NCBI GenBank assembly: GCA_020137815.1
Contig: CM035357.1
Location: 992,001-1,056,000 of the forward strand
Source: Hormiphora californensis
Lineage: Eukaryota > Animalia > Ctenophora
Reading direction: 5' to 3'
Length of the DNA stretch: 64,000 nucleotides
Of the stretch, positions 1-64,000 are shown one piece after another. Position numbers and translations under genes: made by a program. The notes under the pieces were generated by a model. It was not told the DNA's origin. It saw only the letters and a program-made list of their open reading frames with translations, and made no database searches. Each line of letters opens with the position of its first letter. Position 1 is the first letter of the stretch.

Positions 1-545
1 ACTCATGAGACGATTTTTTTCGCGTTTCATCTCAATTTTTAGTGATAGGCGGATAAAGAGCCGTACCCCACCAAATATGAATACACTATGAAATGAAGTT
101 CCCAGCGGTTCAGATCACTGCAAATCTTGTGATCAACTGTTTTCACCGGGTTTTCACAAAGCAGTGTGAAAGCCTTGTGAATCCCAAGTACAAAAAAATT
201 GGCGAAACTCCATATTTGCGCGCTCAGTGTGCTTATTTGTACAACCCACCCAAATTTGCTAGTCTTTTGTGCGGACCACACAACGAATTTTGCGGTCTCA
301 GAGACAGCCCCTGATAACAGTGACTCTGTAGACTCTAGAGCTGTAGTCACGCACAAAATGCGGCACATTGTAGTCACGCACAGCTACTATATATAAATGT
401 ACTACTCTATAACAATGTAGCTACATTGTACATGCATTTAGAAACAACTCATTACTCAATCATATATTTCGGGCTGGTATGACCCACATACTGACAGTGG
501 TAAGTCAATGGCCATCATATCTAGGGGAGGGAAGGGGTAAATTAC

Positions 546-5268
<4,723 letters not shown>

Positions 5269-5525
5269 GGTGCTAGATGGGAGATATATCAAGTTAGGGG
5301 TTTGGGGTGCTAGATGGGATGTATCAAGTTAGGAATTGGGGTGCTAGATGGGATAAATCAAGTTAGGGATTTGGCGCTAGATGGGAGATATCAAGTTAGG
5401 GATCTGGTGCTAGATGGGGTATATCAAGAGATTTGCAAATATTTGGGTGCTAGATGGGATAAGTTAGGGGTTTGGTGCTAGATCATCTAGGCTATAGCTA
5501 GATGAAATATAATATCAAGTTAGGA
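5269..5525 (-). repeat. About 30-bp tandem repeat of the splice acceptor just upstream of the JNK ATG
   Basis: About 7 copies of CCTAACTTGATA..TCCCATCTAG|CACC; the last copy abuts the start codon. Confidence 0.85.
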
Positions 5526-5877
5526 ATTTGGCAACAGTGGTTAGAATATTGTTTGGGAATGATATGAGTGATTGTTCAGAGGGGAATTGGGGTTGAAAGA
5601 GCTTAGAACCACGTTGAAGAATATTAGGCGATGAATGCTAAACTTGATGGTTTGAGGTTTGGGGTTAGGACTGTCTCAAATGGAAGGTGCGATGAACTTC
5701 CGGCTGCTAGAAGAAAACAGAGAAACTAAAACTGCTAATTCGACAAGAAAAAAAGTACACTGCCACATAGCGTTTCAAGAATAATTCAAGCAGTGAAAAG
5801 GGAGAGAAGCTGAGACTGAAATGTTGAGATAAAATAGAAGAGAAAGAAAACGACCAGTGTCAATTAACCACCCGGAT

Positions 5878-6011
<134 letters not shown>

Positions 6012-7005
6012 ATGAATAGAGATAGAGCCTACTGGCTACAGCAGCTCTCACGAATACATCCACTTGCTGGCTACTGCTGCTGCAGACGTGACAGTTTCCT
6101 CGTTACAAATCGAGTTCCTACATACAATCACACAACAAATGGTATGTTCCTACATACAATCACAAAACAACAAATGAAGACAACATGCTTGATTTGTACT
6201 GAAATACAGCTCACAAATATAATCAAGTGTGATCATAGTAGGGGGTCTCATTTTACATCCGTTACACGATCAAGCAACTAAAAGCTAGCTACTATTACTA
6301 CTCTTGGACCAAAGATTACAGATATAATGCTTCAAAAGGAGTCCAGCTTCCTATAATAATTAAACTAAAAAGAATGGTTGAATTCTAGTAACAACAGTAA
6401 TACTTCATCTCTTTGTCTCTTGTCTCTTTCTCCCTCTTTCTTTCTCTTTCTCTATCTCTTGCTGGCTACCAATATCTCTGCCAGGCAAGTACCGCATAGG
6501 CTGACACCGGAAGTAACGTTGTGCGACCATTAGCAGTGTATATGATTGTTGCAGAGAGAGAGAGAGGAGAGAGAGAGAGAGAAAGAGAGAGAGAGATATA
6601 TAGAGAGAGGGAGAGATACAGAGAACAAATAAAGCCGATAGATTAGACAGAGCGATATGACAAGAGTGAGAAAGTAAGAAGCTGAGATCGAGAAGTTCTC
6701 AGCGAGTAAGTTGTATTGTTTGGAGGTGGTTGATGTAGTAACACAGCAATTATGTATCAAAGGATGCTGAATTTAGTGGTAAACTTCAACTAAGTACTAA
6801 GCGGAACTCTCTTTGGCCTTTGCTAAAGGGTCGAGCAATAAAAGAAGTCTCTTTCACAGAGAGCAATTGGGACAAGATAATGTGAACACTGAACGGAAGT
6901 GGAACTGTGGATTAGGATACACTAATTGTACATTCTCTGGCAGAGTTCCACATCACGCTCGACAATCCTGGCAATACACAAGAACAAGTTTTACACGCAA
7001 ATAGA

Positions 7006-7095
<90 letters not shown>

Positions 7096-7922
7096 CAGCG
7101 TAATTGTTGTGTAAGCTAACCTTGAAAAAGGAATCCTGTCTTTTTATCTCTCTCCAATTATTTCTACCATTCTCTCCTACTTTATGATTTCGCCGCTCCC
7201 CTTTTATCCATAAGTTTCTAAATAGCACAATTAAGATAGGTCTAAGCAGTAACAGAATGGAGAAAGAAATATTAGGACTATAAAATAGAGGCGTGGAGGA
7301 CTACAAATTTACTGTTCATGTTAGGACTATAATTCTTCTAATCAGTAGAGTAGTAGTAAAGGGAACTGTTAGGACAAAGGACTATAATAATGAAGGATAA
7401 AAAGAGGGAACAGCAGCTCAGTGACGACAAAAGGCAGCGGATGTTGTAACAATGTATCACGTTTCACCTTCCTAGCGGTGTTTGACGTTCTCAGCAATGA
7501 GCCTTGATATGAGTCGCTTGTCTCTCGAGCTGTAAATTAAACTGCCCAGGAAGCTGTTAAGTAAAATCAATGAGTTACCAACAACACGATGTCAGCCACT
7601 AATGACCTGTTGAGATTGGTTTTAGATCAGCGGCATGTGAAACGCAGGATAGTGACAGAGATAAAGTGAAACAGTGGAAGAGATAACGAGATAAACAAAC
7701 GGCATGTCGTCATGAGAAGATTAACGAAATTAATGAGGAAAACGGAAATGGAGAAACAACAGATCTGAGAGGAAAATGATCGTTACACTGACCTAATGAC
7801 AACATTTTAATAAACCTGTTTACTAATAACCAGTTTATAACATCCGTCTCTTCCCGCCCTAATATTACACACTCTAGTTGTAAGTTGTAACACACAGCCA
7901 TGCGAAACGAGCTGACGCAGCC

Positions 7923-8012
<90 letters not shown>

Positions 8013-9982
8013 AGTGAGAGTGAGAGAGAGACTGATAATGCGATTCACGTACTGTGAACTATGTAACGGCTAAATATAGAACTGCTACAAACTAATAAGA
8101 AGAACACACAGTCTATCTGTGAGGCTGCATAATATTTAGCGGAATATACTGACGTAGTATTTGAAAGAAAAATGATAAAAAGTTCGATAATTAAGTAATA
8201 ATTGGGCCTTTTATACCATTATCACACTCGCATGATTTATGATTCTAGAATAGTGACTTCATGGCCCATGGGGTTGTATCAGTGGTAAAACGGCCGAAGA
8301 TTGAAGAATGGATGGGAGGTCCGATTGATAGATAGCAAGCGAGGTGTATCGAAACTATCGATACAAGAGGTGGAAAATCAGTGGGAGGGAGGGGGTGTAG
8401 TGAGAGAGGGCTGAGCAAGGCCAAGGGGGAGGGGTCTAAGGTAAGGGCATGAGATCACCGTATATGAAAAAGTGAAAGTGAAAGGACCTTTGCTCTTGGG
8501 AGAAAGATAGAAAGGTGGGGTCTCAGGGGATGAGTGATATGGGAGGGAAAGAGGATCAGGAGACTCCTGAAAGGAGTGAGAATTGAGATATGGGAAGGAA
8601 AAAAACACGCGACACTTCAGATCTAACAGATAACAACTACACATCTGCTAATATATAAAGAATAAAACTGCGTGTGTGATACATGTTGTGTGACCTTCCT
8701 TCATACATTGTTTAACATCTTTCCTCTTTCATACATTAAATTAACACTTCCTTATTTAACATCTTCCTTATTTAACATCTTCATATATCCCCGAGGAAGA
8801 TTCCTTCTATTATAATAAGTACAATGTCCTGATAATAAGTACAATGTCCTGATAATAATTTCTTTCAATTCCAGACTTCAACTTCATTCTTTCTTTCTAT
8901 CTTTCTGTCGTCGTCAGGAATCAGGAGACACTCTCCTGGCTCCCCTAGTTACAGAACTGTAACGATCTATACACACACACTGCCACGCAAATATACCGGG
9001 TCTATTTGGTGGGATAAGAAATGTAAAAACTCTCATTCTCAGTTCTCACGCTCTGTCTCTCACTCTCATTTCCTCTCACTCTCGTTTTCTCTCACTTTGT
9101 GTCTCTCACTCTCATTTCCTCTCACTCTCTGCTATGTAACCACAGACGAACTAGAGAGCATAAGGACAGAACAGCTATTATATAACGTCAGTTCAGCTAC
9201 AGCTCAGAATACTACAGAACTAGTCAGAACTAGTCAGAACAACTCAGAACTACTCAGAAATGTCAGAACTAGTCAGAATCAAACTCAGAACAACCGCACT
9301 GATCATCGCATTCCTAATTGGCTAAAGCCAATAGGCACATGACGAGGAAGGGAAAAAGATATAATCAATCACAAACAAACTCCGCCTTCACTATCCTAAG
9401 TTTTACAATTACCTTTTGTTTGTTACCCAAAAAACGTCGTTTACTTTGATAAACACCAACTTCACAAAACCTCTACATCCTACCCATTACACCCTTCAAC
9501 ACTTACAACCTACAATACCTGTCACCTCCGACAACGGTAATCCCCGATCTTACACCCCTACACCTTAATCTCACATCTCTACACCTCTCACCTCTTCAAC
9601 TCGACACCTCCTCACTCGTCTTGTCACCGCGTCTGATTGCGTCTAGCTGACAGGGTACGAACCTCGGCTTTAGACGACCAGCCCTTTGACCACCGATACT
9701 ACACTTAGGCCCTAGTTTCTGTGCGTTGCATACCTCCTAGACTTCATTAAGTACGACAGGAATTAAACTTCGGTCTTCAGTATATCCCAACTGACCGATA
9801 AAAGCTGCCAAATCCGGATTCAACTCCGGCGGCTAGTCTGCAGCTAGGGACGTCCAGATGTCCGCGAAATGCATCTCATAGTTGCAACTGATTCTAAAAT
9901 TTAATGGAAATTTAGACGTTAGAGCTATGGTTTTATGTTATATCTTGAATAATAACATTTTGAACTTTTACATTGAGAGATC

Positions 9983-12834
9983 ATGTTAGGACGTAGAGTA
10001 GAGGTCATGAACTACAGTCGAAAGACAATACCTTTCAGAGATCAGTTATCGTTGATTCTAGGATTAGGAATAAGTAATATTTTATCTTTTTTATAGTACA
10101 TCACCATTTTACCTTGCACGGGTGGGATCACAGTACGATGGATAGAATCATGCTCGGTTGAAAGAGAAGGATCGATCGCCGGATTGTCAAAAACCAACTC
10201 TTGGAGCAGAACCAGAATCTACTCATTTAGTTTCCACTCGGATTATGAGGTCTTTTGTTATTTAATTTTCTTTTTTGATCTTCTAGCATACCACGCGAGT
10301 TAGTCTTGACTGTTTGGATCACAGGAAGCTCAATCATCCCGCCTTTACAGGCGTTGTCACTAGTTGTGTTCGGCACGCGGAGTTATATGCTTTAAAGATA
10401 ATCAACCTGTTAAATCCTGCTGATGTTGATTTGTATGATGCTATATTTAACGAGGTCACTGTCCTAACCGATCTGACACCCCACCCTAATATAATCACAA
10501 TGAACAAGGTATGTTCTATTCACTATTGTTATTTGTTATCCCCCTTTTTCCATGACTATATTCAGCAGATCTTCTCCAAAGGTTTATACAACAATAATAT
10601 CCCCTATCCACAACAGATCTCCCTCTCCATAATAATAAAATGTTGAATAGCGTCCCTACATCCCTATTCTCCCCTCTAAAACATTGAATAATATTAATAT
10701 TGTATCCTCCAGGCGTTCCGCAAGGAGACTACGGTGTATGTACTCCTGGAGTTAGCTAAGGAGGGGGTGCTGTTTGATTTTGTTAGCAAGTCTGCCTGTC
10801 TGATGGAGAAAACCGCTGCTGGACTGTTCAGACAACTATTACTGGGTAAATTCACACTACAGATACGCTGTTGTGTAAGATGGTATCCTACCTGAGATAC
10901 CCCTGACTCAGTGACTCACATCTCTCAATATAATATACTTAAATCCCTCTCACTTCAAAATATCACTCCCCCATCATTCCCAGGTTTAAAACATCTCCAC
11001 GATAACGGGATAGTTCACAGAGACATCAAAATGGAAAACCTCCTCATTTCGGACAACCGCATCCTCAAACTAACCGATTTTGGTTTTGCCAAAAAACTCC
11101 AAAATGGTGAAAAACTAAAGGATCTGTGTGGGACTCTCAGCTACTTGTCTCCTGAGATGATTCGAGCTGAGTATGGGAGTAACAAGCACGGTTATGGGAG
11201 AGAGGTGGACATGTGGGCTTGTGGTGTGTTATTGTACATACTACTCATGGGTCAGCCACCATTCTCTAACTACAGAAAGGTAAATGTCTAGGACTTAGGA
11301 ACAAACAAACAAACAAACGGTATAGGGAGAAATTGCTTTTCACTGATCAGCTTTGTTCAGAATTCGTGCAGCAATTTTTCATAAAATACTGAATTGCATC
11401 ATGTCCCGTTGTTTCTCATCTAAATGGGGCTGATATCAGCTTTGCAAGATAACAAGCTTGAAGTAGAGAGAAATAATGAGAAGGAGAGATAATAGAGAGA
11501 GCGATAGAGAAGGATATAGAAAGATAGAAAATGAGTTCTCACCCTGACGTCAAAGACACACAGAGTCAGAGCTGCATTGTGGTGAGATAGGAAGCAAAAT
11601 CAGCACAGTTTCGTGTTTAGATTCTAACCAAGTTACGAATAATAAAAGCCAATGAATTTGATTGGATTTACTAGGATGGTGAGAAATACATCAACAAAAG
11701 AGAGCGAAAGTAGAAACTTCTGACTTCTATATATATTCTCCAAAGTTTCTTACCTAAACTCTAACCCACGCAGCCTGCACCACCGCCCCCGGGTACCTGC
11801 TGCTTCCAAACAGCTAACCCCACTCTCCCCACAGTTACACCTGCTACGGCAGATCCAGGAGGGTCGCTATGTGAAACAGGAGAGGCCTGGGAGCGGCTCT
11901 CTGGTCCAGCTTGGATCTGATAGATAGACTCCTTCAAGTTGACACGAACAAGAGACTAACTGTTGATGAGGCTCTCTGTCATCCCTGGCTACAGTGAGTA
12001 GATAATTCGATAATCGATAATTCCTGTATTATACTCTGCTATACTCCTGCATAACACTCAGTTATATTCCTGTGTTTTTTAACACTCTGTGATGTTCTTG
12101 ATGGATTGTTGATCGCATGTCTCAATCTAGATTTACACATTTTATCGCGTGTTATAACAAGCATTTCTACAATCTACAAGCATTTTTACATTCATTCACA
12201 TTAGCATGCTGGCTCTATGAGCTCTCGACCATAATTGATACATTACTGTCTCCAGGACTAGGAACAAGCTTTTTAAAATATCCTCTCTGCTATCTTACTA
12301 TACCTCGCCAGATTAGATATTGTTCTAATTTTCCTCCCTATGTAATCCTGATCAGATCTCATTCATACCACTCTCTCCAGGACATTCCACCCGAAACAAG
12401 GAAGAAAGACATTCAGGCAGGCAGCACTATTGGCAGTGTTTATATGTTATCTGAGACGTAAACTATTGTAAACTCCGAACAGAATCCTCTGGAACTTGTA
12501 CAGGTATTTTCATCAACTTCCTCTTGCAACTATTATGTTACTATTTTGATACTATTTTGCCCACATGTCTCTCCAGCAACGTAAATATAAATATAGCCCC
12601 GTTTCTACATAGTACGAGCGATTGTTTGTTTTGAAAGCTGAGACTTGTCACCCAGGAATATAATTTCCATTTCCAGAATTTACCCAATTTCTCTAATTCC
12701 AGAACGGTAAAGCTGCCCCCTACGGGGTACGGGAGATGAGACGAGTTATGGACGATGCTGCTTTTGCTGTTTACGGACACTGGGTTCAGAGAGAGGATCC
12801 TGACACGCGATCCCACATGTTCTGTACTACCTAA
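9983..12834 (+). CDS. PHKG: Phosphorylase b kinase gamma catalytic subunit
   Basis: Exons at about 9983-10073, 10351-10508, 10713-10845, 10984-11279, 11835-11993, 12381-12503 and 12703-12834. Motifs: HPNII, HRDIKMEN, DFGFA, GEKLKDLCGT, GYGREVDMWACGV, and the PHKG-type tail PYGVREMRRVMDDAAFAVYGHWVQR. Two apparent 1-nt deletions in the 11835 exon. Start exon less certain. Confidence 0.88.
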
Positions 12835-12838
12835 AGGC

Positions 12839-12947
12839 CAGGAACCGACCGAATCAGGAAATACTGGTCCCTGATTGGCTGATAACCTGTCACGTGACCT
12901 AAATAACGAGTTCTGATTGGTTGTTTACTTGTTTCGGTCGGTTCCTG
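12839..12947. mobile_element. 109-bp hAT-like MITE, copy 1 of 5
   Basis: TIR CAGGAACCGACCGA; perfect 8-bp TSD CTAAAGGC. Confidence 0.9.
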
Positions 12948-13229
12948 CTAAAGGCTAAACAGCGAACTGGGCATACTATTAGGGGTGGTCTATTGTTATT
13001 CTCGGCCGTTCCACGACTATGTTTTATATTCTTCAAAAGGTCTTCTCCCAAGTTTTACATTGTAACAGTCTAACTTGGCAAGTTTTACACTACAATGATA
13101 TCTCCCTCGAAGGGAGTGGGTTCAGAGAATACTGCCTAGTTGGTGGAATAGTGGACTATATATGATATATTGTCTCTGTTGTAACTAGTTCGTAGCAAGA
13201 AAAAAACTGAATAGAAGTATTCCGCTCAG

Positions 13230-13532
13230 TGAGAGAGAGAGAGAGAGTGTGTGTGTGTGTGAGAGAGTAAGAGATAGACACAAAGTGAGAGAAAACGAGA
13301 GTGAGAGACAGAGCGTGAGAGTGAGAGTGGGAGAAAACGAGAGTGAGAGACACAAAGTGAGAGAAAACGAGAGTGAGAGACAGAGCGTGAGAGTGAGAGA
13401 CAGAGAGTGAGAGCGAGCGAGAATGAGAGGAAACGAGAGTGAGAGACAGAGTGAGCGAGAATGAGAGTGAGAGGAAACGAGAGTGAGAGACAGAGAGTGA
13501 GAGCGAGCGAGAATGAGAGGAAACGAGAGTGA
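13230..13532. repeat. Complex GA-rich minisatellite (GAGAGTGAGAGACAGA / GAGGAAACGAGAGT); short inverted relative at 9045-9130
   Basis: Direct reading. Confidence 0.8.
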
Positions 13533-13732
13533 GGGGCGAGAGGATAACGGTAAGGGGGGTGGCAGAGAGCCATTCCCCGCAGGCCTGAGACAGAAGAGCA
13601 GGGGGAGACAAAGGAGGAACCTCCCAGATGATAGAGAGGCGAACGGAGCTTTGGCTGGAAAGGTATAAAGGAGCAAGACAAGAGCTCTGAGGACACAGTC
13701 TTCCGAAAATGAAGTAGGAGAAAGCGAGGGTA

Positions 13733-16311
13733 TGGGGTGGTAAGACACTTTTTCACTGCCACGTTTGTTACGTTGAACGGGAAGGACTATACCCCGGCCC
13801 CTATTGAAATTGTTTACATTTGAGAGAGTTATCACACATTACATAGTGTGAGAGAAAAAAGAAAAGGGGAAAAAAAGTGTGTGTGTTGGTGGTGTTTGTA
13901 TTTCAACAAGGAACCTACCCAAAACCGCCTTGGTTGAAAGCGGGCAACTCGATCTACAAGCAACCATCGCATCAAAAATCAGATATAGAGGAGAAGTAAA
14001 TTGGTGAAAGGGCGGGAAGTAATGAGGAATTAGGGTAATGTTGGTACAATAGTGTGTTAGGCATGGATGAGTGGTTACATCAGTTCGGTAATACGTTTTG
14101 TGTCATGTTGCATTTGTTATGTTGGATTATTATTCAATACTGGTTGATCCCCCCCCCCCGCCCCCCCCCCCCCCCCCCCCCAGTTAGGGAGCCTAGTACA
14201 TATCTCACCTTTTTAAGGGGAGGAAAACGCAGAATGAAGACATTGATGAGAAGTGTTTCATGAAGGGGGGTGGTGTGTGTGGTCGATGTAGGAGTGGTAG
14301 ATGTAGGGTAGGTGTAGGGCGCGGTCACACTTGCCCAGCAGGTACCTATTTGTAGAGCAGGCTTTGGTTTGTTTTTATTGATAGTTCGAGTTTTTAGAGG
14401 GAGGAGGAAGACATGTTTAAGGCACGTTTATGCCTTCAAGGAAGGGTTAAGGCATATTGCACTAATTTAAAGGAACTGGCAGAGGTTATCTGGGGATGAG
14501 AGGGGTTGAGGTTTTTTCGTACAAGGGTTTGATGTTCCCCTAGTAGTTACTTATAGGTGCGCTTGTGAGGCCCGTTTCAGGGGCTGGTTTGTTCTCCCTA
14601 ATAAGGGATGGAAGGGGGTGGTTACTGGTGTAGTTAGTGGAAGGTTAATGGGAGGGGTTGCTTATTAGTTAGTTTGGTGGTTTTGGGTGGCGTGGTTGTT
14701 TGTTCGCCGCTCGCGCTCTCTCGCCCAGAGGTCCTGTATTGGTACACAATTAAGCACAACCAGTCATTAAACATTCAAATACAGGGCGACCAAGCGGTTA
14801 AAGATATGAAAACCGATAATAATCACAAAATCTTAAACCCCTTTATTGCAAGGGGAGTCATTTGCAGGGCATGCTCCCTGAATAAGGGCGGTAAGTTCAT
14901 CGCTCATACTACCACACCCGTCATTCTTCAGGGTATCGACAATATAGAGGGAGTTAAAATTTGCTTTCTATTAAAACAGACAAGTCAACCTCCCATGTTT
15001 CAGTGGGAACTAAGCTCAAAAATACGCCCTGTAATCTCTCATCCTAGCGCAGAGAGAGAGGCGAGAGATGAGAGAGCGAGAGCAGACTAAACAGAAAGAA
15101 GAGTAGAGGAAGGAAGAGGGAGGTGGACCGGGGGGGAAGAGTAAAGGAAGAAATGGTAACGTGTGGATAGGGGTAAAGTGAGTGTTTGATATTATTGTGG
15201 GAATGACGATAACCCTTCCTTTTGTATTTAACTTCTTGGTCTCATCGGTCCTATCATCTTTCTCTTGCCAGGTATCTCTAGGCTCTCTTGGATCTCTCTA
15301 CCCCTATCTCGCTCTCTTCTCTCATTCTATCTATGAGTCGTTCGCTCTTTCTCTCTCTTCTTTCTCCACTTGTCGCGCTCTTCTGACTTAGACCAGCTAG
15401 ACCAGATTGCACCCTCATCGTCCCACCAAAACTTTTCAGCTGGCCAGTGGGTAGGGGTTGGAAAAGCATCGGGCGGGAACATTTCCAATCCAAGGGAACC
15501 AAGCTAAAATTTGGGACCCTAAGCGGGATATCACCACTCACCCCAGATGCACCATAATTAACCTATACATGCAAGAACAAAGCCAGTCACGACAATGTAT
15601 CCCAGAAAACAATGAGTGATACCACGTACCCGGACCAGTGCCTCGCTACCTTTATAAGAGCCGCATACAAACGGGTGTGTGGGACAGTTATACACCCCAC
15701 CCACAAACCACACAATCAGCTATCTCGATTATGAGGCGAGAGCTATATCTCTTGCTAGAAGGGGTGCAAATAGGTGATAGGAGCAGCAGGGATGTTATCT
15801 TTATATGCAGGTGTATATTTGATTGATCCTTTGTCTTATTAATACCTCAGTTACCGCTAAGAAACAACCCGTCAACAACATACAACGGAACGTAGACCTA
15901 GTCCTATCACGGTGGACTGGGCAGTTGCTCCACGAGCAGTGCTTCGATCTGGGCTGCCATGCGGCTAGATCGCGCTCCAGAAAGTCCTTCCTGCCTCTAC
16001 AAGTCCGTCAGTTTGTCAAAACATCCCTACTCATGATGGTGCTGGCAGGCGGCTGTCTAGAAGTTTAGGTAGAAAGAAATCATGTCATTAACTTTGTTTG
16101 ACAACACTGAACCTGCGTGCTCCGAGAAATGGTAGCACACACTGAGTGATGGGGTGAGACAGACAGTTCGTGCAAGTCACCGGGGTCAGGGTCAAGGCAG
16201 GGACCTTAGGAGTGAGATTATCGTGCTGTCAATCCAATAGTTGGACTGCCACAGGATCGAGAAAATGCCGCGCTGACGTCGGAAAAAAAAAAAAAAAAAA
16301 AAAAAAAAAAA
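13733..16311 (+). mobile_element. About 2.6-kb poly(A)-tailed retroelement insertion (low-quality sequence)
   Basis: A-tail at 16283-16311, flanked by duplicated AAAGCGAGG(G)TA (13721-13732 and 16309-16319). The empty site is present in inverted orientation at 27630-27640. No clean reverse transcriptase ORF is readable. Confidence 0.6.
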
Positions 16312-17700
16312 GCGAGGTACAGACATTCATAAAATATTAACCCCTGGCTTTCTATTAGAAAGTTGGATATTATTCATTTCACAAGTATGGAACATCCAGT
16401 ACTCTATAAACTGACCCCCCCCCCCCCATTCACCAAAGTTCTGGAGGAAAGAAGGGGACCAAGGTCTACAAATATTGTAAGTGGTGGTCAAGGTAGGGGA
16501 CGATATTATGCTAAATAAACATTCAAGGGGATATAAAAAAGGCTACATGTATGATAATAAAACGGGCGCGCCTAATCAGACCGCACGCTCGCGTCAATGG
16601 GCCCACAGCAGACGGCGAGCGATGGTCAGCGTATGAACATCTGAAGAAACTAAGCAGGTCCGAGTAGTCAGAAACAGACGCACAGAAGATGGCACGAAGA
16701 CTGAGAGAGAAGGAGATCGACTCGCGCCCTCAATCAATGCCGCCCAAGCTCGACCCACACCTCTCAAATCTGCACCAAAGCAGTGACCGGATTTCCCCCG
16801 CAAAGACACTCCCTTACATAAAGCACCTACGTCCCACTGCCAAGCGCATCCCACCCCGCTCCGACCCGATCGCCGACACAGCGTTTTGACACCGCCTGGA
16901 GGACCCCCGGCTACCGATGACACTTTGCCGCGGACAGACGAGGTGAGAGCAACTTGAGAGAGGAGCAGCGAGAGAAGATCAGAGCGAGAAGAGGGAGAGA
17001 AGCAGAGAGCCTGAGAGGTCCGAGAGATACCTCTGACCCGGAGACGGATGACGAGAGAGACAGACGGAGAGATGAGAGGAGAAGAGCTGTGAGAAGCGAG
17101 AGTAGACGAGAGGAGAGAGAACGGAGAGGGCACGAGGAGAGAGAGAGAATTGCCTGAGGAGAGAGAAAAGAGGAGCAGAAAGAGAGACGCGACTGAGGCG
17201 AGGAGAGAGAGAAGAGAGAAGAGAGGAGAGAAGGGACAGAGGACAGAGAAGCAGACCAGCCAGAGGAGGAGGGAGAGAGCGACAAAGAGAGGGAGCGGAC
17301 GAGATCGACACGGGAAAAGATGAGTACGAGAGACCGAGACGACAGAGAGAAAGCAGAGCGACATGCAGAGGAACTGAGGCAAAGAGGTACAGGGAACGAG
17401 AGAGAATGCCCTGAGAGGGAGCAGGAAGAGGAGAGAGAGATGTAGAGAGAAGAGAGAGAAAGAGAGAGAGAGGAGGAGATGAGACGACGAGGAGGAGAAG
17501 ATCACGAGGGAGACGAGAGGAAGAGGAGGAGAGGTGGAGAGAGAGAGAGAGAGATAAAGAAAATAAGGGGTGGTATAAACATCTGGCCCACCCCCACTCT
17601 AGAAAGCCTCTATGAGTATCATTGTCTTATATTAAAGGGCATTGATTGCCACACAAAAAAAACCTCATTTAATGTGTGTACTTGTACATTGCATATTGAG

Positions 17701-17756
<56 letters not shown>

Positions 17757-17900
17757 CACAATAACGTAGTACATAGTATCACGCAGTCAGTATCACACCA
17801 TTATCTTGTTTACTCAGTCCCATAATCATCTCACTCATTCTGAGGGTTCGAGATGGTACAAAGACACAGAATTTCTGTATTTCTTTGTCACATCTCGAAC
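16312..17900 (-). repeat. Error-rich inverted copy of about 26900-27640 (KLC intron)
   Basis: 16430-16500 matches the reverse complement of 27455-27530; 17570-17695 matches the reverse complement of 27125-27240. Confidence 0.8.
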
Positions 17901-18531
17901 CCTCTTTAGCCCCTCTCTCCTCTCTCCTTCTTCTCCATTCTAATAAGATACCTCACCAAACGGGTACAACAGCCGTCCAACACAATGAAAGGGACTGCAC
18001 CACCCTCCCCCACCCCATCACGTGTTATTTAGTACACAACCCCCCCCCCCCCGCCCCGCCCCATCACGTGTTATTTAGTACACAACCTAGGTTCATTCAG
18101 TGTAACAATAAAGGAGTTCGAAGGGAGAAAGCCCCGACCCTCAAATATCAGTACCGGCTAAGATATATTTTGTTTGTAGCCCCTACGATAAATTCAATAT
18201 TCATCAACCCAAGTTTCAGCATCATTCCATTTTCCATTACACCAACATTTTACATTCAACAATAACCTTTAACGCAATAGTACTATTTTATATATTATGG
18301 TGAATTTCTCTGCCATCTGTCTCTCTCTTTTTAACATTTTGTGGCATATGGGAACTAGTATAATTGATACAGTTTCTCAAGAGGCCGCAGTATAACATTA
18401 TGTCTGAGAAGAGGAAGATCAGACAAGAAGGAAGCTCGGAGAGATGTGAAGTGGATAAAGATAGTTGTTATAGGACATCATCATAATATATCCCGCATAG
18501 AAAGAGATAATTATTATATGTCTCTCCTCTT

Positions 18532-18599
<68 letters not shown>

Positions 18600-20446
18600 T
18601 CTCTGCAAAGACATCATTAGCGAAGAGGGAGATAGAGTATTATAGACAGACGGCAGGCCATTGTGTGTGTGGGCTTAGGCCAAATAGTGGAGAAGGAAGG
18701 GATAGAGAGGGAGAGCGAGAGAGATAGATAGATAGCTTAGATAGATAGCGAGAGAGGGAGGGAGAGGGAGAAAGAGAGAGAGATGGAGAGAGAGAGAGAG
18801 AGTCATCCTCCTTCAAAGAGGAATGATCCCTCTCCTGTCTCCGTAATTATGCGATAAAATATGATATCGGGTTAAACAGCTGATGCAAGATCACTAGCCT
18901 TTCTTTCTCTAGGGATACATAAACTCTCCCAGGAAAAAATAGAGAAGATCCAGAAAGGAATGTCAACGTGATCAGTGCCCACAGAGCCACACACACACAC
19001 ACATACACACAGACATGACACACATGCTGGTTCATTGCCAGACGTTCTCATATTACACCCTCCAAATCATGTGCTCCTTTCTTTTGGACTCTGGTAACAC
19101 CAGAAGAGAAAGGACCACAAATTGTTTTTACCCCCCCCCCCCTGTTGCAGGAACAACATTATCATGTGACGGGGTATAGAGTTTTTGTAGCCCCCCCCCC
19201 CCCCCCCCCCGGGTCATTAGTGGTAATCCCAGGAGGATTGTGTTGGAAGAGAAATATGATCCACACAGGAGAAATGAATGGTGATTTCGAGGCAATACCT
19301 TGAAAACAAGTTAATTCTGAGAACGACCAAAATTCAGTTTCTAATATTTCTCAATCAGGCTTTTCAATAAGATGGCCATTTCTCACAGCTTACCATTGCA
19401 CACATTTCGAAAAGGTGTATTTTCTTAACAACAAAGTTGCACAATCATAATTTTCATTCTCCACCCTTTCTCTCTCTCGAGGTCTTTATCTACTGTCCAC
19501 CCTTTCTCTCTCTCTCTCTCTCGAGTTCTTTCTCTCACTGTGTTCACATACTACAAACTGCACACAAAGTATTATCCCTTTGTCTCACAACATCGAGGGT
19601 CAACCATTCTATACACGTTCCTCAATCCTCTCAATACCCCCCTCCTCTAGATAACCCCTTACTAACATCATGAAACTATAATAGTCCCCCTCTACTATAA
19701 CACACAGTAGAATCCACGTGATCCGGGCACTACTACATTGCACCGTGCAAATGTTTAATGCGAACATGCGGCCAAAATTAAGCAAACATTGGAAGCCCGA
19801 GCGAAGTAGACTACGGGAGAGAAGCCCACCGGACGGCGAGAAAGACACGCAATACCGAGAGCAGTGAGAAGAAGAACGGAGAGAGAGAGGCAAGAAGAGG
19901 AGAGAATCGAGAATCCGGATACAGACGCCGACAAGACGGAGTAGCAAAGGACGGAGAGGAGAGAGAGAGAGGAACGAGCAAGAGAAGATAGGAGATGAGA
20001 GAGGAGAGAGGGGGAGAAGAGGAGAGAGAGAGAGAAGAGAACGGAGAGAAGGAGAGAGAGAGAGAGGATACACCTCCTCGCTTCTCTTCCCGAGAGCCAG
20101 CGAGAGCGCCAGCGACATCCTGGCACGGAAGAAGGAGAGAGACGAGACGAGAGGACGGACCAGAGAGAGAGAGCAGAGACGGACGAGGGGAGAAGGGGGA
20201 ATGAGATACGTAGAAGGGAGAGGCGGAGAGAAAAGAGAAACAGCAGCACCGAGGGAAGAGGAACAAGAGGAGAGAGGGAGAGAGAAGGACGGGAATGTAA
20301 AAAAAAGAAAGGCAAGAGGGGGAGGAGGAGTCGAGCACGATTTATCTCAAGAATGAGAGAAGAAGCGACAAGAAGCGGTAGAGAGGAGAGACAGCAGACG
20401 AGCAGGCGACTCGGACCGGACAGAGGAGTAGAGCGAGAAACGGAGG

Positions 20447-20505
<59 letters not shown>

Positions 20506-20763
20506 GAGAGAGATAAAAGAACACAATGGTGGAGAGAGTAGTAGTGTCTATAGCTTGCATTAGCTCGAAACGGAAGTATGGAGCCGCGAGTGTGTAAAAG
20601 CACTAAACTCTATCAACTAGAGACATGTGCTAGTGTGACAACTGTACGTGACAATCGGAAACGTTTATGGACCGGAAAATAGGGCCTACAATTCACAAAG
20701 AATGGTAAAAGACATTTTCACCAGGGGGTTGCTAAAAACAGTAAAACAGTTTTTGAGACAAAC

Positions 20764-21467
20764 CTGAGCTCGAAGTTTCTGCTTCTCGGCCTCGATACTG
20801 TTGACATGAGTGTGAAGGGAGATCATGACCTGAGCCTCATTTAGACCCAGCTCGATCTTCTCCAAACTACCCTGGATAATTTGCAGCTTCTCATTTTCCA
20901 ACGTTCCTAAAATGGGAGAGTAATTAGGGAAGAGTTAATAGGTGAACTCATATCGTTGATATGGTAACGGCTATGGTAACTAGATTAGAGATACTAGCAA
21001 AACTGGGGCGATCGTACCGATCGCAAATCGAGGGGTCTGTTTCTATGTTTTTCTCTCTGCCTGTCTGCTATATGCTATGTGATGTGATCCCTCTCTTTTT
21101 CTCTCTTTCTCTCCCTTTTATACATGTGATGTGACCCCTCAAGTCGCAAGCAGTTCTCAACACGTGTGATACGTGATACCTACGAATCACGTCGTCACAC
21201 TGACGGATCATGTCGTCACACTGACGGATCACGTCGTCACATTGACGGATCACGTCGTCACATTGACGATAGGGTGTCACATTTCCGTGCAAATTTGCAT
21301 TAGATATAGTTAGATGGTTATATTGAACACCAAGACTGATACTAACCAGGTGTCTGTGATGCTGGATCAGCTTTCAGGCTGTCTATCATTCGAACATGCT
21401 CCTGCCTGAGTGTCTCCAGGCCCTGAGCGGCCACACGAGCCTTACAGAATATGCTCTCTTGGTCCAT
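20764..21467 (-). CDS. KLC: Kinesin light chain, N-terminal exons 1-2 (heptad region)
   Basis: Exon 21347-21467 reads MDQESIFCKARVAAQGLETLRQEH... Exon 20764-20906 reads ...SLEKIELGLNEAQVMISLHTHVNSIEAEKQKLRAQ, a classic KLC N-terminus. Canonical splice sites. Confidence 0.9.
20994..21314 (-). mobile_element. Non-autonomous Helitron, copy 1 (in KLC intron 1)
   Basis: 5' TC; 3' hairpin GCGATCGGTACGATCGC then CTAG; inserted between A and T; internal 21-bp repeats; near-identical copy at 32635-32947. Confidence 0.8.
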
Positions 21468-22341
21468 GTTACCATGAGGGGGGCTAGAAAAACGTAGAGA
21501 GTGGGTTTAGGGAACACAGATGAATGTTTTTAGGGACAACTTGTTACCATGAGGGGGGCTAGAGAAACGTAGAGAGTGGGTTTAGGGAACATGAGGGGGG
21601 CTAGAGAAACGTAGTGGGTGTAAAGAGGGAGGGGGGACACGCAAGGAAACGTAGATGTAAAGAGGGGGTTGAAGGAGCAGGTATAAAAACGCAGATCAAT
21701 GTCTTAGTGGCAGCTTGAGAACAGAGATATATATCGTGGGCGGTATGAGGGTTCGGAAAGGGAAGCCGGAAGGGGGATATCCGATATATATACATGAGGA
21801 CTGAGGAATATCAGTTGGTTAAGTGGACAAGCGGTCGAGGAATATTATATATGTGGTATGTGTGGTGTAGACAGATAGAGGAATATTCAGTGCATTAGCG
21901 GCGGGAGATCCAACCGAGAAGCATGATCGCGTGCACGCGATAGAATGAGAGAGGGAGATAGATAGGGAGATAGATAGAATGAGAGAGGGAGATAGATAGG
22001 GAGATAGATAGCATGAGAGGGGGTAGAGAGATAGGGAGATAGATAGCATGAGAGAGGGAGAGATAGATATTAGATAGCATGAGGGGGGGGGGGGGGGTAG
22101 AGAGAAGGAATATCACGCATTTTAAATAGTACAATGGTTTTGTAATATCATTCACAGTTTTGAAAATAAATACAAGTAGTCATATATAGAATATATCAAG
22201 TCAAGTATATATGCTAGAACCAGCTAGCAAGGTATTTAAAATAGAACTTTCTATCTTTCGACTTACTCACTATCTCTCCTCTTTCTCGCTATCTCTATCT
22301 CTCTCTCTCAACACACTCTACCTCTCCCTCTCTCACACACA

Positions 22342-22458
<117 letters not shown>

Positions 22459-22768
22459 TTTCCCTCTCCCTCTTTCTCTCTCTCTTTCTCTCCCTCTTTC
22501 TCCACTTCCTCCGTTTCTAACTCCATCATACAATCTATTCATATTCTCAAACACAGTAGCTGCAGCTGCAAACACAATACGAAATTCATCAAAAATACAA
22601 TTTACACTTCATAGCAATAGATATAACATGCACTTGTAGAGATCGCAATACATACACAAATAAATTAAACTCTTAATTAAATAACGAAATAAATGAGAAT
22701 TACATTCAAATAAACTATCCATATTATATAACTCATATTATTCCCCCTCCTCTCCCGATTCTCCCCGT

Positions 22769-25306
22769 TTACAAGCCTAACGTCTCACGTTGGTTATTCA
22801 TTCTCCTCCTCTCCTCATTCCGATATATCACCGTATTGTCCTCGTCATCACTATCGCTACCCTGGAGAGTTTGGTACTCAGTCCCCTCACCCCATCTCCT
22901 CCTCCTTACCCTTACTATCACCACTACTATCAAAACCAGTACCGCACACACAACCGTTACTATGACAATCCCTGCCCAGAATCGGTGCTCCTTTATAAAA
23001 CTAAGCGCCCGCTTCCTCCGTATCATTTAGAGATCCAGGCCGAGGGAGATAGTAATGGATTAGCGGTGAGACATCCTTCAAATTCCCCTGATCTTGAACA
23101 GTTGTGACATCATGCCCCTCGTAAAACAGCAATTCATTAGTCTGACTACCCAACACCACGGTGTTATTTGGAAGGGTGGTGATGGAGGTGAGGTGACGAG
23201 TATCACCTACACCAGTCACCGCTAACTCAGCTCCTGTGATGGGATCAAGTACTATAACCTGACACTCTAGGCCGTAACAAGCTAGAATCACTATTGCATC
23301 CATGTCACGACTATACACCACTCCATCGACATTCAGATATTTCTGGAGGTCAAACAACCGTATAAAAGCTCCTGTCCTGGTGTCAAGAACTTGTAATTGT
23401 AGATGTACGTTATCTAAAACCAACAACACTTTCCGCTTCATATCAAATGCAATGGCTGTTACTTCCCCAAACACTCCCGACATCCCTCTCTCCCCTCCAA
23501 GAACACCAAACTCACCCAAAAACGTGCCATCACTGACAAACTTCACAACTCGTCCCCCACAAAGTCCATCGCCAACATAAATAAAACCAAGATCATCAAA
23601 CGTTGCGGAGGTAGGTTGGCAGAATGTGGTGGATGTGTTACCAGAGGTGTGTTCTGTTCCCAAAACCAAAGTAGGAACTGAAGACGGACTGATGGGTGTC
23701 CCTGGGAACAGGAACACCTGTTGTAACACTAAATCTGGTATTAGCACCTCACCACTGTCACCCACAAACACCCCGCAGGGAAGATAGAACCTGTTTTCAC
23801 CGGACTCAGAGAGAGTTGCTCCTGAGGTGGTGTTTTGGACGGTCAGCACTTTATCAGTTATCACCTGACTGTTGCCAAGTTTAGCTGCTGTTGTTAGGTT
23901 AACGGTCAGCTCCAGAGATATGGAGTAGAGGAGATCAGATTGTGATGCCATGGCAACTATAGCGAAATCATCACGTTCCCGTTTTTCTTTTTTCACCAAA
24001 CTAAGAGCAGGTCCACTCGCAAAAGGGTCCCGTTCCACGGATGATAAATCGTGAACTTCCGGAGCAGTAAACTCACCAGTCCTAAAACAATCACTCAACC
24101 CCTCGCCGTTCTCTGTGTAACCCCTCAGATAGTACAGGTACAAGTTACACATCTCCTCCTCACTCTCATCAGATCCTATTTTATAGCTCTGTTCAATAGT
24201 GTAATCACATCGCGTGTGGAGGATATCGCCAGGAATCACACGGACCCGGGTTTCAAGTTCTGTGATGATATTGGGAATTGTGGAATTGAGCGCTACTATC
24301 CAGTGAGTAACCCCGCTCAATCCAAAGTGAAACAGAGGTACCGTGGGAGTGGGTATGGGACCGGATAGGAGACGATTGTAACTCCTGTTTTGTCAGTGTA
24401 TGGGCATGAGACTGAGAGGTGGGGAGAGTCTGCTTGTAACGTTCCCCCTGGGTACGCATAGATGGCCTCCTCGAGAAGGAAGGTAGGTGGTATGTCACTG
24501 ACACTCATTGTCACGCAGGTGCTGCTTTCAGATTTCAGAATGAAGTGAGTTACTGATGTCACCCAGTTGGACAGCCGATCCTTCAGGTAGGGTGAGACCT
24601 GGAGCCAGTTAGCAGAGGGAAAGAGACTGCCACCACAACTAGGTAGGGCGGAGAGATCTGACTGGACAGGCAATGAGGTTCCCTGGGACTGGAGCTGAAG
24701 TGAATCCAGTCACGTATAGCGTTTCAGGGACTTCAGCGATGGTTTGGATAGTGTTATTCTCGATTGCAAATAATCGGCCAACTAGCAATAACCGGTGGCG
24801 TAAAGGAATCAACCGAGAAATCTATCTTGAAATCACCCGATGATGCAAAGAAAAGGGCAGGGGTAATGATAGATCCGGTGAGACAGCGAATAGTGACGTC
24901 GCCAGACCCAGCAGTTATAATCAGGTGGTTGGCCGATCCGAGAAGACTCTCCCCTGACCACACCCCTAGTGCACTGCACCCCGCACCAGTTAGAGTTCCC
25001 AGGGAAACCTCCGATTCAATCCCAGATAGCGTGTAATCTTGGTAAACCTCAGCTGACTGCAGAGTAACTTTGCTGTGAACTGTGTTACAGGTCGCTTGAA
25101 CTGATGCAACGAGGAAGTTTTTAAATGCTGTCGCCTCGAACTCAACTGCATTCGTCGCAGAATCAACGTACACAACGGAGACAATTGTTGTACTGTAGCT
25201 GCTTTGAGAAAGACATGGTTTGTTAGATGCACTAATCAGGGAGACTGACTGGCAGCTGCCCATTAAGAACGATTGAAATCAGATAAAAATGCAAGGACTC
25301 TAACAT
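22769..25306 (-). CDS. Intronless PAM-like protein: signal peptide, extra N-terminal domain, PHM-like, PAL-like NHL propeller, TM, acidic tail; several frameshifts
   Basis: Joined across frames: YRSHTHSHG, GDILHTRCDY and EEEMCNLYLYY (PHM C-domain); FYLPCG, FCQPTS and YVGDGLCGGRVVKF (PAL); TM FWAGIVIVTVVCAVLVLIVVVIV-RVRRRR; tail YQTL plus DSDDED. Confidence 0.82.
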
Positions 25307-25717
25307 ATATGAGAAAGGGGGGTATGGTAAGTTCATTGCACCCATACTTCAAGTACATTCCACAGGTACAATGTCTACTCGGAGGAGAGACTAAAACAAC
25401 CCACCATAATTACGCATTTTTTAGGGTTCCGGGAATAACGATAGTTTATGTACACTGCAACACTCTATTATGATAAGGTCTTCTTCCGGAACCTTATTCG
25501 TGCGCTCAATGAATCAATCTATTCGTAATGTTCATCCCGCTCTATATACTCCCCGGCCCCATCCTTCCCCTTCTCTATCTCGTGTCTCTCTCTGTCTCCT
25601 ATGTCTCTCTCTTGTATCTCTGGTGAGCTAGCTGTTGATCAACTCGGTAGTATAGAGAGACGCGAGCAGCGCGATGGTCGCGCGCTCGAGAGAGATCGTA
25701 GATCCGCCGCTGCATAG

Positions 25718-25750
<33 letters not shown>

Positions 25751-27069
25751 CTCTCTTTCTCTCTCTCTTTCTCTCACATTCTTTCTCACTCATCCACCGG
25801 GGTAGAGTTAGGGTGAGGGTTCCTTAGGCTAGGTGGAAAGTACCACAGCCTGTGGTGCAGTGACACAGCCTGTGGTACTGACCATCTTCAAAAAGTTTGG
25901 CACAACACGCAAGTCAACTCAGCCAGCACCTTACCGCAGCTTAATGCGTACATCACAAGCCACTCATCCACGTCACCTACCCGGCCTTTTCTTCCGGTCA
26001 CCATTTACCCTGGAGAGAGGAGTACCGAACCCACATTCGCGCCTGGGGATTTCCGGGGGGAGGGGGGGGGGCTTATGGAGTGGTGGTGGCTGTCTGTTAT
26101 GGTGCTGTACTGAAGCAGCTGCAGTATCCATCCAGACTGGGCGGGTTTGCGTCTTAGCTTAGGCCGAGGGTGTTGGTGATTGGTAGTCCTTTCCCGCAAA
26201 AGTGGATCCGGTCGGTAGTCCTCTCCTTCTGCCCCCCCTCTCTCTCTCACTCTCTCTCTCGCTATGGACAGTCTGTCGATAGGAGCCATCCGGGATTATT
26301 TCGTTATATGCATGGTGTATATTGAATTTATCCCTTTCAGCTTTCTCTATCTATCTTAATCTATCTCTCTATCTCTCTCCCCCCTCTCTCTCTCCCTCTC
26401 TCTCTCTCCTTTTCTATATATCTTTACCCTTGAGCTTAACCATTTTTCACGAACACTATCAAATTGCACGATCAGCACACGGCGTTCACTCCCGTCTCAC
26501 ACACGAACATATACATGCTTGCTCATGAACATCTGACCCCGCTTCCACACCCTGCTTTTCAACTAGTCTCTAGGGTGTCGTCATATGCTACGCCAAGAAG
26601 TCTAGTTGACTACATACTGCAAGCTTTACTGTCAGTGATTGGGCAACAGAATTGCATAGAGCACCCGAGATTGGGTGTTCGCAGTATACGGTTAATACCG
26701 GTTTCAACTGGATGGCTGCAGAGATGATATCCGTCAAACTCCACCTCACATGTATGTTGTATAGACGCTGTCAGACTTAGCCCGCCTGACCTGCCTTCGT
26801 GATTGAAGCAAATAGGGTCAGCAATTGCCTGACAGGGTTCACATGATGTGGTGGGGGGTGACAGATATAGGAACGATGAAGACATAAAAAAAAAAAAAAA
26901 AGAAGAAGAAGAAGAAGAGAGGGGCATGTTAAAGAGGGTTCGAGATGTGACAAAGAAATACAGAATGAGGTGGATGATCATGGGACTGAGTAAACAAGAT
27001 AATGGTGTGATACTGACTACTACGTGATATATGGACTATGTGACTGTGGGAGAGAGAGAGAGAGAGTGA

Positions 27070-27114
<45 letters not shown>

Positions 27115-27268
27115 ATACTATAAGATGCAATGTACAGACACATTAAATGAGAGTTGTTGGTGTGCCAATCAATGCCCTTTAATATAGAAAATGAGACTCT
27201 AGAGGCTTCTAGAGGGGGGGGGGGGGGCAGATGTGTATAACAACCTATATTTTCTTTATATCTCTCTC

Positions 27269-27362
<94 letters not shown>

Positions 27363-28045
27363 CCTCTCTCTCTCTCCCTTTCTCTATTATCTTACCCCCC
27401 ATCTTATTATACATGTAGCCTCTTTTTATCCCTTTATGTTTATCGCATAATATAGTACCCTACCTTGACCACCACTTTACAATATATTGTAGACTTGGTC
27501 CCTTCGTTCCTCAGAACTTTGGTGATGGGGGCAGTATTATAGAGTAGTTGGAATGTCCATAATTGGAAATGAGTATTATATACAACTTCTAATAGTAATA
27601 GGCTGGGGTTAATGTTTTATGAATGTCTGTACCTCGCTTTCTATTCCTCATTTTCGGAAGACTGTCCTCACTCATCTCGGGTATAAATGGCAGCATGACC
27701 AGAGATCATTCCGTAGAAAACTATCCCTCACACCATGTCTTCCTTTTTACTTCAACGGTGTCATTCATTACATCTCTTACCTGTGAAATTATCATTTAGT
27801 ACACCCACCCCCCTTTCTCTGGAGCAATATATCATGTAGTCGCGAGGGGGTATTTAGACCCTAATTAGGCTATTCTGGGGGAATGCCTGCAAATTGCTCC
27901 ATAAATTGATTAAGTTTCCCTACTGCAGTGTATGTGTAGAAACTTTTTAGAATGTCATATTGTCCCCAAGTGGAAACCTAACTTTTCACCCCTCTTTTTC
28001 AAAACCCTTTTTTTTCTCAGGCCCCTGCCGTATCCTAAAATCTAA

Positions 28046-29881
<1,836 letters not shown>

Positions 29882-30305
29882 GTGGAACAGGACCGGTGAA
29901 AGTGACGTATAAACCTGAGTCTAAAACGTGAACACTGAATGTTGCTCTATATATTCGGACCCCCCTGTTGGAAATGTGAGATTTGAGGTTTAGATGTAAA
30001 TTGGGTTATTAGCTGAAGGACGGGAAAAGAGGAGGTAAATCTTTTCTACGGTGTTTTATATTGGAGTTTTACAGTGTATTATCTAGCTGTGTAGATGAGA
30101 TGATAGACCGGGGATAGATACCGCTACTGTAATAATACTGTAAAAGATAGCAAAAAGATAGACTGAAAAAAGGGATATGTGTGTGTTCTGACCAAGTGTT
30201 TGCGATGATTTATGTTTGTTAGTTTCTGTATGAAATAATATATATAATAATATTTAAGCGCAACAGTAATATATACTTTTCCCCCGGAAAATAAGAGGAT
30301 TATAT

Positions 30306-30413
30306 GGAACCGACCGAATCAGGAAATACTGATCCCTGATTGGCTGATAACCAGTCACGTGACCTAAATAACGAGTTCTGATTGGTTGTTTACTTGTGTC
30401 GGTCGGTTCCCTG
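30306..30413. mobile_element. 109-bp hAT-like MITE, copy 2 (slightly degraded)
   Basis: Nearly identical to 12839-12947. Confidence 0.85.
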
Positions 30414-30723
30414 GATTGTATTGGAATGTGTTGTATGTGTTGCATATTGTGTTCTGTATAGCTTTAGTGAGAGAGACAAAAAATGGAGAAAAAACACGCA
30501 TTCACACGCACTCTAGCGAGAGACAAATGTTAATTGTAGATTTTTTACTGATTCAGAATTAAAAATGAATTGAGCCCCTTTTTCTTGTAACTGTTGGAAA
30601 TGTCGGGGGAGACAGGGAGATGGGGTAGTGTGTGTGGTAGATTTCAAAATTCGATTTACCGACCTGTATATCATATAGTGTGACTCTTTCTGCTATCTCT
30701 CTACCCCACTTTCTGTCTCTCTC

Positions 30724-30806
<83 letters not shown>

Positions 30807-31003
30807 ATCTTTCTCTATCATTCTCTCAGCTCTCGCCCTAACCCGGTCACCCAATTATATGTTCGAGCCAGTAGATACTGTCACAGTCACACCACCGGCC
30901 ATGTGTAAGCACACAAACACATGTAAGTGTGGAACGTATAAACCAAGTACTGTGTTTGTCTTTGGCACAACCATCATTTTGATAGGATGATGTCGACATG
31001 CGC

Positions 31004-31089
<86 letters not shown>

Positions 31090-31987
31090 TTCTTCTTTCT
31101 ATCCATCTTCCTATCTATCTCTCTTCAACTCTCTCCATCTCCCTCCTCAAACCGCAACAACTGCTGCAGCATTCTCTTCTCCACTTGGTAAACGGTCGTC
31201 CCGTTGTCTCCAGCGTGGCGTGGAGCGCTACAACTACCCAGTTAATAAGACTGCACTGTTGTCAGCACGAGAGAATTGCGCGGCGCAGACTGGAGCAAGA
31301 GCTGGTGACGCGCACCCCCTGGAATTGGATCAGGGGACATTGCGCGAGATGAGTTGAGTGGGGGACCCCGCGCGTTCCTGAAAGTGCAAGAGATGGGATC
31401 GGTGAATCCTATTTAGGTATTTTCATCTGCTGGCTGATCGAGGTTATGATGTCATCATTCATCTGATGATGTCATAGCGACAGGAAACTGGTGATGTAAT
31501 GAAACTTGGAGAAAAGGGACACATTGGTTGGGTTGGGATAAGAAAATACAGCAAAATCAGAAATCAACACACTCTTTATTAAACTTTTTTGAGTCTCGTA
31601 TCATTTAAATCATATCTCAACTGTTCAAGCTACGAAAAAAACATACAAAATACATCTACACAATAAATCGAGTGAATTAACATAACTCTCTAACTAAATT
31701 CAGTGATATCTGAACTCACACAGGGAGCTTTGATGAAGTCAGTCTACTGGTCGACAAGCTAAACTGTCCCTCACAGATTTAGGGCACTGACTCACAGCTT
31801 CAGTGATTCACAGATTTAGGGCAGTGACTCACTCTTCACAGATTCTGAGAGGAACAGTGTAGCATATCAATCTACTGGGTATAACACATTGATTTAGTCG
31901 TGAGATGACATTTAAAATTATCCCCCTCCAAGTGAAGTGCATCTCTATCGTTGTTTTCCCAATTCAATTGTTTCCCCAATTGTTCCC

Positions 31988-39573
<7,586 letters not shown>

Positions 39574-39721
39574 ATTCCCTATTACAAATAGTGGTGGTTT
39601 TAGTTTTGTTAATTGAGTCTAATTGTCCAATGAAAACATGAGCACGGATGGGCTGTTCTGTCTCGGGGTTTTATTGTTGATACGAATTTACTAGAACACG
39701 GGATGCGGGTATGGTACGGGA

Positions 39722-40010
39722 TAGGTTGCTACGGCAGCTATATGTGGTTGCTATGGCAGCTATATATGTGGTTGCTATGGCAGCTATATATGTGGTTGCT
39801 ATGGTAGCTATATATGTGGTTGCTATGGCAGTTACATGTGGTTGCTATGGCAGCTATATGTGGCAGCTATAGATGGTTGTTCTGGTAGCTATAGGTGGTT
39901 GCTAATAAGCTATGGGAGCTATATTATGTGGTTGCTATGGCAGTTACATGTGGTTGCTATGGCAGTTACATGTGGTTGCTATGGCAGCTATATGTGGTTG
40001 CTATGGCAAC
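39722..40010. promoter_or_regulatory. About 22-bp minisatellite of RFX X-box-like motifs in the SNX/TRPM bidirectional promoter
   Basis: About 12 units of GGTTGCTATGGCAG..., ending in GTTGCTATGGCAAC at 39997-40010. Confidence 0.6.
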
Positions 40011-40300
40011 CATCGGCCATGGAACACTACAAGGAAGTGCACATGGTCTGGAGTCACGTGACTTCAATTGTGTCTCAGCGTGTAAGCTTTCCACGCCAAC
40101 CACTCCAATACACACTTCCATTAGTTTACAAAATACTGGTTGTTTCCCCTTGAATGCTGATGGTTGTAGAAACATCTCAGTTGCAGTTTCCTATCGCCTA
40201 AAGATAAGGTAGCTGGAGTTGAAAGAAGCTATTATCACCCCGTGGTCCGACAGGAGCTCCCACGTGACCCTTGCCTGAAGACAGCTAACAGCAACTCACA

Positions 40301-43300
40301 ATGAGTCAATGGGGAGACCCTGAGTACGTAGCGGGGAGTGAGTTAGATGGGATCTATAGTGATATCCAGGGGTATGGCGATCTTGGTGAGGATGAGGAAG
40401 TAAACCTTGACTCACCAAACTCTCGGGCCAGCACCCACAAGTCCGTCATTCAGAAGGTAGGGCCAGCACCCACAAGTCCGTCATTCAGAAGGTAGGAGTG
40501 AAGTTTCATACAGTTACCATAGCAACGTGATATATGATTGCCATGGTAACCTCTGCAGATGATAACTGGTCTATTGGAGGATGAGGAGGAAGATGATGAG
40601 GAGGAGGAGGAGGACATTTGGACACAAAATAATGACCAACTAACGTCCAAGTTAGTTGTTCCATCTTTGTACAACTCTGTGGTGTATTTTATGCTTTCAG
40701 GAACTTACTACAATTTTCTTACAATCTCTTATCCAGTTATCCATGTCATGTTTAATTTCTCACTGCTTGCAGATATCTGAGCGAGTACGAGAAAGACACA
40801 GACTCAGCAGTGGATTTTTCAAGGGCCGCTATCAGCTTGGAATCAAGTAACAAGGTTTGTTTTTCTGTGTCTGGAACTAAGAAGGTACCACGAACACTGC
40901 ACAGTTCGTGGAATATCGTTTTACAAGGAGAGCCAGCCGTATCTATCTAATATTTATAAACCGGGGTAACACAGTGAGACGGCATCAAATACCGAGAGAG
41001 CTCAATCTTCGGTGCGGGAGCGGGTATTAAACCGGGGTCACCGAACAAAGCAATACATTTTAGTATCTAACAGGGATTCACCAGGTAATGAAGAACATGG
41101 CGCTAACCCTGGACTACAAGGATACTGTTTGGGTGAGGTCCAGATTCAACAGGCTGGTCTGTGTGCACCCCATCCTGGACCCAGATACAGGGACGTGCTA
41201 CTGTGGCAGAGAGATGGAGGAACATAGGGATGAGGTAAGTGTCAAGTGTGTCATGTGTACTGACCAGGCCATAGTCATGAGCGAAGTATGTGTGCTTCTG
41301 ATTGAGACTCTATGGTGCCCAGCAGCATTTATCCGCCGTGTTCGGCCGTGTTATTGTTAAAACACATTTCAGCCGTCTCGCCCGAGAGATGAAAATGCAA
41401 GTCCAGTGGTTGAATGGAACGATGAGGATTGTTTGGAGGAACGACCAACCAACGCACTGGGGAGGGCACTTTTCAGTGATGACGACCATCTGGCGTCCAG
41501 GTATACTCAGTTTACATTTTGCAACACTAAACAATACGTACGGTACAGAGAAACAATGTGATAAACGGGGGGAGGGGTGTGATAAGCGATACACTTTCAC
41601 ACAGGAAAACGTGCATTTTGAACTGTTCATTACAGCCGATGTACACTTCATCATAGTTCAAGTCGATACTATGATAATATGTCACTAACTAATTCTCCCA
41701 TGCTAAGATATGTATGCAGCTATGACACTAATTTAATCCCCCCCCCCCTAAGATATGTGCGGATGACAGATGACACGGAGATGAGATCAGTGTTTCAGCT
41801 GTGCAAACAGAAGTGGAAAATGAACACCCCTGGTATGGTGATCTCTACCATCGGAAGCATGGAGAACTTCACACTGACACGGTAAGTAGGAGAATATAAT
41901 CTTTCAGAGCGTTGGCGGAGCGAGTGAGAACCGTGGTCGGAGTATTGGCCTGGGTGGATATAATGGGATATTTCATTCATTATTAATTTCATTCAGTCAG
42001 TTCATTCCGATAACAAATTCCGATTCCCACTACTAAATAACATTTAATTCCCGTACACACAGCGAGCTAGAAGATCTTATCAAGCACGGTATAATAAAAG
42101 CAGTCAGCAAGACGGCTGGGTGGGTTTTATCTGATGGCCTGGATATGGGATATAGCAAGGTTATTGGAGATGCAGTTCACAGATACGGATATCCAATACC
42201 ATGTGTGGGGATCGCACGTAAGTTGTTGCCGAGTCGGTTTTTAGTATCTGACAATGGCCGCGGAGGGGTTATAAATACTAAATACAACGTTTTAGTAGAG
42301 TTGGTAGGTCACTTCTCAGTAGTCAGTACTCATTGTTTCACAACACACATCCTACATATTTCACCGATATCTACTAATCACAGTTCAGGTGTTTGTTAGA
42401 TAAATCATTTAATCTACTAATCTTCCAGATTGGGGCCAGTTGGAATCAAAACGAGATCTTATCTCCGCTCGATCGACAGCATCAAAACTCTACGAGAGGA
42501 TAGCGTATTTACGATACAAGAGGGATGGAGGGGAGGGTACGATGATTCGACTGGAACCCCATCATACCCACTTTCTACTCATAGATGATGGTAAGATGAC
42601 CATATTAGGACATCTACCTTGAGTCGCCTGACACTGTTTCCGTGCATGAACATTTCAAATATGTATGAACAATTCAAATACCCGCTAAGTCTGATTGTAG
42701 GCGACTCAACTAAACCGGAAATTCTGTAGGACAGGAAGGTATACCGGGGACAGGGCGACAAGAAAATAGGAATGTTGACAGGTTCAAGAGACGATTTGAA
42801 CAATTTGTGACTGAGGAGCTGAACATTCCTCTAGTTGTGGTTCTACTACAGGTATGACCCTCTTTAGCGGTGCTGGTATCAATTAGTGCTTGGCCACCGT
42901 GTGTAGGGTCCCCAAAAGGGGTTCATTGTTCAAGCCCATGGCATAGCAACCGCTTTTATCAAATCAAATCAATCAATCAATGCTTGCCTAAATGTTTCCT
43001 AATGCTCCTTTCTCGGAACGTGTTCGTCTAGTCATCACGCCACTATGGGGTCAATTCCGGTCAGCTCGCGAAATGCCGTGTTTTTGGCCCCAGAATGCGC
43101 AACAGAGCTTTAAATCTCGACCCTGTTGCGCGTTTTACACATAAAATTGGCGCTGGAAAGCGATATTTTAGCATAAATACTGCAAAAAGTCAAAGTTCGC
43201 TTGCCCGCACCCTCTTAAATTTGGCTACAGACTATCCAGTACAATCCCCTGATCATTCTGGTACCAAATATGTCCACGCTCCGAATAGCGAAAAAAATCT

Positions 43301-46300
43301 GCTTCATTTTAAAGTTTTCAAATGGCTCTCATTCTCTCATTTTGCAGATTATACTAGATCCAAGTTTGGTCTCATTTTGTGTGCCAAACGATGGACCACA
43401 TGTTAGACCCGTTTTCATGGCCATTAGAAATCACACGCATTCATAGCGGCGTCTGTTTTGGGTGGCATTTCCTGCGCTAAAAACGGCATATTTTGCGAGC
43501 CTAACCGGAAAAATGCGCGTTTTGACCCCATAGTGCACACGTCGCGGGCTGCCCCGCCAGCCCTCCAAACCCGGGTGAACAAGCTAACAATAGTGCAATT
43601 ACATGCGCGCGATGTAGTATATCGCATGTAATTTCACTATTGTTAGCTTGTTCACCCGGGTTTGGAGGGCTGGCGGGGCAGCCCGCGACGCACGATGACT
43701 AGACGAACACGTTCCGAAAATGCAGCATAAGAAACAATTTTCAAGAAGGTAGGAAATGCTTCAATTACCACTTCACAGGGAGACCTCGCCTCTCTGAGGG
43801 TGGTATACAAGCATCTCAGGGATGGGGTGCCTGTTATAGCAGCTGTTAGGAGTGGAGGTATGGCTGATATACTGGACTACCTAGTCAGACACATGCAACA
43901 CGATGCCAGGTAGGAAACACTAACAAAACAAGCTATTTAGGACGGTTTTGACTTTTGGGATTTGGGATTGCGTTTACAAATGCCAAAGTTATGACAACTG
44001 ACTTGGTATGCATACAACACAAAGATGCAAAATAAAGGCAGAAGAGAGGGAAGAGAAAGAACCCATATAGCATGAAATGCGAGAAGAGTTTTTAGTAAGG
44101 TGTAACGTTACACCCGATTCTTACTGCACATCTTCCCGTAGGAATATTTTGGGAGAAACGCACAAACATATTTCTTTTCGTACTTAGAAAAGTCAACCTA
44201 AGCATGATCAACGTCTAAAACGACTAAAATGACCAATTAGTCATGATTAGTAACCCCCTATTTGTTTCCAGTGACCCAGATCAGGGTATGTGCAGTTGCC
44301 AAGAGAAGCCTGGTACGGTGGCCATATGCCCCATCCTGAGGACCAAACTGAGAGACAACTTTCAGGAGTACGGGGAGGAAGAACTGGGAGATTGCCAGGC
44401 GATATTAACCAAAGTAAGGGTGTGAGCCAGGGGAAAGGGTGTGAGTCAGGGGTGGATCCAGGGACAATTAGATGGGTTTTCTAGTTGCTTTTGAGAGAAT
44501 TGAAGGGGGTTCGGGGGGAAACTAAACAAGGTGAGAGAGTTATTGAGTTGATACAGAATGGAATAACAAACTATAGATTAGCAAAACTGTTACAAAACAA
44601 ATAAATTATATAAACTGTTACAAACAAAATACCAAATATTAATAAATTAATTATCTAACAGATTGTAAGTGTGTTGGAGGGACTCTCTTTTTACGATCAG
44701 CTCCAAGTGGACCCATTTGATGGAGCCATCCTGAAGGCGCTCCTCAATAAAAATACTGCAACACTGCGGAGTCAAATGGAACTGGCCCTCAAATGGGAAA
44801 GGTTGGTATAATAGTCGGACCTCGATTTACCGGGCAAAACCCTTTCCCCGCACATCCCTGTAAATCCGTGTCCGACTGGAGTCAGTTTATTAAACCATTT
44901 TGGTAGTTCCAAACAAATGATAGTAAGAGTCCCTAGGCACCCCTTCTGGATGAGATTTGAGAGTTAACCTCCACAACTTGGTTTCTCATTCGAGCGTAAG
45001 ACGTCTTCAGTTGATCTGCCTTGTAGTTCAGCGCTCCAAGGTGGTTACTATGCGCTCTATCATTCGCTATTTGCCTCTCACCCAACTTGGTTTCTAATTG
45101 TCTAATAAGGTTTCCAACGTGGGTGCTATCGGTTGTCATGGCTTGTAACTCACTCTCCTGATCCTTGATTGTAGCATCAAGGGATAGGATGTTTTCCGTT
45201 AGGGCTTGTTTCTCAATCTCCATGTTAGCGACTTCCTCAGTCAATGAGTTCATGGCATCTTGACTAACAAACCGGGAGTTAGCTGCCTCGATTACCAAAC
45301 ATCTCTCTTTTGCTCTGCTCGAAATTGCATTAAATTTGTCCTCAACGGACTTTATTTTCCTGTTGATTCTCTCCAGAGCGGTCTGGTTTGTGATCAAGCT
45401 ACTGTTAGCCTTCTCGATCTGATCACAACACTGGGGAATCTTGTCTAGCCCCAGCATCTCCACCTCGTCTCGCAACAAACAGCAGCCCTTTGAGACATTC
45501 AGTTTCCTTTCTCGTCTCTTCTGGTGTTCGTCTTCCAGATAGCTGAGTTTACCTTGGATTGCAGCAAGATCTAAGTTCAGTGAGTTGATGGTTGCTTGTT
45601 GTGTTTCGTGAACTGTGTGAAGTGATGCTACCATGTCATCGATCGACTCCTCACTTTCTCCCGCTAACTCCATCATGTTCATGTGAGGCTAGAAGAGGTG
45701 AATTGGGCGAGTGAAGTTACATAGTATGTACATTGTACATACTTTTTACTTTCTAATGTTCATATTTTCAGGCTTGATATAGCGCAAGATATCGTCCAAA
45801 AACATGAACAGACAAGTTTGAAGACCCAATACGCCCTCTCCCTGACCCTCTTCAACGCGTTATCCAACGATCGACCTGATTTTGTAAAGTTTCTACTGTC
45901 AGCAGGAGCTGATGTTCGACATGTTCAACAGAATATCGAAACACTGATCAGTAAGGAAGTTTCCTATTTAGAATCTCAGTCCAAATCTAGTTTTCTAACG
46001 GAGATTCGGTTCCTTTATCGACCCTATCTCTTCTACAAATGTAAAGGAGGTTTAAAACTATCCAATTTTCAGGTAACAATACCCCGAACCATTTCACGAG
46101 GCTTCTAGAAAAACACTCTTCATATGAAGTTGTCCAAGACATGTTACAATCCCAAGAGGACGAGGATGAAATTACTGACGATGGACCGATGAAAACGAGG
46201 CGTGGAGGAAGGAAGACGGGACAGGCACGGGTGACTCTGGAAGTGTTCGATGAGTTACTGCAAAGAGTCATTGGCAACTGGTATCTACCCCGGACGGGCT

Positions 46301-48722
46301 TTGAAACGGATCCCTTCTACGAAATAATGATCGTTTGCATTATGTTCCTTAGGTGAGGAAACATTCAATATTAATCAATGATCTGTGGACTGTTAGCATC
46401 AGATCTATTTCAATTTGACGACCACTATTTATATTCAAGGCCAATATCGGCCGACCCCCCCCCCCCAAAATAATTTGACGACCTGCCACCATTCTCAGGG
46501 AGGATTTAGCGGTGTTGATGTGGTCGAGAACAAGGCAGCCTTTAAAAGCAGCCCTGGCAGCGCTTTACGTGACCCACCAGCTCAAGAAATGCGCTACATA
46601 CGCCATTGGTAAGAAATACAGTCCTGGGAAAAACCAAAACTTGGTCTATCCATTGCACATGTAATTCTTTTGAAACACCAACGGGGGCGTTTTTCACTCA
46701 CACCAGATTATTCTCCTAGGCTCTGACGAGAAAGTTATCATAAAAGCAATGCACAGAAGGTTTGAAGATGTAGCAGTAGGGACAATAAACGAAGCATATC
46801 TAGACGACCCTAAAGTCTGTATAATCAGTATGAATGTACCCTGGGAAAGGTTTAACAACTGTTCCTTGCTTAATATTGCGTGGGGAGCCCACAGTAAAGC
46901 TGTGCTGGGAACCCGACCAGCGCAGGAGATACTTAACAAAAGGTGGAGAGGTGGGATTAGGAGGCATGTAGCATTCTTCAAAACGTTCTTTGTGTCTCTC
47001 TTCCCGTTCCTGCTGGTATTCCGGGAAATCATACCGTTTCGACCACACGTGCTCTACCAGACGCAGAACAGGGAAGCGGAAAGGATCTCAAAACGAACAA
47101 ATAGTCTCCGGAGGGAAGGGTTTGATGGGTGGGTTACAAGAGTCAAAGAGTTCTATAACTCCCCCTACATTAAGTTCCAAAACCATGCCTTCTTCTACAT
47201 TCTCTTCCTGGTCCTCCACATTTATGTGACGTTGTTCAAGTTGAAGAAGACATGGGAAATAGACTGGAGTATGGGTGTGCTATTTGGAATGGTAATCTTG
47301 TATGTGGTGGAGGAGCTACGGGAAATACTAACATATGATCATCGGTTCAGACAGAGCTACCTGGAAAGCGCATGGAACCGTATTGACGTTGTCATGTATC
47401 TTCTCTATCTTATCAGCTTGACATGTTTCTTTGGTGGCATCTCCTACGATTTATCGAGGGTTCTCCTTTGCACCAATACGCTGGTCCTCTTCACACGTCT
47501 CCTGTTTGTCTGCAATGCCATCCCAGAGCTGGGAACTCTGTTGTTGATCCTCAGGGAGATGATGAGTGATTTGTTTAATATTGCTCTCTTGATGCTAATT
47601 ATTTGTCTGGGGTACGGTGTTGCGCTAATGGGAGTTCTCGTGGATCCAGCATACTTTGCCACTCACAACCTGTTTGGGATCTTCTTCTTTCCGTACTTCC
47701 AAATATTTGGAGAGATGCACTTTGATGAGCTGGTAAACGCAACTAAGACCATTAATGGAGAGGAGAAGTCGGTGTACCTGGCATCCACTGAGGAACTAGC
47801 GGAACTAGGTGAGTACTGAGTTATAAACTAGCTACCAAGATGAAGTTATTACTACATTGTGGGGGGGGGGGGGTGACACGTAACACTTTGCAGAGAACGT
47901 TTTGTGCACGTTACATGTTACAAAGTGTTACATTTTCCAATGTTACATGTGTCTCAATTAACTTTCTCCAGGGGAAGGGACTGATATCAATTTCATCCGG
48001 GTAACGTCGATCCTGTTGATGGCAGTGTTTATGATAATTGTAGCTGTTGGATTTATCAACCTTCTCATTGCTATGTTTAGTGACACTTACCGCCGAATTA
48101 AGGTATGTAGTTTGGAGTGCCACGAAGAACTGTGAGCAGGCAATGGGCAGGTGTTTGTTTGTCATTACTCATTTGTGAGTGATACGTCTGGATTCTGGAA
48201 ATACTAAACCCGCTCATTAGCGCATGATTAGGCGGATAACAGGCGTTTTATTCTGCATTTCAAACGCATACCTTCAAATATTTATTACCTTTCATTCATA
48301 TCTTAAAACAATTTTTACTTTTCAGGACGACCAGTTGAGTGTGTGGAAGTACATGAGATTTGGGATATGCATCGACTATGAGACGGCTAACATCACCCCT
48401 CCTCTGAGCATCCTATTTTACATCGCCTACTTCATACATTTGATATTTGGAAAGTTCTGTCGTGGGAATCCACCCGCTAAAGATCCAGAACAAGTCGAGA
48501 ATGAGAGCAGGATTATGCGGTGGAAAGATCACGTGCTTGTTAGTTTAATGAAAGAAGCATCCATTTCGTATCTCCGTAAGAAGGGTCCTCTTTGAGATGA
48601 ATATCAGGAAGGCAATGGCAGATTCCTCGAACATACACGGATCAGGTTGCCATGTTGAACCTCCAAAATCGAATGCTGAAAGCGAAGCAGCTCAAGCTGA
48701 AAAAGAATTCCACGCTGAGTAA
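40301..48722 (+). CDS. TRPM-family cation channel, multi-exon
   Basis: Motifs: CYCGR, YVRM..W.M..PGMVISTIG, LEPHHTHFLLIDDG, IPLVVVLLQG, DGAILKALL, LALKWERLDIA, NDRPDFVKFLL, FYNSPYIKF, WNRIDV, PYFQIFGE, NLLIAMFSDTY, TRP box WKYMRF. The stop is at 48595 as read, or at about 48722 if one T near 48590 is an error. Confidence 0.92.
43013..43717. mobile_element. Palindromic (fold-back) MITE interrupted by a second element
   Basis: 43013-43036 pairs with 43694-43717; 43540-43690 is a near-perfect hairpin. Confidence 0.8.
43041..43535. mobile_element. Transib-like MITE nested in the fold-back element
   Basis: TIR CACTATGGGGTCAA; flanks CACGC and CACAC (probable 5-bp TSD with one mismatch). Confidence 0.65.
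44933..45682 (-). CDS. 249-aa coiled-coil protein nested antisense in a TRPM intron
   Basis: Uninterrupted heptad-rich ORF filling most of the roughly 970-nt intron (about 44802-45771); acceptor-like CTCTTCTAG 6 nt before the ATG. Confidence 0.75.
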   Translation of the reverse strand: MNMMELAGESEESIDDMVASLHTVHETQQATINSLNLDLAAIQGKLSYLEDEHQKRRERKLNVSKGCCLLRDEVEMLGLDKIPQCCDQIEKANSSLITNQTALERINRKIKSVEDKFNAISSRAKERCLVIEAANSRFVSQDAMNSLTEEVANMEIEKQALTENILSLDATIKDQESELQAMTTDSTHVGNLIRQLETKLGERQIANDRAHSNHLGALNYKADQLKTSYARMRNQVVEVNSQISSRRGA

Positions 48723-49602
48723 AATAAGGTTCAGAGCTAAGAGTAGGGCAGCACCGGGCAGCAGGAAGCAGAGTGTGGCAGTTTCTCAGAGTGGGAGGAG
48801 TTGGGGAGGTTGGATCAAAGCAATGAGGGGAGGTGACCGACCTGAAAAACATTCTGAACCAAATGTAGATGTGTAATTGTTGGACAATATAATGTTTTGT
48901 TATTGTTGGATAATACTGTTTTGTAGCTGTAGATTCAGCAAATTATAATGTATATTGTAAATACCTAGCCTTATCAAACAGGACCTCAAAACTAATATGT
49001 TTTTTGTTTTATTTTCCAAATTGGTTGCTTAGCAACCTCTAGTTAGTGGCTGGAAATCGGAATGATGGAAACATGTACGAAAGAGACCGGTGACCTATTA
49101 AAACGGAAAAACCGCACTTCCTTGAAATCTTAGGCCTTAGCTTGTTTTGTGAAATTTCCTCTCAGTAGTAACTCGTAAACTGTCTGCCTTCCAAATGTAC
49201 TGTCTGCCAAATGTCTGCCAAATGTACTGTCTTCCAAATGTACTGTCTGCCAAATGTACTGTCTGCCAAATGTTCTGCCAAATGTACTGCCAAATGTACT
49301 CTCTGCCAAATGTCTGCCAAATGTTCTGCCAAATGTAATGTCTGCCAAATGTCTGCCAAATGTTCTGCCGAATGTCTGCCAAATGTACTGTCTTCCAAAT
49401 GGCTGCCATAAATGTCTGCCTTCTAAATGTCTGCCATAAATGTCTGCCTTCTAAATGTCTCCTTCCAAATGTACTAAATCATCCAGCTTGCCCTGCTTAC
49501 CCCACCCGTACCCCCTCCAGAGGCCTTCCCCGGTTTGAACAAAACAACCTCCGGCCTCCTTGGCCATTATGTGATTCTAACAGCTGATGATTTATAGTTT
49601 TA
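48721..49602 (+). repeat. About 880-bp segment duplicated at about 50690-51580 (TRPM 3' region plus CTGCCAAATGT-repeat element)
   Basis: Near-identical direct copies with scattered substitutions in the first 250 bp. Confidence 0.92.
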
Positions 49603-50236
49603 CAGAGATTACTCGTTCGTTACGTTGCATTTCGTTTCACTTTTGCTTGTCTCAGACACCAAAAAGGGCTGTTTTCCTCAATAAAATACAACTCAAATCT
49701 GTCTTTAGTTCTCATTTCCATCACACATGACCTCCCAGTTACCACTGAACTGTCTCTCGGGCCTGGCCTGGTCTCATCACTAAATTACAGCTACATTTTT
49801 GTCCAATATTACCCCCCGCCCCACCCCCACCCGCCCTCCCCCACCCACCTCTCCCAATATAGCGGACATTGCTAAACACCACACTACAGAGACAATCCTT
49901 GTGTTTTGGTGCACTAAGTCGCTTATCGCGTGTAACAACTAACAAATGTTCTTATCTATCTCATCCGAATTGTCTTCTAGAACATTTTATACTTTAGTGG
50001 TGCTACAATCTGTCCTACCCCTTATTTGTGTTTGATTGTTCTCGTTTATCTTTATCTCTAACGGAAAAGGATACACCTCTCGGCTCTCATCTCCATTCCC
50101 ATCACCAACCAACATCACGGTAACAATCATCCATCAAAATTCTGTAAGTTCACCTGTTCGTATTGTCTGTTCACAGATTGTGTAAAGTTTATATTGTGAA
50201 TGTAATTGACTATTCAAAACACGGTATACATCGGGA

Positions 50237-50445
50237 TTCCAGACCCAAACTCAAGACATTCACAAAGGCAAAACGTTACCTTGTTCCAGACCAAACTAAA
50301 CTCAAGACACTCACAAAGGCAAAAAGTTACCTTGTTCCAGACCAAACTAAACTCAAGAAACTCTCAAAGGCAAAACGTTACCTTGTTCCAGACCAAACTA
50401 AACTCAAGAAACTCTCAAAGGCAAAACGATACCTTGTTCCAGACC
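50237..50445. repeat. 48-bp minisatellite, about 4 copies
   Basis: TTCCAGACCAAACTAAACTCAAGA..CTC.CAAAGGCAAAACGTTACCTTG repeated. Confidence 0.9.
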
Positions 50446-51735
50446 CTGTAACTTTATAGGATAAAGCTTGCGTAATCATTGAAATCTATGTATTATTATG
50501 ATCAGTTTTTAACTATCTAAATGACTGACCAAGACAGACACAAGACAAGCGTAGGGCCCTCCAATGTGCACTGCTCTCCCTTGAATTTTCAAGGGAGTTC
50601 GTACGGAGGGTTCCAGGCTATGCCGTCTATACCCGGGTGGTATGAGACTTGGTACGCCTTAGCTTAATGCCCCAAAAAAAAAAAAAAAAAAAAATAAGGT
50701 TCAGAGCCAAGAGTAGGGCAGCACCGGGCAGCAGGAAGCAGAGTGTGGCAGTTTCTCAGAGTGGGAGGAGTTGGGGAGGGTGGATAAAAGCTATGAGGGG
50801 AGGTGACCGAGCTGAAAAACATTCTGAACCAAATGTAGATGTGTAATGGTTGGACAATAATGTTTTGTAATTGTTGGATAATACTGTTTTGTAGCTGTAG
50901 ATTCAGCAAATTGTAATGTATATTGTAAATACATAGCCTTATTTAACAGCTTGTCTCAGGGCCTTAAAACTAATATGTTTTTTGTTTTATTTTCCAAATT
51001 GGTTGCTTAGCAACCTCTAGTTAGTGGCTGGAAATCGGAATGATGGAAACATGTACGAAAGAGACCGGTGACCTATTAAATCGGAAAAACCGCACTTCCT
51101 TGAAATCTTAGGCCTTAGCTTGTTTTGTGAAATTTCCTCTCAGTAGTAACTCGTAAACTGTCTGCCTTCCAAATGTACTGTCTGCCAAATGTCTGCCAAA
51201 TGTACTGTCTTCCAAATGTACTGTCTGCCAAATGTACTGTCTGCCAAATGTTCTGCCAAATGTACTGCCAAATGTACTCTCTGCCAAATGTCTGCCAAAT
51301 GTTCTGCCAAATGTAATGTCTGCCAAATGTCTGCCAAATGTTCTGCCGAATGTCTGCCAAATGTACTGTCTTCCAAATGGCTGCCATAAATGTCTGCCTT
51401 CTAAATGTCTGCCATAAATGTCTGCCTTCTAAATGTCTCCTTCCAAATGTACTAAATCATCCAGCTTGCCCTGCTTACCCCACCCGTACCCCCTCCAGAG
51501 GCCTTCCCCGGTTTGAACAAAACAACCTCCGGCCTCCTTGGCCATTATGTGATTCTAACAGCTGATGATTTATAGTTTTAACACACTTCTCAAATTGAAC
51601 TACTGCTACTGCTGATGATTTATAGTTTTAGCACACTTCTCAAATTGAACTACTGCTAATGATTGGTGTCTCCTTGTGAGTATCATAAAACTGATAATAT
51701 AGACTGAAAAACCACCGTATAATAATTACCAGGAC

Positions 51736-53034
51736 ATGGCTATATTTAGTGAGGGTGGCACCTCACTCCCGGATTTCCCCCTCATGGTGAGTTTCCTCCT
51801 TCTTCCCCTCATTTCAATACCCCTCAACTGCCTGGTTCTCTATCACAATCACAAGAAACGATCCTCAGTCGCCCGAACTCTTTTCCTCATCCTCGCCGTG
51901 GTTGATCTAATTGCGTGCCCCTATCTTGCATGGAGACAAGCTCTCGGGCTGTGGAAACCGAAAGATCAAGACTGTTGGTCAAGCGATCAGAAGGGAATTT
52001 GCTCGGAACGGTATTACCTTTATATGCAGCAGAATGGAACGATTCCCTGTGCAGTTTATACCATCGGCATGTGGTTTGTCTCATATGGGCCGATACAAAT
52101 CACTGGTTTTCTTAGTCTAGCGAGATTGCTACAAGTGACCCAACCCCTCCGACGGATTCGCAGACGTTACTTCGTTGAACCTCTACTCGTATTGTTTAGC
52201 CTCAACATTATCCCATTTGTTGTCGCGTATCCCTTAAACTGGCCAGAATCTGTCATATTCACGACTTATTCACAGACGTGTAATCTGATGCTTGGATCTA
52301 CAATTGGCGGTTTCTACTTTTCAAGAACTCAGTTTGTACAATTCTACGGCTCAGTAATTGCAACAATTCAGGTTATTGGAGTGGTCTCAAGCGTTCTGAC
52401 ATTATGCTACATGGCATGGATATTCAAAAACCCGGTATCAGCTACTTCACCTCGTTCAATTAAAGGGACGCTGAAGATTCTGCTAATGAACACTGTTAGC
52501 TTAGTTAGCTTCGGTCTTGTAAGTCTGATAAACATTCTTTACTCGACCAGCAACCTACAACCATCGAGAACTTGGGAAGACCTCACCGTAGAAATGGGTG
52601 AACGGACATTAACATTTACTGTTCTCTACTACATCACCATACTGGTGACCCCAGTGGTTAGTTCAGCATTAAACCCAGTCATTTACCTTGCTCTGACTGA
52701 AGATGTGAGAGGGAGGCGAGTTAGATCGAAAAGCTCAGTATTTGGATCTAATCGCGGTAAAAACTCTACGATAAGAGTTAGAAGTATGAGAAATACCCAG
52801 ATAAATCCAATACACAGGCCAACAAGGGTCACGTATAACGGCAATCTAGAACGTATCTTTCTACATGAAAAAGTGCTGAAACCTATACAACAACACGATG
52901 AAGTCAAGAGTTTTGTGGCTCGCACTGTCTGTGATCAGGGTTCCGTGGATCAAGTCAAGAGTTGTGTGGCTCACACTGTCTGTGATCAGGGTTCCGTGGA
53001 TCAAGTCAAGAGTTCCTTACCACCTGTCGTTTAG
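51736..53034 (+). CDS. Intronless rhodopsin-class (class A) orphan GPCR
   Basis: Seven hydrophobic segments; TM1 PLN, TM2 LAVVDL, TM3 LSLAR (DRY variant), TM7 ALNPVIY; 16-aa repeat in the C-tail. Confidence 0.9.
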   Translation: MAIFSEGGTSLPDFPLMVSFLLLPLISIPLNCLVLYHNHKKRSSVARTLFLILAVVDLIACPYLAWRQALGLWKPKDQDCWSSDQKGICSERYYLYMQQNGTIPCAVYTIGMWFVSYGPIQITGFLSLARLLQVTQPLRRIRRRYFVEPLLVLFSLNIIPFVVAYPLNWPESVIFTTYSQTCNLMLGSTIGGFYFSRTQFVQFYGSVIATIQVIGVVSSVLTLCYMAWIFKNPVSATSPRSIKGTLKILLMNTVSLVSFGLVSLINILYSTSNLQPSRTWEDLTVEMGERTLTFTVLYYITILVTPVVSSALNPVIYLALTEDVRGRRVRSKSSVFGSNRGKNSTIRVRSMRNTQINPIHRPTRVTYNGNLERIFLHEKVLKPIQQHDEVKSFVARTVCDQGSVDQVKSCVAHTVCDQGSVDQVKSSLPPVV

Positions 53035-53593
53035 AAGTAAAAGACACTGTGACAGAAAACCTCTAGCCACTTTTCAAACTTTATCAAATCAATTATTCAG
53101 ATTAAGAGCCGAAAACAATTCCCTACAACATTCTAGACTTTGAAACACTTCCAGGTACTTAAATATCGGAAACTTATCAAAGCAATAATTCAGAGCAAGG
53201 GTTGGCTTATGTTCTTCGAACTTATGTCATAGGATATAGATATTTTGGCGAATAGAAGAAACATTTTCCCTACAACATCTTTTGAATCTGTTTTAGCATA
53301 TTTTGCTGTAAAGTCGGATTTTTTGTTGTCACCCCCTGGATGGCACTCTATTTTTATTTGCGTGTCAGAAACTTGTTTTGGCTCTCACACCTTTGTTTCT
53401 TGACCAATTTCGTCAAATAAAAACTTTACGGACTCACAAAATTATGCTCTTTACGGTAATCTATTGATTTTCGCGGTCGAGACGGGTTATGGCTTCCCGA
53501 CGAGCACTGACTACTGATTTATGATTAAAGTGCGTTTCAAACGACTTGACCTGAGATTCCTGGAAATTCAGGATTTCCCCTTTGTAAATACAC

Positions 53594-53830
53594 GGGCGCC
53601 GTTACGATCTGGGTGTTTGGAGGCCTGTTTACAGGTGCGCGCTGCCAAAAAAGTTGATTCACTAAAATGGCTCTAACCGCCAAACCACTCAACCGTTTTG
53701 GCTGATTCAAAGTTTATCTGGTAGGGAATGTCAAGGCCTAACCCCAACCCTAACCCTAACCCTACTTTAGCCCTAACCCTAAAAAACCGTTTGTCAGCAC
53801 TCCCAAAACACCCAGATTTTAACGCTGGCC
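53594..53830. mobile_element. Small MITE with internal (AACCCT)n
   Basis: Imperfect TIRs GCCGTTACGATCTGGGTGTTTGGAG and CTCCCAAAACACCCAGATTTTAACGCTGGCC. Confidence 0.55.
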
Positions 53831-53834
53831 TAAA

Positions 53835-53865
<31 letters not shown>

Positions 53866-55200
53866 TAATAATAACAGAATTTATATACACGCTCAGACCC
53901 CGTAGGGTACCAGAATCCAGAAAACACTAGTACTACGGAGCTTCAGAGCGGTTCACCTCTGTATATAAAACCTAAAACTCTAGATAAACTATAGAAACAA
54001 AAAATGTCCATCTAGTAAAAAGTCCGGTGCTCAGATGCTCAAAGTCCAGTAACAAAACCTAGTCAAAATCATAAACACAAACATAACCAACACAGTTCAA
54101 TACGCTCACGTTCACGCCCTCACACCACCACCTCCATAACCTTGCCTCCTCTTATCCCAAAGGTCTTGCCTGGTGCCGCCGCCTTCCTCTCCTTTAGCTC
54201 AGCCACCAACTTCCTCCTCTCCTCTCTCTCTTCCGGGGAACGGTCCGGGGAGATGTACAGATCTTTATACCTATCCGACTTCTTCAGACCACTTTTGTGG
54301 GACAGGATCAGATCTCGAAATTCACGGCCAGACAGGCGCAGTTTAACAGGTCGGTCAGTACCCTCCTTGTACCTTCCGAGACGCGTCATGCTGTAAACAC
54401 TAGTCACACATTCACCCATGTAGTCGAAAACTCCACAAACTGAATGTTCCAGATCTTTACTACTTTCACTGGGATCATCAAATAGTCCATGGACAATCAC
54501 GTTACTTGTCCTGTCCTCTGTAGCACTCGTTATTGCAGTACGAATACGTTTCGGAGCTAGAGCACTGTCACAACTCTTTTTCAGAACTGAGGAAAACGTC
54601 TTTATCTCCTCTTCGGCAATAGACTGCACAGCAGTAATCTCCTTATCTCGCTTCCCTAACAACTCACACTGCAATTTAACCAGCTGCCCCTGTGCCTCAA
54701 CCAATGCTCGCTGAGAAACAATCAGCTCCTCTTGACTATCCAGTAGTTTCCTCTCATTGTCTTCAACTTCAGTACTCAGACGGTCGAGCAACGGGTAACA
54801 CCTCTCCATCAGGAAACGGCACACTTTCTCTGTGAAATCCTCTAGTTCTGGCTTCTTTATCCCCTTGATCTTACTCTTGCTTGGACACTTCAGGCTATCC
54901 CACACACTACGTCCGGCAGTCAAACTCTTCGGGAAGGAATCCTTGATACCAGCATGTGTAAACAGGTCCCGTACCAGGTCAAATAACTCGCCCTGCACTT
55001 CACCATACACGCCTCTCTGTACCCTTTCATCACTATAGACTCTCAGCCGGTCTTTGAAACTACAAGCAGAGGCTGTACTACCACTCATAGCAGGAGAGAT
55101 AGATATCTCAAATTAATTTGTTTAAAGTAGTGTTGAAAAGTTTGAAATAACACTAAAAATATTTAAATCGCTTTGGAGCGAAAAGTGTTTATCTCGATCA
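53831..55200 (-). mobile_element. Non-LTR element encoding only ORF1 (CDS 54120-55088, 322 aa) with a (TTA/TTTA)n tail
   Basis: Coiled coil, RRM-like NVIVHGL..RLGR..RPVKL, and YISPDRSPEEREERRKL, typical of CR1/L2-type ORF1. Short 3'UTR then a microsatellite tail at 53831-53874. 5' end approximate. Confidence 0.75.
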
Positions 55201-55313
55201 ACTCATGAATAAGCATCATCCCGATCAAAACTCGCTTTCTAAAGCGCATCTTCTTGTGATGTACTTTGAAAAGTCATTTGGAAAGGTTAAATAGAATGAT
55301 GTGTTGTGTCATC

Positions 55314-55590
55314 TTACACACACTCTATTAATCCCTTTCTAAGTCTATATTGTTTATCTGAATTTTCACTCCTTAATCTTTTCAGGGACTCAAGAGTTTT
55401 ACGTCTCAACTCCCTCTCCTCAAATGTCCTGTCCGGACCAATGTACACATTATGAAAATTATCCGACTGTTTCAGCTCCTTTGCCTTCTTCAACAAGGTT
55501 AACAGATTCTCCCTCGACGACAGGGTGGCAATCATTGGCCGAGTCTTGTTCTCAGCTTTTGGTCCAACACGCTTCACGTCGGTGATACAC
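55314..55590 (-). mobile_element. Truncated ORF1 C-terminal fragment of a related LINE family
   Basis: RVGP..RPMIATL..VYIGPDRTFEERELRRK parallels the neighbouring ORF1. Confidence 0.7.
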
Positions 55591-56043
55591 GCACAATGCG
55601 CCAAATTCCAAGAATTACGGGTCAAGTCGCTTGAAACGGACTTTAGGCTTATGTTTGATAGGAAATCTCAAGCTCTAACCCCAACCCCGACTCCAATCCT
55701 AATCCTAACCCGGCCCTACTTTAGCGCTAAACAAACCATGACTCATGAGTGTGAAAAAATCAAAAGGTTTGAGTCAAAACAGCCAGATTTTTGCCCCGTT
55801 TTGACTTTTGAGCGCGAGCCGAGGAATTTCAAATATTCTGCATTTGAAAATCCGGCGTACAGCGTAAAACGCGAAATTATATACGACTGCGCTGCATTTT
55901 CATGCGCGCGTAGTTATTTCAGTCGTAGGTGTTCAAGATTTGAATGTCGCGTTGGATGAGATCCATTTGCTGCCGATTTCGAAAGACGTGTCCCTTTTCG
56001 AATCCCTCAAATTCCTAATTTGTTGTCACTTGTCACTGTCGCC

Positions 56044-59000
56044 ATGCAGTCAACCATCTTTGTTTTGGCCCTTTTGGCTGTAGCAGCTGCTAAATACGAC
56101 CCTAAAAACTGTGAAGGTAGGTGACACACGGTACAACACACTTGACACTGACCACTGACCGACATGTTATCACAACATAATTTACACAATCGTGTATAAA
56201 CCAATGTACCATATCTTTCTATTGTTTACGTGTTGGCTTGGTTTGTGCAAATATGTGGAAATAAATGGAAGCTCCTAGCAACCTAACAACAGAAGGTTAG
56301 TGTAACAATCCTGCTTGAAATTCCATCCCAATTTGCTGTTTGACCTTTCACTAACATACGAACCTTGGTTATTAGCAATGCTCAGTTACGAGTCGAGTTT
56401 GTTTCTGGCGGTGGTCGGATCACTCCTATTCGCCGGATGTGCGTGGCTGTTCAGTTTCGGTAACAGTGTCGATATGTTCGATGAACTTAGACGGATGGAT
56501 AAGCGACAGGTGAGGAAAAGAGAAATATATTTTCCTATTTTAGAAGTGTTTTAGTATAGTGATAGAGTGTTACCCCTCCATTATAACTCGTTTTCCGTAG
56601 CTCAGTTCCTTCCATTCATATAACCCCGCCCGTGGTATTCTTCCCTCACTTTCCTTCCCTAACCTCACCTAACCTCACTATTCCTCCTTGCTACTCCTCC
56701 CCTAACCTTACGATCCCTCACCTGACCTCACCTAACCTCATTATTCCTCCTTGCTACTCCTCACCTAACCTCACTATCCCTCACCTCACCTAACCTCACT
56801 ATTCCTCCTTGCTACTCCTCCCCTAACCTCAAGATCCCTCCCTGACCTCACCTAACCTCACTATTCCTCCTTGCTACTCCTCCCCTAACCTCACGATCCC
56901 TCCCTGACCTCACCTAACCTCACTATTCCTCCTTGCTACTCCTCCCCTAACCTCACGATCCCTCCCTGACCTCACCTAACCTCACTATTCCTCCTTGCTA
57001 CTCCTCCCCTAACCTCACTATCCCTCACCTGACCTCACCTAACCTCATTATTCCTCACTATCCCTAACATCATCTAACATCATTATCCCTAACCTCATCT
57101 AACCTCATTATCCCTCCCCAGGTGATTTACCAGTTCCTAAACTTTGCAATGATTGTCAGTTCAGCTCTAATGTTGTGGAAGGGCCTCTTTGTGGTAACAC
57201 ACTGTGAGAGCCCCATTGTCGTCGTCCTCTCTGGCTCAATGCAGGTTAGATATACATTTATTATTGGGAGAACTGGGTACATTTTGGTCGCCTTTTTTTC
57301 CTTCTTTCTTATGCTCTGTTATCTCTCCCCACTCTGTCTTCTCTTCACAGCTACGTGTAATATACTCTCACTAACACCCCTCCCCCGGTTTCTCTCACTA
57401 ACACCCCTCCCCTTACAGCCGGCGTACTACCGTGGTGATCTGCTGTTCCTGTCAAACTACCCAGAACCAATTCGAGTTGGTGAGGTTGTGGTGTTTAGGA
57501 TCCCAGGACGAAACATTCCAATTGTCCACCGAGTCCTGAAGGTCCATGAGAAGGATGATGGGTAGGTGATGCGTGTGTTTGTTTGTTTGTGTGTTTTTTG
57601 TGTTTGTGTGTGTGTGTGTGTTCTGTTTTTTTGTTCGATAAAATTATTCTCTTTGGCCCCTCCACAATCACTGTTTTCGTACCAGTAAAGATTCAGTATT
57701 GAGAGTTGCGGTTCTTCTACATTTTAGTCTCCTTCCACCTTATCCCCAAATTGGGGCATCCCCAATCCCCATTCCCCAGTCCTGCTTCAGTAGCATCTTC
57801 TGGAGTAGCATCATTTCACTGTTTATACAAGATTAACCACATTGAAGTTCACCCCCCCCCCACTCAGATACGTGAAGTTCCTGACTAAGGGCGACAATAA
57901 CAACATTGATGATCGTGGTCTGTACAGCGAGGGGCAACTGTGGCTAGAGGAGAAGGATATTATCGGTCGTGCCAAGGTATAGAACACCATCCCTTATATC
58001 ACCTAATGTCATCCAATATCACCCAATATCCCCCTCTCGCGTTATCGGACGTGCCAAGGTCAGAAACACCCCCCTAAGATCACCTAATGTCACCCAATAA
58101 ATTACCACCACACACAAATTCTATCCAGGCTGATAAATTATTTGTTGGAGACCTAATTATTCCTTTATCGGCATTATTTTCTTTCATCTCAAGTCCTCTC
58201 CCACTACTTCTTGAGAAGGGAGAATTCCCCCTATAATCTGTATACAGGGAGAATAATCCCTATCCATACAGGTCCACCTTGGGACGCCACCTTCTACTAC
58301 TAACCTCACCCTTCCCCCTCTCTCACAGGGCTACCTTCCCTTACTACCTACTAACACACCCCTCTCTCACAGGGCTACCTCCCTTACTAACACACCCCTC
58401 CCCCACAGGGCTACCCCCCTACTACCTACTAACACACCCCTCCCCCACAGGGCTACCTCCCCTACTAACACACCCCTCTCCCACAGGGCTACCTCCCCTT
58501 ACTACCTACTAACACACCCCTCTCCCACAGGGCTACCTCCCCTACTAACACACCCCTCTCTCACAGGGCTACCTCCCCTACTAACACACCCCTCTCCCAC
58601 AGGGCTACCTCCCCTACTAACACACCCCTCTCCCACAGGGCTACCTCCCTTACTATCACACCCCTCTCTCACAGGGCTACCTTCCCCTACTAACACACCC
58701 CTCTCTCACAGGGCTACCTCCCCTACGTTGGAATGATGACTATTTTGATGAACGATAAACCCAACCTGAAATATGCTCTTCTTGGTCTTCTTGCCCTGTT
58801 CGTACTGATCAAACGAGAACAATAAACCAATGTTATACACAGCTGCTGCTTGGAATTGTTGTGACACAGCTGAGAACATGTTGCCACTTTGATGCACAGC
58901 TATAATAGGTTAAGCTCTAAATACTGGGTTCCCAATGTCCATCTTGCTGTTATGGAGGGTGCTTACCGCTGCTTTGAAGAGGAAGAGGAGGATTCTTTAT

Positions 59001-60206
59001 TCGTATAAACACGTTTAATTTTATTTAATTTGTCATATCCACACATAATATCCATTCTCAATGTTTCACCAAGGTGTCTCTTTAATGTTTTGAAAACTAA
59101 ACTACATCCACAACATGACAAACTTACAATATGACAAAGTAACAACCAACACACTACCATTACTTCCTATAATAAACCCCCTCCCTCTCTCTCTCAGTTT
59201 GTGTTACCTTCCTGGGTAAATTCAGAACTCAATTGGACGCCCTTGATGCCTCCGTTCAATCTAGCCCTGACAAGATTGAGAGTGAGCTAAGGAAGGCCTG
59301 CAAAACTAAGCAACCCAAAGATGAACGATTCGTAAGTGATACAATGATTTTGTTCTGAACAAGTCAATTTGTTCCGATCTTTACTCAATAAATATTTTAC
59401 CTTGTTTCAACTCTCCCTCCTCCCAATGTACCTTTACTACCAATTGTTAACTCTCCCCTCCTCCCAGTATATTCTATAACCAACTCTCCTCTCCTCCTAG
59501 TGTTGGTATATTGGAGCCACTGAGACCTCCCTTTACTACTTACTACCTAAACAATTGTTAACTCTCTCCCCTCCTCTCCTCCCTAGTGTTGGTATATTGG
59601 AGCCACTGACACCTCAGCTACTGGCATGACTCAAGTTGTAACTAAGCCAATGAGCTTCCACAAGCCCGTCGAGAAAATCTGTGGTGACCTGTACAAGAAA
59701 GACGCCCAGATTTGCGACCTCAAATACGGTAAGAGATTGTGTGTTTGACGTCGATTGCTTTTTCGTGTGTGTAGAACTACAGAGATAGCCAGTATGTGTT
59801 CCCATTCGATGCCTCTAAATTTAATGGCACTGAAGGGCATGAAGCAAGAGCCGCGCGCGAACTAGCAAATGAATGACTCAAGTGTATGAAAAGTACAGTG
59901 CGATGCAGTTGGTGCGCGCGGCGCTATGTGTTATACGTCAGCGTATACATTTGCTGTACATTGTACAATGTGTACATCCCTCCCCCATTTTGTACATTCC
60001 ATCCAACCCTCATCTAACCTCCATCCCATTTCTTTCCAGAAAAACAAATCGATCTGAAGACAGTGAACATCAAGAAACTGAAGGTGAAAGACTTGAGGAA
60101 GATCCTAGAACAGAACGGCCAAGATTGCAAGGGTTGCAGTGAAAAGAGTGAATTCGTTAAGAAAGTGGAGGCTATCGCTAGGGAACAGGGCAGAACTGAA
60201 TTGTAG
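56044..60206 (+). CDS. MANF: MANF/ARMET (MANF/CDNF family) ER-stress protein, 4 exons
   Basis: Exons 56044-56116, 59198-59331, 59587-59728 and 60040-60206. Signal peptide, CE|VC, RF|[28 protein letters not shown]|EKQIDL, CKGC, C-terminal RTEL. Missed by the ORF track. Confidence 0.95.
56378..58825 (+). CDS. SEC11: Signal peptidase complex catalytic subunit SEC11, nested in MANF intron 1 on the same strand
   Basis: Exons 56376-56509, 57122-57244, 57419-57561, 57868-57976 and 58712-58825. Motifs: [14 protein letters not shown] (Ser), RGDLLFL, IPIVHRV (His), [26 protein letters not shown]. The stop overlaps AATAAA. Confidence 0.95.
56655..57118 (+). repeat. CCTAACCTCAC-rich minisatellite (about 60-bp unit) filling SEC11 intron 1
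   Basis: Direct reading; many CTAAC branch-point-like motifs. Confidence 0.85.
58295..58726 (+). repeat. About 36-bp minisatellite made of the SEC11 last-exon acceptor junction
   Basis: About 10 extra copies of CTAACACACCCCTCTCCCACAG|GGCTACCTCCCCTA before the true acceptor at 58711. Confidence 0.92.
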
Positions 60207-60986
60207 GATGGACAATGTATTTAGGAATAATTACCCCATGCTAAATGCGTGATTTGCACCCCCCGTGTGCAGTTTTATTGTATTGTTCTCAGTTCTTTGT
60301 GTATTTATAAATAGCTACTTCAGTTGATGATGTTGTGACAACAAATAATGTGTTTTTAGTTTTTAAAAGGGAAGTGGGTGGCGTTAAATGTTAGGGCATT
60401 CTAGACGGAATATAAACCAGTGAACTCTCGTATCCGACCGAATTCTCGAGTTCCCGTGAGAGAGCTGTGCACTTGTCAGCGCTGGAATACCCTATTGATA
60501 CCTGTAAATTTCGCACACACGTGAGTTCTGCATCAGAAGGCCCTAACATTTACCACAAACCGAAGTGGGTGGGGTTTGCTGGGTGAATTTCGGTTCAATT
60601 CTCCAAAAATGTCTACGTCCCACCCCCCAATTCGTCAAGTATACATCTCCCCTCTCTCGTTTAATCCCTCCCAGACCAACTATCCCTCCCAGACCAACCA
60701 TGACAAATTATCCAAACCAGCTGTTATTACTTCCTCTCTTTGCAAATGAAAAACGCAGGATCTAAGAAAAAAAATGTTATAAACTGTCGAAACACGTGTA
60801 TACACAAATTTTTACCGCTCATTTTGAGCAAAAATTATCTCTATTTATAGCGGAGATAAGGGGTATTTGGGGGTAAGAAGATATTATATATATCCTAAAT
60901 ATTGTCATATTGTAACATATGTTGAGATAAACTGGGTTACATGATGGGGGTATGTGTACATGAACACACGCCCTCTCGCTCTGTAC

Positions 60987-61095
60987 CAGGAACCGACCGA
61001 CACAAGTAAACAACCAATCAGAACTCGTTATTTAGGTCACGTGACTGGTTATCAGCCAATCATGGACCAGTATTTCCTGATTCGGTCGGTTCCTG
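60987..61095. mobile_element. 109-bp hAT-like MITE, copy 3
   Basis: Same TIRs; flanks CTCTGTAC and CTCTGCAC. Confidence 0.9.
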
Positions 61096-61684
61096 CTCTG
61101 CACACACAGAGAGCCGAGATTGGGGGCCAAAAATCACACTGGGGATCATAATTTATCACAGAAGGGACAGAAAACAGAGACCATCTCCTGGAATACTGGC
61201 ACGCAACAAGAAGAGACGTTTTGGGATCACTCTCAAATTGGTCAGTCGTCATCAAAGAGGTCCCTTTCTCCATCCCCTATGGCTGGTACATAATATTTTC
61301 ACTAACATCTTCAGACGGAAAACAATCACACAAAAACAATATGATCAGGGACTATAATAATGTTACGGTGCTAAAAATATCACACTCTCTGCCCAAATAT
61401 CACACACTCTCACACACTCACACAATAAACAACATTTTGCACCGTAAGTGACGTTACTGTATTAACTGACGTAAAAATATCAAACTAAACTTTCCCTCAT
61501 CTCTCACAAAGCAAAACACAGCAAACCAGGGAACTTAATAGTTTTACTTAAAAAAAGGGGGTAATTGTAGGAATTTTGTACGCTCAGGAAGTTTTCAGAA
61601 TGGTTTTACTGCTCTGAGTGAGAGACGGAGGGAGAGATTTAGAGAGATAGAATAAAGACACACCGTATGTAATATGTATAAGAG

Positions 61685-61793
61685 CAGGAACCGACCGAAA
61701 CAAGTAAACAACCAATCAGAACTCGTTATTTAGGTCACGTGACTGGTTATCAGCCAATCAGCGACCAGTATTTCCTGATTCGGTCGGTTCCTG
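61685..61793. mobile_element. 109-bp hAT-like MITE, copy 4
   Basis: Same sequence and TIRs. Confidence 0.9.
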
Positions 61794-62054
61794 GTATAAT
61801 AGATCAGCATATTATAATCATGTAAGGGAGGGAGCGGACGGCGGAAGATATTATACACTTATAAATCTATACCTATAGTTATATGCCTTAGTATTATAAT
61901 CGTGTATATATAACATATATGTGCTCTAAAATGTTATTATCGTATATAATTTAAAGAAGACCAATCCTTTAACATTCGACGAAGGATAATCCTCCCCGAT
62001 TCCTGCCCCTCCAATGCAAATGGTGTCAAGTCGCCCCAGATACACAAACGAGAA

Positions 62055-62390
62055 GAGAGAAGGGAAACCTCATCTCCGACATTATATGTGAAGGGAGGGG
62101 AAACCACCTCTCCGACATTATATGTGAAGGGAGGGGAAACCACCTCTCCGACATATGTGAAGGGAGGGGTAACCACCTCTCCGACATATATGAAGGGAGG
62201 GGAAACCACCTCTCCGACATATGTGAAGGGAGGGGTAACCACCTCTCCGACACATATGAAGGGAGTGGTAACCACCTCCAACAAATCTGTGTGAAGGGAG
62301 GGGTAACCACCTCTCCGACATATATGTGAAGAGAGGGGTAACCACCTCTCCCACGAAGGGAGGGGTAACCACCACCTCTCTCCGACCTGT
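62055..62390. repeat. About 33-bp minisatellite (GAAGGGAGGGGTAACCACCTCTCCGACATATGT)
   Basis: About 10 copies. Confidence 0.9.
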
Positions 62391-62683
62391 ATGTAAAAGG
62401 GACAACTAGGGCGGGAAAAGCGAGGGAGGAATCCTTGATACATAGTGTAGGGAGGGTTCAACAAGTTGTGGTTACACACTCTGTATCAGTTGGTACAGAC
62501 TATCAGCACCAGACCTTCTTTCCACTGCTATAAAACCTGCCAGGCCAGTGCTCTGACCGCTGTTCTTGCGAGGTCAATGATCTGACAGACTCATAGTACG
62601 GGAAATGACGGTGTAAGAGCTGTAACACAACTTGAAACAACCGACCAAATGGAAATATGGACAATTACAAATGATCATTATAG

Positions 62684-62792
62684 CAGGAACCGACCGAAAC
62701 AAGTAAACAACCAATCAGAACTCGTTATTTAGGTCACGTGACTGGTTATCAGCCAATCAGGGACCAGTATTTCCTGATTCGGTCGGTTCCTG
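62684..62792. mobile_element. 109-bp hAT-like MITE, copy 5
   Basis: Same TIRs; flanks CATTATAG and GATTATAG. Confidence 0.9.
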
Positions 62793-63050
62793 GATTATAG
62801 GGCCAATATATTGGACTAGTAGGAGGCAAATGATAGAGACCGAGGATAGACTTTTAGGAACGCTTTTACATCATCAGCATATATCTGTATCTTTAGGGGA
62901 AAATTGTGTGGATTTAGGAGATACTTTCCTGATTTCTCTCCTAAACCTCAAACGATTCGCATTGCTGATATATAGCGTTGAGTAATCTTAGGCTTTACCA
63001 AAACCATCTTACCTTGCTCACACACACACACATTCACACATTCACACTTA

Positions 63051-63167
<117 letters not shown>

Positions 63168-64000
63168 GAACTGACGTTATGAAACTCCTGTCGCACACGT
63201 AATAATAATAATAATAATAATATGTAATTATAGCTATGTGTTGTATAACTATGAAGCGATGGAGAGCGTTATACAGCAATGTGTGCAACACTTAGAGGGA
63301 TTACAATAATGGATTGTACAACTAACTCTAACACACCACTCCTTAGAATAACATGTGCTGTTAGAAAGTAGTGTGGATTAGAGATACTTATTGCACATAT
63401 AATAAACCTCCAATATTGTAGCCTTGTCCCAGGTCCCTGTCTCACAAATGTAAGAGGGTTAGAACAAGCCTTGTCCCAGGTCCCTGTCCCACAAATGTAA
63501 TAGGGTTAGAACAAGCTTGTTGTAGCCTTGTCCCTGTCTCACAAATGTCCAGGGTTAGAACTTGTTGCACACACAGCTCAGTGTTGTAAGGGTGCACGTG
63601 TCGTGCAATGGCACATTAGCTACTGATCACTTTTCCATTGGAAAAACATTCGGATAATAAACAGATATAACGGATATATATAATGATATTATGTCTATAA
63701 TGTAGATATATATTGTAGAGGATGTATTATAATTTACTAAGTTGGAGGATAGTTGAATCTAACTCGCATACCTCGAGAGAGGTTTAGTGGGAGTTAGAAA
63801 CATGGCATATCGAAAGGAGTGTCGCCCCTTAAACCCTATTTATAGTCTCCTACGGAGAGGGTGTTTCAAGCACGCAAGGGGTACAAGGGGGGACTCTGAT
63901 CACACACCTACTACTGCACTCTAATCCTATCAAATTAAGGAGAGGTGTGAGCCAGACATATATGACAGCAGCTCAGGTAATATATAATGTGAGGCAGACC

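Follow-up and report, generated by a model that had tools for sequence, protein, structure and literature searches.

In the ctenophore Hormiphora californensis the gene for SEC11, the ER-type enzyme of family S26B that cleaves off signal peptides, lies inside an intron of MANF. The reading we favour, with a probability of roughly two in three, is that this nested SEC11 carries a conserved 32-residue N-terminal extension translated from position 56378, that its mRNA is leader-trans-spliced, and that the extension adds an extra N-out membrane helix (TM0) to the enzyme. The variant of SEC11 is real, conserved and apparently undescribed. Nesting and spliced leaders are already known in ctenophores. 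All positions refer to the window, i.e. the whole stretch of 64,000 nucleotides that was analysed (contig CM035357.1, positions 992,001 to 1,056,000).

SEC11 is nested in intron 1 of MANF

MANF intron 1 contains the whole SEC11 gene in the same orientation as MANF itself, and both genes are spliced in the RNA contigs. The locus comprises the following features:

56044..56116 (+), coding part of MANF exon 1, signal peptide, ends in phase 1
56117..59197 (+), MANF intron 1, 3081 nt, GT..AG; a joint skipping 3081 bases is found in X2 (oligo-dT RNA)
56349..56375 (+), acceptor region: branch-point-like CACTAAC, then the AG at 56374-56375, a likely trans-splice acceptor two bases before the ATG
56378..56473 (+), 32-codon extension of SEC11, TM0 hydrophobic segment at about residues 7-26
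56474..56509 (+), remainder of SEC11 exon 1, with the amphipathic NTS helix and then a basic linker leading to TM1, from the human SEC11A/C alignment
57122..57244 (+), SEC11 exon 2: TM1 and catalytic Ser motif; RNA joints
57419..57561 (+), SEC11 exon 3: catalytic His motif; RNA joints and contigs
57868..57976 (+), SEC11 exon 4: Asp motifs; RNA
58712..59042 (+), SEC11 exon 5: C-terminal helix, coding to 58825 with the stop at 58823-58825, RNA cover to 59042
59198-59331 (+), MANF exon 2; RNA joints
59587-59728 (+), MANF exon 3; RNA joints
60040-60206 (+), MANF exon 4; RNA joints

SEC11 is thus a parallel nested intronic gene: one X2 joint skips 56117-59197, and SEC11 joints are present in the RNA runs X1, X2 and X3. 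MANF exon 1 is covered by RNA from 56005 to 56116 in an X2 contig that runs onward into MANF exon 2; the 5' end of this contig resembles library adapter and is therefore uninformative on MANF's own 5' end. The MANF product of 171 aa contains 8 Cys and ends with RTEL at the C-terminus. Pfam assigns ARMET_C above the cut-off and ARMET_N, on a single exon, just below it. The search for MANF relatives returned a Pleurobrachia bachei model as its sole match, which is 98% identical over one exon. A near-copy of the MANF exon 3 acceptor together with the first bases of the exon is found at 59495-59530 (+) in intron 2, about 87 bases upstream of the one used.

The RNA cover of SEC11 stops at 59042, about 155 bases ahead of the MANF exon 2 acceptor, so that 3' processing of SEC11 would fall inside the MANF intron, where it may compete with MANF splicing. 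An internal promoter may lie within 56117-56375. For H. californensis 2357 nested genes in 1654 hosts have been reported, many of them parallel to the host; the main text of that report, in the part available to us, leaves the processing of parallel nested genes open and names neither MANF nor SEC11 (PMC8527503). According to the accessible part of a further source, no operon had been reported from ctenophores up to 2021 (PMC7986045).

SEC11 consists of five coding exons encoding 206 aa without an internal stop, and all of its introns are of the GT..AG type. Three of the four junctions are listed as RNA joints, and a single X1 contig spans exons 3, 4 and 5. Intron 2 (57245-57418, +; 174 bases) is open in frame and is spliced out in the RNA contigs. 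The end of intron 4 (58300-58715, +) holds 11 tandem copies of a unit made up of acceptor and exon start, and the RNA joints use the last copy.

All catalytic motifs are intact when aligned to the human chains via the relative P0024 (SGSM at 81, IVHRV at 120, KGDNN at 140, IDDRG at 146). The S24/S26 profile of Pfam was found on the relatives P0003 and P0007. The NTS helix, TM1 and the short C-terminal helix are present in the alignment as well as in the P0024 model (helices 34-38, 42-70 and 175-205). In comparison with human SEC11A and SEC11C (7P2P, 7P2Q, 9RJB), the sequence matches with E ~1e-82 over residues 19/30-205, and the P0024 model (mean pLDDT 60) has the signal peptidase I fold, matching 7p2q_A and 7p2p_A with E ~1e-13; the NTS, TM1, the Ser/His/Asp motifs and the C-terminal helix are common to both. 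The difference concerns the N-terminus. Ahead of the NTS the human proteins are short and polar, whereas the ctenophore protein has a hydrophobic segment of 19-23 residues, so that the short polar cytosolic N-terminus of a SEC11 is replaced by the 32-residue extension. Human SEC11C is described, in the portion of the paper at hand, as having 12 extra N-terminal residues that are predicted to be unstructured (10.1101/2020.11.11.378711).

The extension is conserved as protein

The original prediction of an open, hydrophobic frame upstream of 56474 was confirmed: stop-free translation of 56378-56509 gives the 32 residues and the next 12, followed by a GT donor, and the hydrophobic stretch, predicted at about 20 residues, extends over residues 6-28, i.e. 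23 residues free of D, E, K, R, H, N, Q and P. Its best 19-residue Kyte-Doolittle mean is about 2.13-2.2, compared with 1.79-1.93 for the canonical TM1 in the relatives, and its hydrophobic moment is 0.36, compared with 1.65 for the stretch of the NTS helix.

Over its first 44 residues SEC11 agrees at every position with a Pleurobrachia bachei model (100% identity), which, with the MANF match above, identifies the window as ctenophore DNA. Using these 44 residues as query, 7 clusters with 84-100% identity were obtained among 14 candidates; of their 31 members 28 were listed and read. The searches for relatives took proteins of 78-2000 and of 113-361 residues. A full core is present in 18 of the 28 relatives, and 14 of these 18 begin at the Met of the extension. 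The other four full-core proteins comprise two cut within the extension, one that starts at MFDE (P0011) and one that starts inside TM1; the latter, the RefSeq model P0009 from Bolinopsis microptera, is an exact suffix of the extension-bearing P0010. Compared with P0024, P0010, P0016 and P0003, the extension is identical at 29, 28, 24 and 29 of 31 positions, respectively, and the remainder of SEC11 at 156-164 of 174. No stop interrupts the extension in any relative row covering it, and in one group it has one additional residue at its beginning. In P0006 and P0012-P0014, four relatives of genomic type, 19 in-frame residues ending in Arg lie upstream. These may reflect a different acceptor spacing, one out of phase with MANF exon 1, and were given no weight.

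Nine loci were recovered, two of which (L001 and L002) are spliced transcripts of relatives and were analysed; the other seven (L003-L009) are weak partial matches of 38-77% and were left out of all analyses. The comparison of substitution rates called for by the original prediction gave an extension pN/pS of 0.105 against L001 (pS 0.77, pN 0.08) and of 0.222 against L002 (pS 0.89, pN 0.20), and for core exons 2 and 3 the values against both transcripts are 0.058-0.126. Between L001 and L002 the ratio is 0.40; this way of counting inflates pN where Ser codons switch. Synonymous sites are near saturation (pS 0.66-0.89) and the residues are kept. In X3 the four listed differences in exon 1 are all synonymous; a looser stretch of 30 bases has seven differences, and its nine whole codons, translated by hand, give the same residues. 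Judged by these codon comparisons, selection on the protein sequence constrains the extension nearly as much as the enzyme core. A chance open frame can be dismissed, because relatives with 84-98% identity were found and the substitutions are mostly synonymous, and the extension is almost certainly translated.

Start codon and 5' end of the SEC11 mRNA

The ATG at 56474 had been regarded as the canonical-looking start. This does not hold, as its Met aligns within the NTS to an internal residue of the human proteins (Ile or Phe of SEC11C/A) and is thus not the orthologous start. That ribosomes initiate at 56474, with the upstream frame untranslated or incidental, would agree with the G at -3 that this ATG also has, with the invariance of its Met in five alignment rows and with P0011, which is called from this Met; but the extension residues are kept while synonymous sites approach saturation, and a scanning ribosome reaches 56378 before 56474, which makes such a start most improbable. 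Translation from 56378 would be compatible with an additional short isoform produced by leaky scanning. The second option of the original prediction, namely a start at 56378 with the helix as a standalone N-out anchor, has turned out to be the best reading, the N-out orientation being predicted.

Upstream of this start the mRNA may begin with a spliced leader or with MANF exon 1. The leaders of Hormiphora are described, in the part of the source available, as being 35-48 bases long, ending in TGAG and occurring on 56% of the Iso-Seq reads (PMC8527503). Joined at the AG at 56374-56375, a spliced leader would place a G at -3 and, in frame ahead of the ATG, a TGA, with which nothing upstream of 56378 would be translated. 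A stretch of 41 bases identical to the published leader occurs in the window at 55107-55147 (-), and setting this copy at the AG yields TGA-GCA-ATG. The transcript L002 begins with 30 AT-rich bases ending in TTGAG, followed by CC-ATG, and one codon upstream of the ATG it has a TGA in frame. Aligned to the published Hormiphora leader, its 5' end scores 24 with 20 of 27 columns, a score reached by 102 of 5000 shuffles, and three control stretches score 8-12; the match is modest and hints at a divergent leader. In L001 the 533 bases upstream end in a pyrimidine-rich stretch and an AG before CC-ATG; this transcript is without a leader, ends in an A run and is possibly a precursor awaiting trans-splicing. 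Both transcripts have the two-base spacing between acceptor and ATG seen in the window. In the contigs of this species, which drop rare forms, no junction between a leader and 56376 was found; X1 covers exon 1 from 56455 only, X2 does not cover it, and the X3 contig was read except for its 23 most-upstream bases.

In the original prediction a cleavable signal peptide from MANF exon 1 was placed in front of SEC11, with the new helix as the stop-transfer segment that rescues the topology. In such a transcript MANF exon 1 would be cis-spliced to the AG at 56374-56375, the signal peptide would be cleaved, and the final topology would be the same. The fit in frame that the idea requires does exist: with its phase 1 end, MANF exon 1 can be joined to this AG without a stop, the donor precedes the acceptor by 259 bases, and between 56200 and 56480 only the AGs at 56300 and 56375 are in frame with it. 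However, a fit in frame is expected by chance in one of three cases, and the two-base spacing kept in L001 and L002, which would suit this joint, equally places the last G of a leader at -3. The sole contig over MANF exon 1 (X2) continues only into MANF exon 2, and a junction from 56116 to 56376 is absent from all three RNA runs, in which cover is thin. None of the 28 listed relatives has a MANF-type signal peptide start, and the leader-like 5' end of L002 has its in-frame stop before the ATG. The about 533-535 upstream bases of L001 show no likeness to MANF exon 1, a weak test given how short the exon is. We regard cis-splicing from MANF exon 1 as distinctly improbable, and the inference of a MANF signal peptide on SEC11 is most likely wrong. 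A rare fused MANF-SEC11 isoform may still exist, as the RNA evidence consists of contigs and the best run has no cover of SEC11 exon 1. The main 5' end of SEC11 is very probably a leader rather than MANF exon 1, and the mRNA is likely to be leader-trans-spliced and translated from 56378.

Topology and possible role of TM0

In human SEC11 the N-terminus is cytosolic and includes a short amphiphilic helix; a single membrane helix near the N-terminus and a lumenal catalytic domain with a Ser-His-Asp triad complete the picture, according to the part of the study consulted (10.1101/2020.11.11.378711). In substrate-bound human SEC11A, as described in the available portion of a further report, the NTS helix forms a lid by packing against the CTS helix, which spans the membrane, and it stabilises bound signal peptides (PMC13385932).

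For the ctenophore enzyme we propose that TM0, the first hydrophobic segment to emerge, would insert so that the N-terminus, which is short and acidic, faces the ER lumen, and that the 18-residue loop with the NTS helix would stay cytosolic; TM1 would then insert as usual and leave the catalytic domain lumenal. The number of membrane helices in the enzyme would rise from two to three (TM0, TM1, CTS), with TM0 tethering the NTS lid to the membrane. Here TM0 would most likely stabilise the lid and the C-terminal helix around the bound signal peptide, or it could pack on the SEC11-SPCS2 bundle; a role at the lid or window is a tentative suggestion.

That TM0 is an N-out span is probable. The orientation follows from the need to keep the catalytic domain lumenal, since with an N-in TM0 the loop would end up lumenal and the enzyme upside down. 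N-out insertion is favoured when, as here, a long hydrophobic segment follows a short N-terminus that is free of basic residues. The flanking charges (-1 before TM0 and -1 to -2 in the next 15 residues) are unbiased and do not favour it. In the P0024 model helix 4-26 is separate from the NTS (34-38) and from TM1 (from 42), which supports TM0 as a separate helix at the level of a predicted structure; the pLDDT is below 50 over most of TM0, so that the model is uninformative on packing.

The absent charge bias and the low model confidence would also suit an extension that is translated but forms a re-entrant or cytosolic-surface helix, or is clipped after insertion, with TM1 alone setting the topology. 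Clipping has a parallel in human SEC11C, which loses up to nine N-terminal residues as far as the accessible part of the study reports (10.1101/2020.11.11.378711), and by eye the small residues A, G and C in the segment resemble a cleavage region. A full span is, however, indicated by 23 uninterrupted non-polar residues, the low hydrophobic moment and a hydrophobicity above that of TM1, and, given the known topology, cleavage in the manner of a signal peptide would leave the next loop on the lumenal side and so invert the enzyme. We consider these alternatives unlikely and retain TM0 as an N-out membrane span.

Distribution and origin of the extension

A SEC11 database search returned 1821 matches, the best 120 of which were examined, and 118 of these are without the extension. 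Most of the best matches are from animals (among them a calcareous sponge, corals, worms, molluscs and arthropods), and fungi, plants and protists are barely present. The SEC11 proteins without the extension among the best matches are 59-76% identical over the core. Among these best 120 of 1821, none of the 115 parsed matches without the extension exceeds 1.6 in an upstream window of 19 residues; short polar N-termini are present in the three unparsed ones. Searching 1.84 billion representatives with phmmer yielded six matches, five of which are relatives with 84-98% identity, and the sixth is an unrelated leucine-rich-repeat protein.

In a tree computed from the core only, with hand-picked rows (13 extension-bearing and 25 other), all 13 extension-bearing rows fall on one branch with 100/100, in a bootstrap that is not fully settled. 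This pattern fits a single gain on the branch leading to the extension-bearing sequences, of which the only two named members are both ctenophores. Neither Pfam nor the search of the representatives nor the Atlas, which gave no usable match, indicates a donor protein for TM0. The only Pfam match for TM0, to LapA_dom, is sub-threshold (E 0.1).

The LepB protein of E. coli has two N-terminal membrane helices, the first of them N-out, and its catalytic domain follows the second. The match of the catalytic-domain folds is distant (E 0.05-0.18), and LepB differs in being a monomeric bacterial enzyme. As neither Pfam nor phmmer on the representatives gives a sequence link between TM0 and LepB, any likeness would be convergent.

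Significance for signal peptidase and nested genes

In the literature covered, which was mostly open-access and confined to papers outside the Hormiphora supplements, we found no description of an extra SEC11 helix in ctenophores. A sponge paper in which ctenophore models were blasted describes no extra helix in the part seen (PMC6850559). The architecture of SEC11 is otherwise nearly invariant among the examined matches, and a conserved variant with a membrane helix on the NTS lid offers a test of lid and window function and of species differences between the complexes. Such differences in cleavage rules are described for yeast and human complexes in a source whose available part leaves ctenophores unmentioned (10.64898/2026.09.20.752496). 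A far-reaching view, of which we are doubtful, would be that signal peptidase was rebuilt in ctenophores: a lineage-wide extra helix on the NTS lid at the transmembrane window would set phylum-specific cleavage rules, perhaps replacing a helix of an accessory subunit. SEC11 and MANF would then form a nested ER operon transcribed from the MANF promoter, with MANF splicing in competition with leader trans-splicing and intronic polyadenylation.

The locus is a compact test case for the processing of same-strand nested genes in ctenophores. It also demonstrates that gene models miss parts: the SEC11 model of Bolinopsis begins only within TM1, that of Pleurobrachia continues into intron 2, and the Pleurobrachia MANF model is without exon 1.

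Neighbouring features in the window

Upstream of MANF an intronless ORF of 443 codons (51703-53034, +) with several hydrophobic segments is GPCR-like by eye and has no Pfam match below E 0.25. The leader copy at 55107-55147 (-) precedes the ATG of an intronless ORF (54120-55088, -; about 322 codons) by 18 bases, and no GT donor follows the copy; together, copy and ORF look like a trans-spliced mRNA that was re-inserted, and not like a leader RNA gene. This ORF has no Pfam match below E 0.01, and by eye it is similar to a retroelement ORF1. Just upstream of MANF an open frame of 117 codons (55314-55667, -), for which Pfam gave no significant match, is similar in appearance to the C-terminal portion of the ORF at 54120-55088.
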